From positions 70,373 through 134,372 of the forward strand of contig DAIDKE010000001.1 in the NCBI GenBank assembly GCA_027450165.1: DNA of 64,000 nucleotides, read 5' to 3'. Source of the DNA: Candidatus Saccharimonadota bacterium. Lineage in GTDB: Bacteria > Patescibacteriota > Saccharimonadia > Saccharimonadales > Saccharimonadaceae. Below the pieces are notes generated by a model. The model saw only the letters and a program-made list of their open reading frames with translations. It searched no databases and was not told where the DNA came from. The first letter of the stretch is position 1. Every line of letters starts with the position of its first letter. The position numbers were made by a program, and so were the translations under genes. Shown here in pieces: positions 1 to 64,000 of the stretch.

Positions 1-125
1 CAAAATCACTCACACCTGGCACGCACTGCGCCGCTGACACACACGTCCGCCAAGGACACAGAAAGCCCGGCTTTTCCTGGTCAACTAGACCTCGAGAAGC
101 CGGGCGATTTCTGTTTTAAATGGCT

Positions 126-563
126 CTATGAAGATTTGTACTCGCGGAAGGCCACACCTTGCCTCTTAAAGTGCTCTACTGTATCTAAGTCGAGTTTGCA
201 GCTAGTAAATATTGAGCAAGCCGCCTCACCACTGTCGCGTTCAGCCAGAACAGTATCATCGTCATATAGCATACCGGTAAAGTCACTATCACGCGCTTCA
301 ATCACAACATTAGCCCCTCGAAGATCCAAGCCCCTTGCGGTGCACTCTTCTATAGCAATAGGCTGACCAGATAACCCACTAGCGCCATTTAGTTCACAAC
401 TTTTAAAGGCCGTAAATCCAAGAGAAAATTTACTAAAATCTACACCGCTTAAATCTTCCCATGCTATAGTCAACCATTCACCTTCACCTATATGTGGGTA
501 CCTTGCTTCCTGATAATCCTCAAGACTGTTATTCCTGAATGCATCGGCTATTTCATGTATCAT
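126..563 (-). CDS. pentapeptide-repeat protein (hypothetical)
   Basis: 145-aa ORF with consecutive pentapeptide-like units (LSGVDFSKFSLGFTAFKSCELNGASGLSG, ARGLDLRGANVVIEARDSDFTG). Confidence 0.5.
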   Translation of the reverse strand: MIHEIADAFRNNSLEDYQEARYPHIGEGEWLTIAWEDLSGVDFSKFSLGFTAFKSCELNGASGLSGQPIAIEECTARGLDLRGANVVIEARDSDFTGMLYDDDTVLAERDSGEAACSIFTSCKLDLDTVEHFKRQGVAFREYKSS

Positions 564-653
564 AATAACTCCTTACGTGCAGGTTATATTTGAGCAGTTT
601 TTGTTTAACCACAAGGGTTGGCAGACGTGCTCGGGTCTGCGTGTGAGTGGATT

Positions 654-899
654 TCAGTCCTGACGAGGGACGTCTACCCAGCCACTGTTGGCAGGAACAT
701 CAGCCAAGGTGCCGTCGGCGTTGAAAACCGCCGTGGAGTGATCTCCTCCATCTGCCTGGCTGACGTAGTACCCGCCGGGCGCACCGGGGTCGTTGGTGGA
801 GTTGACAGTGACAGTCGAGCCATCGCTGTTCGTCCACCGCTCACCATCGCGGTAGCCGCTCACATCGAGCACCTTTCCTGTGATCCGACGAGTCGCCAT
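654..899 (-). CDS. small hypothetical protein (81 aa) in a GC-rich islet
   Basis: ORF with GC-biased third codon positions inside a ~300-nt patch of ~62% GC (hand count). A 17% GC stretch follows at 900-1050. No clear SD and no recognisable family. Confidence 0.3.
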   Translation of the reverse strand: MATRRITGKVLDVSGYRDGERWTNSDGSTVTVNSTNDPGAPGGYYVSQADGGDHSTAVFNADGTLADVPANSGWVDVPRQD

Positions 900-1052
900 C
901 GGTGCGGAGCTGAATCGATTTATTCAACTCATTCTTATTTATAAAATAAATTATATCTTATGTAAATAGTATAGGTGTAAATGTGTTATATAATAATTGT
1001 AAAAATAACTACATAAAATTTTATTAATCTTAGTTCTAACAGCGTCTAGGGT

Positions 1053-1742
1053 TTAGGGTTGTATTAAGTGTTTCGTGAAGCCAGCGGCAATCAGTTGCTC
1101 ATACGCGCCCCAAACCGCTTCGGGAATGTCTTGTTCGATTTGATAACCAAGTTTTGGATATTCTTTGATACGCTGGAGGTCGCCGACCATAATATTAATG
1201 ACTAAGTCTTTGGGCATGTCATCGGTGAAATACTCATCATAAGAAATCTCTGGTGACGTAACACTAATTTGCGTCTCACTGTCTGGCCATTGTTTTTTAA
1301 AAGTTGCGTAAGTTCGGCGTTCCATGTACGGTTTTTGAACTAGAATAAACGATGCAAAAACGTGGCCTAGTTTATGTAATAGTTCATTAGTAAAACGAAT
1401 GTTTTCGCCCGTATTGGTTGACTGATTTTCAATAATAATTTTATCCTCGGGAACACCGTTCGCCGTCAATATATCAGCAAAAACTTCTGCTTCTGGTTTC
1501 GTGAAGCGATCTTTCGTGAGCACACCAAAACCGCCCGACACGATTACCCACGGCGCATAGCCTTGCGCGTACAGCTCGGCCGCGCGTTCAGCAACCCTTG
1601 TGTCCAGACTACAAAGTACAAAAATCGCATCCACTGGGTGCAAATCTTGACGCATATGCATATAGTTCCAGATTGTTATCGCCAGTTCATCGATATTCAT
1701 AAAATAATCATAACCCAGTATTAATGGGCTGATAAGCCCCAC
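1053..1742 (-). CDS. DUF218 / YdcF (ElyC-SanA) family protein
   Basis: 229 aa with typical DUF218 core motifs (AIFVLCSLDTRVAERAAELY, WVIVSGGFG, STNTGENI). Overlaps the upstream gene by 22 nt. An alternative start is M15 at 1700. Confidence 0.65.
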   Translation of the reverse strand: MGLISPLILGYDYFMNIDELAITIWNYMHMRQDLHPVDAIFVLCSLDTRVAERAAELYAQGYAPWVIVSGGFGVLTKDRFTKPEAEVFADILTANGVPEDKIIIENQSTNTGENIRFTNELLHKLGHVFASFILVQKPYMERRTYATFKKQWPDSETQISVTSPEISYDEYFTDDMPKDLVINIMVGDLQRIKEYPKLGYQIEQDIPEAVWGAYEQLIAAGFTKHLIQP

Positions 1743-2629
1743 TTTGGCGGCAGAAAGATATCTAGTTTTTGCGGGGTTTTGGTAAATTTAGTTTTGATTT
1801 TTACCCGCGCGCTGGCAAGTTCCGGCCTGGCGGCCCGTAAATATTTATCGGTTTCACAAAAGATATTTTGACAATCAATGGCCGTTAGTTTGCGCCCAAA
1901 CAGACCATGAAAATCATAACCCAGGCGATCAAACTCTGCGTCTTGGTGCTCGACCATCCACATAATTACCTGTTCTGGAGTTAAGCCACCGGTGTTGAGA
2001 AAAACTTTTTGAATACCGCGCAACGCACCTGGGCCAGCTTTGGTAAAATCGTTTTCCGAAAAGTTGATATAGGCCGAATAGTTCAGATCGATCGCAATCT
2101 GATAAGCCATGAAGTTGCCAATCGACGGAAAACTGTGCAGCAAATTATATATTTCTTGCAGTGACTCAGCAGTTAGCAGCTTTTTGCCTAGATTTTGGCT
2201 AATAAACATATCTTTGAGTAATTCAATGTGCCCAAGGTATTTTTTAGTTTGGCCATAAATCGTGGGCGGCGCCACAATAAAAGCATGGGTATATAGTTTG
2301 CCGTTTTGCTCTTCGGCTGCTTCAAGCGCGTGGCGGAATTTGCCAGTCACTAGATCATTCATAACCGGTGCACGGCCTAGAAAATCCGCCACCGTCTGCC
2401 AAGTTTCAATCAAACTAAAAAGTCGAAAGGCTACAACCTGGAAAAGCCGATCTTCGGGCGTATTTTGCTCAACGTTATAACATACCTCGCGAATCATGTA
2501 TTGGCTTACTCGGTCGAGTGCCCGGTAGGCATTGCAGAATTTATACTCCCCAAAAATAGGATCATCCGTCCACGGTTCCGATTCACCACGGAGACGCTTT
2601 TCAAAAAATCTGCTGCCTCTCATAGGCAA
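1721..2629 (-). CDS. putative DNA base-hypermodification protein (aGPT-Pplase-like), 5' end displaced by a frameshift
   Basis: 302-aa ORF containing PWTDDPIFGEYKFCNAYRALDRVSQY. The expected N-terminal segment (MNKLRPRPETYDTYWYFAYERQQIF) lies in another frame at 2604..2678. It joins the main ORF if one T of the T6 run (2603..2608) is removed. Confidence 0.5.
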   Translation of the reverse strand: MPMRGSRFFEKRLRGESEPWTDDPIFGEYKFCNAYRALDRVSQYMIREVCYNVEQNTPEDRLFQVVAFRLFSLIETWQTVADFLGRAPVMNDLVTGKFRHALEAAEEQNGKLYTHAFIVAPPTIYGQTKKYLGHIELLKDMFISQNLGKKLLTAESLQEIYNLLHSFPSIGNFMAYQIAIDLNYSAYINFSENDFTKAGPGALRGIQKVFLNTGGLTPEQVIMWMVEHQDAEFDRLGYDFHGLFGRKLTAIDCQNIFCETDKYLRAARPELASARVKIKTKFTKTPQKLDIFLPPKWGLSAH

Positions 2630-2711
2630 AGTACCAATAAGTATCGTAGGTTTCCGGCCGAGGGCGTAATTTATTCATCACTTTATTTTTATCAGAAAGT
2701 CCGAAGATAAC

Positions 2712-2738
2712 AAAAAATGCCCCGTGAAGGGCATTTTT
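2712..2738 (-). terminator. rho-independent terminator downstream of tRNA-Arg(TCG)
   Basis: aaaaaatgccc-cgtgaa-gggcattttt: a 5-bp GC stem extended by A/T pairs, with U-runs on both strands. Confidence 0.55.
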
Positions 2739-2748
2739 AAGTTCAATT

Positions 2749-2825
2749 TGGTACGCCCGGCAGGATTCGAACCTGCGACCTTTTGGTTCGAAGCCAAACA
2801 CTCTATCCAGCTGAGCTACGGGCGC
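2749..2825 (-). tRNA. tRNA-Arg(TCG), CCA encoded
   Basis: Reverse complement is GCGCCCGTAGCTCAGCTGGATAGAGTGTTTGGCTTCGAACCAAAAGGTCGCAGGTTCGAATCCTGCCGGGCGTACCA. It folds as a cloverleaf with anticodon loop CTTCGAA. Confidence 0.9.
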
Positions 2826-2867
2826 ATATCGGTGATTATCTTATCATAATCACCTCTTTAGCGCTAG

Positions 2868-3440
2868 TTAACGGCGCTTGCGCGACGTTGAGCGAGACGG
2901 ACGACCCGCTAACTGAGCGTGACTAAAGCCAAGCGCAGCCAGTACAGCAAAGACCACCGCACCACTAAGGGCAACAACCGATGCCCACCAGGCGACAACC
3001 GCCATTGTATCGAAAGCATAGGCGTTCAAAAGTACGCCGCGCAGCATTTCGCCCTTAAAGACTGTGTTAACCTTGCCAGCAAGCGCTGTATCAGACGGGT
3101 TGGCTAGCGATTCGGCACTTAGCTCAGAGTAAGTCTTGCCACCGCCAATGTTCTGCAGGTGGAAAGCGATGTAATTGTTGGCGAAGACGCCAGCCTGGGC
3201 GCCATTGACCAGCTGCTGTCCAGCGTATGGCTTAATAGCCGACTGGTCATTAGTTGGTAGTGCTTTATAGGCTTCGTCGGTGGTCTTCGGGAAATAAATC
3301 TTCTCGGCCGACAGCTGGTCATAAACTTGAGTATGAATAAAATCGTGCGCATAAATTAGCCCGGCGGCAGCTAGCGCCAAGATCAATGCCACGGCAACGC
3401 CCAGGCTAGAAACGATTTTATCAATAGTGCTTCTCTTCAT
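2868..3440 (-). CDS. hypothetical membrane protein (N- and C-terminal TM helices)
   Basis: 190 aa. Hydrophobic segment SSLGVAVALILALAAAGLIY near the N-terminus and AVVAWWASVVALSGAVVFAVLAALGF near the C-terminus, with a basic tail. Confidence 0.5.
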   Translation of the reverse strand: MKRSTIDKIVSSLGVAVALILALAAAGLIYAHDFIHTQVYDQLSAEKIYFPKTTDEAYKALPTNDQSAIKPYAGQQLVNGAQAGVFANNYIAFHLQNIGGGKTYSELSAESLANPSDTALAGKVNTVFKGEMLRGVLLNAYAFDTMAVVAWWASVVALSGAVVFAVLAALGFSHAQLAGRPSRSTSRKRR

Positions 3441-3518
3441 TTGTAAGGTTCCTGCTTATATTTATTTTCACTAAGTTTAGCTATATGATACCAGATTTTT
3501 GCTATACTCAAAATATCT

Positions 3519-4541
3519 ATGGATATTCATGCTGACATTCCTTTAAAAAACTTCACCACGTTCAAATTAGGCGGACCGGCCAAGGCTTTTGCCGAGATTC
3601 ACAGCGCCCAAGACGTTGTGCAGGCCTACCAATATGCTAAGGCAAATCAGTTACCGTTCTTTGTGCTGGGTGGCGGCAGTAATGTAATTGCCCACGACGA
3701 AGGCTACACCGGTTTAATTATGCATATGCGCATCGCCGGTTTCGAAGTGGTGGCCGACGATAGTTTTTCGACAACCATTAAAATCGGCGCCGGTGAAGCT
3801 TGGGACAGCGTGGTGCAACGCGCCATCCAAATGCGACTGGCCGGCATCGAGGCTATGTCCGGCATTCCGGGGACCGCCGGTGCGGCGCCGGTTCAGAATG
3901 TTGGCGCTTATGGCCAAGAAATCGCCGACACCCTGCAATCAGTCGACGCTTATGACACGCAGACTGAAACTTTTGTTACCCTGACGTCCGAGCAATGCGG
4001 TTTTTCATATCGCAACAGCATTTTTCGCAGCAGCGATATGGGGCGCTATATTATCATCAGCATCAGTCTTCGTCTGAGTAAAAGCGCGCCGCAACCACCG
4101 TTTTACGATAGCCTGCAAAAGTACTTTGACGACCATAAAATTACAATTTACACACTCGAGATTGTCCGCAATGCAGTGCTTGATATTCGCACCAGCAAAC
4201 TGCCAGACCCGAAAATACTGCCAAATGCCGGTTCATTCTTTAAAAATGCCATTGTTGAAGATTGGCAACTAACCGATATTCGGGCTCAATACCCTAATTT
4301 GCCGCTGTTTGATATGGGCGACGGTCACTTTAAGGTGCCAACCGGCTGGCTAATCGAACAAGCTGGGTTTAAGGGCAAACTACTCCACGGCATACGCGTC
4401 AACGATAAAAATAGCCTGGTTTTGATTAACGAAGCTGCTACTGGCTATGGCGACTTAGCCGCAGCACGCGATGAAATTATCGGTGCGGTGCGCGATACCT
4501 TTCGCATTCAAATTGAACAAGAACCGCTTGAGATAAGTTAG
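3519..4541 (+). CDS. murB: UDP-N-acetylenolpyruvoylglucosamine reductase
   Basis: 340 aa. N-terminal FAD-binding signature NFTTFKLGGPAKAF...FFVLGGGSNV, SGIPGTAGAAPVQNVGAYG, and a C-terminal MurB domain (PNAGSFFKN, PTGWLIEQAGFKG). Confidence 0.9.
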   Translation: MDIHADIPLKNFTTFKLGGPAKAFAEIHSAQDVVQAYQYAKANQLPFFVLGGGSNVIAHDEGYTGLIMHMRIAGFEVVADDSFSTTIKIGAGEAWDSVVQRAIQMRLAGIEAMSGIPGTAGAAPVQNVGAYGQEIADTLQSVDAYDTQTETFVTLTSEQCGFSYRNSIFRSSDMGRYIIISISLRLSKSAPQPPFYDSLQKYFDDHKITIYTLEIVRNAVLDIRTSKLPDPKILPNAGSFFKNAIVEDWQLTDIRAQYPNLPLFDMGDGHFKVPTGWLIEQAGFKGKLLHGIRVNDKNSLVLINEAATGYGDLAAARDEIIGAVRDTFRIQIEQEPLEIS

Positions 4542-4577
4542 CTTGTCAAAACCTCAAAAAATCCTTATGCTAATAAC

Positions 4578-5147
4578 ATGGCAAAAGGGCGTGGGTTTAC
4601 AATTATTGAACTGCTGATTGTGATGGCGGTGATGGCTATTTTGCTGGTCATTGGCGTTGTCGATGTCAGTAGCAGCCAGGTTCACGCTCGCGACAACGAG
4701 CGTAAAGCTGATGTTGAAACTTTAGCCACGGCGCTTGAAACTTTTTATGACGGTGCCTCTGGGACTCAGGGTCAATACCGCTACCCATCGACTTGTATGA
4801 TTCAGCTGCTTCATGCTGGCATTTACACCACCCTGCCAGATATTGACCAGAGCGCCCTGATTTCGCCAAGCAACACCGATGGCCCAGATGACACGTCCTG
4901 CACGGACACCAACCCGCCAGCCCAAAGCGGCGTTGTGATCAGTGTTGTGGCCGCCACCAACACCACGCAAACAACTAGTGGCGTTACACCCCAGCCATCG
5001 GGTATAAACGATATCTACGTTTACCAGCCGCTAGCTGCCGACGGCTCGTTGTGCGTCAGTGGCAGTACCGAATGCGTCAAATATAATATCTATTATTACC
5101 AGGAATCGGACAGCTCCGTTCATATGGTTACGAGTCGACATCAATGA
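4578..5147 (+). CDS. prepilin-type (type IV pilin-like) minor pilin
   Basis: N-terminal class III signal MAKGRG|FTIIELLIVMAVMAILL. Overlaps the next prepilin gene by 4 nt. Confidence 0.75.
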   Translation: MAKGRGFTIIELLIVMAVMAILLVIGVVDVSSSQVHARDNERKADVETLATALETFYDGASGTQGQYRYPSTCMIQLLHAGIYTTLPDIDQSALISPSNTDGPDDTSCTDTNPPAQSGVVISVVAATNTTQTTSGVTPQPSGINDIYVYQPLAADGSLCVSGSTECVKYNIYYYQESDSSVHMVTSRHQ

Positions 5148-7252
5148 TAAATAAATTAAGCCTAGTTAAATCATCTCAGACCAAAGCGCACGGTTTTACT
5201 TTAGTTGAAATTCTGGTTATTGCACCGATTGTTATCTTGGTCATCGGCGCCTTTATTGCCGTTACACTGTCAATGACCGGCGAGGTTCTGACGACCCGCG
5301 CCAGCGACACCTTGCTATATTCGGTCCAAGATTCGCTTAATCGCATGTCTAGTGACATTAGGGACAGCAATAACTTCTTAGCCACCAATAACGTCACACT
5401 TACCGCTCCGCAAGGTATCGATAATGGCACTGGCAGTTTCGTGAACGTTGGCGGAACCAATGGCCCGGAATTGATTCTAGATTCGACCGCCACCACCACC
5501 AACCCAAACCTACTCACCAGTCAACCAGACTACATGAAGGATTCGCCAAATGCCTGCACCAGCTCTGCGATCCAGCAAAACGCCACATTGCATTACAACA
5601 TCGTCTATTTCGTTAACAACAATACCTTGTATAGGCGCACACTCGCCGATTCCAATTTCTTGACCGCCGGTTGTTCTATACCTTGGCAGCGCCCGAGTTG
5701 TGCCAACGGTCAAATCGGCGCCCTGTGTAAAACGAACGACGAGGTGCTACTTACGAATGTCAGCAGCATTAGTCTGCAGGTTGACTATTACACCAGCCCT
5801 AACGACAGCAGTCCGGTGGCCGGCGCGACATCTGGCACAAATGATGTCCGCAATACAGCCCTGCAAACAACTAATACCGCCCAAATACAGCTAAGCGCCA
5901 CAACAACAGTTGCCGGCCACGATTTCACGCGCAGCGGTACTGCCAAGGCCGTTCGCCAATCGACCATAGCAACGTCGCAAACACCAAACCAGCTACCGGG
6001 CTACAATACTGTGCCTTCGGCACCGGTCATAACCGCCGCCTATGATTCGACAAGCGGAGTGACCTTCAACTGGCCAATGGTTTCACCGGCCGCCACTTAC
6101 ACTATTCAATATCAGCTTAATGGCGGCAGCTGGACAACGGCCAGTAGCAACACGACTAACACCTACTACAATCTGCCAATGACCACTATCTATAATGGTG
6201 AGACTATTGCCGTACAGGTCACCGCCAGCACCCAAGCCGGGTCGTCAACGGCCGGAACTTCGACGATTACGACCCCGTTATGGAACCGCTTTGACTACAC
6301 AAATGGCTGGCTCGATTATCCCGGTTATGCACAAGGTGGATACACCAAGACATCAGCGGGGCTCATTGTCTTAAGAGGATTGGTTATGAATACACTGTCG
6401 TCTGGTGCTATATCGTCAGTCATAACTGTCCTGCCACCGGCCTTCCGTCCGTCAGCAAGGCTTATATTTTACACCGCAACAAACAACTCAAGTACAGGGA
6501 ACGCACAAGGCAGGGCCGACATCGACGCTAGTGGAAACGTCATACCCGTGACCGGTGATGCTGGATGGTTCTCTTTGGATACTGTTGCTTACTTGCCAGC
6601 ATCGGCTGCCATGACGGCAGTTAGTACTTTCTATAATGGCTGGACAAACTATGGCGCGGGGTACGCTCCCATGCAATACGCTACTGACGGCGCCGGGCGC
6701 ACAGTTATAGAAGGTCTAGTTAACGGCGGGACCTACACGGACGGTACCCTAATTGCCGCTCCTCCGTCTAGCTTATTGCCATCCGCATACCAGCATATAG
6801 GCGAAGTCGGAGCCGGCACTACTTCAGGAATAGGCGTTAACGTTAGCGGCAGTGGTATATTATCTAAAGGCTATGGATTCTCATCTCCCAGTTGGCTGTC
6901 GACCAACGCCGTATTTTACCCCGCCTCCTCGGCTGCGTCTTGGATAAATTTAACACTTCAAAACGGCTGGGTTTATTTAGGTAATGGATTTTCAACACCC
7001 CAATACATCAAGGGGTCGGACGGCATAGTCCACCTTAAGGGCCTTCTTAGCAGCGGCACAACCACGAGTGGAACCATTGTTACGACTCTACCTGCAGGGT
7101 ATAGACCAAGTCAGCGATTACTCTACGCGTGTCTTTCTGCCGGTGCATTTTGTAGATTTGATATCTTGCCAACCGGAGAGGTTGAAACTATAGGAACCGT
7201 TAGTAATGCCTGGTTATCGCTAGACAATATTCACTTTTTGGGCGAACAGTAG
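5144..7252 (+). CDS. large prepilin-type protein with FN3 domain and three C-terminal repeats (candidate pilus-tip adhesin)
   Basis: 702 aa. Prepilin signal KAHG|FTLVEILVIAPIV. FN3-like segment PSAPVITAAYDSTSGVTFNWPMV...YTIQYQLNGGSW. Three ~100-aa repeats carry NGW-x-(N)Y-G...G-x-V-x-L-x-GL...LP-x-(G/A)-(Y/F)-RPS. Confidence 0.7.
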   Translation: MINKLSLVKSSQTKAHGFTLVEILVIAPIVILVIGAFIAVTLSMTGEVLTTRASDTLLYSVQDSLNRMSSDIRDSNNFLATNNVTLTAPQGIDNGTGSFVNVGGTNGPELILDSTATTTNPNLLTSQPDYMKDSPNACTSSAIQQNATLHYNIVYFVNNNTLYRRTLADSNFLTAGCSIPWQRPSCANGQIGALCKTNDEVLLTNVSSISLQVDYYTSPNDSSPVAGATSGTNDVRNTALQTTNTAQIQLSATTTVAGHDFTRSGTAKAVRQSTIATSQTPNQLPGYNTVPSAPVITAAYDSTSGVTFNWPMVSPAATYTIQYQLNGGSWTTASSNTTNTYYNLPMTTIYNGETIAVQVTASTQAGSSTAGTSTITTPLWNRFDYTNGWLDYPGYAQGGYTKTSAGLIVLRGLVMNTLSSGAISSVITVLPPAFRPSARLIFYTATNNSSTGNAQGRADIDASGNVIPVTGDAGWFSLDTVAYLPASAAMTAVSTFYNGWTNYGAGYAPMQYATDGAGRTVIEGLVNGGTYTDGTLIAAPPSSLLPSAYQHIGEVGAGTTSGIGVNVSGSGILSKGYGFSSPSWLSTNAVFYPASSAASWINLTLQNGWVYLGNGFSTPQYIKGSDGIVHLKGLLSSGTTTSGTIVTTLPAGYRPSQRLLYACLSAGAFCRFDILPTGEVETIGTVSNAWLSLDNIHFLGEQ

Positions 7253-7339
7253 TGAGGCTTCTTGTAAAAAGCTTGTGTTTATAAAATTAACCTTGTATAT
7301 TTGAAGCATAGGTAAAAAATTAGGAGGGCAATAATAGAA

Positions 7340-7918
7340 ATGGTATTTGGCAAACTTAAAGATAGAAGGCAAGATAGCGGCTTCACACTGGTCGAGCTTT
7401 TGATCGTTATCGTGGTGATTGCTATTTTGGCGGCCATTACGATTGTTGCCTATGGTAATATTTCGGCCCGAGCTAAGACCACCCAGGGCGCAACCGCAAC
7501 AGCTAACACGGTCAAGGTCGCCGAGGCAATTAACGCCGACAACTCAAAATATCCTGATCTTTATTCAGACCTTACGACCGGTTCAACATCAACTAAATTG
7601 CCTAGCGGCCTTACCGTAGTCCAACTCAATAACTACGCGACCGTTATTCCAGCTACGGCCACAGCACTAAGCACTCTGTTTGCGAACAGTACCACCGTTT
7701 TTGGTAGCACGGCCCCTAGTAGTGGCAACACAGTTGTCGTAGTGCCGATCTGTAGTGCTGCTGGCGCAGTCCAGGGTGGTGCCGTTTACGGTTACGACTT
7801 TACATCTCCAAGCACCAAAGTAAGCGTTTCTTACTACGGCAGCGTGAATGGATCGACTACTGTTAGCACCGGTTCTTACCCGAAAACAGTTGACGCCACC
7901 GCTAGCACCCACTGTTAG
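7340..7918 (+). CDS. type IV pilin (major-pilin candidate, copy 1)
   Basis: 192 aa. Signal DSG|FTLVELLIVIVVIAILAAITIVAYG. AGGAGG SD upstream. C-terminal Cys pair (PICSAAG ... STHC). Confidence 0.8.
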   Translation: MVFGKLKDRRQDSGFTLVELLIVIVVIAILAAITIVAYGNISARAKTTQGATATANTVKVAEAINADNSKYPDLYSDLTTGSTSTKLPSGLTVVQLNNYATVIPATATALSTLFANSTTVFGSTAPSSGNTVVVVPICSAAGAVQGGAVYGYDFTSPSTKVSVSYYGSVNGSTTVSTGSYPKTVDATASTHC

Positions 7919-7938
7919 TAGTTAACTTGCATCATTAA

Positions 7939-7972
7939 TACGACCGCTCTCTTGTGGGCGGTCGTATTTTTT
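7939..7972 (+). terminator. rho-independent terminator after pilin copy 1
   Basis: acgaccgc-tctcttgtg-gcggtcgt followed by attttttg. Confidence 0.7.
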
Positions 7973-8044
7973 GGACTTGTGTTTAGAGTTGCAACCTTGT
8001 ATATTTATAGCATAAGCAAAAACAATTAGGGGGCAGAATAAGAT

Positions 8045-8581
8045 ATGATTAATAGTAAACTTAAAGGCCGAAGCAGCAGCGGTTTTACACTGGTTGAGCT
8101 TTTGATTGTTATCGTGGTGATTGCCATCTTGGCAGCCATTACAATCGTCGCCTACGGCAACATTAGCGCTCGCGCCAAGACCACCCAAGGTTCAACAGCC
8201 GCCGCCAACGTAGTCAAGGTTGCCGAAGCAATTAACGCCGACAACTCAGCTTACCCTATCAACACAGCAGCTTTCGCTGCCGGGTCAACATCAACCAAGT
8301 TGCCTAGCGGTATTACACTGCAAGACCCAACAGGCACCGCTCCAACGACCGGTAACCTGAACTCACTAGCGGCCTTTGCTGCCGCCCCATCAAGCGGTAA
8401 CACTGTCGCTGTCGCATTGGTTTGTAGTGCATCTGGCGTCGCCGCTGGTGGTGCCGTCTACTGGTACGACTTTAGTACCCCAAGCACCATTCACGTTACC
8501 TACTTCGGTAGTGTTGGTGCCACAACCACCGTCTCATCTGCGTATCCGACGTTGGTCAAATGGGTCACTGCCGGTTGTTAA
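8045..8581 (+). CDS. type IV pilin (major-pilin candidate, copy 2)
   Basis: 178 aa. The N-terminal ~60 aa are nearly identical to copy 1 (SSG|FTLVELLIVIVVIAILAAITIVAYGNISARAKTTQG). C-terminal Cys pair (LVCSASG ... TAGC). Confidence 0.8.
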   Translation: MINSKLKGRSSSGFTLVELLIVIVVIAILAAITIVAYGNISARAKTTQGSTAAANVVKVAEAINADNSAYPINTAAFAAGSTSTKLPSGITLQDPTGTAPTTGNLNSLAAFAAAPSSGNTVAVALVCSASGVAAGGAVYWYDFSTPSTIHVTYFGSVGATTTVSSAYPTLVKWVTAGC

Positions 8582-8597
8582 TCAACTAGCAAATAAA

Positions 8598-8629
8598 AAT
8601 ATGACCGTTTCGGCGGTCATATTTTATTT
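8598..8629. terminator. bidirectional terminator between pilin copy 2 and glyA
   Basis: aaaaatatgaccg-tttcg-gcggtcatattttattt: a hairpin flanked by A- and T-runs. Confidence 0.65.
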
Positions 8630-8651
8630 GCGTAGCTATTTACAGTTTAGG

Positions 8652-9929
8652 TTACTTATCTGACGGTAGCGGGAACTGCAGCGCAAACTGTTCAACTTCG
8701 CTGCGTAGTCGGCTGAGTTCGGCTTCATTGTCGCGATTATCAATCGCCTGCTTCATCCAGCTTGCTAACTGCGCCATATGCTCCTCGCGTAGACCGCGGG
8801 TGGTCACGGCTGGCGTGCCCAAACGAATGCCGCTCGGTTTAAATGGCGGTAGCGGATCGTCAGCCACCACATTGGCGTTCAAAGTTAGGCCAATCTTATC
8901 AAGCGCCTGCTCGACAACTTTGCCGTCAAGTCCAAAGCTCTTGTAAACATCGGCTAAAATCAAATGGTTACTTGTACCACCGGTAATCAGCTGAAAGCCC
9001 TGTTTTTGCATTTCATCGGCCAGCGCGGCCGCATTCTTAACAATTTGGGCGGCGTAATCTTTAAAGTCTGGCTGCAGAGCCTCGTAAAAGGCTACGGCCT
9101 TGGCGGCAATAACATGCATATGCGGACCGCCTTGCATACCAGGAAAGACCGCGCGATCAATCAAGGTTGGAATGTTTTCGAGAGTTTTCTCGGGCGCCTT
9201 GAGCGGATTGCCAACCACACCTTTACTCAAAATCAGGCCGCCACGTGGACCGCGCAAAGTTTTGTGGGTCGTGGTAGTCATAACGTGAAAACCATAATCG
9301 AGCGGGTTTTTGGCCACGCCACCGGCAATCAAGCCAGCAATATGTGCCATATCGGCCATCAATAAGGCTCCCACTTCTTGACCAATAGCGGCAAATTTGG
9401 AATAGTCTAGCTCGCGCGGATAAGCGCTAAAGCCAGCCAGAATAATCTTTGGCTTATGTTCAAGCGCTAGGCGGCGAAGTTCATCGTAGTCGATCTCGCC
9501 AGTTGAAATATCCTTCATCTTGTAGCGCACAAAGTTATACAGATGAGCGCTACGCGTTACTGGCGCCCCGTGGGTTAAGTGACCACCGTGCGACAAGTCC
9601 ATCGCTAACACCGTATCGCCCGGCTCTAGCCAGGCACTATAGACAGCCTCGTTGGCCGGCGCGCCGGAGTGCGGCTGCACATTGGCGTGGTCAGCGTGAA
9701 ACAGCTGCTTGGCGCGGTCGATCGCTAATTGTTCAACTTGGTCGGTAAACTCCTGGCCGCCATAATAGCGCCGACCCGGGTAACCTTCAGAGTATTTATT
9801 GGTGAGAACACTGCCAAGCGCCGTCAACACCTCGCGGCTGACATAATTTTCACTTGGAATAAGCTCCAAACCCTTGCGCTCGCGCTGTTCTTCACCGGCA
9901 ATCAAAGCCATAATTTGTTCGTCATTCAT
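8652..9929 (-). CDS. glyA: serine hydroxymethyltransferase
   Basis: 425 aa. LELIPSENYVS, YSEGYPGRRYYGG, and the PLP-lysine region TTTTHKTLRGPRGG. Confidence 0.95.
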   Translation of the reverse strand: MNDEQIMALIAGEEQRERKGLELIPSENYVSREVLTALGSVLTNKYSEGYPGRRYYGGQEFTDQVEQLAIDRAKQLFHADHANVQPHSGAPANEAVYSAWLEPGDTVLAMDLSHGGHLTHGAPVTRSAHLYNFVRYKMKDISTGEIDYDELRRLALEHKPKIILAGFSAYPRELDYSKFAAIGQEVGALLMADMAHIAGLIAGGVAKNPLDYGFHVMTTTTHKTLRGPRGGLILSKGVVGNPLKAPEKTLENIPTLIDRAVFPGMQGGPHMHVIAAKAVAFYEALQPDFKDYAAQIVKNAAALADEMQKQGFQLITGGTSNHLILADVYKSFGLDGKVVEQALDKIGLTLNANVVADDPLPPFKPSGIRLGTPAVTTRGLREEHMAQLASWMKQAIDNRDNEAELSRLRSEVEQFALQFPLPSDK

Positions 9930-9982
9930 GTGTTTTTCTCCGTTACAACTAGTATAACACCTTACAAAAATCTTGTTGACTT

Positions 9983-10000
9983 TATATCATACGTGATATA
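9983..10000. promoter_or_regulatory. 18-bp perfect palindrome abutting the HTH-murA start codon (candidate operator)
   Basis: tatatca-tacg-tgatata (7-bp arms, 4-nt spacer). It ends 2 nt before the ATG at 10003 and lies downstream of a TTGACT -35-like hexamer. Confidence 0.35.
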
Positions 10001-10002
10001 TC

Positions 10003-11544
10003 ATGGTGGTTATGGAAACAGCACCCTATAAATCAAAAATTGGAACCCTAATTCAAGAGACACGACAGGCCCGGGGCCTGACCCAGTCGCAGCTGGCACA
10101 AGCCTTAAACACCAGCCAAAGCGCGATTAATCGCATCGAAAAAGGCGGTCAAAATATCAGCCTTGAGATGTTGGCGCGCATTAGTGACGTTTTGTCAAGT
10201 CAAATTATTAGCCTTAACCAACCCGGTTCGATTAACTTCCGTGTCGAGGGCGGTTACCAACTATCCGGCAGCATCGACGTTAAAACCAGCAAAAACGCCG
10301 CCGTTGCCCTGCTCTGCGCTTCGCTATTAAATCGCGGCACGACGACCTTCAAACACGTTGCCCGAATCGAAGAGGTCAATCGTATCCTAGAGGTGTTGAA
10401 TAGTATCGGCGTTAAAAGCCGCTGGTTCAACGACAACGATCTTGAACTTATTCCGCCAGCCCGGCTCAAACTTGAAAACATGGATATCGAGGCCGCCAAA
10501 AAGACGCGTTCGATCATCATGTTCCTTGGGCCACTAATGCACCGTTACAAAAACTTCCGCCTACCATACGCCGGTGGCTGTACGCTTGGCGAGCGCACCG
10601 TTGAGCCGCACATGGATGGCCTCAAGCCGTTTGGCCTGCAAGTTGATACCGTAACTGGTTATTACGATGCCAAATCAAACACTGTTCAGCCAGAAAAGAC
10701 AATCGTCCTGTCCGAGCGCGGCGACACCGTAACCGAAAACATCATCATGGCCGCCGCTTTGAATGATGGCGTAACGGTTATTCACAATGCCAGCCCGAAC
10801 TACATGGTCCAAGACCTTTGTTTCTTCCTCGAAAAGTTAGGTGTCAAAATTGACGGCATCGGCACCACCCGTCTGACAATCAAGGGCGTTCACGACATCA
10901 ATAAAAATGTCGAATACTACCCTAGCGAAGACCCGATCGAGGCTATGAGCTTTATCGCCGCCGCCATCGTGACCAAATCGGAAATTACCGTCCGCCGGGC
11001 ACCAATTGAATTCCTAGAAGTCGAGCTTAAGACTCTCGAAACTATGGGCTTCGAATACGAGCTGTCGAAAATCTACGCCGCCAACAACGGCCGCACCCAG
11101 CTGGTCGACATCACGACCAAAGTTAGCGAACTACACGCGCCAGTTGATAAAATTCACCCACTACCATTCCCGGGCCTGAATATCGACAACCTGCCGTTCT
11201 TTGCCGTGATTGCTGCTACCGCTAAAGGTCGCACGCTGATTCACGACTGGGTTTACGAGAACCGCGCCATTTACTTGATTGAATTAACCAAGCTAAACGC
11301 CAATGTTCAGCTGCTCGACCCACACCGCCTGTACGTCGAAGGACCGACCAAGTGGAAGCCAGCCGAAATTGTCACTCCACCGGCCCTACGCCCCGCTGTT
11401 GTGTTGCTATTAGCCATGCTAGCCGCCCCTGGCGTCTCGAGCATGCGCAACGTCTACTCAATCAACCGCGGCTACGAAGATCTGGCCAACCGTCTAAATA
11501 CCCTGGGTGCGCACATTACTGTTCTGCGCGACATTGCCGAGTAA
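10003..11544 (+). CDS. murA: XRE-type HTH domain fused to UDP-N-acetylglucosamine 1-carboxyvinyltransferase
   Basis: 513 aa. Residues ~10-70 form an HTH_3/XRE domain (IGTLIQETRQARGLTQSQLAQALNTSQSAINRIEKGGQNISLEMLARI). The remainder is MurA: TSKNAA (Lys22 equivalent), AGGCTLGERTVEPHMDGL (catalytic Cys), YENRAIY, INRGYEDL. Confidence 0.85.
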   Translation: MVVMETAPYKSKIGTLIQETRQARGLTQSQLAQALNTSQSAINRIEKGGQNISLEMLARISDVLSSQIISLNQPGSINFRVEGGYQLSGSIDVKTSKNAAVALLCASLLNRGTTTFKHVARIEEVNRILEVLNSIGVKSRWFNDNDLELIPPARLKLENMDIEAAKKTRSIIMFLGPLMHRYKNFRLPYAGGCTLGERTVEPHMDGLKPFGLQVDTVTGYYDAKSNTVQPEKTIVLSERGDTVTENIIMAAALNDGVTVIHNASPNYMVQDLCFFLEKLGVKIDGIGTTRLTIKGVHDINKNVEYYPSEDPIEAMSFIAAAIVTKSEITVRRAPIEFLEVELKTLETMGFEYELSKIYAANNGRTQLVDITTKVSELHAPVDKIHPLPFPGLNIDNLPFFAVIAATAKGRTLIHDWVYENRAIYLIELTKLNANVQLLDPHRLYVEGPTKWKPAEIVTPPALRPAVVLLLAMLAAPGVSSMRNVYSINRGYEDLANRLNTLGAHITVLRDIAE

Positions 11545-11545
11545 C

Positions 11546-12244
11546 TTAGAACTCGTCTTTAGTATAAAACTGCGTTTTTTCGATAAACGATTCTTTGCCG
11601 ATACCAAGACCGGTCTCAATGTCGGTGCTGGTATATTTCTTGTCGATTTTGGCCAATTCTTGCAGCGACAGCAAGGCGTTACGGCCACCCTCAAAATCAA
11701 CCTTTAGTTCACCGCTTGGCTTCTCGGCGCCAACCACGTGAAAGATTTTATCCTCTAAAATCTCATCATTTTCAGCCGACCGAACGTGCTCGTGATAAAC
11801 ACCGCGATAAACTAGACTTGCTCGCAGGCCGGTTTCTTCTTCAAGCTCGCGCCCAGCCGCCTCAAGGATTGTTTCACCCCAGCGGATCTTACCACCCGGA
11901 TAACCCCAAAACCCGAAGTACGGATGTTTCAGCCTTTCTTGCACCAACACACGATCGCCATCTTTCAGGACAATGATGACGGCGCTTTTCGGCTGTCGCT
12001 CGATCACGTTTTTATCGGTGTCAATTTTATTAGCATATTCCTTACCCGCAACCGTTAACCTATAAGCGCCTTCGGCGGTCTTTTCGATATAGCCGACTTC
12101 TAGCAAACGGGCAATGTGAAATTTAAAATGGTCGCTTTCAAGCCCGGTTTTCTTGCGCAAGAAAGAATAACGGGCCGATGGCGCAAAAAGTAATTCGCGC
12201 AAAATTACCGTTTGAGCTTCATGGATTTTAACTTCGTGTGACAT
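11546..12244 (-). CDS. winged-HTH + NUDIX hydrolase domain protein
   Basis: The ATG at 12244 is preceded by AGGAGG; the track's 12262 start is a TTG. N-terminal wHTH-like segment, then Nudix box GGKIRWGETILEAAGRELEEETGL. Confidence 0.7.
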   Translation of the reverse strand: MSHEVKIHEAQTVILRELLFAPSARYSFLRKKTGLESDHFKFHIARLLEVGYIEKTAEGAYRLTVAGKEYANKIDTDKNVIERQPKSAVIIVLKDGDRVLVQERLKHPYFGFWGYPGGKIRWGETILEAAGRELEEETGLRASLVYRGVYHEHVRSAENDEILEDKIFHVVGAEKPSGELKVDFEGGRNALLSLQELAKIDKKYTSTDIETGLGIGKESFIEKTQFYTKDEF

Positions 12245-12304
12245 ATTACCTCCTGAGCCCAAAATATATGCAACTAAAAAATAAATCTAGGGAAGATAAA
12301 TTCC

Positions 12305-13120
12305 CTACTTTAGACCACTTAGATCAACCGGTATCCAATTGGCCTGTTCAGCCTCATCCTTAATCATGGTCGCAAATTGATCAACATAAATTTGGCGAAA
12401 CCTGGCAAGCATTTCTTCTTTCCCGTCAGACGGCAGACCTTTCCTGTGACTCAAGGCGATCAGATAATCGGCCGTACGGTCCAGGCCAGCAGCAACCACG
12501 TGCGCCGACCGAGCAAAAACCTCGCCTTTGGCGCGCATCACCTCTAGAATTATATCTGACGCTGGTTGCTGTAAGGCTATAGAAGACGCCGCAAACATGT
12601 TATCGTCATGCTGCGCCAGCCAAATAATGAGCGAATCGACCGATACCAAGGCGCCGTTTTCGGCTAATTCAATCTTGTATTTATCAGGTCTGATCGTTAG
12701 TAAAGGATATTTTCTAAAAATATCACCAACCAGATATGGATTCCGCATTCTGGTTAGAACCTTTTTTACGTAATTTGTATTACCCTCGGTACCGACCAGA
12801 GGAGCCAGGACGCCGTCAAGCATCTGAAGCTTCGAGGCAATATCAGCAGCTTGGTATTGCTCACCCAAAACATCACCCAACTCAGCACAAGCATCAATCA
12901 GCTTACGGCTTGCTGGCTGCTTTTCGGGCCGACCACCATCAACCCTGTCAGGCTCTATGCGTGAGGCAATCTTAAAATATTCAACAGCCGCCAAACCAAG
13001 ATCGCGTTCTGCCATTGTGCGATATTTAGCAACAAGACCTTCATGACCATGGGCACTGGTCTCCATGGCAAATAAAATATCGTCCACCGCGTCCCACGAA
13101 TCACTTACGCCCAATTCCAT
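12305..13120 (-). CDS. hypothetical protein (271 aa)
   Basis: Long ORF with no competing frame. No motif recognised. Confidence 0.5.
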   Translation of the reverse strand: MELGVSDSWDAVDDILFAMETSAHGHEGLVAKYRTMAERDLGLAAVEYFKIASRIEPDRVDGGRPEKQPASRKLIDACAELGDVLGEQYQAADIASKLQMLDGVLAPLVGTEGNTNYVKKVLTRMRNPYLVGDIFRKYPLLTIRPDKYKIELAENGALVSVDSLIIWLAQHDDNMFAASSIALQQPASDIILEVMRAKGEVFARSAHVVAAGLDRTADYLIALSHRKGLPSDGKEEMLARFRQIYVDQFATMIKDEAEQANWIPVDLSGLK

Positions 13121-13164
13121 AGCTTAAAACTATATGTCCCCCACACCTTAGAAGCAAGCATAAA

Positions 13165-13191
13165 CAAAAAAGACACCAGATTGGCGTCTTT
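13165..13191 (-). terminator. terminator downstream of tRNA-Arg(CCG)
   Basis: Minus-strand RNA is AAAGACGCC-AAUC-UGGUGUCUUUUUUG (6-bp stem with one G-U, then a U6 run). Confidence 0.6.
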
Positions 13192-13203
13192 GATTAGTGC
13201 GCG

Positions 13204-13280
13204 TGGTACGCCCGATAGGATTCGAACCTACGGCCTTTGGTACCGGAAACCAACGCTCTATCCAGCTGAGCTACGGGCGC
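13204..13280 (-). tRNA. tRNA-Arg(CCG), CCA encoded
   Basis: Reverse complement is GCGCCCGTAGCTCAGCTGGATAGAGCGTTGGTTTCCGGTACCAAAGGCCGTAGGTTCGAATCCTATCGGGCGTACCA. Anticodon loop TTCCGGT. Confidence 0.9.
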
Positions 13281-13338
13281 ATAGGATCTATGATAGCCTG
13301 CCGACCATAAAAATCCAAATGCACCCGCAGACACTCAA

Positions 13339-13548
13339 CTAATGCGAGTAGTTCAGCTTGTAGTCCGGAATATCGGTCAAATCCATGTCACCTTGGCGCC
13401 AGGTGCGCAAGTTGCTTCCCGCCAAGGACTCCAACCTATGTTTTAGCTGTTCGCTTTCGTGATTGAAAGCTTGGAGTTGGACTTTTTTCATGTATTTTTT
13501 CTCTAACCGATCAATAAACGCTCGTCGGCTATTGCGGTTCCTTCGCAT
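13339..13548 (-). CDS. small basic hypothetical protein
   Basis: 69 aa from the ATG at 13548, which is preceded by GGGAGAAGG. The track start at 13563 is 5 codons upstream. No family recognised. Confidence 0.35.
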   Translation of the reverse strand: MRRNRNSRRAFIDRLEKKYMKKVQLQAFNHESEQLKHRLESLAGSNLRTWRQGDMDLTDIPDYKLNYSH

Positions 13549-13664
13549 GTTACCTTCTCCCATCTAACTTAATGTTGGTAACCTTAGTATATGGCCTATG
13601 CGGATTGCTGTCTGTTCGCCGCATCATACAATTTGTGTTATGGCAGCTACCAAAAATATGTGAT

Positions 13665-14333
13665 ATGTGCCACAATAAAAATGTGAAGATATTCACCGCT
13701 GCTTCGATCAAACGGTCATTTCCCAGCGCGATAGAACGCGTTTACGAAGCCGGCCAGGTGGTGGTGTATCACGGCGATAAACCAGATCATGTGATGTTTA
13801 TCAAAAGCGGTGCCGTGAAATTCTATGATACTGACGTCGATGGCAATGAAAAAATTCTGCACATCGGCAGCACGGGCAGCTTTTTCCCGCTGTTCTTTCC
13901 GCTCGAAGACAAGGACGCGGTTGATGCCTTTTACGCGACAATTACAAAAACCGAGGTTATTATGGTGCCGCTGAGCGAATTCCGCGACCATATTCGAGCT
14001 TCGGCCGATTATTCATTTCAAGTTTTGCGCTGGTACGTTCAAGAAGTTGATCATATCGTTTTGCGCCTAAAAAGCATGGAAAAGAGTTCCGCCAAACAGC
14101 GACTTTTACACGCTTTTTATTACCTATGCAGCGAGCATGCCGTGCATAAAGTTAACTCAACTTGGTGCAAGGTGAATTTTCCTCTGACCCAACAAATTTT
14201 AGCCGATCTAACCGGCCTAACGCGCGAAACCGTTAACGTAACTTTAAAAGACACCGATATTCAGCGGCTAGTAAAAACCAAGCACCAAGTTTACGAGATC
14301 AACGAAGCTAAAGTAAGGGCCTTACTGCACTGA
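13665..14333 (+). CDS. Crp/Fnr family transcriptional regulator
   Basis: cNMP-binding beta-barrel (YEAGQVVVYHGDKPDHVMFIKSGAVKFY) plus C-terminal HTH (LTQQILADLTGLTRETVNVTLKD). Start chosen at MCHNKN; the track ORF begins at 13572. Confidence 0.75.
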   Translation: MCHNKNVKIFTAASIKRSFPSAIERVYEAGQVVVYHGDKPDHVMFIKSGAVKFYDTDVDGNEKILHIGSTGSFFPLFFPLEDKDAVDAFYATITKTEVIMVPLSEFRDHIRASADYSFQVLRWYVQEVDHIVLRLKSMEKSSAKQRLLHAFYYLCSEHAVHKVNSTWCKVNFPLTQQILADLTGLTRETVNVTLKDTDIQRLVKTKHQVYEINEAKVRALLH

Positions 14334-14340
14334 TCTAGCA

Positions 14341-14808
14341 CTACCCTGCAGTAGTCAGACGGTCGTAGATGTACGTACTATTTTTACCGTCGGTATAGGC
14401 TTTGATGTCAATCTCCGACAAAAACGCCGGTAGAATATAGGTTTCCTTCGGGTCAACAAACTCGACGCGGCTAATCTCAATCAAACCGTGTGAAGTTTTT
14501 GTAATGTCAATCTTGTCGAATTCACTGGAATCTTCGACCTGAAAGAATAACTCGAGCTCTTCGTCCCACCCGTCGCGATCGGATATAAATTGCTGGACAA
14601 ATAGTAGCTTGCCGGGCTTCACCTTAATACCAAGCTCTTCGAAAAATTCGCGCTTAATACAGTCGGCAAAACTTTCCATCCGCTCCAGCCCGCCACCTGG
14701 CGTTGCCCAGTACTTAGCCTCTTCACCTTTTTCGTTTTTATTTTTGACGGCCAAAATTTTACCGTCTCGCAGCACGACACCGCGGACGTTAACACGTCGT
14801 TTATTCAC
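14341..14808 (-). CDS. NUDIX hydrolase
   Basis: 155 aa. Nudix box GGGLERMESFADCIKREFFEELGI. Confidence 0.8.
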   Translation of the reverse strand: MNKRRVNVRGVVLRDGKILAVKNKNEKGEEAKYWATPGGGLERMESFADCIKREFFEELGIKVKPGKLLFVQQFISDRDGWDEELELFFQVEDSSEFDKIDITKTSHGLIEISRVEFVDPKETYILPAFLSEIDIKAYTDGKNSTYIYDRLTTAG

Positions 14809-15031
14809 TTTTGACTCCTTATAAATTATTGCTGTTATTAGGAGCGTGAGTGGTTCGGCCCGTCCGAACGTTCAGCGCGTAGAGGAACACACTGGTTCAT
14901 AGTAAAATAATTATTGCACGCGCAAACTACGAAAGTCAAACAATTTTATTAACAATATCAGCCATAATCACGGCGATGAGCAAACATAAACTTTATGGTA
15001 TGATAGTATTAACCATTCAAAAAATAAACAT

Positions 15032-15736
15032 ATGCCTAACACCATACATGTCTACTCTCGTCGTCAAGCGGCCGTAGCGCCCATTAAAAAGCACCATTAT
15101 AAACGGTGGGGTATTTCACTTTTACTTATAGGTATGCTGACTATACCGCCGCTAGTAAAGCCGCGAGCCGTTGAAGCGACCAAAACTAAATCGACAGCAG
15201 TAATCGCCATACAGGAATCTTATGCCGCACAAACCAAGCTGCTCAACCAGGTGTCCACTAGGGGGCTTGACTCGGTACAGCTTCAGTTACTGCAGCTTGC
15301 CAAACAGCAGTTTGCCACCCACGCCACATCTTATGATTCTACGGTTATGGAATATACGCAGGGTTCCCAAGAATCATGGTGTTCTGACTTTATTAGCTGG
15401 CTACGCAACCAAGCGGGCGTACCGTTTATTAACCCGACCAGTGGCTCATGGCGTATCCCGGGCGTCGATACGCTGCAAGATTATTACCAACAATACAATG
15501 CATACTATGCCGTGGGCGACTATACGCCAAAACTGGGCGATGTGGCTTTTTATAACGACACTAATTTGAGCGGAGACAACACGGCTCATGTGGCGATGGT
15601 ATTAGGCGTAAGCGGCAATAACGTGATTACTATCGGCGGCAATGAGGGCACCGGAGATGGAACCATTCAAGTGCGTAGCGACCCGCTCCAAGACGGATAT
15701 CTTGGTCTTAGTGGATTTGGTGATTCCACCCTCTAG
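15032..15736 (+). CDS. membrane-anchored CHAP-domain peptidoglycan hydrolase
   Basis: 234 aa. N-terminal TM anchor (WGISLLLIGMLTIPPLV). CHAP-like Cys (ESWCSDFISW) and His (NTAHVAMVLG ... ITIGGNEG). Confidence 0.65.
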   Translation: MPNTIHVYSRRQAAVAPIKKHHYKRWGISLLLIGMLTIPPLVKPRAVEATKTKSTAVIAIQESYAAQTKLLNQVSTRGLDSVQLQLLQLAKQQFATHATSYDSTVMEYTQGSQESWCSDFISWLRNQAGVPFINPTSGSWRIPGVDTLQDYYQQYNAYYAVGDYTPKLGDVAFYNDTNLSGDNTAHVAMVLGVSGNNVITIGGNEGTGDGTIQVRSDPLQDGYLGLSGFGDSTL

Positions 15737-15788
15737 AAGAGCCCCACAAAATTACTGATAGTGTTCAAAATAGGATAAATTCGCAAAA

Positions 15789-15865
15789 TGGTACCCCGGG
15801 CTGGAATTGAACCAGCGACCTTAGGCTTAGAAGTCCTCTGCTCTATCCAACTGAGCTACCGGGGC
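15789..15865 (-). tRNA. tRNA-Arg(TCT), CCA encoded, weak anticodon stem
   Basis: Reverse complement is GCCCCGGTAGCTCAGTTGGATAGAGCAGAGGACTTCTAAGCCTAAGGTCGCTGGTTCAATTCCAGCCCGGGGTACCA. Anticodon loop CTTCTAA. Pairs 27-43 (G/A) and 31-39 (A/G) are mismatched. Confidence 0.8.
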
Positions 15866-15919
15866 GAACCTAATACAATATTACCATGAACATCGCCTCT
15901 TACAGAGATAATGTGTAAT

Positions 15920-17281
15920 TTAGAACAGCGATATCAGCAGCGCAATCGCAGCCAAGAACATCACCACAAAGGCGACCCACAGACCTAGTCTTGACCAGAA
16001 GCGGCTCCTATAGTCGCCCATAACCTTTTGGCTGCTTGATACGCGCGCGATCAAGAAAATCAGCGGCACGGCCACTATACCGTTAAACACCGCCGTCATA
16101 ACTAGGGCTTTAATTGGATCAAAGCCGATGAAGTTAAACAGCAGGCCAACAACCGTTCCGATGATAATGACTAGATAAAACTCACGCGCTTGTTTAAATT
16201 TGCGGAACAAACCTTCGCGCCAGTTAAATGTCTCGGCAATCGCATATGACGACGATCCAGCCAAAACCGGAATGCTCATCAGACCGATGCCAACAACACC
16301 AACTGCGAATATTAGCTGCGCCAAAAGTCCGGCGTTCGGGAAGGTGTGAACGAGCGGCACTAGCGCCTTGGCGGCGTCGGCGGCCGTCACAATGTTGGTA
16401 ATACCGGCATGATTCAGCACGACCGCACCAACTACAATGATGAACCAAGCCGTCACACTCGAAAACAGCATACCAACAACCGTATCGATGCGCAGCCGCT
16501 TTAGATACGGCCGACTAAGGTGCGGAATACCACCTCTTTGAGGCATGCGGTGTTCGGTAATCTCGTCTTCAACAACATTGCTGGTTTGCCAAAAGAACAG
16601 GTACGGCGAGATCGTTGTACCAAATATAGCCACGATCACAAACAGAAAGCCCTGGTTTAGATCAATGTGCGGCATAACCGTTGCCGATAGTGCGTCGGCC
16701 CATGGCACGTTCACGATAAACGCCGTGATGATGTAAGAAAATAGCGCCAGTGCCAGCCATTTAAGGATGCGCACGTAAGTTCGATAAGATATAAAAACCT
16801 CTAAAAGAATGATAATTGTGGCAAAACAGACCGCCAGCAAACCAAACGGCACCGCCGGTAGTAACAGCTGCGTGCTGGCCGCCATGGCACCAATGTCAGA
16901 TCCAATGTTAAAGGTGTTAGCCAGAACAACCAGCAGCACAATCGGATAAAGTATCTTTTTAGGATAATTGTCACGTATTATGGCCGCCAGGCCCTTGCCG
17001 GTAACCGCGCCGATACGCATCACTGCCTCTTGCACCGCAACCATCAGCGGGAAGGTAAAGACCATAGTCCATGGCATGTGAAAGCCAAACTGTGCGCCAG
17101 CCTGCGAGTATGTCGCAATTCCCGACGGATCATCATCAGCCGCTCCGGTAATAATACCTGGACCCAAAATACGTAGAAAGCGGCCAATCTTCTTCTTCTT
17201 TTTCGGCTGACGGCGAAATATGCGAAGACCCTTAATCAGTTCCTCGGCTTCGGCGATCTGCTCGTCGGGAAAATTAACCAT
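15920..17281 (-). CDS. NRAMP-related metal-ion transporter (non-canonical binding-site motifs)
   Basis: 453 aa and multi-TM. TM1 region is GPGIITGAADDDPSGIATYSQAGAQFG, with DPSG where canonical NRAMP has DPGN. The TM6 region FGTTISPYLFFWQ lacks the canonical Met. Confidence 0.7.
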   Translation of the reverse strand: MVNFPDEQIAEAEELIKGLRIFRRQPKKKKKIGRFLRILGPGIITGAADDDPSGIATYSQAGAQFGFHMPWTMVFTFPLMVAVQEAVMRIGAVTGKGLAAIIRDNYPKKILYPIVLLVVLANTFNIGSDIGAMAASTQLLLPAVPFGLLAVCFATIIILLEVFISYRTYVRILKWLALALFSYIITAFIVNVPWADALSATVMPHIDLNQGFLFVIVAIFGTTISPYLFFWQTSNVVEDEITEHRMPQRGGIPHLSRPYLKRLRIDTVVGMLFSSVTAWFIIVVGAVVLNHAGITNIVTAADAAKALVPLVHTFPNAGLLAQLIFAVGVVGIGLMSIPVLAGSSSYAIAETFNWREGLFRKFKQAREFYLVIIIGTVVGLLFNFIGFDPIKALVMTAVFNGIVAVPLIFLIARVSSSQKVMGDYRSRFWSRLGLWVAFVVMFLAAIALLISLF

Positions 17282-17325
17282 ATCCTCGTATACTATACTG
17301 TCTGCAGGTTCATTTCAACATGTAA

Positions 17326-18165
17326 TCAATAATGCTTGAGTTTTGCGAGCTGACTATATTTAAATATTTGGCGCTCCGTCCATAAATCGGACTCTCGATA
17401 TTGGTCAGCGTCAACAAATTGCACCTCATCGCCGTCGATTCCAGACTTGAATATCATAGAACTCGGCCGAACAATAAATGTTATCCTCATCTGATATAAG
17501 TTATGGGTGTTTAAATAGCGAGGATCCTCAACGAGCAGTGGCTCAAACTCAAAGTCACCACTTAGCGAGACTTCTTCGTTCAGCTCTCGCGCCAATGCCT
17601 CTTTTATAGTTTCGCCGTGCTCGAGTCCGCCGCCGGGAATATCCCACCAATCACGACCACGCTCCTTGACGACCAAAATCTGCTGCCGCTCATTGAAGAT
17701 CACGGCCTTTAAAGAGGCCCTGAAAAGACTGTCTTTTCGTAGATGTTCGCCGGGGTGAATAATAGCTCCATAGACAGTATCAGGATTGCCTGGCCGATAG
17801 TTATCAATCAATTTCAAGTCACGTAAATCTTTGTCTTGGCCACGTCGCCGCTTCCATTCATAAACCTCATTCAGGCTTAAATACGGCACACCGTCAATAA
17901 TTTGCGCCCGTTTCAATAAATCTTCGGTGTGCTCGCCATACCAATCTTTGCCGACGTCAAAAACACCGTCTTGTAAAACAACCTTTTCGCCCCACTTACC
18001 GTGTTGCCAACCTAACTTTTCAACCTTGTCGTAAGCTTCTTCGGTCACGACTAAGTCAATGTCACTCGATTCACGTATACCAAGCGCGCCTAAGATGCCG
18101 CTACCGACAACTACATAACTATTTTCTGGCAAATTTAACTCGGCGATTCGTTGTTTGAAATCCAT
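17326..18165 (-). CDS. nucleotidyltransferase-fold domain fused to NUDIX hydrolase domain
   Basis: 279 aa. N-terminal Pol-beta-type NTase pattern VVVGSGILGALGIRESSDIDLVV. C-terminal Nudix box GGGLEHGETIKEALARELNEEVSL. Confidence 0.6.
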   Translation of the reverse strand: MDFKQRIAELNLPENSYVVVGSGILGALGIRESSDIDLVVTEEAYDKVEKLGWQHGKWGEKVVLQDGVFDVGKDWYGEHTEDLLKRAQIIDGVPYLSLNEVYEWKRRRGQDKDLRDLKLIDNYRPGNPDTVYGAIIHPGEHLRKDSLFRASLKAVIFNERQQILVVKERGRDWWDIPGGGLEHGETIKEALARELNEEVSLSGDFEFEPLLVEDPRYLNTHNLYQMRITFIVRPSSMIFKSGIDGDEVQFVDADQYRESDLWTERQIFKYSQLAKLKHY

Positions 18166-18193
18166 AACACAATAATAGCAAAGTTACGCAGAT

Positions 18194-18631
18194 CTAAGAT
18201 TTGTCACTAAAATGAGCGTCGTCAGGGTTTTCGAGAGTTTTAACCATAAAAACAAAGTCATATCCGGAATCAACAGCATAATCCATTAGATCGTCGACTC
18301 GCTCGGGCTTCTGATAAATAGCGGCGCCCTTCACGGGACTCGCCGACTCAAATTCGATAGTATGTTGCGGCTTAACAAAATCCCATTTATCATGGCCCAG
18401 ATAATCAGTAAAGATGTCTTTTATATAGTCTATACCCGACACATAATCTTCGGCGTACAAATAGTAGATGGCGTCGCCTAAAAACAGCTTCCACATAAAA
18501 GAATCGGGACCAATCACTTCAAATCTTAATACGTCCAGCTGCGATTTCTCGGCCGCATAGTCAAGCTTAAATCGCCGCAGAACTTCTTCGATCTGATCAG
18601 CTGCCGGATTGTATTGAAAATCTCTTAGCAT
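18194..18631 (-). CDS. hypothetical protein (145 aa, acidic)
   Basis: Clean ORF between the HIT and NTase-NUDIX genes. No motif recognised. Confidence 0.45.
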   Translation of the reverse strand: MLRDFQYNPAADQIEEVLRRFKLDYAAEKSQLDVLRFEVIGPDSFMWKLFLGDAIYYLYAEDYVSGIDYIKDIFTDYLGHDKWDFVKPQHTIEFESASPVKGAAIYQKPERVDDLMDYAVDSGYDFVFMVKTLENPDDAHFSDKS

Positions 18632-18674
18632 ACTATTATTTTAACAGTTAAAGAATTAAGGCAACAAAAACTAG

Positions 18675-19133
18675 CTACAGACTAGATTGGACCGTTAGCC
18701 TAATGTTTTCTAGCAACTCAGGACTAACGACGTTCGACTGCCCGCTGTCATAATGATGACCGAACAGCGGGTCAACAAATTCCTGACCCTCAAATATAAT
18801 CGGCTTTTCATAACGCGGCCGAACGTGCCAATGTACATGCGGCAAGGCGGGGCTAACTTGAAAAGCATTGTTCATCAGGCAACTCCAGTTAAAAAGCGTC
18901 GCCCCAAAGGCTTGCCGAATTCCAGCTTCGAGTTTCTTCACAACCTCGGCAAATTCCAACCATTCATCAGTTGTGAGCTCGGCCATATCTGACTTATGTT
19001 GCTTCAACGTAACATAGCAGCGCCCCAGATAACCCTGGTCGGCGGCCAGCGATATCGCCCATTTGTCAGTTTCGAATAACGTCTTGTTAGTTGGCAAAAA
19101 TGCACATACTTCACAGTTGTCGATATTTTTCAT
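18675..19133 (-). CDS. HIT-family nucleotide hydrolase/transferase
   Basis: Histidine-triad motif PHVHWHVRPRY. Start set at MKNIDNC (19133), because the track's longer ORF runs through a terminator into tRNA-Gly. Confidence 0.75.
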   Translation of the reverse strand: MKNIDNCEVCAFLPTNKTLFETDKWAISLAADQGYLGRCYVTLKQHKSDMAELTTDEWLEFAEVVKKLEAGIRQAFGATLFNWSCLMNNAFQVSPALPHVHWHVRPRYEKPIIFEGQEFVDPLFGHHYDSGQSNVVSPELLENIRLTVQSSL

Positions 19134-19150
19134 ACTAATTATATGATAAC

Positions 19151-19176
19151 AAAAAGCGCCAATTCTAGCGCTTTTG
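19151..19176 (-). terminator. terminator downstream of tRNA-Gly
   Basis: Minus strand reads ccaaaagcgc-tagaattg-gcgcttttt. Confidence 0.55.
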
Positions 19177-19184
19177 GTAATCTT

Positions 19185-19259
19185 TGGTGCGGGCGGCGAG
19201 AATCGAACTCGCATCACATGCTTGGAAGGCACGTATATTAGCCATTATACGACGCCCGC
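19185..19259 (-). tRNA. tRNA-Gly(TCC), CCA encoded
   Basis: Reverse complement is GCGGGCGTCGTATAATGGCTAATATACGTGCCTTCCAAGCATGTGATGCGAGTTCGATTCTCGCCGCCCGCACCA. Anticodon loop CTTCCAA. Confidence 0.9.
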
Positions 19260-19331
19260 GAACTCGACCTATTATATCAGCAGTTGACGTCTTTTAAAAT
19301 CACCTTCTATCTGTTAGAATTGATTAGTCTT

Positions 19332-19409
19332 GGCGAATGTAGCTCAGTTGGTTAGAGCGCCTGATTGTGGTCCAGGAGGTCGTGGGTTCAATTCCCGTCA
19401 TTCGCCCCA
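19332..19409 (+). tRNA. tRNA-His(GTG) with genome-encoded G-1 and CCA
   Basis: G-GCGAATGTAGCTCAGTTGGTTAGAGCGCCTGATTGTGGTCCAGGAGGTCGTGGGTTCAATTCCCGTCATTCGC-C-CCA. The extra 5' G pairs with C73. Anticodon loop TTGTGGT. Confidence 0.9.
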
Positions 19410-19412
19410 AAT

Positions 19413-19446
19413 AAAAAACCCGCTTCACTAGTAAGCGGATTTTTTA
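19413..19446. terminator. bidirectional terminator between tRNA-His and the Clp-like gene
   Basis: aaaaaacccgctt-cactagt-aagcggattttttatt. Confidence 0.65.
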
Positions 19447-21891
19447 TTTGGTAGTATCTTCGCCGCTCATAATGGCAGTGGCCAGCCGATTTTTATCCAG
19501 AATTGACTTCACCTGTTCCAGATCGATTTGCACCGTGTCACCTGGCTGAGCGTTACCGGATAGCACCTCTTTAGCGACAATATTTTCAACGGCTTTTTGA
19601 ATTACTCGGCGCATTGGGCGCGCGCCCAGACGGGGATCGTAACCAGACTCCACCAGATATTGTTTTGCCTCCGGACTGACGGCAACGGCCACTTTTTGAC
19701 TTTCGAGTGTTTTGTTAACGCCCGCCAAAATCAAATCAACAACCCGCAACAGCTCGCTCTTGCTGAGCGGCGAAAAGACGACGATTTCGTCGAAACGGTT
19801 CAAAAACTCCGGGTGAAAAATATGGCTGCTGATCAGTTCATTTATAAACTGTTCTTCGAACTGCTCTAGTTTATAACCGCGACCCACGTATTCACTGATT
19901 CGTTCAGCCCCGGCATTGCTGGTGGCAATAACAATCGCATCGCGGAAGTTAACTTCGTTATTATTAACGTCGCGCATAATGCCTTCGTCTAACATCTGCA
20001 GCAAAGCCGTCAGTACACTAGAATGCGCCTTCTCTATTTCGTCCAGCAAAATCACGCTAAATGGCTGCTTGGCGACTTGGGCTGTCAGGCTGCTCGGATC
20101 ATTGGCGCCATCAGCAATCAAGCGGCCGGCATCTTCGGCCATCACAAATTCATTCATATCTAGACGAATCAAACGGTCTTCACCGCCAAAGTAAACCGCC
20201 GCTAAAGATTTAGCTAGTTCAGTCTTGCCCACGCCAGTCGGACCAAGGAATAGGAAAGTACCAATCGGTCGATTCTGGTTACGCACACCGGCACGCGCTC
20301 GACGCAAAGCATCACTGACGGCGTCAACCGCTCGCTCTTGACCGATCATTCGTTCGTGGATTAGCTTCTCCAGGTTAAGTAAGGTGTCGCGTTCGTCAGC
20401 GCCATTTGCCGTACCGACCTTAACATTCAATGTCTTCTCAATCGCCGCGCGCACTTCGGCCGTGCCGACGATTTTGTCCTGAGTATAGTTCGAGGCACTT
20501 TCGAGTAACTTCAGCGCCCGACCAGGCATCGCCAAATCTTGGACATAGCGCTCGGCCAAACTGTATGACTCTTTCAGGGCCTGGTACATGTAAATCGTTT
20601 TGTAGCGATACTCCAGCATAATCAGCTGGTCTTGCATAATCGCCATTGTCTCGTCGGCGGTCGACGGCTTAAGCATAATCCGGTTCAAGCTGCCGGCTAG
20701 GTCTGGCGTTCGCTTTTCGATCTGCAAATAACGCTGCTCGTCCATCGTCAAAATCATCGGTAGGCGACCAGCATTCAGAATCGGCAATAAGATATTCGAC
20801 AGGTCAACCGAGCCAACACCATCTTCAAAAAACAGCTGCGCATTGTCTAAACAAACGATGATGTTTTTAGCGGCGTAGGCCTCGCCCAGTAGTTGGTCGA
20901 CTAAGCTTTCAAGCTTACCGCGACCGCTAGCCACCGAAATTAAAGAAGCAGCGTCCAGCAAAAACACCTGCTGGTAATGCAGCTCGGGCGGCAAGTCATC
21001 GTCCGGCGACATCAAGCGCGACGCCAAGGCGTAGACGAGCTCTGTCTTACCACTACCAGATTTGCCGATTAACGCCGCGTTGCGCTTACCGTCGCCACTC
21101 AATGTTTTAACCAGCTGTTCAAATTCATCTTTATGCGACTCAAGTTCAATTGCCGATCCAGCACCGTCACTAATATTGGCACCGAAGTGCGACAGATTCG
21201 GTATCCAGCCAAACGCCCAGTCACGGCCAATCCCACCAGGATGTTTAACGATTTGGTGCTGTCGATGAATAACGGCTATCAAACGGTCGTACCAACGGAT
21301 ACCGGCTACTAAATCATCGTCGTCAAGCTGCAAGTGGGCCAGCAGATTGCTGTGCTGCGGCAATTGAAGCACCAAAGCCGCCATTAAAGTGCCGCCATGA
21401 AGTGTTCGGCTCGCCGCTTTTGACCTGAGGTCAAGCGCCGACCGCCAAACTTGAGCCATGTCGTCGCGTGAATCGGTGATTAATTGCTCAACAAATCCCG
21501 GCCCCACGCCCATACGCGCCGCAAAAAACTGACCACTGTGGCTAGCCCGGATTGCGCCTAGCAGCTGCTTGGGCGTGGCCTGAGGCGGGATATGCCCCAA
21601 AATATCGGCATCGAGTAAATCATCGACACGTTCACCATTTTCGACGATCGGTAAATTATGCAAATAATCTTTGTACCAGCGAACGATCATCGCCGGAATT
21701 GCCGCCACCCCAATCAACGCCCAGCCCAGATAAGACTCAAACGCCAAGGCCGCCAAGCCAGCAACAATCAACAGCACAGCCCCCACCTCAAACGAAACAA
21801 TCCACGGCGCCAGCCCAACCGCAATCCGGGCTTTATGCGCCCGCGGGCTGGAATATCGGAACAGTTTGTCTATTTCCATGCCGGCATCCAC
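19444..21891 (-). CDS. membrane-anchored Clp/Hsp100-family double-AAA+ ATPase
   Basis: 815 aa. Two N-terminal TM helices (VGLAPWIVSFEVGAVLLIVAGLAALAF, GWALIGVAAIPAMIV), then a Clp_N-like region. D1 has Walker A GKSGSGKT and Walker B IIVCLDNAQ. D2 has Walker A GPTGVGKT and Walker B ILLDEIEKA. C-terminal D2-small domain (GARPMRRVIQ). Confidence 0.75.
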   Translation of the reverse strand: MDAGMEIDKLFRYSSPRAHKARIAVGLAPWIVSFEVGAVLLIVAGLAALAFESYLGWALIGVAAIPAMIVRWYKDYLHNLPIVENGERVDDLLDADILGHIPPQATPKQLLGAIRASHSGQFFAARMGVGPGFVEQLITDSRDDMAQVWRSALDLRSKAASRTLHGGTLMAALVLQLPQHSNLLAHLQLDDDDLVAGIRWYDRLIAVIHRQHQIVKHPGGIGRDWAFGWIPNLSHFGANISDGAGSAIELESHKDEFEQLVKTLSGDGKRNAALIGKSGSGKTELVYALASRLMSPDDDLPPELHYQQVFLLDAASLISVASGRGKLESLVDQLLGEAYAAKNIIVCLDNAQLFFEDGVGSVDLSNILLPILNAGRLPMILTMDEQRYLQIEKRTPDLAGSLNRIMLKPSTADETMAIMQDQLIMLEYRYKTIYMYQALKESYSLAERYVQDLAMPGRALKLLESASNYTQDKIVGTAEVRAAIEKTLNVKVGTANGADERDTLLNLEKLIHERMIGQERAVDAVSDALRRARAGVRNQNRPIGTFLFLGPTGVGKTELAKSLAAVYFGGEDRLIRLDMNEFVMAEDAGRLIADGANDPSSLTAQVAKQPFSVILLDEIEKAHSSVLTALLQMLDEGIMRDVNNNEVNFRDAIVIATSNAGAERISEYVGRGYKLEQFEEQFINELISSHIFHPEFLNRFDEIVVFSPLSKSELLRVVDLILAGVNKTLESQKVAVAVSPEAKQYLVESGYDPRLGARPMRRVIQKAVENIVAKEVLSGNAQPGDTVQIDLEQVKSILDKNRLATAIMSGEDTTK

Positions 21892-22259
21892 CCTACCGAT
21901 GTCAAAATTAGTCCAGCTATCGGCAAAATCGGCACCACCAGCCAGAAAACAATAATAATCGCGCTATAAATCACCACAATAAGCAAAGTAATAACACCAA
22001 TGACAATAAAAATCGACCGAAAAACTGCCCCGAAAACCCTTGAAAAGCTGCGGTCAAAAAACGCCCTCATCTGTACGCCGATTGGACCACTCACCTGGCC
22101 GGCTGAAATCTGCCTAAAAGGTGCGAACAGGGTGCTGGCCAGCTGGCCAAGCGAAAAGAAACCAGCCGTTGCCGACAGATAGCCCTGGGCACGCCGCCAC
22201 TGCAAGCGCCACCCTTCGCCGTACCACCAGTTCAGTAGTCCCACCAAAAACATATGCAT
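21870..22259 (-). CDS. hypothetical membrane protein, overlapping the Clp-like gene start
   Basis: 129 aa with a hydrophobic C-terminal half (IFIVIGVITLLIVVIYSAIIIVFWLVVPILPIAGLIL). There is a 22-nt overlap with the downstream AAA+ gene. Confidence 0.5.
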   Translation of the reverse strand: MHMFLVGLLNWWYGEGWRLQWRRAQGYLSATAGFFSLGQLASTLFAPFRQISAGQVSGPIGVQMRAFFDRSFSRVFGAVFRSIFIVIGVITLLIVVIYSAIIIVFWLVVPILPIAGLILTSVGWMPAWK

Positions 22260-22296
22260 TTATTGTAACACTGTAAAATCAGCTATAATAGACCAT

Positions 22297-23568
22297 ATGT
22301 TTCAACCCTTGGTTACTGTTCTTGGAAAAGCCGTTCGTTCGGCGGCTCGCCTTCGCGGCGGCGGATCGGCTTTACCGGGGTTATTTGTCGAAAAAATTAG
22401 TCCAGATTTCATTAGCCGCACCTTATCCGACCTACCCTACGGCACAGTAGTCATCAGCGGCACCAACGGCAAAACCACCACCACCAAGATGGTAGTTGAA
22501 CTACTCGAAAGCCAGGGGCTCAAAGTCTTTACCAACCGCACCGGCAGCAATTTTACCCGCGGCGTGGCGGCGGCTCTACTTGGTGAAGTGTCGCTGAGCG
22601 GCAAACTAGTCGCCGACATTGCTGTGCTTGAGCTTGACGAAGCTCACGCCGTAAAATTTGTGAGCCAAATCAAGCCGCGCTACAGTCTGTTATTAAATGT
22701 CATGCGCGACCAGCTTGATCGCTTTGGCGAGATTGACGCCACGGCCGCACTTTTGACTAAAATCGCTGAGGCCACCACTGAAGGTGTTGTCTTAAACCGC
22801 GAAGATCGCCGGGTTGCTAAAATCAAAGATTCGCTCACCAGCCAGCAGGTTAGTTACTTCGGTCTGAGCGATGATTTGCTAGCCACCTTCCCTACCGACG
22901 ACGAACTTCACGGCGGCAAACGAGCAGCCGCTAAGCGACCGGCCGCCAGCGTCACCCTAGAAAAAATTGAGCCGCACCAGGCAACATTTGGTATCGGCAA
23001 CAAGCAATTCTCGACCCCGCTAAAATTAGCCGGCCTTTATAATATTTTTAACGCCGCTGCCGCCCTGGCCTTGGTGGCAATGATTACCAAGTCTAAGCTC
23101 GACCAACCTAACTTAATTAAAGCTCTGTCGAATGTCCAGCCAGCTTTTGGTCGTGGCGAAGTTTTGACAATCGGCGGGCAACCACTTGAGTTGGTTCTAG
23201 TCAAAAACCCGTCTGGGTTTCGGCTCGGCCTAGCCTCTTTTCCACCAGCTGGTTACGCCACCATGATCGCCATCAACGACAATTATGCCGACGGCCGCGA
23301 CATGTCTTGGCTATGGGACGTTGATTTTAGCAGTCTGGCCGAAAACGGCGTAGCTGAGGTGTCGGGCATTCGCGCTTACGACATGGCCCTGCGGCTTGAT
23401 TACGACAATATTGCGGTCGAGCAAATTGAAACCGATCTAGCAAAAGCTCTGCGCGACTTTATCGACCGCCACCCGGCCACCCCAAAGCGAATTTACTGCA
23501 CCTACACCGCCATGCTAGCCCTCAGGCGTGAACTGGCAAAAATCACCGAAGTTGAGGTTATATCATGA
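22297..23568 (+). CDS. murT: lipid II isoglutaminyl synthase, Mur-ligase-like subunit MurT
   Basis: 423 aa. P-loop ISGTNGKTTTTKMV, the MurT-typical NVMRDQLDRFGEID, and a DUF1727-like C-terminus. ATGA overlap with gatD. Confidence 0.85.
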   Translation: MFQPLVTVLGKAVRSAARLRGGGSALPGLFVEKISPDFISRTLSDLPYGTVVISGTNGKTTTTKMVVELLESQGLKVFTNRTGSNFTRGVAAALLGEVSLSGKLVADIAVLELDEAHAVKFVSQIKPRYSLLLNVMRDQLDRFGEIDATAALLTKIAEATTEGVVLNREDRRVAKIKDSLTSQQVSYFGLSDDLLATFPTDDELHGGKRAAAKRPAASVTLEKIEPHQATFGIGNKQFSTPLKLAGLYNIFNAAAALALVAMITKSKLDQPNLIKALSNVQPAFGRGEVLTIGGQPLELVLVKNPSGFRLGLASFPPAGYATMIAINDNYADGRDMSWLWDVDFSSLAENGVAEVSGIRAYDMALRLDYDNIAVEQIETDLAKALRDFIDRHPATPKRIYCTYTAMLALRRELAKITEVEVIS

Positions 23569-24284
23569 GTCAGGTCATTACAATTCTGCAACTATATCCG
23601 CGCGACATGAACATTTACGGTGACCACGGTAACTTATTGGTATTAACGCGCCGGCTAGAGCGCTACGGCTACGAGCCAAAAGTAATTGAATATAATCCCG
23701 GCGACAACTTCCCGGCTAAAGTCGACCTAGTGGTTGGCGGCGGCGGCCAAGACAGCGGACAAAGCAAGATTCAAGATGATTTGTTAAAAATAGGCCCGCA
23801 ATTAAAAACCATGGCCGAAGCCGGCACGCCGATGTTAATGGTTTGCGGCCTGTATCAACTATTTGGCAAATTCTTTAAAACCAAAGACGGCGAAATCATC
23901 AAAGGCATAGGTGTTTTAGATATCGAAACCTACGGCAAATCGGAGCGCTTGATTGGTAATATAATCACCGAAAGCCCATTCTTTGGCCAAATTGTCGGTT
24001 ACGAAAATCATAGCGGCCAAACTTACCTCAGTGGCGACACGAAGCCTCTCGGCTTGGTTATGCTTGGCGCCGGTAATAACACCGACGACGGCCACGAGGG
24101 TGCTCGTTACAAAAACGTTATTGGCACTTATCTGCACGGATCGGTTTTACCAAAAAACCCTCAGCTGGCCGATTTTCTAATCAAACAAGCGATCATTAGT
24201 CGCTACGGTGAATTCACCAAGCCGCCGCTTGATGATTCATTGGCCGAAAAAGCCCGCGCCGCCGCCATGAAGCGCCCTCGCTAA
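23565..24284 (+). CDS. gatD: lipid II isoglutaminyl synthase, glutaminase subunit GatD (CobQ-type GATase)
   Basis: 239 aa. LYPRDMNIYGDHGN, nucleophile Cys in MVCGLYQLFG, His in TYLHGSVLPKNP. Confidence 0.85.
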   Translation: MSQVITILQLYPRDMNIYGDHGNLLVLTRRLERYGYEPKVIEYNPGDNFPAKVDLVVGGGGQDSGQSKIQDDLLKIGPQLKTMAEAGTPMLMVCGLYQLFGKFFKTKDGEIIKGIGVLDIETYGKSERLIGNIITESPFFGQIVGYENHSGQTYLSGDTKPLGLVMLGAGNNTDDGHEGARYKNVIGTYLHGSVLPKNPQLADFLIKQAIISRYGEFTKPPLDDSLAEKARAAAMKRPR

Positions 24285-24426
24285 TTTGACCGCTCCGGTG
24301 AGCGGAGGTTATAATAAAAGTATCCAGTGAGGCCGTCACTACCGATTACCTGCCCGGCTTACTTGTCTATAATCTAACATGCATATTTACCCCAGCGCGT
24401 TACTTAACAAGCAAAGGAGGTGAAAA

Positions 24427-24687
24427 ATGGCAGGCGTTAGCCCCATGCGAGTTCAACAGTTCATTAGAGGATTGGTTTTTCCGGCCAGCACCGGTGAGAT
24501 TATTGCCTACGCCGGAGAAAGTGGCGCCGACGAAGACGTTCTCGATACGCTTCGTTCACTACCCGATGAGAGTTTTCAGACCCCGTCAGAAGTTAGCGAC
24601 GCCATCGATAAACTCGATCAATACGAATTTAACCCCGAAGACGAAGTCGAAGAAATCGACCTAGAAGAAGAGGATGGTGATATATAG
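24427..24687 (+). CDS. DUF2795-like small protein with acidic tail
   Basis: 86 aa. VQQFIRGLVFPASTGEIIAYAGESGADEDVLDTLRSLPDESFQTPSEV resembles DUF2795. GGAGG SD upstream. Confidence 0.55.
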   Translation: MAGVSPMRVQQFIRGLVFPASTGEIIAYAGESGADEDVLDTLRSLPDESFQTPSEVSDAIDKLDQYEFNPEDEVEEIDLEEEDGDI

Positions 24688-24743
24688 CTGCCCGTTTTTT
24701 GTTTGCGACACCAAAACGCTAGTGTTAAAATGATTACATAATT

Positions 24744-25112
24744 ATGAAGATATATAAACAGCGCCGCGCTACGGGTTTTACGCTGGTTGAACTGATTTTA
24801 GTCATCGCTGTTATTGGTATCTTGGCGGCTATCACCATCATTGCTTATGGCTCCTGGAAGCAAAATACCGCTGCTAATGTTTTGAAAAGCGACCTGAATG
24901 GCGCTGCTGCTGCCATGGAAGACGCTCGCAACTGGGGCTCTGGTTATCCTACATCAGTTCCAACCAGCTTCAAGCCATCAGACGGCACCACCTTAACTGG
25001 GGGCAGCAGTGACGGCAAAACATTCTGCATTCAAGACACCAGCACAACCTATCCAACGCTAATTTTTCATCTTACAAACGGTGGATCAACCACCACTGGC
25101 GCCTGCCCTTAG
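24744..25112 (+). CDS. prepilin-type (type IV pilin-like) protein
   Basis: 122 aa. Signal RRATG|FTLVELILVIAVIGILAAITIIAYG. Confidence 0.75.
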   Translation: MKIYKQRRATGFTLVELILVIAVIGILAAITIIAYGSWKQNTAANVLKSDLNGAAAAMEDARNWGSGYPTSVPTSFKPSDGTTLTGGSSDGKTFCIQDTSTTYPTLIFHLTNGGSTTTGACP

Positions 25113-25136
25113 ATAATCCGATCATCGTATAAAAAT

Positions 25137-25170
25137 AATCCTTACGATATTTCGCAAGGATTTCTTGTTC
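25137..25170. terminator. hairpin terminator between the pilin-like gene and tRNA-Pro
   Basis: aatcctt-acgatatttcgc-aaggatt followed by tcttgttc. Confidence 0.45.
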
Positions 25171-25171
25171 T

Positions 25172-25248
25172 TGGTCGGGGTGAAAGGACTCGAACCTTCG
25201 ACCTCACGCTCCCAAAGCGCGCGCGCTAGCCAACTGCGCCACACCCCG
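25172..25248 (-). tRNA. tRNA-Pro(TGG), CCA encoded
   Basis: Reverse complement is CGGGGTGTGGCGCAGTTGGCTAGCGCGCGCGCTTTGGGAGCGTGAGGTCGAAGGTTCGAGTCCTTTCACCCCGACCA. Anticodon loop TTTGGGA. Confidence 0.9.
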
Positions 25249-25272
25249 ACATGTTACCACAACTGACGCGCG

Positions 25273-25305
25273 GCGCTAGCCTAATAACCAGACGCCACAC
25301 CCCGA
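25273..25305 (-). pseudogene. degenerate duplicate of the 5' acceptor/D-arm of tRNA-Pro
   Basis: gcgctagcc-N11-cgccacaccccga repeats gcgctagcc-N5-cgccacaccccga of the intact gene (25223..25249), about 56 nt away. There is no anticodon or T arm. Confidence 0.5.
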
Positions 25306-25379
25306 TGTGTGGTTTACTCGGCATATTATAGCCCATTCGGCTATTTTTTTCTAGAGGCGAACGGTTTATAATTAGTACC

Positions 25380-25841
25380 GTGAAGCAAACGCCGTATCAA
25401 GCACCAACTTTCACGTTGCCAAACGAATCGGGCAAAGCGGTTTCGCTGACTGATTTTAGCGGCAAGTGGGTGGTGCTGTACTTTTATCCAAAAGATGAAA
25501 CACCCGGCTGTACAACCGAAGCCTGCAGCATGCGCGATGCTCGTGACGGTTTAACCGACCTTGGTGCCGAAGTTATTGGTGTAAGTATGGACGATGCCGC
25601 CTCGCATGAAAAATTCAAAACTAAATACAATTTGAATTTCACATTGCTGACGGATAAAGACAGCAAAGTGCTCCGCGAATATGGTGCATGGGGCAAAAAG
25701 ATGTTTGGCCGCGAGGGAATCTTGCGCAAAACGTTCATCATCAACCCCGAGGGTCAAGTGGTCAAGGTTTATGGCCGCGTCACGCCGCTTGGGCATGGCG
25801 ACCAGGTCATAGCTGAGCTTAAGCAGCTCCAGCGTCTGTAA
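25380..25841 (+). CDS. bcp: thiol peroxidase Bcp/PrxQ-type peroxiredoxin
   Basis: 153 aa with a GTG start. Active-site motif YFYPKDETPGCTTEAC. Confidence 0.85.
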   Translation: MKQTPYQAPTFTLPNESGKAVSLTDFSGKWVVLYFYPKDETPGCTTEACSMRDARDGLTDLGAEVIGVSMDDAASHEKFKTKYNLNFTLLTDKDSKVLREYGAWGKKMFGREGILRKTFIINPEGQVVKVYGRVTPLGHGDQVIAELKQLQRL

Positions 25842-25845
25842 TTGT

Positions 25846-25922
25846 CGGGGTGTAGCGCAGCTCGGTAGCGCGCGCCGTTCGGGACGGCGAGGTCATGGGT
25901 TCAAATCCCGTCACCCCGACCA
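25846..25922 (+). tRNA. tRNA-Pro(CGG), CCA encoded
   Basis: CGGGGTGTAGCGCAGCTCGGTAGCGCGCGCCGTTCGGGACGGCGAGGTCATGGGTTCAAATCCCGTCACCCCGACCA. Anticodon loop TTCGGGA. Confidence 0.9.
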
Positions 25923-25933
25923 AGATTTTTTGT

Positions 25934-26458
25934 ATGACAGTCACTGTTGAACAAACACACACAATCGAAACTAAACCTGCAACAAACGGTGACGGCCTTG
26001 AAGCTGTCGCAGTTTTTGAATATGGCGGTAAGCACGGACTCATGGATTTGATCCAGCGCAGTGTTGCCCGAACACTTGACCTGCGTGGCGCCGACCAAGC
26101 CAAGACTTTTGTCGAAATCTTAGATAATTACCCAGATCCAGCCGAGCGGCAACGCAAGATCGAAGAAGTCGGCGGACAATTCGATGAGGCGCTGGTTAAT
26201 TTTGTAGCTTGCTCAATGCTTGCTAGCCGACGGCCCAAAACCATTATTCGGGCTAGTAGTAGCGAAGGTTTTGACGGTTACCTGCCATGGCAAACCACCC
26301 TAGATGAACGACTGAAAGCCATGGCGGATTACGGCCTGCAAGGACTACAGGTTGTGGTTGAAAGATTTACACCGGATACCGACAACGTATTGACTATACC
26401 GACCCAAAGAAAGAGCAACGGTCTCCCTGACGATCAAGAGCTTGAACTAAGCGCATAA
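25934..26458 (+). CDS. hypothetical protein (174 aa)
   Basis: Start moved to MTVTVEQ, because the track ORF start (25895) lies inside tRNA-Pro(CGG). No motif recognised. Confidence 0.45.
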   Translation: MTVTVEQTHTIETKPATNGDGLEAVAVFEYGGKHGLMDLIQRSVARTLDLRGADQAKTFVEILDNYPDPAERQRKIEEVGGQFDEALVNFVACSMLASRRPKTIIRASSSEGFDGYLPWQTTLDERLKAMADYGLQGLQVVVERFTPDTDNVLTIPTQRKSNGLPDDQELELSA

Positions 26459-27675
26459 CAGGCGTGTTTGCCTAAAAACTTTAGCAAAATATGATTGAGT
26501 CGGCTAGCGATTGGTAAGCCGGTTAAATCATCTTTGACCAACATATGTTCTTCGTCCAAATCATCGCCGTAGCCGTACCATTTAAAGATAAATTCCTCGC
26601 TAAAATCGGCCGCCACTTCCGGCTTCTCTTCATCCGCGATAACAGCCTCTTGATCTATTAGTTCTTCAACGGAACGAACTGTCGACTCAATCCCCAACTC
26701 CGCGTCCAATTCATTATCTTCGAACACATAGTCATCGACCGGTTCACTCTCCGCCGCTTCAGCCGCCTGTTCGTCTTCACCGAATTCAACAACCTTAATA
26801 ACATCGCTTTGTGCTTCACTGTTTTGGATTGTGATCAAAACATCTTCCGGTGTCTCATCGTCTACTACCGTCTCGACAACAAGCTCTGTCAGACTAACTT
26901 TTGGCGCGGCGGTAACATATTCTTCACTCACTTCAGGCTCCGGCGCTAGCACTACTTCTGGCTCGAGTTGGGGCTCTGGCTGCAATTGCTGCGGCTCAAC
27001 AATATCATCGCTCAAGGCTAGCTCTTTAAGATTAGTTTGGATAGCCGGCTCTTTCGCATCGGTGACTGGATCCGCCTCAAACTCTTCGTGGACAGCCTCT
27101 AGCTTAATCTCCGCAACAACTTCGACCGGTGATGGTTTTACTGGCGTCAGAACCTCAACTGGCGCCGCTTCGTCGACAATCGTGACTGCAACCGGCTCCT
27201 CTACCGGTAACTCGTCTATATGAACCTCGTTCACAATCGGCTGACGCAAATTTTGCGCCACCACCACCTCAACGCTATCGTCGAGCAACTCACGCAGATA
27301 CGAACGTGGCTCTGGTGCTTCTTGCTCGACTACGACCGGCTGCGCTATTTCGGATTTAGTCTCCGGCGCAGAATCCACAGCCTGAGTTTCGTCGGTTACT
27401 ATAATTTCTTCTTCGGCCGAGACCAATGTTATGTCAAAATCACCCAAATCATGGGTTACCGGCGTTTCTACTTCAGCGCTCCGGGCACTCGGACAAAAAT
27501 TAACCAGTGGACAGCCGGCGCACAAAATCGCCGCGCAGCCAATCGCCCGCTGGCTTAGCGGACTCTCTGCTTCGGCCGCAGCTTCCACCGCCTTAACTTC
27601 TTCGGCGGTAGCAAGGTTCTCATCTACCGACGCAACTTCGATATCGGTCAGCCGCTCTAGAGTTATCTCGCTCAT
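26434..27675 (-). CDS. highly acidic E/V/P/D-rich protein with N-terminal CX5CX2CX5C motif
   Basis: 413 aa from the ATG at 27675, which lies 2 nt after the stop of the upstream flavoprotein gene. Motif GCAAILCAGCPLVNFCPSA, followed by a long low-complexity acidic region. Confidence 0.55.
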   Translation of the reverse strand: MSEITLERLTDIEVASVDENLATAEEVKAVEAAAEAESPLSQRAIGCAAILCAGCPLVNFCPSARSAEVETPVTHDLGDFDITLVSAEEEIIVTDETQAVDSAPETKSEIAQPVVVEQEAPEPRSYLRELLDDSVEVVVAQNLRQPIVNEVHIDELPVEEPVAVTIVDEAAPVEVLTPVKPSPVEVVAEIKLEAVHEEFEADPVTDAKEPAIQTNLKELALSDDIVEPQQLQPEPQLEPEVVLAPEPEVSEEYVTAAPKVSLTELVVETVVDDETPEDVLITIQNSEAQSDVIKVVEFGEDEQAAEAAESEPVDDYVFEDNELDAELGIESTVRSVEELIDQEAVIADEEKPEVAADFSEEFIFKWYGYGDDLDEEHMLVKDDLTGLPIASRLNHILLKFLGKHACYALSSSS

Positions 27676-27677
27676 CG

Positions 27678-28367
27678 CTAAGCCGCTCCAAAAAATGTCT
27701 CGGTTGTAATCTGGTCGCTCGACACGCCGCAATCGACCAACTGCCGCCACATCGACTTTACAAAATCAGCCGAGCCGCAAACATAAAAACAATGCGTATC
27801 TTTGTGACTGACGGCGTCTTTTAAAATATCGATTCGCCGGTGCTTAGCGTCACTAGCGCCTGGCGCCCGGGTAATAAAATGATCAACCACAAAATTATCG
27901 TTCGCATCCGCCAGCGCTTGTAGCTCCCGGCCAAAAACCACGTCGCCCGGCGTGCGGTTACTATATAACAAACGGATTGGCCGGCCGGTTTGACGCATAG
28001 TCTCGTCTTGAATAACACTCCAAATTGGCGAAATGCCGGTTCCGGCAGCAATCGCTAAAATCGGTTCATCATCAAAAGCGTTGAACGATCCATACGGCTG
28101 GCTAATGGTCAGCTCTTCGCCAACTTTCAGCTCATGGAGCTTGCCCGAAAACAGGCCAATTTTCTTGACCGTAATCGTCGATTCGACCGCCCCGGGCACG
28201 CTCGACAAACTATAGGCCTTGCCCTCGGTCACATCGGTATCATCAAAATAAACTGTTATATACTGCCCCGCCCGATGCGTTAGCGCCTCGCCGTCCACCT
28301 TAAAACCAATCGTCACGGTATCTGGCGTATTGATAGTTCGACTGGTGATAACGGCTGTTTGCTTCAT
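27678..28367 (-). CDS. FNR-like FAD/NAD(P)-binding oxidoreductase
   Basis: 229 aa. FAD motif RAGQYITVYF...KAYSLSS. NAD(P) motif LAIAAGTGISPIWSV, plus YVCGS. 4-nt overlap with nrdG. Confidence 0.75.
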   Translation of the reverse strand: MKQTAVITSRTINTPDTVTIGFKVDGEALTHRAGQYITVYFDDTDVTEGKAYSLSSVPGAVESTITVKKIGLFSGKLHELKVGEELTISQPYGSFNAFDDEPILAIAAGTGISPIWSVIQDETMRQTGRPIRLLYSNRTPGDVVFGRELQALADANDNFVVDHFITRAPGASDAKHRRIDILKDAVSHKDTHCFYVCGSADFVKSMWRQLVDCGVSSDQITTETFFGAA

Positions 28368-29053
28368 CGCACTAAACAGTAATCAACGTACTGCTCCATT
28401 TGTTTACGGATATCTTCGAATTCCTCGTCGCTATAAGTAGTTTCGCGCCGAAAAGCCGGGCTTAAAGTTCGACCGCTGCGAAACTTTTGCAGTGCATAAC
28501 GCGACGCGCCGCGCAGCATCTCGCCAATGGCCTTAAAATCATCAACCGGAATCTGCGACTTCACAACCGTGGTGCGAAACTCATAATCAACACCCGATTT
28601 TTTAATCATCTCAATACTGCGCATAATCGCATCCATATCGATTGGGTAGGCAGCGATCATTTGGTATGAATCTGGCGTGCCCTTAATATCCATCGACACA
28701 TAATCGAGCAGCTTATCGTCGTACATCTGCCGCAGCATGTCCGGGTGCGTGCCATTGGTGTCTAATTTAATCGTAAAACCAAGCTGCTTGATGCTAGCAA
28801 TCAGCTGCGGCAGGTCGTCGTGAACTGTCGGCTCACCACCGCTAATCACCACACCCTCCAGTTTGCCGACGCGCGTCGCCAAAAAAGCTAGCACGTCGTC
28901 AACCGGAATGGCGTCTCCGTAGCGTTCTGGCAAGACAAGTTCAGGATTGTGGCAGTAGCCGCAACGCATATTACAGCCAACTGTGAAAATCACTGCACTG
29001 GCCTTGCCCGGGTAGTCAATTAAAGATACTTTTTGAACGCCGCCGATTCTCAT
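28364..29053 (-). CDS. nrdG: anaerobic ribonucleoside-triphosphate reductase activating protein (radical SAM)
   Basis: 229 aa. Radical-SAM cluster CNMRCGYCHNPE and SAM motif VVISGGEP. 4-nt overlap with nrdD. Confidence 0.85.
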   Translation of the reverse strand: MRIGGVQKVSLIDYPGKASAVIFTVGCNMRCGYCHNPELVLPERYGDAIPVDDVLAFLATRVGKLEGVVISGGEPTVHDDLPQLIASIKQLGFTIKLDTNGTHPDMLRQMYDDKLLDYVSMDIKGTPDSYQMIAAYPIDMDAIMRSIEMIKKSGVDYEFRTTVVKSQIPVDDFKAIGEMLRGASRYALQKFRSGRTLSPAFRRETTYSDEEFEDIRKQMEQYVDYCLVR

Positions 29054-31158
29054 AGCGCCTTAACGCGTGCTCGATCGACATCGATCTTCTTGCGCATATC
29101 AAACTCGGCACGTTTGCCGTTGTTCCAGCGGTGCGTAGGGGTTAGGAAGCCAACCACACGCGAGTAAACTTCACAGACTTCTTCACACTTCGGACAGAAT
29201 TCGTGTTCACCAGCCAAGTAGCCATGGTTCTTGCAGATACTAAAGCTTGGACTAAACGTAAAGTATGGCAAGCGGTAGTTAGTACAAACCGTTCGGACTA
29301 GCTTCTTCAGAATTTGCGGATCATTGATGCGCTCACCCAAGAAGAAGTGAATCACGGTGCCACCGGTGTACTTGGTCTGTAGTTCGTCTTGTAGTTCCAA
29401 AAGCTCAAACAAGTCATCGGTAAAGTTAACCGGCAGGTGAGTCGAGTTGGTGTAAAACGGCGCCGGCACATCTTTACCAATGCCGTTGGCAAAGTGCGCT
29501 TCAGGAAAGTCTTTTTGGTCGATCTGCGCCAAACGGTAAGTCGTACCCTCGGCTGGTGTCGCCTCAAGGTTATAGTTGTTGCCTGTTTCTTCCTGGAATT
29601 CAATCAGCTTGTCGCGCATGTAGTCCAGCACTTCTTCGGCAAACTTACGACCTTCATCGCTACCAATCGTTGTATCAAGCAGATTTTCGATCGCTTCGTT
29701 CATACCGACCAAACCAATGGTTGAGAAGTGATTCTTCCAATATTGGTCAAAGCCTTGCTTGATGTTGCGCAGATAGTACTTGGTGTACGGGTACAGCCCG
29801 GCGTCGGTCAATCGTTCCAAAGTTTTGCGCTTGATCTCTAGGCTCTCTTTGGCCATTTCCATCAAATCGGTCAGGCCGGCCATGAACTCTTCTTTGTTGT
29901 GTGCTTTCAGAGCTAAGCGCGGCAGGTTAATTGTTACTACGCCCACCGAACCGGTCATTGGGTTGGCGCCGAACAAACCACCGCCGCGGTATTCCAACTT
30001 GCGGTTGTCGATGCGCAAACGGCAGCACATCGAACGAGCATCCTCTGGGTTCATGTCGCTGTTAACGAAGTTCGAGAAGTACGGAATACCATATTTAGCC
30101 GAAGCTTCCCAAAGATTCTCAACCACCGGGTTATCCCAATCAAAATCCTTGGTAATGTTGTAGGTTGGAATTGGGAAGGTAAAGACACGGCCAGTCGAGT
30201 CACCTTCTACCATCACTTCGAGCAGCGCCTTGTTAAAGACATTCATCTCTTTTTGGTAGTCGCCGTAGTTGGTCTCTTGCATTTCACCGCCAATAATCAC
30301 CGGAATGCCAGCAAAGTATTCTGGCGGGGTCAAATCGAGCGTAATGTTGGTAAACGGTGTCTGAAAACCAACTCGTGTTGGCACGTTGACGTTAAAGATA
30401 AACTCCTGCAACGCCTGCTTGACCTCTTTGTGTGTCAGCCCGTCAGCGCGGATAAACGGCGCCAGTAAAGTATCGAAGTTCGAAAAAGCCTGTGCGCCAG
30501 CCGCTTCGCCCTGCAAGGTGTAAAAGAAGTTGACGATTTGACCCAGCGCCGAGCGTAAGTGCCTGGCTGGCTTACTGGAAATCTTGCCCTGAACACCGGT
30601 AAAGCCCTCACGTAGCAGGTCCATTAAGTCCCAGCCAACGCAGTAAACCGACAGCAAGTTCAAGTCATGAATATGGAAATCACCAGCCCGGTGTGCATCG
30701 CCAATTTCTTTAGGATAAATCTTGTCCAGCCAGTAATTCTTGCTGACCTCTGACGAAATGTAATTGTTCAGCCCCTGCAGCGAATAGCCCATATTGGAGT
30801 TTTCTTTGACCTTCCAGTCCAGATTGCCCAAATATGAGTCAACCAAATCAATCTGCATATTGCTGGTGATGTCACGTAGACGCTGGTGCTGGTCGCGGTA
30901 AAGAATGTAAGCCTTAGCCGTCTTGTTGTAGGTCGAGTTGATGAGTACATTTTCAGCAATATCCTGAATCTGTTCGACCGTCGGTACTTTTTCGGTCAGT
31001 TCGGTCTCGGCGCGCGAAATCACTTTATTCGCCAAACGCTTGGCGGTTGTTTCGTTGAATTCCCCTGTTGCCTCGCCGGCTTTGATCAATGCCGCTTCGA
31101 TTTTTGCGGGATCGAATTTGACGCGACGTCCGTCGCGCTTTTTGATTGAGTTGTACAT
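29050..31158 (-). CDS. nrdD: anaerobic ribonucleoside-triphosphate reductase (class III), with ATP-cone
   Basis: 702 aa. ATP-cone at the N-terminus (IKKRDGRRVKFDPAKI). C-terminal Zn-ribbon cysteines (CKNHGY...CPKCEEVC) and a glycyl-radical-like RVVGFLT. AAGGGGG SD upstream. Confidence 0.9.
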   Translation of the reverse strand: MYNSIKKRDGRRVKFDPAKIEAALIKAGEATGEFNETTAKRLANKVISRAETELTEKVPTVEQIQDIAENVLINSTYNKTAKAYILYRDQHQRLRDITSNMQIDLVDSYLGNLDWKVKENSNMGYSLQGLNNYISSEVSKNYWLDKIYPKEIGDAHRAGDFHIHDLNLLSVYCVGWDLMDLLREGFTGVQGKISSKPARHLRSALGQIVNFFYTLQGEAAGAQAFSNFDTLLAPFIRADGLTHKEVKQALQEFIFNVNVPTRVGFQTPFTNITLDLTPPEYFAGIPVIIGGEMQETNYGDYQKEMNVFNKALLEVMVEGDSTGRVFTFPIPTYNITKDFDWDNPVVENLWEASAKYGIPYFSNFVNSDMNPEDARSMCCRLRIDNRKLEYRGGGLFGANPMTGSVGVVTINLPRLALKAHNKEEFMAGLTDLMEMAKESLEIKRKTLERLTDAGLYPYTKYYLRNIKQGFDQYWKNHFSTIGLVGMNEAIENLLDTTIGSDEGRKFAEEVLDYMRDKLIEFQEETGNNYNLEATPAEGTTYRLAQIDQKDFPEAHFANGIGKDVPAPFYTNSTHLPVNFTDDLFELLELQDELQTKYTGGTVIHFFLGERINDPQILKKLVRTVCTNYRLPYFTFSPSFSICKNHGYLAGEHEFCPKCEEVCEVYSRVVGFLTPTHRWNNGKRAEFDMRKKIDVDRARVKAL

Positions 31159-31205
31159 GAACCTACCCCCTTGTTTTTATCTGTATACACGGTGCCCGTG
31201 CATAT

Positions 31206-31221
31206 GCGCTATATATAGCGT
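31206..31221. promoter_or_regulatory. NrdR-box-like palindrome upstream of nrdD
   Basis: g-CGCTATATATAGCG-t is a 14-bp perfect palindrome. Its core CTATATATAG matches my recollection of the NrdR-box core CwAtATaTwG. It lies 49-63 nt upstream of the nrdD ATG. Confidence 0.4.
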
Positions 31222-31309
31222 ATATGCTTCATACTAGTACCATACATGTAGGGTAGTCTGTGCGCAATGTCACATTATTGGTAAATTGTAAAATTCTACA
31301 ACAACTATA

Positions 31310-32821
31310 CTATTTAGCGTATTCGATGGCGCGGGTTTCACGGATAACATTCACCTTAATCGTGCCCGGGTATTGCATTGTGCTTTCAATCTTGTCGGCG
31401 ATGTCACGTGCCAATTTAATGGCGCTGAGGTCATCAATTGACTCCGGCTGAACAATCACGCGCACTTCACGGCCAGCGCTGATGGCGTAAGCCTTGTCGA
31501 TACCCTTGAAGCTGACAGCAATATTCTCTAGCTCACGCATACGCTCGGCAAAGTTCTCGGCGCTGATATTACGGGCGCCAGGTCGAGCCGCGCTTAGCGC
31601 GTCACAGATACGGACAATTATGGCTTCTGGAGTGGTTGCCTCAACATCGTCGTGGTGGGCTTCAATCGCGTGGGCAATTTCTTCACTCATACCATATTTA
31701 CGCGCTAGAGCAGCCGCAATGTGGTGATGCTTGCCTTCAATCTTGTGTGTGACAGCCTTGCCGCTATCGTGCAGCAAAGTAGCGATTTTAGTGGTGCGAA
31801 CGTCGGCACCAATCTCTTCGGCAATCATTCCGGCCATGTGGGCCATTTCAACACTGTGCATCAAGACGTTTTGACCGTAACTGGTGCGGTACTTCAGCTC
31901 GCCCAACAGGTGCAACATTTCTTTAGGAATGCCGACAACGCCAACTTCACGAGCAGCGTCTTCACCGGCACGAACGACTTCTTTTTCGATTTCTTTTTGA
32001 GCCTTGGCAACAACTTCCTCAATACGGCCAGGGTGAATGCGGCCGTCCTTCATCAGGATTTCAAGACTCAAACGAGCCACTTGGCGCCTTAGCGGATCAA
32101 AGCTCGAAAGGATAATCATGCCCGGGGTGTCGTCAACCAAAATATCAACACCGGTCGCCCTCTGCAAAGCTTGAATGTTACGACCCTCTTTACCGATGAT
32201 GCGGCCCTTCATTTCATCGTCAGTAAGCTTCAAAGCCGTGACTGTTCGCTCGGCTGTTACCTCTGAACTCATGCGCTCCATGGCGCTAACCAAAATCATC
32301 TGCGAACGCTCTTCGGCGTCGTCAACGGCATCTTTCTCGAGCTTGCTAACCAAACCAACCAAATCGTCTTTAACGTCGCGTTCGGTCATTTGCATCAGTT
32401 TTTCGGCCGCTTCTTGCTTCTTTAGACCGGCAATTTTCTCGAGTTTTTCTTGCTGTTTAGTGCGGATGTCGCGAATTTCCGACTTCAAACTTTCAACTTC
32501 ATCTTCTTGGGCGCGTAATGCCTCGGCGCGCTTGTCTAGCTCGTCTAGCTTCTTATCTAGGTTGCCTTCGCGCTCCGCCAAACGAGTTTCGGTCTTTTCC
32601 TGCGCTTTGCGGCGCTCGGCCTCTTCTTTTTTGGCATCTTCGGCCAGTTTCAAAGCTTCATCTTTGGCTTTTAAAACAATATCGCCAGCCTTGGTCTTGG
32701 CATCAGCGATAATGTGATCGGCCTTGAGCTTGCTTTGGCCAGCCTTACCGCGGTCATAAACAACTTTTCCGCCAACGCCAGCAACAACTGCGACGATAGC
32801 AGTAATAATTACCTCTAACAT
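31310..32821 (-). CDS. rny: ribonuclease Y
   Basis: N-terminal TM helix, K/E-rich coiled coil, KH domain (IIGKEGRNIQALQRATGVDILVDD), HD domain (LLHDSGKA...HH). Start set at the ATG at 32821, preceded by GAGGAAGGA. Confidence 0.9.
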   Translation of the reverse strand: MLEVIITAIVAVVAGVGGKVVYDRGKAGQSKLKADHIIADAKTKAGDIVLKAKDEALKLAEDAKKEEAERRKAQEKTETRLAEREGNLDKKLDELDKRAEALRAQEDEVESLKSEIRDIRTKQQEKLEKIAGLKKQEAAEKLMQMTERDVKDDLVGLVSKLEKDAVDDAEERSQMILVSAMERMSSEVTAERTVTALKLTDDEMKGRIIGKEGRNIQALQRATGVDILVDDTPGMIILSSFDPLRRQVARLSLEILMKDGRIHPGRIEEVVAKAQKEIEKEVVRAGEDAAREVGVVGIPKEMLHLLGELKYRTSYGQNVLMHSVEMAHMAGMIAEEIGADVRTTKIATLLHDSGKAVTHKIEGKHHHIAAALARKYGMSEEIAHAIEAHHDDVEATTPEAIIVRICDALSAARPGARNISAENFAERMRELENIAVSFKGIDKAYAISAGREVRVIVQPESIDDLSAIKLARDIADKIESTMQYPGTIKVNVIRETRAIEYAK

Positions 32822-32991
32822 AACTGTTTCCTTCCTCAGCCTCGGCGCCGCCAAGTGTTCATCTTGACGCGAAAATTTATCATACGCCCAAACTGAAAAT
32901 TCAAAAAATATATAAATCGGTCGCTAAATATTAACGGACTTAGCAGACTTAAATTTATTGTAGCGCTTTTTATAACATGCGCGCAAGCACA

Positions 32992-33378
32992 CTATTTGCG
33001 CGGCTTGGTAATATTGGCTTCGCCGCCATACTCCGGCATAACGATTTGATCATTGCGGCCGGCCGCCAGAGCATCAAGTACATCTCGCTGCCAGTTTTCA
33101 CCAATCCCACCAACAATCGGCAAACTTAGACTATCGGCCAAAGTGTTTAATACCGTAATGCCAATCCTAAGCCCAGTAAAGCTGCCTGGACCCTTGAAAA
33201 TACCCAGGCCAGTCAAATCGTTGATCGTTTTGCCATTTTCGGCTAGTCGATCAGTTAAATAGCGCAGTAAATCTTTTGCCAGACTGCGATCGGCTGGCCA
33301 CTCGTAATCGCGGCGCAAATCGCCATCCACCAAACTAAGCTTGCACACGGGTGTCGATGTATCTAAAAGAATGATCAT
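32992..33378 (-). CDS. tsaB: tRNA t6A biosynthesis protein TsaB (short form)
   Basis: 128 aa. MIILLDTST...GLGIFKGPGSFTGLRIGITVLNTLA. Only the N-terminal ASKHA-like half of a typical ~230-aa TsaB is present. Confidence 0.7.
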   Translation of the reverse strand: MIILLDTSTPVCKLSLVDGDLRRDYEWPADRSLAKDLLRYLTDRLAENGKTINDLTGLGIFKGPGSFTGLRIGITVLNTLADSLSLPIVGGIGENWQRDVLDALAAGRNDQIVMPEYGGEANITKPRK

Positions 33379-33824
33379 AATTGACTAATTAACTCCTCTG
33401 GTCCGGTAATTTCGAGTCGACGGGCGGTGCTGCTCGGTGCTGTTATTATTATGCGGATTCGTTCCGGCGGCAAAATGCCTTCAACGACCGCGGCCCACTC
33501 AATAATCGTAATCGATGATGGGTCGTGAATCGTTTCGTGCAGCTCATTAGCCATAATACCGGCGTCGTTTAAGCGATAAAAATCGTAATGCGCCAGGCTT
33601 AAACCACCGCGCGCACTGTAGACCCGACTAATCGTAAAGCTTGGACTTTGAACATCTTCGTCGACATCTAGCCCGCGAGCTATACCCTTAGTAAGGGTGG
33701 TCTTGCCAGCACCGACGTCGCCAATTAGCTCCAAAACTTCGCCGCCCTTTAATAGGCGTCCGAGTTTTTCGCCAAAAGCTCGCATTTCAAATTCGCTGTT
33801 TACCTCTTTAATCATCGTCCACAA
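33375..33824 (-). CDS. tsaE: tRNA t6A biosynthesis ATPase TsaE
   Basis: 149 aa. Walker A GDVGAGKTTLTKGIARGL, SPSFTISRVY, HYDFYRL. Confidence 0.85.
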   Translation of the reverse strand: MWTMIKEVNSEFEMRAFGEKLGRLLKGGEVLELIGDVGAGKTTLTKGIARGLDVDEDVQSPSFTISRVYSARGGLSLAHYDFYRLNDAGIMANELHETIHDPSSITIIEWAAVVEGILPPERIRIIITAPSSTARRLEITGPEELISQL

Positions 33825-33898
33825 TTATAACATGACGCGACGCGAGATGATGTGCTGGAACTTTTTGTCAGTCTAATTTACAATAGAGCGTAAGCATT

Positions 33899-35686
33899 AT
33901 GCGTATTTCCGATGATACAATCGAAAAACTACTAGGACGCGCCAAATTAGCGACGCCCGATCAAATTCAAACCCTTAAAGAAGAGGCCACTCGGCTTAAA
34001 TTGCCGCTCCAAGATATTGTCTTGCAGCAGCAAGTTGCTACCGATCGCGACCTGGTCAAGGCGTTTTCTGACTTTGCCCAAATTCCATTTGTTGAACTAG
34101 ACCCGCAAAACATATCTAGTGATGTCTTAAATCAAATCCCAGAGCGTATCGCCAGACAATATAACGCCGTTCTATTTAAGATTGACGACGATGGCACGCG
34201 CCACTTGGCCATGGAAGACCCAGATGACGTCCAGGCGGTCAACTTCTTGCAAAAAGAAGTCGGTATTAATACCAAAATCTACATTGCCACTCGTCAAAAC
34301 ATCCTTTCTGCCCTTGAGAACTACCGCGGCGACGTTAACCAAGAGCTCAGCAGCGTCGTTGAATCACAGGAAGAAGAAACTCCAGCCGCCAGTCAAGCGA
34401 CCGTTAGCGAGCAAGATATCACCGAAGATTCTCCGATTGCTCAAACCGTCAACTTATTACTTGAATACGCCATTCGCTCGCATGCCAGTGACGTACACAT
34501 TGAACCGCGTGAGGATTTTGTGCGGGTCCGTTATCGTATCGACGGTGTTTTGCGTGAAGTAAACCGCCTACCATCAAATGTGATTGGGCCGTTAATTAGT
34601 CGCATAAAGATTTTGGCCAACCTAAAAATTGACGAACACCGTGTGCCGCAAGACGGACGATTTAAGATTACCGTCGGCGGCAAGGCCTATGCCCTGCGTG
34701 TCAGCGTGATGCCGGTCACCGATGGCGAAAAGATTGCGATGCGTATCCTGGATGAGTCCAGCCAAGCTGTGACGCTTGAGCAGCTGGGCTACTGGGGTTA
34801 CTCGCTTAAAACCATCAAACAAACGATGGTCGAACCGAACGGTATGGTCCTGCTAACCGGTCCAACTGGTAGTGGTAAGTCGACCAGCTTGTTTAGTATT
34901 TTGTCGATCCTCAACACCCCAGAGGTCAACATTTCGACCATTGAAGACCCGGTTGAGTACAAGATCATCGGCGTCAACCAGACCCAGGCCAACACCAAAG
35001 CCGGCATGACCTTCGCCAACGGCCTGCGTGCGATGCTGCGTCAAGACCCGAACATTATTATGGTTGGTGAGATTCGCGACTCTGAAACTGCCGACTTGGC
35101 AATCCAGGCCGCTCTAACCGGACACATGGTCTTTTCGACCCTGCACACCAACAACGCCGCCGGATCACTGCCGCGTCTGCTAGATATGGGCATCGAGCCG
35201 TTCTTGATAGCTAGCACTGTTCGCTCAACCGTTGGTCAGCGCTTGGTCCGACGCTTGCACCGAGCGTCTCGACAGGCCTACAATCCGACGCCCGAAGAAC
35301 AGCAAGAGATCATCAAACTGTTTGGCTTCCCGACCGATTCCGCTTTCAAAATGATTCACGAACTTGAAAAACAAGCCGCAGACGCAGGTATTGGAGGCGA
35401 CACGCCGCTTAGTACCGATGAAAATGGCATCAAGACGCTTTATCACGCCGATTCCAACTTTAACGAAGACGAGGCTAGCGACGGCTTCAAAGGACGCGTC
35501 GGTATCTACGAGACTCTATATAATTCACCAACTATCCAAAAAATGATTATTGCGCGCGCCACTAGTGCCCAGCTCCAAGAGCAAGCCATCAGCGAAGGCA
35601 TGATGACGATGCTGACCGATGGTTTAGTGAAGGCTCTGCGCGGCGAGACAACGATCGAAGAAGTTCTAAGGGTTAGTCGAGAATAA
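33899..35686 (+). CDS. pilB: type IV pilus assembly ATPase PilB (GspE family)
   Basis: 595 aa. T2SSE N-terminal domain, Walker A LLTGPTGSGKSTS, Asp box, Walker B IIMVGEIRD, His box TGHMVFSTLHTN. Confidence 0.9.
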   Translation: MRISDDTIEKLLGRAKLATPDQIQTLKEEATRLKLPLQDIVLQQQVATDRDLVKAFSDFAQIPFVELDPQNISSDVLNQIPERIARQYNAVLFKIDDDGTRHLAMEDPDDVQAVNFLQKEVGINTKIYIATRQNILSALENYRGDVNQELSSVVESQEEETPAASQATVSEQDITEDSPIAQTVNLLLEYAIRSHASDVHIEPREDFVRVRYRIDGVLREVNRLPSNVIGPLISRIKILANLKIDEHRVPQDGRFKITVGGKAYALRVSVMPVTDGEKIAMRILDESSQAVTLEQLGYWGYSLKTIKQTMVEPNGMVLLTGPTGSGKSTSLFSILSILNTPEVNISTIEDPVEYKIIGVNQTQANTKAGMTFANGLRAMLRQDPNIIMVGEIRDSETADLAIQAALTGHMVFSTLHTNNAAGSLPRLLDMGIEPFLIASTVRSTVGQRLVRRLHRASRQAYNPTPEEQQEIIKLFGFPTDSAFKMIHELEKQAADAGIGGDTPLSTDENGIKTLYHADSNFNEDEASDGFKGRVGIYETLYNSPTIQKMIIARATSAQLQEQAISEGMMTMLTDGLVKALRGETTIEEVLRVSRE

Positions 35687-36918
35687 TGGCAAACTTCAGC
35701 TACATCGCGCTTGATAGTCGCCAGCAGCCAGTCAACGGCAAGCTTGACGAACCAGATCGCGCCAGTGCTATTGCGGCCCTTGTCAAAGAGGGTTTAAGGC
35801 CGATCAGCCTTCACGAGATCACACTCGGCAGTAAATTTAGTTTTGATTTTCGAAAATACTTCGGTTCGCGCAAAGTCAAAGCCGACAATCTAGTCATGAT
35901 GACTAGGCAGCTCAGCGCCATGATCGGTGCTGGCGTGCCGCTTTTGCGGGCGCTTAACTCGCTGCAAGCTCACTCCGAGGACCCAGCCCTGTCAAAAGTG
36001 TTGGTAGTCGTTATCAAGGATGTTCAAGGCGGTATGTCACTGGGTGATGCTCTATCCAGGCACCCCGAAACCTTCAACGACGTCTACGTCAACATGGTCC
36101 GGGCCGGAGAGTCGGCCGGTATTCTAGACGACATCTTAAAGCGCCTGGCCTACCAGCAGGAAAAAAACTCTTCAATCCTCAAAAAGGTTCGCGGCGCCAT
36201 GGCCTACCCGACAGTTATTTTTTCTGTGACAGTCCTCGCATTTTTCGGCTTAATGATCTTCATTATTCCGCAAATTGGCAAAATCCTAACCGATTTGGGC
36301 GGCCCTAACGCTCACCTTCCGGGCATTACGCTCGTCATGCTTGGCATTAGCCATATTGTTGTTAACTTTTGGTTTATTATCTTTCCGGCACTTGGTGGTG
36401 CAATCTATGGTGTAATTCACTATGTCCACACCCCGCGCGGCCGTAACCAGCTGCACCATTTGGTTCTAAAGATACCCGGAATTAGTCCAATTGTGCGCAA
36501 AGTCGCCGTAGCCAGGTTCGCACGAACCTTTTCGGCCCTGATGGGCGCCGGCGTTGCCGTTCTAGAGTGTCTGCATGTGACAGCGCGCGCTATTGGTAAT
36601 GTGGTTTACGAAGAAGCCCTTAACGACGCCGCCAAACAGGTAAAAAACGGTAAACAATTATCGAACGTAGTCGCCAATAACCCCTTATTCCCACCAATCG
36701 TGTCACAGATGCTAGCCGTTGGTGAGGAGACCGGACAGACCGACGCTGTATTGGTTAAGGTGGCCGACTTTTACGAAGAAGAAGTCGACAACGCCATCAA
36801 TAGTCTTAGCTCGATTATCGAGCCAGTTATCATTATTTTAATGGGTAGCATGGTCGGATTAATTGCCGCCAGCGTTATGCTGCCAATTGCCGAACTTTCG
36901 ACGAGTATTCAGCAGTAG
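35686..36918 (+). CDS. pilC: type IV pilus platform protein PilC (GspF family)
   Basis: 410 aa. Two T2SSF repeats (LTRQLSAMIGAGVPLLRAL and FARTFSALMGAGVAVLECL) and 3 TM segments. Confidence 0.9.
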   Translation: MANFSYIALDSRQQPVNGKLDEPDRASAIAALVKEGLRPISLHEITLGSKFSFDFRKYFGSRKVKADNLVMMTRQLSAMIGAGVPLLRALNSLQAHSEDPALSKVLVVVIKDVQGGMSLGDALSRHPETFNDVYVNMVRAGESAGILDDILKRLAYQQEKNSSILKKVRGAMAYPTVIFSVTVLAFFGLMIFIIPQIGKILTDLGGPNAHLPGITLVMLGISHIVVNFWFIIFPALGGAIYGVIHYVHTPRGRNQLHHLVLKIPGISPIVRKVAVARFARTFSALMGAGVAVLECLHVTARAIGNVVYEEALNDAAKQVKNGKQLSNVVANNPLFPPIVSQMLAVGEETGQTDAVLVKVADFYEEEVDNAINSLSSIIEPVIIILMGSMVGLIAASVMLPIAELSTSIQQ

Positions 36919-36973
36919 CAAAGCCATAATGCTCATGCTACAATAGACAGGAATACTCTATTTGTGGGCATCA

Positions 36974-38029
36974 ATGGCAAAATTATTTTATACAAATAAA
37001 CCGGTTATTGGCCTTGATATCAGTACGACTGGTCTGAAGGTTATGTCGATCGACCCCAAAAGGTGGTTAGTACTTGGTTATGGGTCAATTGACCTAGATC
37101 CAGGCAAACTCAAGGAATCGCTTGAGACCAATACCACTTACCTGGCCGATAATATTCGGTTGCTGATGACCGAAAAAATCGTCGGCTCGCTGAACAGTAG
37201 TCGCGTCGTCATTGGTGTTCCAACGGCACGTACTTTTTCGCGTACCTTCACCCTGCCCGTATCAGCCGAAAAGACTCTCAAAGACGCCGTTGAGCTCGAG
37301 GCCGATCAGTACATTCCGCTGCCTAGCGAGACTCTTTACATGGATCACCAAGTGATTGAGCGCGGCAAGGACAATCTGACTGTTTTGATGAGTGCCATCG
37401 CCCGAGTGGTGATTGATAATATTATGTCAGCAGCCGATTCAGCCGACTTGATGCCAGTTCTGATTGAGCCTAGCATTAGCTCGGTCGGCCGCGTTTTGAC
37501 CGCTACCGAGGAAGGCAACCTGCCAACCGTCATCGTCGACATCGGCCCCGCCAGCACTGACATTGCAATCCTCGACAAAGGCAGCATTCGGGTCACCGGT
37601 GGCGTCGCCATCGGCGGCAACACTTTCACGCTCGATATCGCCAAACATTTAGGCGTCACTCTTGAGAATGCCCATCAGTTAAAGGTTCTTAACGGATTGG
37701 CAGCCGGACCGCGCCAGCAAAAATTATCGGCAGCACTTGAGCCAAGCCTTGAGCGTATCTTGGCCGAGACAAAGAAAGTTATCCGCTACTACAACGAGCG
37801 TATCTCACAAGACCGTAAACTTGAGCAACTGTTAGTAGTCGGTAGCGGCAGCAACTTGCCAGGCATCGGTGAATACTTCACCAACAGCTTAGTTATCGCC
37901 GCCCGAGTCGCTAGTCCATGGCAAAAGCTAGATTTCGGTAAGCTGCAAGAGCCACCAAAACAATTCCGCTCGCGTTACATTACAGTTGCCGGCCTTGCCA
38001 GCGTATTGCCCGGGAGTATCTGGAAATGA
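36974..38029 (+). CDS. pilM: type IV pilus assembly protein PilM (actin-like ATPase fold)
   Basis: IGLDISTTGLKVM, VIVDIGPASTDIAIL, LLVVGSGSNLPGIGEYF. The ATG at 36974 is preferred over the TTG at 36962. Confidence 0.8.
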   Translation: MAKLFYTNKPVIGLDISTTGLKVMSIDPKRWLVLGYGSIDLDPGKLKESLETNTTYLADNIRLLMTEKIVGSLNSSRVVIGVPTARTFSRTFTLPVSAEKTLKDAVELEADQYIPLPSETLYMDHQVIERGKDNLTVLMSAIARVVIDNIMSAADSADLMPVLIEPSISSVGRVLTATEEGNLPTVIVDIGPASTDIAILDKGSIRVTGGVAIGGNTFTLDIAKHLGVTLENAHQLKVLNGLAAGPRQQKLSAALEPSLERILAETKKVIRYYNERISQDRKLEQLLVVGSGSNLPGIGEYFTNSLVIAARVASPWQKLDFGKLQEPPKQFRSRYITVAGLASVLPGSIWK

Positions 38030-38598
38030 TCAACCTTCTGCCTTACGAAGAAAAACGCCAGATTCGCGCCTCACGACTGAATTCAATTTTGATGCGGTAT
38101 TTCGTCATTCTGTGGATAGGCGGATTCTTTGTGGCAGCCGTTTTTGGAACCTCGTACGTCACCCTTACTATGACAAAGACCAGCGCCGAATCACTCCTAA
38201 GCCAGAACCAAAGCAAGGCCTCGGCCTACACGTCGGTTCAGCAGCAAGCCGCCCAAATCAACGCCAACATTGCCGCGGCACGCAACGTTTTGTCGCAGCA
38301 GATCCTATATAGCAAGGTGCTGACCGGCATAGCTCAGGCCACACCTCAAGGTGTAATAATCGACAAGCTTAGCCTATCGCCGAGCACGTTCGGTACCGCA
38401 ATGTCCCTGCAAGCTTACGCGCGCAATTCTGACGCCGCCTTGGCCCTTAAAAACGCTTACCAAAGCTCACCAATCTTTTCAAACGTCAGCATCCAGAGTC
38501 TATCCGGCGGCACTAGCGGCAGTGGTAGTAGCCCGGTTCCGAATTACCCTGTCAGCATCACCTTAAACGTAACCATAAATAAGTATGCAGCCATATGA
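38026..38598 (+). CDS. pilN: PilN-like pilus assembly protein
   Basis: 190 aa. N-terminal INLLPYEEKRQ motif typical of PilN, then a single TM. ATGA overlap with pilM. Confidence 0.7.
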   Translation: MINLLPYEEKRQIRASRLNSILMRYFVILWIGGFFVAAVFGTSYVTLTMTKTSAESLLSQNQSKASAYTSVQQQAAQINANIAAARNVLSQQILYSKVLTGIAQATPQGVIIDKLSLSPSTFGTAMSLQAYARNSDAALALKNAYQSSPIFSNVSIQSLSGGTSGSGSSPVPNYPVSITLNVTINKYAAI

Positions 38599-39155
38599 GA
38601 AGTAATAAAAAATCAATGAGAGCCACTAGTCTGCGTAATACCTTGATCTTCTTGGTTTTATTGACCGTGGCAATCGCCATAGGCAGCTTCTATTTCGGCA
38701 GCATTTGGATTCATGACTACGCCGTTAGCGTCAATCAAACCGTCGCGAGCGCTACAAACTCAAAAACCGACGACGCATCCCTAAAAAAGCTGCAGAGCGA
38801 TATTGCCCAACAGCAATCAATTATCACCAAAACCCAGGCGCTGTTTACCGACCAAACAAGCTATCAAACACAGGTAGTTCAAGACGTTAGCCGTTATGCT
38901 GCCCAGCTGGGCATGCCAACACCTAGCTTTTCGTTCCAGACGGCCGGCACCGCAGCCGGCGCCACCAAGACAGCACCGGGTAACACGGTGACTGTAGCCG
39001 TCCAAAGTCCAATCGCTTACACAACCCTGCTAAAGTTCATCATGGCGATTGAGCAAAACATTCCAAAATTGCAGATCACCGGTATCAGTATTGGTCGTGC
39101 AGATGCCGGACAGGTTACGACCGACTCATTAACGATTCAGGTATTTACGAGGTAA
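38595..39155 (+). CDS. pilO: PilO-like pilus assembly protein
   Basis: 186 aa, single N-terminal TM, coiled-coil region. The position after pilN and the 4-nt overlap support the call. Assignment rests on context. Confidence 0.5.
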   Translation: MRSNKKSMRATSLRNTLIFLVLLTVAIAIGSFYFGSIWIHDYAVSVNQTVASATNSKTDDASLKKLQSDIAQQQSIITKTQALFTDQTSYQTQVVQDVSRYAAQLGMPTPSFSFQTAGTAAGATKTAPGNTVTVAVQSPIAYTTLLKFIMAIEQNIPKLQITGISIGRADAGQVTTDSLTIQVFTR

Positions 39156-39157
39156 AA

Positions 39158-39445
39158 ATGAAGACTTCAGTCAACCTATCGTCATTTTTCAAATCAATCT
39201 GGCACACAGTCGGACGTTTCAACATGACAATATTCATTTTGATAATTTTGAGCGCCCTAATCTATACGGTCATATCGGTCAATAACATTCTCAATCAGGC
39301 CGCCAACGACTCTAACTACACCAACAATACTTCCGTTAGTAGTATCGATTCATCGGTCGTAAATCAAATCAATCAACTTCACACCAGCGACACACCGCTA
39401 AATATTACGCTGCCCGACGGTCGCATTAATCCATTCAGTGAATAA
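39158..39445 (+). CDS. small single-TM protein of the pilus operon (PilP-like C-terminal R-x-NPF)
   Basis: 95 aa. Starts 2 nt after pilO-like. TM segment MTIFILIILSALIYTVI. Ends ...LPDGRINPFSE. Confidence 0.45.
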   Translation: MKTSVNLSSFFKSIWHTVGRFNMTIFILIILSALIYTVISVNNILNQAANDSNYTNNTSVSSIDSSVVNQINQLHTSDTPLNITLPDGRINPFSE

Positions 39446-39481
39446 GTTGCTCGCCCCGGCTAAAATGCATATACTAGGGTT

Positions 39482-40069
39482 ATGCTAATTCTTGGTTCAC
39501 GTCTTAATTCTACCCCCATCATGAGTCTTCAGACTGGTGCGCGTTTGGCTGTAACCGCCCGACCAATTATTGACCCCGGCACGCTCAAAATCTACGCCTA
39601 TGAGCTCGCTGGGCCGCTTTTGACGCATACGCCATCGTACCTGCGCACCGAAGATGTGCGCGAGCTTGGCCAAATTGGCATGATTGTCGACAGCAGCGAT
39701 GAATTTGTTACACCCGAAGATATTATTAAATTGCGCGAACTGATTGACCTAGGCTTTCCGCTGGTCGGCATGAATGTGGTTGACGATTTCAAGCGCAAGC
39801 TCGGCAAGGTCGAGGATTACACCATCGACACCAAAAGCTTTATGGTACAGCAATTAAACGTCCGCCGTGGCTTTTTGCGCGGCATAACCGACACCGGACT
39901 ATTGATTCATCGGTCACAAATTGTCGAGATTAACGATGACGCAATTATCGTGCACACTAACGCTCGACAGGTCAAACAACGGGCAAGCGACGAATTGCGC
40001 CAGGCCTTTGTTAACCCATTTCGCAACGAACAGCCGTCAACCCAAGCCGACCCGACTAGTCGTCGTTAG
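39482..40069 (+). CDS. PRC-barrel-like domain protein
   Basis: 195 aa. The N-terminus LGSRLNSTPIMSLQTGARLAVTARPIIDPGTLKIYAYEL resembles PRC-barrel proteins, and a second similar segment occurs at residues ~95-150. Confidence 0.4.
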   Translation: MLILGSRLNSTPIMSLQTGARLAVTARPIIDPGTLKIYAYELAGPLLTHTPSYLRTEDVRELGQIGMIVDSSDEFVTPEDIIKLRELIDLGFPLVGMNVVDDFKRKLGKVEDYTIDTKSFMVQQLNVRRGFLRGITDTGLLIHRSQIVEINDDAIIVHTNARQVKQRASDELRQAFVNPFRNEQPSTQADPTSRR

Positions 40070-40700
40070 TATCTGAGGCTAGGGCCGTTCGCACATCATC
40101 ATAACTAAAGCCTTGGCGAACTAAATAGGCCATCAACTTCTGGTCATCGGCATAGCGATTGCGTTTCTTGGCTATTACCTTTTGCAGTTCTTCACCGTCG
40201 CTGCGGCCGGTTTCTTCCAGTAAACGATTGATAAGCGCCGACTCAACACCTTTGGCGCGCAGCTCGGCCTGCAGCTTACGACGGCTAATTCCTTTGATTT
40301 GATTGCGATTTTCAATCCAAAATTGGGCGAATTTTTCATCGTCAATATAGCCCTTGGCGCTTAGCCGATCAAAGACCCTGGCGGTTAGCCGCGGAGTCGC
40401 GCCTTTCTTGACATCGCCAGTCTTAGTTCGAGTGTCGCGCGTCTTACGGTATAGATAATCGCGAACTTCTTTGGTCGATCGCGGCCGCGCCAAGGCATAT
40501 TCCAGGGCGCGCGTATAAATCTTGCCGAACTGGCTTTCTTCTTCAAGGGCCGCCATTTCGACGTCGGTATACTCCCGGCCAACTTTAATACCCAAATCGC
40601 CAAGCTGTAAGATGTCCAAAGAAAAGCGAAACTTACCGTCAACCATAATGTTGACGCGGTCCTTATCACGAATTTGTGCGGTAATAGCGGTGATTTTCAT
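40056..40700 (-). CDS. recX: recombination regulator RecX
   Basis: 214 aa, immediately downstream of recA. Three-helix repeats (ALEYALARPRSTKEVRDYL, VFDRLSAKGYIDDEKFA, AYLVRQGFSYDDV). Confidence 0.8.
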   Translation of the reverse strand: MKITAITAQIRDKDRVNIMVDGKFRFSLDILQLGDLGIKVGREYTDVEMAALEEESQFGKIYTRALEYALARPRSTKEVRDYLYRKTRDTRTKTGDVKKGATPRLTARVFDRLSAKGYIDDEKFAQFWIENRNQIKGISRRKLQAELRAKGVESALINRLLEETGRSDGEELQKVIAKKRNRYADDQKLMAYLVRQGFSYDDVRTALASDTNDD

Positions 40701-40725
40701 AGATTAACCACCCAGCGAAAGTTAA

Positions 40726-41805
40726 CTAAGCTTCGGTCTCGTCGGCCGCAGGCTTAACTTCATCTTCTGTAGCTTCGGCGCTTACCTTGGCGCGAACTTT
40801 CTTGTCAATTTCATCAAGAACTTTTCGATTTTCAGCCAGATATTGTTTGGCGGCTTCACGGCCCTGGCCAATCTTACCGTCGTTGTAGTCAAACCAAGCA
40901 CCAGATTTACCGACAATACCGTGCTGAACGGCTAGATCAAGCACGTCACCAGTGCGCGAAATACCTTCGTTATACATGATGTCGAACTCAGCGGCGCGGA
41001 ATGGTGGCGCAATCTTGTTCTTCACCACCTTAACCTTTGTCCGGTTACCTATCACCTCTTCGCCAACCTTAATTTGGCCGGTGCGGCGAATGTCCATACG
41101 TACCGAGGCGTAAAACTTCAAAGCATTACCACCGGTGGTTGTCTCTGGATTGCCAAACATCACACCAATCTTCATACGGATCTGGTTAATGAAGACAACG
41201 ATCGTCTTGGACTTATTGATGATACCGGTCAGTTTACGTAGCGCCTGGCTCATCAAACGAGCCTGCAAGCCCATGTGGCTGTCGCCCATATCACCTTCGA
41301 TTTCAGCCTGCGGTACCAAGGCGGCGACTGAGTCAACCACCACGATATCAACAGCGTTCGAGCGTACCAATGTCTCAACGATCTCAAGAGCCTGCTCGCC
41401 GTTATCTGGCTGCGAAACCAGCAGATTATCGGTATCAACACCAACACGGCGCGCATAAGCTGGGTCAAGCGCGTGCTCGGCATCGATAAAGGCTGCTGTA
41501 CCGCCCTGCTTTTGAATCTCGGCGATCGCATGCAAGGTCAAAGTTGTTTTACCAGAACTCTCTGGACCATAAATTTCGATGATTCGGCCCTTTGGATAGC
41601 CTCCGCCCAACGCCAAATCGAGGCTCAAAGCCCCACTGCTCACTAACTCAACGTTCACCGTGGTTGTGTCACCTAAACGTCGAATTGCCCCATCCCCAAA
41701 TTGCTTATTAATTTGTTCTTGCGCCAAACCAAGAGCTTTAAGCTTGCCCTCAGCTGCGATTGGTTTAGCGGTCGTGTCAGGTGTCCCTGCTTTTTTGGAT
41801 GGCAT
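40726..41805 (-). CDS. recA: recombinase RecA
   Basis: 359 aa. [30 protein letters not shown], and the L1/L2 regions ([19 protein letters not shown]). Confidence 0.97.
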
Positions 41806-41895
41806 GTTGTTCCCTCGCTTTATTAACTCCTATTATTGTATCACGCACCCCCGTGACGTAGCAAATAGTGACCGTGTGTTATATACTATAATTTA

Positions 41896-42285
41896 ATGAA
41901 GCAAAAAGGCTTTACTGTTATTGAGTTGTTGTTTGTCGTGGTGCTGCTTGCCGGTGCCAGTATTTTGTTTTTTGTTCAAAAAAATAATATCCAAACCGCC
42001 GCTGCCGACAATCAGCGCAAGACGGCCATTAACGCGATCTACTACTCGCTTGAAGAGGTATATTACCCGGCCCACAAAGCCTACCCGCAAACCGTCAACG
42101 AAAAAGTCTTGCCATCAGTTGACCCTAGCTTATTTACCGACCCTAACGGCAAAAAGATTGGCGACGGCCAAAGCAACTATAGCTATAAACCAACCAACTG
42201 CACCGACGGCCAGTGCCAAAGCTACACCTTATCGACGACACTGCAAAACGAAGCCGACTACGTTAAGACAAATCGCAGCCACTAA
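41896..42285 (+). CDS. prepilin-type (type IV pilin-like) protein
   Basis: 129 aa. Signal MKQKG|FTVIELLFVVVLLAGASILF. Cys pair (TNCTDGQC). Confidence 0.7.
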   Translation: MKQKGFTVIELLFVVVLLAGASILFFVQKNNIQTAAADNQRKTAINAIYYSLEEVYYPAHKAYPQTVNEKVLPSVDPSLFTDPNGKKIGDGQSNYSYKPTNCTDGQCQSYTLSTTLQNEADYVKTNRSH

Positions 42286-42291
42286 ATTGAT

Positions 42292-42978
42292 TTATAAATC
42301 GACGTCGACCGGTCGGCCGTTTTTATAATCTTCGACGGCGTCATTAAGGCGCGCCACTTGGTCTCTTGGCGAGGCTACAAAGCTATAACGATAAGTATTC
42401 TCATCGCCAATTGTACTCAGGCGAAGCGAACCATAGTCAAAAATCATCTGTAAAATGCCGCTCTGGCTGTAACTGACATCTTCGATGTTAGCCAAATTAA
42501 TCGTTTGCTCACGGCGGCTAAACAAGCTCGTCTGAATCTCTTGAACGACAGTCTCATTGGTCAAAAAGAATTTGTTCTGCAGATAAACATAGCAGGCAAT
42601 AAACCCGCCAAGGGCGACCAGCAGCATAAACAGCGCAAAAGGCACAAAGACCGATGCTGCCGATGGCAAATCGGTAGAGTGTAGGCCAATCATCTCGGGG
42701 TTGGTCGCCAAACCAGAGTACCAGCCATAGAATATGCTGGCAGCCACCATCAGGATGGCCGTCAAAAATAAGACGCCGATTAGCCCAATTGGGTGGCGCC
42801 GCACCGAAGCAACAACATATTCACCCTCGCTTAAATTCAAAAAAGGATAACGCAGCTTTGAAACCTCATGCTTCCTGCGGACGGCATCGCTAATTTCAGG
42901 CTTCGCCGGTTCCAGCGAATGCTCCAAATGGACAACCTGCGGCTCCGCATGGGTGGTGTTCACATCTGCATCACTCAT
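42292..42978 (-). CDS. membrane protein with bacterial PH (bPH_2/YdbT-like) domain
   Basis: 228 aa. Two TM helices after LSEGEYVVASVRRHPIG, then a C-terminal PH-like segment. Confidence 0.5.
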   Translation of the reverse strand: MSDADVNTTHAEPQVVHLEHSLEPAKPEISDAVRRKHEVSKLRYPFLNLSEGEYVVASVRRHPIGLIGVLFLTAILMVAASIFYGWYSGLATNPEMIGLHSTDLPSAASVFVPFALFMLLVALGGFIACYVYLQNKFFLTNETVVQEIQTSLFSRREQTINLANIEDVSYSQSGILQMIFDYGSLRLSTIGDENTYRYSFVASPRDQVARLNDAVEDYKNGRPVDVDL

Positions 42979-43000
42979 AGTTATATTGTAGCATTATTTT

Positions 43001-44026
43001 TCACTTTTCAGCGGTATCAGATGGCGGCGTTTTGCCCATGTGTTTGTAGGCTTTGTGGGTAACCCTACGGCCGCGTGGCGTGCGCTCAATAAAACCAATC
43101 TGCAGCAAATAAGGCTCATAGAAATCCTCGATCGTCGACGCTTCGTCGCCGGTTAACGCGGCAATTGTCGTTAAGCCAACTGGGTTGGCGCCATAGTTCT
43201 CTATCATATTAGCTAGCAGGTTGCGGTCGCCCGAATCCAGACCAAGTTCGTCAATTTCGAGCAGCGCCAGAGCTTTGGTGGCGGTCGGTGCGTCAATGAT
43301 TCCATCACCATTAACATCGGCATAGTCGCGCACTCGCTTTAACAGGCGATTAGCTACTCGCGGTGTTAAACGTGCCCGTGTTGATAATAGTGCCGCGGCT
43401 TTTTCATCAATCGGCGTGTTCAAAATCTTTGATGCCCGGGCGATAATCCGGCCAATTTCATCTGGAGTATAAAATTCCAGGCGGTACAAATGCCCAAACC
43501 GGTCGCGAAGCGGTGCCGCTAAAGCACCAGTCCTGGTGGTGGCGCCAATCACCGTAAACTTCGGCAAATCCAAACGTACGCTGCGCGCCGCCGGACCCTT
43601 GCCGATCATAATATCAAGCTTGTAATCTTCCATGGCTGCATAAAGCACCTCTTCAACCGTGCGGCTTAAACGGTGAATTTCGTCGATGAATAAAATGTCG
43701 CCGTCTTGCAGGTTGGTCAGAATACTAGCTAAATCACCTGCCCGTTCAATCGCCGGTCCGGCTGTAATGCGAATGTTAGCGCCCATTTCATTGGCGATCA
43801 CCGCCGCCATGGTGGTTTTACCCAGTCCTGGCGGGCCATATAACAAAATATGATCAAGCGGTTCACCGCGTTTTTTGGCAGCCGCAATAGCCAGCTGAAG
43901 ATTTTTCTTCAACCGCTCCTGGCCGACATATTCACTAAAACTACCCGGTCGTAATGTAACTTCGATCAGGCGCTCGTCGTCATCTTCGGCATGTCCAGAC
44001 GTATCAACAATTCGTTCGATTGCCAT
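43001..44026 (-). CDS. ruvB: Holliday junction branch-migration ATPase RuvB
   Basis: 341 aa. [46 protein letters not shown]. Confidence 0.95.
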
Positions 44027-44050
44027 TACTTAATAGTATAACACCTCAGT

Positions 44051-44791
44051 TTAGAAGCTGCTCAGAACCTGATGCAGCGGACGACGTTTTTTGGCCTTTA
44101 TCTCCAGGTCGCGTACATTATCGACAAAAACCCGCCAAGCCACCAAGGCCTCACCGGCGACATTTTTTGAATAAGTGCAGCATAATTCATAAGCTTCAAT
44201 TATCACATTTTCAAACGACGGATCGGTATAGATAAAAGGGCGATTCAATACCATACAAACCTCATCAAACGCCAGCCAAACATTAATCACATTTTGCCCA
44301 ACCATTTCATCTACGGCTTCAACCAGCTCCAAAAAATACAATCGGCAATCTTCCGGATTACAAACCATACGATAAAAAATTGGACGCGTAATCTGACGCA
44401 TCTTGTGTTTAGCCTGGCGCGACGCATCAAAGTGTGTCACGTAGCAGTTCTCGATGGACTTTAGGCGTTGGCGCAATTGCTTTTGCCAGTTTTTAGAACT
44501 GGTCTTATTCGGCAGATCCTGATACTCCAATTGGCAAATGTCTACCAAAAGCGCACACAGTTCGTCCTTAAAACCGGTTTTTGTGATATGCGAATTATAG
44601 ACGACGTGCTGTGTAGTAACCGCCATGTCGGTAATTCTATTAGCCATTGATTCACGCTCATCGAGCATGCTAATTAGTTCGCGCGTCAGTTCAATTAAGC
44701 TGACAATCAAATCATTCTCGGTGTATCTTTCGCGCATCCTTTGACCGGCATAACGAATCGTTTGCCTAGGTATCGGCGGTAGTCGAATCAT
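44051..44791 (-). CDS. hypothetical protein inserted between ruvA and ruvB
   Basis: 246 aa. ATGA overlap with the ruvA stop. About 40% GC in two hand-counted 60-nt lines, versus roughly 50% in flanking genes. No recognisable motif. Confidence 0.5.
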   Translation of the reverse strand: MIRLPPIPRQTIRYAGQRMRERYTENDLIVSLIELTRELISMLDERESMANRITDMAVTTQHVVYNSHITKTGFKDELCALLVDICQLEYQDLPNKTSSKNWQKQLRQRLKSIENCYVTHFDASRQAKHKMRQITRPIFYRMVCNPEDCRLYFLELVEAVDEMVGQNVINVWLAFDEVCMVLNRPFIYTDPSFENVIIEAYELCCTYSKNVAGEALVAWRVFVDNVRDLEIKAKKRRPLHQVLSSF

Positions 44792-45366
44792 TTACCCGCG
44801 TCTCGAAGTGCCAACGTCACCCGCTTGGCTGTTGGCAAGTCCGTCGCTATATCTTCAAGCGCCTTACTGGCGTCATTCAAGCTATAACCGAGAGCCATCA
44901 GTGCTTCGAGTGCTTCATCGTTAACATTTAATTCAGTTTGCACTGGGGCGCCTTCATAGTGCACCGCCAGGCCGACCTTGTCGGACAAGTCTACAATCAC
45001 CCGCTCTGCAGTACGTTTACCAACGCCGCTAGCTTTTGATACAAAAGCTGTGTCACCGTTTGCAATCGCGTTGCGGACTAATTCACTTTCACCCAGACTC
45101 AAAATCGCCAGTGCCGCTTTTGGCCCAACGCCCTGCACGGTAATTAAAAGTTCAAATAATTTCTTGGCCGCTAAACTCGAAAAACCATATAGTTCCTGAG
45201 CCTGCTCACGGATATGATGATACGTGTAAAATTTAACGGTCTCGCCCAATAGCGCGTGTTCAAAATCTGGCGCCGCTACCTGTATTTCATAGCCAATATC
45301 ATGGACATCAACAATCACTGAATTATTGAACTTTTCGGCAACTACCCCTAAGACATGTGCAATCAT
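44788..45366 (-). CDS. ruvA: Holliday junction DNA helicase subunit RuvA
   Basis: 192 aa. OB domain (GYEIQV), HhH motifs (LITVQGVGPKAALAIL, VSKASGVGKRTAERV), and C-terminal domain III. Confidence 0.9.
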   Translation of the reverse strand: MIAHVLGVVAEKFNNSVIVDVHDIGYEIQVAAPDFEHALLGETVKFYTYHHIREQAQELYGFSSLAAKKLFELLITVQGVGPKAALAILSLGESELVRNAIANGDTAFVSKASGVGKRTAERVIVDLSDKVGLAVHYEGAPVQTELNVNDEALEALMALGYSLNDASKALEDIATDLPTAKRVTLALRDAGK

Positions 45367-45373
45367 AAACGTA

Positions 45374-45850
45374 TTATACTCGACTCATTAGTGAATGGGT
45401 AATGGCGGCTGCTAAAGCATCGGCGCAATCATCGGGCTTTGGCACTTCTTTTAGGCCAAGTTGTAAGCGCACCATTTCCTGAACCTGCTTTTTGTCGGCC
45501 TTGCCATAACCAGTTAAGGTTTGCTTGATCTGCATCGGCGTGTATTCAGCGATTGGAATACCGGCTTTACGGGCTACTAACAAAGCTACGCCGCGCGCTT
45601 CGGCAACGGTCATAGCTGTGGTGATATTCTTTGTAAAAAATAGTTTCTCAACTGACATAATCTCCGGCTTGGTCTCGGCAATAATATCGGTTAAATTATC
45701 AAAGATATCTTCAAGACGCTCGTCGTGTGGCGTATGGGCTGGCGTTGTAATCACGCCGGCGTCAACCATTTTAGGCTTGCCGGTCTTGTCAAAATCAACC
45801 ACACCAAAACCCAAAATACCCGTGCCAGGATCTATCCCAATAATGCGCAT
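45374..45850 (-). CDS. ruvC: crossover junction endodeoxyribonuclease RuvC
   Basis: MRIIGIDPGTG start (the track's longer form begins 12 codons upstream). EKLFF, and catalytic D in PKPDDCADALAAAI. Confidence 0.9.
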   Translation of the reverse strand: MRIIGIDPGTGILGFGVVDFDKTGKPKMVDAGVITTPAHTPHDERLEDIFDNLTDIIAETKPEIMSVEKLFFTKNITTAMTVAEARGVALLVARKAGIPIAEYTPMQIKQTLTGYGKADKKQVQEMVRLQLGLKEVPKPDDCADALAAAITHSLMSRV

Positions 45851-45864
45851 GGCCTTAGTATAGG

Positions 45865-47631
45865 TTATTTCCGGTGCCATTTCCACGCTCCTAGACGCCT
45901 AAATAAAGCAACAATCTCACCGCGCCATTCAAAGACCGCGTACACAGCACCAAAAGCCAGAACCCCGCCAATCAACCACCAGCTAAGCTTTGAACCGGCA
46001 GTTTTTTCTGTCTTTGCACCAGCCACGGCGTAATCAGCGGTCGTCATAGCCTGAACATTACGGCAGCGATTTGTCTCCGGGTTACGTTCTTGACCCGGCT
46101 TACAAGGCGCAAGCTCAGTCGTAGCTACGGCAATTGCTCGACAGCGATTCGTTTCTGGGTTACGCTCCTGGCCAGGATCACAGGGAGTTAAGCTGTTCGT
46201 ATTTGTGGCTAGTAGTGATTTACACCTACCGGTATCCGGGTTACGGTATTGGCCAGCCGGACAAGGGGACGGAGTTTCGACGACAGCTATCTTACGGCAG
46301 CGATTTGTAACAGCATTTCTTTCCTGGCCCTCAGGACAGGGCTGTAAATCACCAGCTAAGGTCGCGGTTTCGTTATTGCCGGCTATAAGCGAAGCCAAAT
46401 TAGACGCACCTGGCGTTACTTGATTGGTGTACTGCCATACACCACTAACCTTGGCCCAAGACAGCCCATCTTTAGGGCTTAGATAAGATGAGCTATCGAC
46501 CAATGAACCGTTCAATAACAAGCGCACTTGCCCAGCGGAGTTAACCATGGTAAAGCTGTAGTTGTCATTTGTTAGTACCATATATCCGCCAGCGACGATT
46601 AATTCTTTATCGAAGCTGACCGCCAAATTTTCGTCGACAAATAGCTGATAGCCATTTAGGCCTATTTCGGTACTATTAGGGTTATAGAGCTCAATAAATT
46701 CATGTCCACTGTCGGCACCGCTTGGATTAGGCAAGATTTCGGATAATTCAACCGGTACTAAAGCATGATCACCATCGGCAACTTCGCCTCCGCCATCTGG
46801 CGGTTGGTTACCGCCCTCATCAACCGGGTGGCAATTGCCCGCTTCATCAACCGTATCGCCTTGGGGGAGCGCCAGCTGAACGCCGTCGATATTGAGGCAG
46901 ACATCTACCGACAGCGGCGAGCAATTACCTTTCTCGTCCGAGCTATGTTCGGGCGGCACCTCCGTCTGTATACCAGCAAGATTTAGACAGAGGTCAAAAA
47001 CATATTGGGCTGAGCTTCGGTAGTTTGGAGCAGGGGAGACTAGCCGAAAATCATTGGCCGCACTCCCCGTCCACTGTAATTGCCCATCCCCTAATTCTAT
47101 GCGCTCAATAACATTACTACCGACACCGCTGTCACCGCCGACCAAGTCCGGGCCGATACCCCAGCCAATCCTGTCGGCCTGTTCGTTGGACTGGTTAAAT
47201 AATGCGATGTATCCGGCAGTGTTACTTAGTGATGCTTTAAAAATAAAATCATAACCGTCTGCTTGATTATGTAACTGCAGATACTCGGTAGTGGCGATTA
47301 TCGCTCGTCCATGCTCTGGCAGTAGAACATGTCCATTGTCACCGTTAGGCGCGAAACACCCCAATAATCTGAAACTATCTGGCGAATCGGTGCTAGCGTA
47401 TTTTAAACACCAGCCGGTTATATCAACCGTCGACGAACTATTATTAGCTACTTCGATAAATTCGCTCGAGCTATTAGTTGAGCTGTCGGTAGCGACGTCA
47501 CGCACTTGTACGCGACTTATCAAAACATCAGGCGCAGACTGCGCCCAAGCCGTCTGGCCAATAAACATCATCCAAGATAAACCGAATGCCGCAAACGCAA
47601 ATTTAAATATTCTTAGAAAATGCTTATGCAT
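45865..47631 (-). CDS. secreted, C-terminally membrane-anchored protein with two lamin-tail (LTD) domains and 4 Cys-bracketed repeats
   Basis: 588 aa with a signal peptide (FAFAAFGLSWMMFIGQTAWAQS). LTD-like segments EFIEVANNSSSTVDITGW and LSEILPNPSGADSGHEFIELYNPNSTEIGLNGYQL. Four copies of C-x-x-GQ-x-RN-x-x-T-x-RC-(K/R). C-terminal TM WWLIGGVLAFGAVYAVF. Confidence 0.65.
   Translation of the reverse strand: MHKHFLRIFKFAFAAFGLSWMMFIGQTAWAQSAPDVLISRVQVRDVATDSSTNSSSEFIEVANNSSSTVDITGWCLKYASTDSPDSFRLLGCFAPNGDNGHVLLPEHGRAIIATTEYLQLHNQADGYDFIFKASLSNTAGYIALFNQSNEQADRIGWGIGPDLVGGDSGVGSNVIERIELGDGQLQWTGSAANDFRLVSPAPNYRSSAQYVFDLCLNLAGIQTEVPPEHSSDEKGNCSPLSVDVCLNIDGVQLALPQGDTVDEAGNCHPVDEGGNQPPDGGGEVADGDHALVPVELSEILPNPSGADSGHEFIELYNPNSTEIGLNGYQLFVDENLAVSFDKELIVAGGYMVLTNDNYSFTMVNSAGQVRLLLNGSLVDSSSYLSPKDGLSWAKVSGVWQYTNQVTPGASNLASLIAGNNETATLAGDLQPCPEGQERNAVTNRCRKIAVVETPSPCPAGQYRNPDTGRCKSLLATNTNSLTPCDPGQERNPETNRCRAIAVATTELAPCKPGQERNPETNRCRNVQAMTTADYAVAGAKTEKTAGSKLSWWLIGGVLAFGAVYAVFEWRGEIVALFRRLGAWKWHRK
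46058..46345 (-). repeat. four in-frame tandem repeats (~75-81 nt) encoding the CPxGQxRNPxTxRC modules
   Basis: DNA units cggcagcgatttgt...ccgggttacg... recur near 46061, 46139, 46218 and 46296. The peptides are CPEGQERNAVTNRCRK, CPAGQYRNPDTGRCKS, CDPGQERNPETNRCRA and CKPGQERNPETNRCRN. Confidence 0.7.
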
Positions 47632-47674
47632 AATCTAAGAATATATTAATTAAAAACTTAATGCAAGCTTAATT

Positions 47675-48397
47675 TTATTCAATTTCGGCCGTAATATCGG
47701 CATTGGTGTGGACATTCACCACATCATCCAAATCATCAATGGCGTCCATCAAGCGCATAACCTTGGCTGCCACCTCTGGGTCGCTAACTTCAACAGGCAT
47801 ATTTGGCACATATTGCAGTTCGGCGCTGGTAACTTCCAGACCGGCCTCAATAATTGCCGTTCGAACCTTCGCTAAGTCCTTTTGTTCGGTATAGACAATA
47901 ATCTCGCCTTCTTCTTCAATGGCATCCTCGGCGCCGGCATCAAGAATTGTCAGCAAAGCATCTTCACCGGTAGCGGCGACGTTAATTACACCCTTACGTG
48001 TAAACTGAAACGCCACACTACCAGCATCGGCAATACGACCACCATTTTTAGTCAAAGCGGTACGAACTTCAGGAAAGGTGCGATTCTTATTGTCGGTGGC
48101 TACCTCGATGATAATACCAACACCACCAGGACCCATGGCTTCATAAGTCGCTTCTTCTAGAACGGCGGCGTTTTTATCGGCCACACGGTCGATGGCGCGT
48201 TGAATATTAGCTGCCGGCATATTGGCTTGCTTGGCTTTTTCGATAGCCAGCGCCAAGGCCGAGTTCATGGTTGGGTCAATACCACCGCGAGCCGCGATGG
48301 CAATTTGGTTGCCGATTTTCGTAAAAACAGCACCGCGCTTAGCGTCTTTGGCGCCTTTTTCACGTTTAATGGTTGACCACTTGCTGTGTCCTGACAT
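47675..48397 (-). CDS. yebC: YebC/PmpR-family transcriptional regulator
   Basis: 240 aa. MSGHSKWSTIKREKGAKDAKRG signature. Confidence 0.9.
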   Translation of the reverse strand: MSGHSKWSTIKREKGAKDAKRGAVFTKIGNQIAIAARGGIDPTMNSALALAIEKAKQANMPAANIQRAIDRVADKNAAVLEEATYEAMGPGGVGIIIEVATDNKNRTFPEVRTALTKNGGRIADAGSVAFQFTRKGVINVAATGEDALLTILDAGAEDAIEEEGEIIVYTEQKDLAKVRTAIIEAGLEVTSAELQYVPNMPVEVSDPEVAAKVMRLMDAIDDLDDVVNVHTNADITAEIE

Positions 48398-48452
48398 AAA
48401 GAAATCTCCGTTTAAGTTCGGTATGGTTTTCTATATTATAACAGATACGGCG

Positions 48453-49898
48453 TCATTCGACTATACTTGCCGACCGTAGATTAAAGTGACTAACTCGCCA
48501 CATATAAACGCCGACTAAAATCATAGCGACATAGCTCACAATCACCAGCCAAGCGCTTGGCTGGAATTCGGTCTGCGCCCAAGGCAGACCGGCCGATACC
48601 TGAACCGTATTTACCATATAACCAAGTAGCCAGCTCGCCGGTAGAGCGATAGTTTGAGCTACAATCGGCACAATTAAAGCCGCCAGTCCAGCTATAAAAG
48701 TCAGTAGCATCGCTAAAGGCACCAAAGGTAAAACCAATAGATTTGAAAAGATAGCGACATTCGACAAAGTACCGAACGACAGCATAATCACCGGAGCCGT
48801 CACTAAATGCGCCGCCATCGTCTCACCCAAGATTTGTCGTACCGTTCCTGGTGGCTTATCACCAAAAAAATAAGCCTGCCCAATCGGCCCAACCAGCATC
48901 ACACCAGCGAAGGCCAAAAAACTCAGCATCCAGCCCAAATCGCCCCAAACGTAAGATGGGTTAAATAGGGTCGTCAGCGCCGCAGCTAGGGCTAATAAAA
49001 TTAATGGATGAAATTGACGGCCATAATACCATGTCAATAAGCTAAGGCCCGACACCAACCCGGCTCGCGACATGCTTGGGCTCAAACCGGTTACCGCCAT
49101 AAAGCACGCAATTAAACAGCCCGAACCAAAGGCTGCCATAAATTTAGAGATCCGACCGAACGCTCGCCGCGACAATCTCACCAAAATTGTTAGATTATAG
49201 CCACTAGCGACCACAGCGTGCGTCAAGCCAGCAACCTTCAAGGCTTCAGTTAGGTCACTCGGCAAGGCACTTTTTTGCCCAACCAGATACCCTAGTCCCA
49301 AGCTAGCCTGTGGCTCAGGAATCACTCGCCTAACCGCCGCCGCAAACCAGTCGCGCACCCGCCTGGCTACATCACCAGGTACAGGTTCAACGACTTTATC
49401 GATTTTAACTCTGTAAATCACACCCGCATAGCTACCAAATCCGGCAGTCAATTTGCCGCTAACTGTCAGCAAATCACCGCGCTTAGCAGTCGTCGAACCG
49501 ACAGTCAAGCGAATCTTACCCGGTAAAGAACGGCCAATTTTAACCTTGCTAAGTGTCACTACAGCCTGGCCGCCGCTATCGGTCACGTCGTCACCAACAG
49601 TTCCAGTGACAGTCACAGTACGGCCGTAATATGGTTGATATTGCGCCAAACTCACCCGCTCAAATGATCCGCGCCAAGCACCCAAAATTCCGCCCGCTAG
49701 AACCGCCAACAAAACTAGCCAAACTTGCCGTTTATAAAACACATCAGCCAATAACATCAACGCCAAAATCAGCCAGCCAATATCAGCAAAAAATCCGCCA
49801 GCTAACTGAACTAAGCTGCAGCCAATCAGTATACCGAAACTAACTGCCGCCACCAACCACGAGGCGTGCAAGCGCCGCTTCAACACCCACCAATTCAT
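48453..49898 (-). CDS. comEC: ComEC/Rec2 DNA-uptake channel (DUF4131 + competence domain, no metallo-beta-lactamase domain)
   Basis: 481 aa and multi-TM. OB-like N-terminal part (GRTVTVTGTV...VTLSKVKIG), then a competence domain (AGLTHAVVASGYNLTILV). The length leaves no room for the ~250-aa MBL domain. Confidence 0.75.
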   Translation of the reverse strand: MNWWVLKRRLHASWLVAAVSFGILIGCSLVQLAGGFFADIGWLILALMLLADVFYKRQVWLVLLAVLAGGILGAWRGSFERVSLAQYQPYYGRTVTVTGTVGDDVTDSGGQAVVTLSKVKIGRSLPGKIRLTVGSTTAKRGDLLTVSGKLTAGFGSYAGVIYRVKIDKVVEPVPGDVARRVRDWFAAAVRRVIPEPQASLGLGYLVGQKSALPSDLTEALKVAGLTHAVVASGYNLTILVRLSRRAFGRISKFMAAFGSGCLIACFMAVTGLSPSMSRAGLVSGLSLLTWYYGRQFHPLILLALAAALTTLFNPSYVWGDLGWMLSFLAFAGVMLVGPIGQAYFFGDKPPGTVRQILGETMAAHLVTAPVIMLSFGTLSNVAIFSNLLVLPLVPLAMLLTFIAGLAALIVPIVAQTIALPASWLLGYMVNTVQVSAGLPWAQTEFQPSAWLVIVSYVAMILVGVYMWRVSHFNLRSASIVE

Positions 49899-49976
49899 GG
49901 GTGTGATTATAGCATATTGTTTAAGCTTATTATAAGAATAGCTATACGACAGTGTGGTTAGATAGCAAGTTATTTG

Positions 49977-50237
49977 CTAGTCGCCAAGTTCTCGTTGCAT
50001 TGATTGCTTAGATTGTTCAGCCCAACCCGAATCCTGTTTACCTTTTGCGATCTCGGCCAGCTCAAACGAGTACTCCGAAGCAGCAAAGGCTACACCATTG
50101 TCATCAAAGCCCGACCACTCTAATACTAATGCTGCTATCTTGTGTAACCGCTCAAGTGCGCCAGGATCGGTGGTTCGCTCAAGTAACGGCACAAGCTCTT
50201 TAGCAAATTGTCGTTGCTGTTCTCTGGTAAGTTCCAT
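49977..50237 (-). CDS. hypothetical protein (86 aa)
   Basis: ORF with GGAG-like SD context. No family recognised. Confidence 0.35.
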   Translation of the reverse strand: MELTREQQRQFAKELVPLLERTTDPGALERLHKIAALVLEWSGFDDNGVAFAASEYSFELAEIAKGKQDSGWAEQSKQSMQRELGD

Positions 50238-50326
50238 ATTTTCTCCTAATAACTTCAGGGATAATGAGCAGTTTTACACCATACTCGGGGTGGTATTACG
50301 ACCTAGGACAGGCCGTGACGGTTACT

Positions 50327-50566
50327 TCAGTGGCCAGGGCCGGTGTACTGACCGCGGTCGGTACCGTTGCCGTTCGGACCGTTGCCCGATCCGTAGTGGT
50401 CGTGATTGGCCGAGTCCATGAAGTTGCCCTCGCTCCGGTCACCATCACCGATGAGGGTCTCACCCTCGCGGTTCCCCCATCCGAACGCGACGGTGATGGG
50501 ATTGCCGGCCGAGTCGCTGCCACCCATGGGCTCGCTGAACCCGCCCTGGTGGTTACCGCTGCTCAC
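50327..50566 (-). CDS. small Gly/Asn/Asp-rich hypothetical protein in a GC-rich islet
   Basis: 79 aa. The GTG start is preceded by TTAGGAGGTAACC. Third codon positions are strongly G/C, and the patch is ~65% GC by hand count. No family recognised. Confidence 0.45.
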   Translation of the reverse strand: MSSGNHQGGFSEPMGGSDSAGNPITVAFGWGNREGETLIGDGDRSEGNFMDSANHDHYGSGNGPNGNGTDRGQYTGPGH

Positions 50567-50655
50567 GGTTACCTCCTAATGATCGTGGCATTCCTGCCAT
50601 TTCGGCGAGTCGCTCGCCGTAGCGAGGTCGCGTAGATTTGCTCGACCTACACCTA

Positions 50656-50683
50656 TCTATATTAAAATATTGGTATATGTCAA
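50656..50683 (-). promoter_or_regulatory. near-consensus sigma70-type promoter for the GC-rich small ORF
   Basis: Minus strand reads TTGACA-N16-TATAGA (50683..50656), about 90 nt upstream of the GTG start. Confidence 0.4.
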
Positions 50684-50705
50684 TAGTCGGCCTGTTATTA
50701 CCAAC

Positions 50706-50736
50706 GAAAAACGCCGTCTCATTAAGATGACGGCGA
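50706..50736 (-). terminator. terminator downstream of tRNA-Lys
   Basis: Minus strand reads cgccgtc-atcttaatga-gacggcg followed by ttttt. Confidence 0.65.
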
Positions 50737-50743
50737 TTTTCGT

Positions 50744-50820
50744 TGGTGGGTTCGGTGAGACTTGAACTCACGACATCCTGCTTAAAAGGCAGGCGCTCTA
50801 ACCAGCTGAGCTACGAACCC
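50744..50820 (-). tRNA. tRNA-Lys(TTT), CCA encoded
   Basis: Reverse complement is GGGTTCGTAGCTCAGCTGGTTAGAGCGCCTGCCTTTTAAGCAGGATGTCGTGAGTTCAAGTCTCACCGAACCCACCA. Anticodon loop CTTTTAA. Confidence 0.9.
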
Positions 50821-50859
50821 AAACAACTCCTTGCATGATACAGCAACAGGGGTAAACTG

Positions 50860-51351
50860 TCAACGCTTGTCGCGGTGATGTTCATGGTGCTCCGGCGGCC
50901 GCGTCAGAAACATATCAACTACCGCTACAATCAAACCAATGCCGATAATCATCTGTTTGTTGGCATTTAGCCAATTATAGGCCTCAATACCTGTTTGATT
51001 GGTCAGCGGCAAGCTGTAACCCAGCGGTTCAACCAAAAGGGCCAGCGCCAGCACGGTAAACATCAGCGCCCCAATCAGTCGCATCAACGGACTGTGATAT
51101 TTCGCACCATGCAGCAAAATTAAAACCGCCGGCGCCAGCACAATCGCCGACAAAACAAACGAATTGGTCAGCGAATTCATCACCACAAAACCATGCACCG
51201 ATATCATTTTGGTAATCGTCGGCGCCCAAATCGTACTAAGCATTGAACCGGCGGCCAGCGCCAGCCCCAGCAAGCCAAATCGCCGTTTGGTCAAATACGA
51301 CCACAAAAACAGCGCTACGCCGATGACCGCAAATGTAACGACAACGTTCAT
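50860..51351 (-). CDS. hypothetical integral membrane protein
   Basis: 163 aa with 4-5 hydrophobic helices and a His-rich C-terminal tail (PPEHHEHHRDKR). Confidence 0.5.
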   Translation of the reverse strand: MNVVVTFAVIGVALFLWSYLTKRRFGLLGLALAAGSMLSTIWAPTITKMISVHGFVVMNSLTNSFVLSAIVLAPAVLILLHGAKYHSPLMRLIGALMFTVLALALLVEPLGYSLPLTNQTGIEAYNWLNANKQMIIGIGLIVAVVDMFLTRPPEHHEHHRDKR

Positions 51352-51383
51352 GACCTAATTGTAGCAGAATTTAAGACTTTAGC

Positions 51384-52295
51384 TTAAGCACCAACGCGGT
51401 CTTTACGAACGCGGCGTTTGGCATTTTGCTCAACATATTCGATGATTTTTTCAGCCACATTGCGGCCGGTAACTTTTTCGATACCAAATCCCGGGCTGGC
51501 GTTAACTTCCAAGATCAGCGGACCACGCTCTGAGCGCATCATGTCGACACCGGCAACGTTCAGGCCCATCGCTTTAGCGGCCTTGATCGCCATCTTTTTT
51601 TCTTCATCGGTCAATTTGATCGCCGTACCCTCGCCGCCCTTGTGCAGGTTTGATCGAAAATCGTCGTCCAGACTCTGGCGTTTCATGCTGGCAACTACCC
51701 GACCGCCAACTACAAAGGCACGAATGTCGGTACCGGCTGATTCAGACACGAACTCTTGTAACAAAATGTTGGTGCCGTCTTCGTTGTGCAAGTAAAGTGC
51801 CTGCAGGGTCGACTTAGCGGCTTTTTTAGTTTCTGCTAGCACCACACCATTGCCGTGCGTACCACTAGCCAATTTGATGATCACCGGCGTGCCACCAATT
51901 TTCTCAATCAGGTCGTCAATGTCTATTGTGTTGCGCGAAAAGACCGTCTTTGGAATACCAACACCAGCCTTAGCCAGCAGCTGCAGTGAACGCAGCTTGT
52001 CGCGCGAACGAGTAATTGCGATTGAGCTCGACACGGTGTAAACACCCTGCATTTCCAGCTGACGTACGATGGCCGTACCATATTTGGTCATATAACTGGC
52101 AATACGCGGAATAACTGCGTCGAATTTACCCAGGTCTTCACCCTTATAACTCACCGTTGGGTTACTTTTTTCAATCGAAGCATAGCAATCACGATATTTA
52201 ATAATCTTGACTTCGTGGCCGCGTTTTTCGGCCTCTTCTTTTAGGCGTTTGGTTGAGTAGTTACCATTGCCGTTCGAAAGGATAGCTATTCTCAT
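51384..52295 (-). CDS. rimK: RimK-type ATP-grasp ligase (ribosomal protein S6 glutamate ligase family)
   Basis: 303 aa. MRIAILS...STKRLKEEAEKRGHEV, PVIIKLASGTHGNGV, DIRAFVVGGRV, AGVDMMRSERGPLILEVNASPG. Confidence 0.85.
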   Translation of the reverse strand: MRIAILSNGNGNYSTKRLKEEAEKRGHEVKIIKYRDCYASIEKSNPTVSYKGEDLGKFDAVIPRIASYMTKYGTAIVRQLEMQGVYTVSSSIAITRSRDKLRSLQLLAKAGVGIPKTVFSRNTIDIDDLIEKIGGTPVIIKLASGTHGNGVVLAETKKAAKSTLQALYLHNEDGTNILLQEFVSESAGTDIRAFVVGGRVVASMKRQSLDDDFRSNLHKGGEGTAIKLTDEEKKMAIKAAKAMGLNVAGVDMMRSERGPLILEVNASPGFGIEKVTGRNVAEKIIEYVEQNAKRRVRKDRVGA

Positions 52296-53632
52296 TATCG
52301 TTTCAACTCCTTATCTATAAATCGAGCGAACTCTTTTTCTTTATCTTCAATGAACGCACCGGTGCGCAGTTGCGGCGAGTTGTTAACCTCTAGGATATAC
52401 CATTGTTCGGTAATATTATCCCGCAGCAGGTCAACACCCGCAATCTGTCTATCTAGGCACATCGCGCCGCGAACGGCTAACTCAAGCAGTGATGACGGTA
52501 AATCATTAACCGACACTTCGCTGGCATTAACGCCACCGCTCGGCTTATTCAGATGCTGTTTCAAAGGATCGGCGTGCGGATGACTGCCACGAAAAACTGC
52601 TAGCGTCGCGTCTTTGCCAAAAACATTGATTCGATAAAAACCGTCGTTTTGAATATATTTCTGTGCCAAATAAACTGTTTCAGCGTCTGCTTCATCAAGC
52701 AAAGCGTGGAAAGTTTCGCTGTTTGGCACAAAGAAATTATCACGACCACGATCGGCTGTCGACGATTTAAAGACTAACGGAAAACCAATTTCCGATTCAA
52801 TCAAATCAATCTTGTCGCCAAGTAATTTCGGATAACCAGCAATCGTGCGCGGTATGGCAATATCGTGGGTCGCCAGACGCATCGCCTCGGATAATTTGCT
52901 GCGCGAGGTATACGTGCCGATTTCGGTATCAAAAAACGGACGGTTATAGTAAATCAGATATTCCGCCAGAGCGGCCGCCAGTTCAGGATAATGCCAGTGT
53001 GATTTAACGTAAGTTAACGCATATTGAGCGATGTCAGTGTCATTGTCGGCAGCGTTAAGAACTCGTGTCAAACGACCATTGATATCAAATAAAATCGTAT
53101 CAAATGTCGTTGCGACATACTCCACCGGCTCGTCGTTAAACTGACCAACCTCATCTAGAAACTGCTTCATTTCTTGCGGGTGTTTTGTAATCACAAAGAC
53201 CTTTTTTACGGCCTTCGGGGCATGGACGTTGCTTTGCGTCACGTCGACAACAAAGCGGTTTTCAAGAAAGTTTTTACCAAGCAAAATCGGGTAGGTGTTA
53301 TTCGAACGATCAGCCAGCGAAAACCACCGAGTAATTTCTTGGTTACCAATTAGCACCTTTACTAACACCTTGTAGCGCACTTCTTCGTGGCCAAACGAAT
53401 TTTTAACAGACGTCACCTTAAAGCGCTTAGTTTTGTGACGCGTACCACTGTAATAAATTGAACCAGGCGCAAAAAAGGCGTAACTTAATACACCATCGTC
53501 TTGCTCGATATCGCTAGCCCAGATAGCTGAACTATCGGCACCAGTATCGATTTTGGCCGGATAAAGATCCTTACCTTCGCGAGGCAGTGATATATAATCG
53601 GTCGTTCCAATTAGCGTCTGTTTCATGCTCAC
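52295..53632 (-). CDS. DUF785 (retropepsin-like 'ATP-dependent zinc protease') domain fused to a RimK-like ATP-grasp domain
   Basis: 445 aa. N-terminal YPAKIDTGADSSAIWASDI...YPILLGKNFLENRFVVDV. C-terminal ATP-grasp-like FPLVFKSSTADRGRDNF...AGVDLLRDNITEQWYILEVNNSPQL. 1-nt overlap with rimK. Confidence 0.6.
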   Translation of the reverse strand: MSMKQTLIGTTDYISLPREGKDLYPAKIDTGADSSAIWASDIEQDDGVLSYAFFAPGSIYYSGTRHKTKRFKVTSVKNSFGHEEVRYKVLVKVLIGNQEITRWFSLADRSNNTYPILLGKNFLENRFVVDVTQSNVHAPKAVKKVFVITKHPQEMKQFLDEVGQFNDEPVEYVATTFDTILFDINGRLTRVLNAADNDTDIAQYALTYVKSHWHYPELAAALAEYLIYYNRPFFDTEIGTYTSRSKLSEAMRLATHDIAIPRTIAGYPKLLGDKIDLIESEIGFPLVFKSSTADRGRDNFFVPNSETFHALLDEADAETVYLAQKYIQNDGFYRINVFGKDATLAVFRGSHPHADPLKQHLNKPSGGVNASEVSVNDLPSSLLELAVRGAMCLDRQIAGVDLLRDNITEQWYILEVNNSPQLRTGAFIEDKEKEFARFIDKELKR

Positions 53633-53718
53633 CTTATTATAGTTGTTTCTAACGTTAAATTATACCATATAACACTTATGGTGTCAATGTATTTAGGCCT
53701 GCGGCAACGTGCAGCGCG

Positions 53719-54786
53719 TTAAAATTCTTCGAGGATTTGGCGCTGTTTGCGGCTGAGTTTAGTTGGAATATCAACGACAATACTGACGATGTGTGGGCCG
53801 CGTTTGTCACCTTTTAGATGTGGCACGCCATGACCAGATAGTTTGAAGTCGGTGCCGCTTTGAGTGCCTGACGGAACTTTCATGCGAATGCGGCCGTCAA
53901 CGGTCTCGACGTCGATTTCAGTACCCAGGGCGGCATCGATCATCGAGATATGTTCTTCACTTAATATAATGTCGCCTTCGCGAGTGAAGCGCTTGTGGGC
54001 CTTAACGCGAATGTGAACATATAAGTCGCCTTTTTCACCCTGAGCCATAGCTTCACCGCGACCGGCCAAGCGAATAGTAGCGCCGTCATCGATACCAGCT
54101 GGAACCTTAAGGTTAATTGTCTCTTTATAGCGCTCGGTGCCCTTGCCGCGACAAACCGAACAAACTTTTTCCGAAACCTTGCCGCGACCATCACAAGTCG
54201 GACAAATGCCGTTTTGCTGGATTTGTCCAAAAATGGTATTAACTACTTGTTTAACCTGGCCGGCACCATGACAAGTTTCGCAGGTTTTCAGCTCGTAGCC
54301 CGGCTCAACGGTCGTGCCGTGACAGTGGCGACATTCCTGGTCTAGGTCGAGTTCAAGTTTATGCTCAATGCCGAAGATCGCCTCTTCAAAGCTTAGCTGC
54401 AGGCTGACTTCGACATCGCGACCTCGACGCGGAGCTTGGGTGCGCGAACCGCCGCCAAAAAATTGGCTAAAAATATCGCCCAGTCCGCCGTCGCCAAAGT
54501 CAAAGTTAACGTTTTGGCCGCCAAAACCGCCAAAACCTTCAAACGGATTACCGCCGCCACCACCGTTGCCGCCAACACCGGCATGGCCAAATTGGTCGTA
54601 GCGCTGGCGCTTTTTGTCGTCCTTTAAAACGTCGTAAGCTTCGCTAACCTCTTTAAATTTAGCCTCGTCACCACCTTCTTTGTCGGGGTGGTATTTTACC
54701 GCCAAGCGGCGATAGGCCTTTTTAATTTCGTCAGCACTGGCGCCTTTGGACACGCCCAAAACTTCATAGTAATCGCGTTTGTTCAT
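53719..54786 (-). CDS. dnaJ: molecular chaperone DnaJ
   Basis: 355 aa. J domain (DYYEVLGV...KYHPDK), G/F region, four CxxCxGxG zinc motifs. Confidence 0.95.
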
Positions 54787-54804
54787 CTATTCCAGTATAG
54801 ATTC

Positions 54805-54831
54805 TTAGCACTCTATAATCAAGAGTGCTAA
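54805..54831. promoter_or_regulatory. CIRCE operator (perfect) upstream of dnaJ
   Basis: TTAGCACTC-tataatcaa-GAGTGCTAA. Confidence 0.85.
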
Positions 54832-55190
54832 GAGTACATTATAATGCCGACAACCACTGCCACATCGACCACCACCCAGGCGGCGTTAGGGATAATGATT
54901 GGAATTAGGCGATGAACCAGGCCGTAGGTTAGTGTGATGCCATTAAATAGCACGAACATCCCCCACGACAGTAGTGAAACGCTGCCAGCGCTGTGAGTTA
55001 CAAAAATTTGAATCGCCTGCGCGAGACCAGTTACCGGCCCTACGATACCCATCACCATGACGGCAATGTCTAAGAACATTAGCGTACGGTTGTGACGGCG
55101 TGGAAATTTAGCAAAAAAATGCTTCTTTGGCTTTGATTTAGAGCTGACCGTCGCCTTGTGAGTGGGTTTAGTTTTTGTTTTGGTTGCCAT
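54828..55190 (-). CDS. small 3-TM membrane protein, PQ-loop/SemiSWEET-like
   Basis: Start set at MATKTKTK (55190). A basic N-terminus, then three helices with GPVTGLAQAIQIF, SLLSW...NGITLTYGL and IIPNAAWVVVDV, which resembles the SemiSWEET layout. Weak call. Confidence 0.35.
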   Translation of the reverse strand: MATKTKTKPTHKATVSSKSKPKKHFFAKFPRRHNRTLMFLDIAVMVMGIVGPVTGLAQAIQIFVTHSAGSVSLLSWGMFVLFNGITLTYGLVHRLIPIIIPNAAWVVVDVAVVVGIIMYS

Positions 55191-55246
55191 TTCTAGGCCA
55201 GTATAACATATTGCCGGCACCAAACGGCAGGCCTATAATTGGCGGC

Positions 55247-55900
55247 ATGGGTCTTGATTTAATTCTTGTCGTTTTAGCGCGACTCATCGGACCGCTGCTA
55301 ATCCTGCGCCTGCCGTTAATAGGCCTGGGCGTGTCGATTTTTCTAGACTGGGGTGACTTCTATTTCATCGGGCATTATAGCTTTTACCAAGAGGTCGATA
55401 AGTGGCTCGACCTCTATTATTTGGCACTGTGTTTAATTGTCGCCTGGCGCTGGAGTCAAGATCAAATTGCCCGTCGACTGGCAATCGGGCTGTTCGCCTA
55501 TCGCCTAGTTGGCGTCGCGGCGCTTAGTATTTGGCAAGCGCAATGGTTGCTGCTAATTTTTCCGAATATGTTTGAGCCGTGGTTTATGTTCTGCCTGCTA
55601 TTAATGTATCTGGGCGGTCAGAAGCAGATGTTTACCAAATGGCGGCAAACTATATTACCGCTGATTTTATTGCTGATTCCAAAGATGTTACAGGAGTATA
55701 TTTTGCACTTTTACCAGCCGTATCCGAAGCTGCGTCCGGCCTGGGTTGTCCAAGTTGCTAATACCTGGCCGCAACTGCTTATTTACACGGTCGTCTTGTT
55801 GCCATCGATTATAGTATTAGTAGTTTACGCCGTGCGCCTACGCCGCCAAGCCAAATTGAATACCCCGCCGCTGGCTGCGACGGGGCTTCAGAAAGGCTAG
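55247..55900 (+). CDS. hypothetical integral membrane protein
   Basis: About 217 aa from MGLDLILVV, with 6 or more hydrophobic segments. The track start at 55175 would overlap the opposing gene. Confidence 0.45.
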   Translation: MGLDLILVVLARLIGPLLILRLPLIGLGVSIFLDWGDFYFIGHYSFYQEVDKWLDLYYLALCLIVAWRWSQDQIARRLAIGLFAYRLVGVAALSIWQAQWLLLIFPNMFEPWFMFCLLLMYLGGQKQMFTKWRQTILPLILLLIPKMLQEYILHFYQPYPKLRPAWVVQVANTWPQLLIYTVVLLPSIIVLVVYAVRLRRQAKLNTPPLAATGLQKG

Positions 55901-56565
55901 GGCAACTCGACGTTGCTGTGGGCCCACTTGAGTGCTTCGAGCGTCCGCTGGCGCGCTTCACGCTGCGCCTTGGTCGGGCGCTCACCGTGGAACCACTGCG
56001 ACCAGAACGGCTCGTTCGGGTTGAGGCATTCCAGGTTGTCCTGGTGGCGCAGCTGGCCGTTGACGAACACGGTGTTGTGCTCGGTGTAGACCAGGTTGTA
56101 GCCGGAACGCTCCAGAGCCTTGCGGCTGCCGCCGTTGGCCTGAATGACGGCCGACTTGATCCGGTGCAGGCCAAGCTGCTCGAAGGCGTACAGCGTGCGC
56201 GCCTTGTGGGCAGCGCTGGCGATACCCTTCCCCCAGTACTCCTGGCGGAAGATCATCGACCCGCTGACCGCCTGGTGGACGTGTCCGCGCTCGATGTGCT
56301 CAAGCGCGCTGTTACCGATGATCGTCCGACCGCCATCTTCCAGCAGCCAGATACCCCAGATTAGGGAATCTTTGGCGCTGCGTGTCTTGTCGTACCACTC
56401 CTGCTCAGTCTCGATGACGGGGGCCGAGTCCATCCCGATGTACTGAGTAATACTGTGCTGTTGCATGCCGGGATTCACAAACTCCCCCAGCACCTCTCGC
56501 GTCACGGGCGCCAGCTCAATCTCGAGCCCGCTGACCTTGAAACGCATAATCGGTCCGAACGCCAT
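55897..56565 (-). CDS. GNAT-family N-acetyltransferase (RimJ/RimL-like), GC-rich
   Basis: 222 aa. Acetyl-CoA motif region RQEYWGKGIASAAHKARTLYAFEQLGLHRI...NGGSRKALERSGY. About 60% GC with GC-rich third positions. Confidence 0.65.
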   Translation of the reverse strand: MAFGPIMRFKVSGLEIELAPVTREVLGEFVNPGMQQHSITQYIGMDSAPVIETEQEWYDKTRSAKDSLIWGIWLLEDGGRTIIGNSALEHIERGHVHQAVSGSMIFRQEYWGKGIASAAHKARTLYAFEQLGLHRIKSAVIQANGGSRKALERSGYNLVYTEHNTVFVNGQLRHQDNLECLNPNEPFWSQWFHGERPTKAQREARQRTLEALKWAHSNVELP

Positions 56566-56631
56566 GGTTCTAGTCCTTTCTGTTATGGTCTCGCTTTTCG
56601 AGACCGGATCAGCCCCTGATTCTTTGGTTGT

Positions 56632-56657
56632 AAAAAGCCTCCGATTTCGGGGGCTTA
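56632..56657 (-). terminator. rho-independent terminator inside the GC-rich block
   Basis: Minus-strand RNA is AAGCCCCCG-AAAU-CGGAGGCUU followed by UUUAC (9-bp stem including one G-U). Confidence 0.55.
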
Positions 56658-56821
56658 TCTGGTTTCAATAAGTTGTCGAGATTTACAGATAAGCCATATC
56701 AATGCCAGCAATGCCACCGGCCATGACGCCTGCGACCTTGACTTGACGAAGATATGAATCAAATCTGTTCATAAACCAACAATAATATATTCTTCAACTG
56801 TATGCAAGCATAAAATTATTT

Positions 56822-56860
56822 AAAATGAAGAACGGCCACCCCCAATTAAGGGAGTGGCCG
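56822..56860 (-). terminator. terminator after the CDP-alcohol phosphatidyltransferase gene
   Basis: Minus strand reads cggccac-tcccttaattgggg-gtggccg followed by ttcttcatttta. Confidence 0.45.
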
Positions 56861-56867
56861 CACCTCA

Positions 56868-57539
56868 TCACTTCGTCTCGGCGAGTTCTGCCGGCTTGGC
56901 TCGCTCGGCCTGAAGCGCGACGACGAACTTCTGGTAGTAATCGATCCACGACCAGATGCTCGTCGCCAGTGCTGCAATCGTCAGAACCAACTGGATGACC
57001 CACCACGGGCTCCAGTAGTGTCCGATCGGAAGCAGCAGGCTCGCCACCATGCAGGACTGCACGGTCATCTTGACCTTGCCGCTCCAAGCAGCCGGGATTG
57101 GCGTGTCGGTCAGAATGCGCAACTTCAACGTGACATGAACCTCGCGCACGACCATGATGATGCTCGCGGCAACCACCACCCACTGCAGCCACCACGGTGA
57201 GGTGGGGCGCCAGCAGACCGCGAACAGCATCAAGAACACCAAGAGCTTGTCGGCCACGGGGTCCATGAAGATACCCATCTTGGTGATCTCGTTGCGACGA
57301 CGCGCCAGCTCACCGTCGAGCCGATCGGTCAGCGCCACCAGAGCGAAGATGCCTGCCGCCAGCCACTGTGCCCAAACGCTCTCGCGAAAGGCCAGCAGCA
57401 GCCAGAACGGCACCCACAGCAGCAGTAGCCGAGTGAGTGTCACCAGGTTGGGCGCCTTGCGCCAGTCGTGGCGCCAGTCACCCAACCACTTGGTCAGCTT
57501 CTCGTCGAAGCCCACCAACCACAGGTTGAAACTGAACAT
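56868..57539 (-). CDS. CDP-alcohol phosphatidyltransferase (PgsA-like), GC-rich
   Basis: Start at MFSFNLW (57539), preceded by GGAG. Signature D-x2-DG-x2-AR-x8-G-x3-D-x3-D is present as TDRLDGELARRRNEITKMGIFMDPVADK. Up to ~70% GC in a hand-counted line. Confidence 0.75.
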   Translation of the reverse strand: MFSFNLWLVGFDEKLTKWLGDWRHDWRKAPNLVTLTRLLLLWVPFWLLLAFRESVWAQWLAAGIFALVALTDRLDGELARRRNEITKMGIFMDPVADKLLVFLMLFAVCWRPTSPWWLQWVVVAASIIMVVREVHVTLKLRILTDTPIPAAWSGKVKMTVQSCMVASLLLPIGHYWSPWWVIQLVLTIAALATSIWSWIDYYQKFVVALQAERAKPAELAETK

Positions 57540-57565
57540 CGCGGGCTCCTTCCGGGAGCAGAGAC

Positions 57566-57607
57566 AAAAAATGAGGTGCACATCCCCACCGATGCTGCAC
57601 CTCATTG
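57566..57607 (-). terminator. dnaK terminator
   Basis: Minus strand reads aatgaggtgca-gcatcggtggggatg-tgcacctcatt followed by tttttgt. Confidence 0.7.
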
Positions 57608-57628
57608 TACACCTAGTTACAGGGTTTG

Positions 57629-59524
57629 CTACTTTTTATCGTCTACAACTTCACCTTCGACGGGTTCGTCGGTCTTGTTGTCGCCAGAGTCGTCGGAGCC
57701 TTCCGACTTCGACTCTTCTTTGCTGGCAGCTTCGTAAAGCTTGGCACCGATTGGCATAATGGCGTCGTTCAGGGCTTTAATGGCCGCTTCGAGCTCATCT
57801 TTGTCGGTAGCATCTTTGTGCTTTTTAGCCTCATCGACAGCCTCGGTAATTTTCTTTTTGTCATCATCCGAGATTTTGTCTTTAAATTCATCCGGCATTT
57901 TTTCGGCCTGGTAGATGGTGTTTTCTAGACGGTTACGAGCATCGACGGCGTCGCGCTTGTTCTTGTCTTCTTCGGCGTGAGCCTCGGCCTCTTTTTGAGC
58001 CTTTTCAATGTCTTCTTTACTTAGGTTACCGCTATTCTGAATAGTAATAGATTGCTCTTTACCGGTTCCCTTATCCTTGGCGGTGACGTTCAAAATACCG
58101 TTGGCGTCTAGGTTAAACGTAACTTCAATCTGTGGCACGCCACGAGGCGCCGGGGCAATACCATCCAAAATGAAGCGGCCCAGTGATTTGTTGTCGCCAG
58201 CCATCTCGCGCTCACCTTGCAGCACGTGAATTTCAACTTGCGGCTGGTTGTCGGCAGCGGTCGAGAAAGTCTCTGATTTACTGGTAGGAATGGTCGTGTT
58301 GCGCTCGATCAGTTTGGTCGATACGCCACCCATGGTCTCGATACCTAGGCTCAACGGCGTCACGTCGAGCAGCAAGACGTCTTTGACGTCGCCGGCCAAA
58401 ACACCACCTTGAATCGCCGCACCAACGGCCACGACCTCGTCTGGGTTAACGCCCTTGAGCGGGTCTTTGCCAAATAGGGCCTTCACCTTTTCAACGACAG
58501 CCGGCATACGAGTCATACCACCAACCAGCACAACTTCGTTGATTTCGCTTGGTTGCAAGCCGGCGTCTTTCAAAGCTTTTTGAACTGGGTCAGCCAAACG
58601 ATCAATCAGGTCTTTGACCATTTCTTCCAATTTGGCGCGGGTTAATTTGTACTCAAAGTGCTTTGGACCATCAGCATCGGCGGTTAAGAACGGCAGGTTA
58701 ACTTCGTATTCATTAGTGCTCGAAAGCTCTTTTTTCGCCTTTTCTGCCTCGTCCTTCAAGCGCTGCATGGCGGCATTGTCACCCTTTAGGTCGATGCCCG
58801 ATTCTTTCTTGAATTCCTCTAGGAAGTAGTTAACGATACGGTTGTCGAAATCTTCACCACCAAGGTGCGTATCACCATTGGTTGAGCGAACTTCAAACAC
58901 GCCATCACCAAGTTCAAGCACCGAAACATCGAACGTACCACCACCAAGGTCGAAGACGACGATTTTTTCGTCTTTTTTGCTTTCCAAACCGTAGGCTAGG
59001 GCAGCGGCGGTTGGTTCGTTAATAATACGTTTGACTTCAAGGCCGGCAATTTTACCAGCATCTTTAGTGGCCTGACGCTGCGAGTCGTCGAAGTAAGCCG
59101 GCACCGTAATGACGGCTTCAGTAACTTTTTCGCCCAGGAAGGCCTCGGCGTCAGCCTTTAGCTTGCTCAAAATCATGGCCGACACTTCTTCAGGGGTGTA
59201 ATCTTTGTCGCCCATTTTAACAGCCACGCCATCGCCCTTTTTGACGATTTCGTAAGGCATAATATCAAGGTCTTTTTGAACTTCTTTGTCGCTAAACTTG
59301 CGACCGATTAAACGCTTAACACCATAAATAGTGTTTTTGGCGTTGGTAACGCGCTGGCGCTGAGCCACCTGGCCGACCAAACGCTCACCTGATTTGTTAA
59401 TCGCTACCACACTTGGTGTCGTACGATTACCTTCGGCGTTGGCAATCACATCTGGCTTGCCTGCCACCATGTAAGCAACCGCTGAGTTGGTTGTACCAAG
59501 GTCAATACCGATAATTTTACCCAT
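57629..59524 (-). CDS. dnaK: molecular chaperone DnaK (Hsp70)
   Basis: 631 aa. [30 protein letters not shown], and an acidic C-terminal tail. Confidence 0.98.
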
Positions 59525-59568
59525 TTTTTGTAACTCTCCTTTTAGATAACTTCTTCGCTGAATCTATT

Positions 59569-59595
59569 TTAGCACTCCTCGCTGTGTAGTGCCAA
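59569..59595. promoter_or_regulatory. CIRCE-like operator (2 mismatches) proximal to dnaK
   Basis: TTAGCACTC-ctcgctgtg-TAGTGCCAA. Confidence 0.55.
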
Positions 59596-59616
59596 ACATG
59601 TATCTAGTGTAAAAAA

Positions 59617-59643
59617 TTAGCACTCACGTGTCAAGAGTGCTAA
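59617..59643. promoter_or_regulatory. CIRCE operator (perfect) upstream of dnaK
   Basis: TTAGCACTC-acgtgtcaa-GAGTGCTAA. Confidence 0.85.
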
Positions 59644-59659
59644 TTAAGAATTTTATTAA

Positions 59660-59686
59660 CAAAAAGAGCACCGTGATGGTGCTCTA
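59660..59686 (-). terminator. terminator ending the hrcA-grpE-ORF133 transcript
   Basis: Minus strand reads agagcacc-atca-cggtgctct followed by ttttgtt. Confidence 0.65.
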
Positions 59687-59751
59687 ATAATTTCAGAAGT
59701 GCTCCTTTGACTATCCGTCCGGACCGCCCGGCCTCTTCTGTAATAATAATA

Positions 59752-60153
59752 CTATTTTGGGCGAATAAGTTCAATGACATTACCCGGCTTGTTAATAAGC
59801 AGCACAACTTTAATACTTGGCCGCCATTTCAACTCCCGTAAGATACTGGCAGTCACGACAGAGTCCGACAAACGAGTGTGCCTGCTATCAATAACGATAT
59901 ATTTGGATTGTTTTGATGCGCGGCGGACTTGATTACCTACAGTCGTTCTACTATGCCCATTCAGGTTCTTTATTTCCCATAACCTTCCATTAATTTTAAC
60001 GTCCGGTGTTTTACGCTTATAGTCGTCGACCGGCAGTAGAAATTCGACATCAGACTTGAAGTGACGCGCCAAAATCCAAGCGGCTTCAAGTTCGTGCTCT
60101 TCGGGCAACGGACTTAAATCAGCAGGAATAATAACGTTTGGTTGAGATCTCAT
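59752..60153 (-). CDS. PD-(D/E)xK nuclease-fold protein resembling polymorphic-toxin (CdiA-CT/Tox-REase-type) domains
   Basis: 133 aa. HELEAAWILARHF...KTPDVKINGRLWEIKNL (a D-x9-E-x-K motif), followed by NQVRRASKQSKYIVIDSR. Confidence 0.4.
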   Translation of the reverse strand: MRSQPNVIIPADLSPLPEEHELEAAWILARHFKSDVEFLLPVDDYKRKTPDVKINGRLWEIKNLNGHSRTTVGNQVRRASKQSKYIVIDSRHTRLSDSVVTASILRELKWRPSIKVVLLINKPGNVIELIRPK

Positions 60154-60217
60154 AACTTAAGTTAAACTTAAGTATAGCACAAACTTAAAAAACGACTGTC
60201 GCTATAGGTGGTAGAGA

Positions 60218-60691
60218 TTATCTCTTGGTAACCTTTACCATCGCGTGACGAATAACTTGGTCGCCCAGTTTGTAACCAGCTTGCAGTTCTTCGGCAATCA
60301 CCTCTTGGTCGCCTTCGGCCGACTCATCAAATTGAATCGCTTCATGAATTTCTGGGTCAAAAACAGTTCCCGGGGCGGCGTCGATGCGTTTTAGGTTCAA
60401 ACTATCGAGTGATTTTTCCAGATTCTTAACCAGCCCAGCCACACCTTGCGCCCATTTGTTGTCACGCAAATCTTCGGGCATGTAATTTACGGCGCGCTCA
60501 ATATTGTCGATGACCGGCAATAGATGTAAAATCGCCCCGGCGCGGCCAGATTCGCGGGCAAATTGTTTTTCACCGTCGACGCGTTTGCGATAGTTTTCAA
60601 AATCGGCGCGGGTACGCTGCAAATCAGCGGTTAATTCAGCAATTTGTTGCTCAAGTTCAAGTTCTTTTTTGGTTGGTTTTTTGTCGGTCAT
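60218..60691 (-). CDS. grpE: nucleotide exchange factor GrpE
   Basis: 157 aa. ELTADLQRTRADFENYRKR...LLPVIDNIERA...FDPEIHEAI. Confidence 0.92.
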   Translation of the reverse strand: MTDKKPTKKELELEQQIAELTADLQRTRADFENYRKRVDGEKQFARESGRAGAILHLLPVIDNIERAVNYMPEDLRDNKWAQGVAGLVKNLEKSLDSLNLKRIDAAPGTVFDPEIHEAIQFDESAEGDQEVIAEELQAGYKLGDQVIRHAMVKVTKR

Positions 60692-60692
60692 T

Positions 60693-61409
60693 TTACAAAA
60701 TTTCCTCTAACATGGCGCCGGTTTGACGCACTAAATTCATTACGCGGGCATAACTTTGGCGGGTTGGCCCAAGCACGCCAATATAACTGCGGTCACTAAA
60801 TGGTGAACGAAAACGGCTAACAATTAACGTTGCGCCACTACTCTTGCCAATCGGGTTTTCACTACCAATAAAAACATTGAGCGGCTCATTTGGTGCGGCC
60901 TCGCGCAGCCACGGTTCTAGGTTGTCGAGCAGCATCGCCACAGCTTGCGTGTGGGCGCCATTCATAAATTCCGGATGGCTAAACAGGTTACCAATACCGC
61001 TCATATAAAGTTCGTCGCCGATAGTCGCTAGCCCCAGGTTGTGCGTTAAATCAACTAAGCTGTCGACAGCACTGCGAATTGCCCGATCGGCATGGTTCTG
61101 GTAATTAGCGACACGAGCTTCGATTGCCCGAGCGCTGCGATCCAGCCCCTGAAGTTGTGGCTGTTCGCCAGAGCCAGACTCGGTTAAGTGATTAACGTAA
61201 CATCGGTAACCGGCATCGGTCGGCACGCGGCCAGCACTAGTGTGAGGCTGTTCAATCATGCCCATTTCTTCAAGCCGCACCATTTCGCTGCGGATTGTCG
61301 CGCTAGAAACACCGAACAATTTTGCCAGCATCACACTGCCAATTGGCACGGCGACTTCGGCATACTGCTCAATAATTGCTGCTAAAATCTGAAATTGACG
61401 CTCCGTCAT
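60693..61409 (-). CDS. hrcA: heat-inducible transcription repressor HrcA (short form)
   Basis: Start at MTERQFQIL (61409). wHTH region PIGSVMLAKLFGVSSATIRSEMVRLEEMGMIEQPHTSAGRVPT. About 238 aa, versus ~340 aa for B. subtilis-type HrcA. Confidence 0.85.
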   Translation of the reverse strand: MTERQFQILAAIIEQYAEVAVPIGSVMLAKLFGVSSATIRSEMVRLEEMGMIEQPHTSAGRVPTDAGYRCYVNHLTESGSGEQPQLQGLDRSARAIEARVANYQNHADRAIRSAVDSLVDLTHNLGLATIGDELYMSGIGNLFSHPEFMNGAHTQAVAMLLDNLEPWLREAAPNEPLNVFIGSENPIGKSSGATLIVSRFRSPFSDRSYIGVLGPTRQSYARVMNLVRQTGAMLEEIL

Positions 61410-61429
61410 GGGCACATTATAGCAAGAAT

Positions 61430-61456
61430 TTGGCACTCTTTCAAACCGAGTGCTAG
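61430..61456. promoter_or_regulatory. CIRCE-like operator (1 mismatch per arm) upstream of hrcA
   Basis: TTGGCACTC-tttcaaacc-GAGTGCTAG. Confidence 0.7.
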
Positions 61457-61457
61457 A

Positions 61458-62186
61458 TTAAGCGTGCTGGCTTTTGATTTCTTCAAGCAGGTGAGCAGCT
61501 AACTCGCGAATTTCGACATCTTTATGGTGCATCGATTCTGGCTTGCGCGCAATCTCTTCGGCCACCCGCACCGTTCGTTCTAAATCATCATTGATAATGA
61601 AGTGGTAATACGGCGTAGCAATGGCTTTTTCGAGTTCCATAATGGCACTTTCGTGGCGCCGCGGAAACTCGGCCTCGAATTCTTCAGCCGACGCATAACG
61701 GTGCGACAAACGCTCACGCCAAACATCATAACTTGGCGGCAAAATAAAGATTGCGATCACTTGATCAGACATGTTTTTATATTCGGCTACACCCTGAACG
61801 TCAACATCGGTAACCGCGATTTTATTCTCATCATGAATTCGCTGCACTTCGGCGACCGACGTCCCATAAACCGTGCCGTGAACAAACTTAACCTCGATAA
61901 ATTCATGATTATCAACCATGCGCTCAGCCGTCTGAAGATCAACGAAGTGATAGTCAACGTCTTCAATTTCCGTCACGCCGTTGTTGCTGCGTGGCGCACG
62001 CGTAGTGTGCGAAACGACATCGCTAAAAATCGGCTTCTGCAATAAACGATGTTTAACCGTATCTTTACCGGCACCAGAAATCCCAACCAATAAGACAATT
62101 TTTGTGTTCTTAACTAATTCAGCAGCTTCGGGCGACGCCGCGTAATCAGTAATTTTTTGCTCTAAATCCATGACCAAGTATAGCAC
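61458..62186 (-). CDS. gmk: guanylate kinase family protein
   Basis: P-loop GISGAGKDT and SHTTRAPRSNNGVTEIEDVDYHFV. The track start (62186) is a GTG overlapping the lepA stop. An alternative ATG lies at 62171. Confidence 0.75.
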   Translation of the reverse strand: MLYLVMDLEQKITDYAASPEAAELVKNTKIVLLVGISGAGKDTVKHRLLQKPIFSDVVSHTTRAPRSNNGVTEIEDVDYHFVDLQTAERMVDNHEFIEVKFVHGTVYGTSVAEVQRIHDENKIAVTDVDVQGVAEYKNMSDQVIAIFILPPSYDVWRERLSHRYASAEEFEAEFPRRHESAIMELEKAIATPYYHFIINDDLERTVRVAEEIARKPESMHHKDVEIRELAAHLLEEIKSQHA

Positions 62187-63151
62187 TAGTCGCGCTTGAG
62201 CATCACCATAAACGCTTCAGAAGGAATATCAACCTTGCCGAAACGTTTCATACGCTTTTTACCCTTGGCCTGTTTGGCGAGCAGCTTCTTTTTACGCGAA
62301 ACATCACCGCCGTACAAATAGCCGGTCACGTCTTTGCGATAAGCGCCGATGTTTTCGCGGGCAATAAATTTACCGCCAATGCCAGCTTGCAAACTAACTT
62401 CAAAGCTCTGGCGCGGCACGACTTCTTTGAGTTTTTTAACAATATCGCGGCCAAGTGCCAACGATTCTGAACGGTGCGCCATCACCGAAAGTGCATCAAC
62501 CATTTCACCGGACACATAAAAATCAACCCGCACTAAATCTTCGGCGCGATAATCATCGAGCTCGTAGTTAAACGAACCGTAGCCACTAGTAATCGACTTT
62601 AGCTGATCATAAAAATCAGTTAGCAAATTGGCCAGCGGCGCTTCAAAACTAATCAGCGCCCGCTCGTCGATATAACTTAGATTGTTTTGGCGGCCGCGCT
62701 TGTTCACGATCAGCTGAATTACCGGACCAATAAATTGCTGCGGCACCACAATCTCACCCTTAATCCACGGCTCACGAATTTCGCGCACCTTTGAAACATC
62801 CGGCAACTCACTGGCGCTCTTGATATCCAGCTCTTCGCCGCTGGTCAGCGTCACTTGGTAATCGGTCGATGGGTTAGTGACCACCAAATCCAAATCATAT
62901 TCGCGCTCCAAACGTTCACGCACAATGTCCATGTGCAGCAAACCCAAGAAGCCAATTCGCACACCAAAACCAAGCACTGGCGAATTCTCAAGTTCAAACT
63001 GCAGCGCCGAATCGCTAAGGCTCAATTTCTCAACGGCGTCTTTTAAATCCTGATAATCGTCATTACTAACCGGAAAAAACCCGGCATAAACAAACGGTTT
63101 GACGTCTTTGTACCCAGGTAGCGGCTCAACGGCAGTACGCATTCCTATCAT
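62186..63151 (-). CDS. lepA: elongation factor 4 (LepA), C-terminal fragment (domains III-V and the LepA C-terminal domain)
   Basis: 321 aa. MIGMR-TAVEPLPGYKDVKPFVYAGFFPVSNDDYQDLKDAVEKLSLSDSAL...GFLGLLHMDIVRERLEREYDLDLV...YGGDVSRKKKLLAKQAKGKKRMK. Confidence 0.85.
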   Translation of the reverse strand: MIGMRTAVEPLPGYKDVKPFVYAGFFPVSNDDYQDLKDAVEKLSLSDSALQFELENSPVLGFGVRIGFLGLLHMDIVRERLEREYDLDLVVTNPSTDYQVTLTSGEELDIKSASELPDVSKVREIREPWIKGEIVVPQQFIGPVIQLIVNKRGRQNNLSYIDERALISFEAPLANLLTDFYDQLKSITSGYGSFNYELDDYRAEDLVRVDFYVSGEMVDALSVMAHRSESLALGRDIVKKLKEVVPRQSFEVSLQAGIGGKFIARENIGAYRKDVTGYLYGGDVSRKKKLLAKQAKGKKRMKRFGKVDIPSEAFMVMLKRD

Positions 63152-63558
63152 TGAATTTTCCCTAAATCTCCACCAATGACAACTGGTGCAAAGCCATGAA
63201 TTTCATCATATAAAATACCGTCCGGAATGTCGTTCCAAAGGAATATCGACTTGCCAAGTGAAAAAGCATCATACAATTCCAAAAATGTCGCACCACCGAT
63301 GTAATTAGCCTGTCCGTGTTTTTCGAAATTTAATGCCAAAACGGCATCAACCTCATTCGTTACCCTTCGGCTGCGCTCAAACATCTTTTTCTTGAACTCA
63401 CGATGAGCGTCTTCACTTAAGCTCTGCGATTCCTTTTCGGCGTTAGGGTTGTCGTAGCTATTAGGCAACGTAATCTCGTGGCCATGCTTTTCCAGCTCGT
63501 CTTTAATCGGCGGAATTTGGTCGTAGAAGGCTTTGGAGCAAATAACAAATATTTTCAT
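63148..63558 (-). CDS. 136-aa ORF inserted inside lepA (possible nucleoside 2-deoxyribosyltransferase-like / SLOG fold)
   Basis: GAGG SD overlaps the upstream TGA, and ATGA overlaps the downstream lepA fragment. MKIFVICSKAFYDQ...VDAVLALN...ANYIGGATFLELYDAFSLGKSIFLW looks like a Rossmann/flavodoxin-type layout. The fold call is weak. Confidence 0.55.
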   Translation of the reverse strand: MKIFVICSKAFYDQIPPIKDELEKHGHEITLPNSYDNPNAEKESQSLSEDAHREFKKKMFERSRRVTNEVDAVLALNFEKHGQANYIGGATFLELYDAFSLGKSIFLWNDIPDGILYDEIHGFAPVVIGGDLGKIQ

Positions 63559-63566
63559 CTATTACC

Positions 63567-64000
63567 TCAATAATACCTCTGTAGCGTTACCGTGTCACCA
63601 ACCTTAGCGTCGCGTGTGGTGTGCAGATTGGTTACTATATAGCCAATCTCACCAGTTCCAAGCCGCGGATCGGGTGTCATTTTTGGCGCTAAATGCCCAA
63701 CCTCAAGTGCCACGCCGCGGGCGTCGGTAGCCATCATGTGAATTTCATCGCTTTTGGCAATTGTGCCATCGACGACACGCACATACAAAACCACGCCACG
63801 GTAATCGTCAAAATAACTGTCGAAAATTAATGCCCGCGTCGGTTTATTTGAATCGCCTTTTGGAGCTGGGATTTTTTCGACAATCGTACGCAGCACTTCA
63901 TCAACACCAGCACCGGTTTTGGCGCTGATTTTAATAATATCTTCGGGCTTGCAACCTAATAGATTAATAACTTCGGCACTCACCCGTTCGACATCGGCCG
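63567..64000 (-). CDS. lepA: elongation factor 4 (LepA), N-terminal fragment (end of G domain + domain II); 5' end outside the window
   Basis: ...ADVERVSAEVINLLGCKPEDIIKISAKTGAGVDEVLRTIVEKIPAPKGD...ALIFDSYFDDYRGVV...AKVGDTVTLQRYY*. The reading frame is open to the window edge. Confidence 0.85.
   Translation of the reverse strand, partial: ADVERVSAEVINLLGCKPEDIIKISAKTGAGVDEVLRTIVEKIPAPKGDSNKPTRALIFDSYFDDYRGVVLYVRVVDGTIAKSDEIHMMATDARGVALEVGHLAPKMTPDPRLGTGEIGYIVTNLHTTRDAKVGDTVTLQRYY

What the first reader, a model, noticed from the sequence alone, without database searches (positions are those of the whole stretch)
62186..64000. lepA (EF4) is split at the domain II/III linker by a translationally coupled 136-aa ORF
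The upstream fragment ends ...TRDAKVGDTVTLQRYY-TGA at 63567. The downstream fragment restarts at 63151 with MIGMR-TAVEPLPGYKDVKPFVYAGFFPVS. In E. coli LepA, as I recall it, these segments are contiguous (...[34 protein letters not shown]...), so essentially no LepA residues are lost and both halves keep their conserved motifs.

A 411-nt ORF in the same orientation lies between them. Its signals are tightly coupled on both sides:
- Upstream: TGAGGTAATAGATG, where the SD overlaps the stop of the N-terminal fragment.
- Downstream: ATGA, a stop/start overlap with the C-terminal fragment.

This looks like a gene cassette inserted into an essential-type translation GTPase that left a functional two-piece protein, rather than like a decaying pseudogene. 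I do not know of a described split EF4.
Basis: partly seen in the sequence, partly recalled or inferred. Interest (0 to 1): 0.78.

Follow-up and report, generated by a model that had tools for sequence, protein, structure and literature searches.

The report
Two-piece EF4 gene hosting swappable cargo
In this Saccharibacteria (TM7) genome the translation factor gene lepA is cut into two separately translated halves with a small nucleoside-enzyme-like gene between them, and the same cut recurs in many relatives with unrelated genes in the gap, so it is a conserved but apparently undescribed gene fission.

Summary
On the minus strand, a lepA N-fragment ends at TGA 63569-63567. A 136-aa ORF follows 8 nt later (63558-63148). 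A 321-aa lepA C-fragment starts in an ATGA overlap (63151-62186). The two fragments match lepA model positions 137-276 and 279-594, so nothing is lost.

This is not a one-off. Of the 151 closest C-fragment homologues, 139 are stand-alone pieces of about 320 aa, including ones from Ca. Nanosynbacter. Published gene tables for the cultured Southlakia epibionticum ML1 show the same layout (SEML1_0727/0726/0725). All three window ORFs are under strong purifying selection.

The gap content varies. Across 13 loci I found about ten unrelated cargoes: this ORF, NUDIX, GrpB, T5orf172, nitroreductase and others, from 0.4 to 3.2 kb, and one on the opposite strand. Gap DNA is lower in GC than the adjacent lepA.

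ORF136 has no Pfam family. Its confident model resembles nucleoside 2'-deoxyribosyltransferases. Close homologues stand alone in Clostridia genomes.

Split alleles share a junction signature (tail x-K/R-Y-hydrophobic) but are scattered among intact alleles in lepA and murJ trees.

I found no paper describing this. Reassembly of the two halves into a working EF4 is inferred, not shown.

The parts
63567..64000 (-). 3' part of the lepA N-terminal fragment: end of the G domain plus domain II. It ends ...VGDTVTLQRYY-TGA, and its 5' part lies beyond the window.
   Evidence: It matches TIGR01393 lepA at positions 137-276 and Pfam GTP_EFTU_D2. It aligns to E. coli LepA 3cb4 residues 138-278. Full-length counterparts in relatives are 277-289 aa.
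63559..63569 (-). Stop codon of the N-fragment (TGA, 63569-63567) overlapping an SD-like GAGG (63568-63565). An 8-nt spacer separates the stop from the ORF136 ATG.
   Evidence: Read directly from the sequence. No terminator lies in the region.
63148..63558 (-). ORF136, the cargo gene. It is an uncharacterised 136-aa protein with a nucleoside 2'-deoxyribosyltransferase-like fold.
   Evidence: No Pfam, NCBIfam, PHROG or PADLOC family matches it. At least 892 homologues were found; among the 63 aligned, C7, S8, K9, E23, N33, E41, H52, K56, G88, G89, T91, E94, D118 and E119 are invariant. The AlphaFold2 model has mean pLDDT 96. Foldseek top hits are NDTs, the BcmB CMP N-glycosidase, YtoQ and DNPH1. 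Its GC is 42% against 48-49% in the flanks.
63148..63151 (-). ATGA: the start of the C-fragment overlaps the stop of ORF136.
   Evidence: Read directly from the sequence.
62186..63151 (-). lepA C-terminal fragment (321 aa): domains III and V plus the LepA-specific C-terminal domain, with a new 8-residue leader MIGMRTAV.
   Evidence: It matches TIGR01393 at positions 279-594, and Pfam EFG_III (weak), EFG_C and LepA_C. It aligns to 3cb4 residues 280-592. Of 151 closest homologues, 139 are stand-alone fragments of 316-335 aa.
61458..62186 (-). Context: a guanylate-kinase-like ORF whose listed GTG start overlaps the lepA_C stop (TAGTG). hrcA and grpE follow.
   Evidence: Seen. The synteny murJ, lepA_N, [cargo], lepA_C, gmk-like, hrcA, grpE, dnaK is shared with relatives.

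Best explanation
lepA (EF4) in this Saccharibacteria genome is a naturally fissioned gene. It is cut in the surface linker between domain II and domain III.

The N-piece carries the G domain and domain II. The C-piece carries domains III and V and the C-terminal domain. Each is translated from its own start codon within one transcript. Here that is achieved by stop/SD and ATGA coupling through an intervening cargo gene.

The fission is old and is maintained by selection in many relatives. The gap between the halves acts as a landing site where unrelated, low-GC accessory genes are gained and exchanged. In this window the cargo is ORF136, probably an N-glycosidase or transferase acting on nucleosides or nucleotides.

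The two EF4 halves most likely reassemble non-covalently, in solution or on the ribosome, to give EF4 activity. The new, conserved hydrophobic termini may help this: the N-piece tail x-K/R-Y-Phi and the C-piece head Phi-Phi-E/Q-PLPGY.

Shown: the anatomy, the conservation, the purifying selection, the cargo diversity and the ORF136 fold. Inferred: reassembly, a role for the tails, the enzymatic activity of ORF136, and spread or exchange by homologous recombination in naturally competent cells.
For: - Clean split with no residues lost.
- The same murJ-lepA locus is intact in most related metagenome loci and split in others.
- 139 of 151 closest C-fragment homologues are stand-alone pieces. They include WP_369000276.1 from Ca. 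Nanosynbacter sp. TM7-074 and a 90% cluster with 3072 member sequences.
- Both halves are present and intact in every locus where the contig allows.
- pN is far below pS, with synonymous sites saturated.
- The complete genome of Southlakia ML1 lists SEML1_0727, 0726 and 0725 in this layout, and no other gene in its tables is named LepA or EF4-like.
- About ten unrelated cargo types share no border sequence, and gap DNA is 0-13 GC points (2-13 in 12 of 13 loci) below the adjacent lepA_C.
- SD-like purine runs lie upstream of most C-fragment starts.
- 51 of 63 natural N-fragment tails carry x-[KR]-Y-[FIMVC].
- ORF136 fold.
- Saccharibacteria are naturally competent and recombine DNA using about 1-kb flanks (PMC10633639).
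- Precedent for tails created by an insertion being essential to a split enzyme's activity and assembly (PMC3045599).
Against: - There is no direct evidence that the halves interact or that either is translated.
- Both halves are dispensable in Southlakia Tn-seq. Laboratory data therefore cannot tell a working EF4 from a tolerated remnant. Only the sequence conservation argues for function.
- Split alleles are not monophyletic in lepA or murJ neighbour-joining trees (0 of 100 bootstraps), so a simple 'single ancient fission' story is too simple.
- DNA is too saturated to show recombination tracts.
- ORF136 shows only a moderate structural match (TM 0.5-0.7) and no significant sequence match to NDT families.
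Confidence: 0.75

Rival explanations
1. A homing-like or site-specific cassette system. On this reading the lepA II/III linker is a specific target. A mobile unit inserts there, carrying its own junction sequences that encode the Y-Phi tail and the new start with its leader. It spreads laterally between Saccharibacteria, and cargo is exchanged inside it.
For: - The same junction signature appears in alleles whose gene bodies belong to different lepA and murJ lineages. L030 sits with an intact-lepA group in both trees, yet carries TLKRYFE... and IIEPLPGYKDV.
- One cargo, in L053, is a T5orf172/GIY-YIG-type protein.
- Ten assemblies break inside the gap region.
- Saccharibacteria are naturally competent.
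Against: - No conserved border DNA, repeats or attC-like element is shared between cargo types.
- Most cargoes encode no recognisable nuclease or recombinase.
- DNA identity windows show no clear donor tract.
- The shared signature could instead come from common ancestry or from convergent selection on new termini.
Confidence: 0.15
2. Sub-functionalisation. The halves no longer form EF4. The N-piece acts alone as a small ribosome-associated GTPase, and the C-piece acts alone as a ribosome- or tRNA-binding factor.
For: - The halves can be separated by 3 kb, or by a gene on the opposite strand, which implies independent expression.
- The C-fragment is more conserved than the N-fragment (89% against 74% identity between the window and L006).
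Against: - Both halves are always retained together at the same locus.
- Neither half has lost any EF4 domain segment.
- Both new termini are conserved and hydrophobic.
Confidence: 0.08
3. An artefact or a decaying pseudogene: a misassembly, or a recent disruptive insertion on its way to gene loss.
For: lepA is dispensable in laboratory conditions.
Against: - Many independent assemblies from NCBI, ENA, JGI and Logan show the same split.
- The ORFs are intact and pN is far below pS.
- A RefSeq complete genome and a cultured strain both carry it.
Confidence: 0.02
4. The full-length protein is restored by an intron, an intein, ribosomal bypassing or readthrough.
For: None was found.
Against: - No Rfam family (which would include group I and II introns) matched in 60000-64000, even at E<=1.
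- The fragments end exactly at EF4 residues, leaving no room for an intein.
- The three ORFs are in three different frames, and further stops follow the TGA in the N-fragment frame.
- Gaps reach 3.2 kb, and one cargo is on the opposite strand.
Confidence: 0.01

Closest known systems
Phage Aeh1 nrdA-a / mobE / nrdA-b ('genes in pieces'; Crona et al. 2011, PMC3045599)
   Same: A conserved enzyme gene is split into two ORFs by an inserted gene. Both pieces are kept. New C- and N-terminal tails were created at the junction, and in Aeh1 these tails are essential for the activity and assembly of the split enzyme.
   Different: In Aeh1 the insert is a homing endonuclease in a phage genome, and it is a single case. 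Here the host is a cellular lineage and the window's insert is not a nuclease. The gap holds many unrelated cargoes, and the split gene is a translational GTPase. A role for the tails is only inferred here.
Intact EF4/LepA (E. coli 3cb4; T. thermophilus 5imq/4w2e)
   Same: All domains are present, and sequence identity runs along the whole length.
   Different: Those proteins are a single polypeptide of about 600 aa. Here there are two polypeptides, broken between the positions equivalent to E. coli residues 278 and 280.
Fractured genes with split inteins and a homing endonuclease between the halves (Dassa et al. 2009, PMC2677866)
   Same: Two gene halves are separated by an inserted ORF (abstract seen).
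   Different: In those cases, split inteins ligate the two halves by trans protein splicing. No intein sequence is present here.
Split genes of Nanoarchaeum equitans and other reduced genomes (from my own knowledge; not checked here)
   Same: Fission of conserved informational genes at domain boundaries, in an ultrasmall episymbiont.
   Different: As I recall, those halves are dispersed in the genome and carry no cargo. Here the halves stay at one locus that acts as a variable-gene hotspot.
Nucleoside 2'-deoxyribosyltransferase / DNPH1 / BcmB-MilB N-glycosidase superfamily (comparison for ORF136)
   Same: The predicted fold is similar. ORF136 also has a GGxTxxE-type motif with an invariant Glu (E94).
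   Different: No significant sequence match to Pfam NDT families (best single-member hit PF15891, E=0.06). ORF136 has its own invariant residues (C7-S8-K9, H52, D118-E119). Its substrate is unknown.

Membership tests
EF4 / LepA (TIGR01393) | LepA-specific C-terminal domain (PF06421) | tested here: met
   The C-fragment matches PF06421 at E=8e-42, covering 1-107 of 107 model positions.
EF4 / LepA (TIGR01393) | Full domain series on one polypeptide: G domain, II, III, V, CTD | tested here: not met
   The domains are all present but lie on two ORFs. The N-fragment covers model positions 137-276 in the window (1-278 in relatives), and the C-fragment covers 279-594. Each piece alone scores below the equivalog cutoff (159.7 and 432.9 bits against 533.9).
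EF4 / LepA (TIGR01393) | GTPase motifs G1-G4 | not testable with these tools
   The first ~135 residues lie outside the window. Relatives' N-fragments hit GTP_EFTU. The L006 N-fragment reads AHIDHGKST, DTPGH and NKVD.
Genes-in-pieces created by a free-standing homing endonuclease | The inserted ORF is a homing endonuclease | tested here: not met
   ORF136 has an NDT-like fold and no nuclease family hit. Only one of about ten cargoes (L053) carries a T5orf172/GIY-YIG-type domain.
Genes-in-pieces created by a free-standing homing endonuclease | Both halves retained, with new junction tails | tested here: met
Intein or split intein | Intein blocks flanking the break | tested here: not met
   No Hint/intein Pfam hit. 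The fragments end at EF4 residues 276 and 279.
Group I or group II intron | Structured intron RNA around the ORF | tested here: not met
   Rfam cmscan over 60000-64000 gave no match to any family at E<=1. ORF136 fills 411 of the ~418 nt between the halves.
Integron-type cassette array | attC-like imperfect inverted repeats at cassette borders, shared between cassettes | tested here: not met
   The different gap regions share no border sequence. No flanking repeats appear in the window. I did not run a dedicated attC covariance model.
Nucleoside 2'-deoxyribosyltransferase superfamily (ORF136) | Flavodoxin-like NDT fold | tested here: met
   Foldseek against PDB: 8pqr, 9emx, 4jen and 8of6, probability 1.00, E about 4e-4, TM 0.5-0.67. 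Against BFVD: a phage N-deoxyribosyltransferase at E=1.9e-5, TM 0.66/0.73.
Nucleoside 2'-deoxyribosyltransferase superfamily (ORF136) | Catalytic Glu nucleophile at the equivalent structural position; sequence membership in PF05014 or PF15891 | tested here: inconclusive
   An invariant E94 sits in a GGATFLE motif, but no residue-level superposition was available. Pfam gave no significant hit.

The most novel reading that the evidence does not exclude
The lepA II/III linker could be a dedicated docking site for accessory genes that spreads laterally among naturally competent Saccharibacteria. On this reading, a 'split junction' with its own conserved tail and leader moves between lineages. It would carry exchangeable cargo whose translation is tied to EF4 expression, while the two EF4 halves are held together by the junction-encoded tails. 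That would be a cellular counterpart of phage genes-in-pieces that has become a cassette hotspot.
Probability: 0.2. Interest if true: 0.8.

Novelty: new variant of a known kind. Interest (0 to 1): 0.62.

Why it matters
EF4 is one of the most conserved bacterial translation factors, and I found no report of a naturally two-piece form. A two-piece form kept by selection across many Saccharibacteria shows that the link between domains II and III need not be covalent. It also offers a natural system for asking what each half of a translocase-like GTPase does.

The split occurs in cultured, transformable strains (Southlakia epibionticum ML1, Nanosynbacter), so direct tests are possible.

The variable gap is a marker of gene flow in these very small genomes. 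It may also be a convenient neutral site for inserting genes.

Practically, gene annotators and marker-gene or completeness tools that expect a ~600-aa LepA may mis-score these genomes.

Tried and rejected
- Intron, intein, bypass or readthrough: rejected.
- Flanking direct or inverted repeats, or target-site duplications, around ORF136: none convincing.
- Shared border elements between different cargoes: none.
- Sliding-window protein and DNA identity to find recombination tracts in L030 and the window allele: uninformative, because synonymous sites are saturated and comparing the best of many intact alleles with the best of a few split ones is biased.
- Monophyly of split alleles: rejected in C-domain, full-length LepA and murJ neighbour-joining trees. 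These are simple distance trees on very conserved proteins, and murJ is adjacent to lepA, so it could co-transfer.
- Exact look-up of the window's own ORF136: not on record.
- The genome-contig scan with ORF136 returned only 5 loci, so there is no taxon-labelled census.
- The N-fragment homologue search returned only proteins of 251 aa or less, mostly pieces cut by contig ends. It was useful only for tail sequences, not for counting full N-fragments.
- PDB sequence search and Pfam member scan for ORF136: nothing significant.
- PHROG and PADLOC searches for ORF136: nothing.
Full report
**1. What is in the window**

Three tightly packed ORFs lie on the minus strand.

- The first runs off the window end at 64000 and stops at TGA 63569-63567. 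It reads ...TRDAKVGDTVTLQRYY.
- The stop overlaps an SD-like GAGG. Eight nucleotides later the ATG of a 136-aa ORF begins (63558-63148).
- That ORF's stop overlaps, as ATGA, the start of a 321-aa ORF (63151-62186). This ORF begins MIGMRTAVEPLPGYKDVKPF...

The three ORFs use three different reading frames. In the N-fragment frame, another stop follows the TGA within four codons.

Both outer ORFs are EF4. The NCBIfam lepA model aligns the first to positions 137-276 and the third to 279-594 of 595. Pfam finds GTP_EFTU_D2 in the first, and EFG_III (weak), EFG_C and LepA_C in the third. Against E. coli LepA (3cb4) the boundaries are residues 278 and 280.

So the cut is in the domain II/III linker and no EF4 residues are lost. 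No terminator-like site separates the ORFs. No Rfam family matches the region. There is no second lepA in the 64-kb window.

**2. It is not a one-off**

I searched the C-fragment against the large protein collection. Of the 151 sequences retrieved (the best 120 clusters plus listed cluster members), 139 are stand-alone fragments of 316-335 aa. Each starts with Met (one with Val), then a short variable leader, then (E/Q)PLPGY.

Named members include 'GTP-binding protein LepA / elongation factor 4' WP_369000276.1 (320 aa) from Ca. Nanosynbacter sp. TM7-074, and several Ca. Saccharimonas or Saccharibacteria MAGs. One 90% cluster has 3072 member sequences.

Every contig that reaches far enough upstream also has an N-fragment of 277-289 aa at the same locus. 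The gene order is tilS-ftsH-murJ-lepA_N-[gap]-lepA_C, usually followed by gmk-like-hrcA-grpE-dnaK as in the window.

The supplementary tables of Wang et al. 2023 (PMC10633639) list the same layout in the cultured, transformable Ca. Southlakia epibionticum ML1:

| Locus tag | Annotation | Length |
|---|---|---|
| SEML1_0727 | 'GTP-binding protein' (GTP_EFTU + D2; best structural matches include one named EF4) | 918 bp |
| SEML1_0726 | hypothetical | 687 bp |

No other gene in those tables is named LepA or EF4-like, which argues against an intact paralogue. All three are Tn-seq 'NE', meaning non-essential. The main text of that paper never mentions lepA. Full-text searches for a split lepA or EF4 found nothing.

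**3. Selection**

I compared the window with L006/L001, which have the same architecture and an ORF136 about 75% identical.

| Segment | pN | pS |
|---|---|---|
| N-fragment | 0.19 | 0.69 |
| ORF136 | 0.17 | 1.0 |
| C-fragment | 0.09 | 0.80 |

Synonymous sites are saturated. All three ORFs have therefore been kept under purifying selection in the split state for a long time. Pseudogene decay and misassembly are excluded.

**4. The gap is a variable-gene site**

In 80 related loci from JGI metagenomes, about 75 have an uninterrupted lepA at the same murJ-adjacent locus. Five are split: L013, L030, L053, L060 and L061.

Across all split loci that I could read, the DNA between or immediately upstream of the halves differs:

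| Loci | Gap content |
|---|---|
| Window, L001-L004, L006, L096 | ORF136 |
| L030 | 173-aa GrpB protein, overlapping both halves |
| L093 | 163-aa NUDIX protein, overlapping both halves |
| L094/L095 | 179-aa unknown |
| L091/L092 | five unknown ORFs over 3.2 kb, in an 842-kb contig (L091); L092 shows only the C-proximal end of the same island |
| L053 | T5orf172 + DUF4357 protein |
| L013 | nitroreductase |
| L060 | family-2 glycosyltransferase |
| L061 | Bro-N, Fic-like (by eye, not scanned) and other ORFs |
| L099-L108 | 231-aa ORF on the opposite strand |

The different gap regions share no DNA or protein similarity and no common border element. They are 0-13 GC points below the adjacent lepA_C, and 2-13 points below in 12 of the 13 loci (L093 shows no difference); in the window the figures are 42% against 48%. 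Ten independent assemblies carrying an identical C-fragment all break about 1 kb upstream of it, as expected for strain-variable DNA.

ORF136 is therefore one cargo among many, and probably not the cause of the split.

**5. Junction signature and phylogeny**

Split alleles share derived termini.

- 51 of 63 natural N-fragment tails read ...GDTV(T/S)L-x-(K/R)-Y-(F/I/M/V/C), followed by 0-10 residues that are often rich in Lys and Glu.
- C-fragments start M-x(0-10)-(I/V)(I/V/T)-(E/Q)PLPGYK(D/E).
- Intact alleles read, for example, TVKRSHATEPLPGYKLV or TLKKNPAMEPLPGYKDV.

Yet split alleles are not monophyletic. This holds in the C-domain tree, in a 571-column LepA tree (0 of 100 bootstraps), and in a tree of the neighbouring murJ gene (0 of 100).

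L030 groups with an intact-lepA lineage in both trees (lepA: next to L087, L051, L047; murJ: next to L040, L051, L042). Its intact relatives carry the linker type seen in other intact lineages (e.g. L011, L014), so L030 most likely gained the split state. It nevertheless shows the common junction signature, confined to a few codons on each side.

The window's C-fragment is likewise closest to intact alleles: 92% identity to L014 and placement with intact alleles in the tree.

Three readings fit this pattern: lateral transfer of the split junction, repeated conversion between split and intact alleles, or convergent selection on new termini. I could not separate them. DNA-level windows are saturated and the trees are simple distance trees. 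Natural competence and recombination with ~1-kb flanks in Saccharibacteria (PMC10633639) make exchange through the conserved lepA halves plausible.

**6. ORF136**

- No Pfam, NCBIfam, PHROG or PADLOC family matches it.
- At least 892 homologues of about 136 aa were found. Among the 63 aligned, C7, S8, K9, E23, N33, E41, H52, K56, G88, G89, T91, E94, D118 and E119 are invariant.
- The AlphaFold2 model is confident: mean pLDDT 96, pTM 0.89.
- Its best structural matches are nucleoside 2'-deoxyribosyltransferases, the CMP N-glycosidase BcmB, YtoQ and DNPH1 in the PDB, and phage N-deoxyribosyltransferases in BFVD (probability 1.0; E from 2e-5 to 1e-3; TM 0.5-0.73).
- The GGATFLE motif with invariant E94 resembles the region around the catalytic Glu of that superfamily. 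This is my inference; no residue-level superposition was available.

Homologues of 68-79% identity sit inside split lepA. Homologues of 56-67% identity stand alone elsewhere: in Clostridia MAGs (one, L007, beside ORFs that look to me like conjugative-element genes; not scanned) and next to glyA and murB in another lineage. I read ORF136 as a horizontally moving nucleoside- or nucleotide-processing enzyme. That would be plausibly useful to a salvage-dependent epibiont, but its substrate is unknown.

**7. How it most likely works**

One transcript carries the three ORFs. Ribosomes finishing the N-fragment would reinitiate on ORF136 (GAGG, then 8 nt), and those finishing ORF136 would reinitiate on the C-fragment (ATGA). 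In relatives with long or opposite-strand cargo, the C-fragment must have its own initiation, and most have purine-rich SD-like sequences upstream.

The two EF4 pieces correspond to the rigid G+II unit and to the III-V-CTD unit. I infer that they associate non-covalently, and that the conserved hydrophobic tail and leader may help. The parallel is the tails created by the mobE insertion in phage Aeh1 NrdA, which are essential for the activity and assembly of that split enzyme (PMC3045599). None of this has been shown experimentally.

**8. Verdict**

The feature is real, conserved and visible in public annotations, but I found no description of it. It belongs to the known class of gene fission or 'genes in pieces'. 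Three aspects are new: the target is a universal translational GTPase, it persists across a large cellular clade that includes tractable strains, and the fission site serves as a hotspot for exchangeable cargo. Interest is moderate to high. The main open points are whether the halves reassemble and how the split state spreads.

Noticed in passing
P0394 (protein; sequence): This is an intact Saccharibacteria-like LepA with an in-frame expansion of about 17 aa in the same II/III linker (TLAK-GLTVKQTAEGKHEITMVSGEV-LQPLPGY). The linker therefore tolerates length changes as well as fission.
   Followed up: partly
L061:2376-3461: This split C-fragment is 361 aa long. It carries an extra insertion of about 35 aa inside domain V (...SYLNLDSHPELVSGSNQSSSGSRVKPGMTGSRAI...).
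   Followed up: no
L099-L108: Ten independent assemblies encode an identical C-fragment, and all of their contigs end 0.4-1.2 kb (most ~1 kb) upstream of it. The cargo in these loci is a 231-aa ORF on the opposite strand. This suggests a strain-variable or repeat-containing region that assemblers cannot cross.
   Followed up: partly
window 62186-62188 and 61458-62186 (- strand): The lepA_C stop TAG overlaps a GTG (TAGTG) that opens the 242-aa guanylate-kinase-like ORF. hrcA (60693-61436) and grpE (60218-60691) follow with overlapping or abutting boundaries. The whole block looks translationally coupled.
   Followed up: no
window 63570-63598 (- strand): A promoter-like match (GTGACA, 17 nt, TATTAT; 10 of 12 positions) lies in the last codons of the N-fragment. 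Its -10 element is formed by the Tyr-Tyr tail codons. This is a consensus match only.
   Followed up: no
L091:9047-10846 and Southlakia SEML1_0724: In some split-lepA genomes, the gene just downstream of lepA_C is a ~600-aa GmrSD_N/DUF262 protein (a defence-type nuclease family) rather than the gmk-like gene. The region downstream of lepA is therefore also variable.
   Followed up: no
L007:2782-6993: In a Clostridia MAG, the free-standing ORF136 homologue (67% identity) sits beside ORFs that look to me like conjugative-element genes, including a small TnpV-like ORF and an 823-aa ORF. I did not run a family scan on them.
   Followed up: no
L053:239-961: The T5orf172 + DUF4357 cargo in this locus matches the PADLOC candidate defence family PDC-S57 (E=9e-49). 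The NUDIX cargo of L093 matches PDC-S07 (E=1e-11). Some cargoes may therefore be defence-related.
   Followed up: partly
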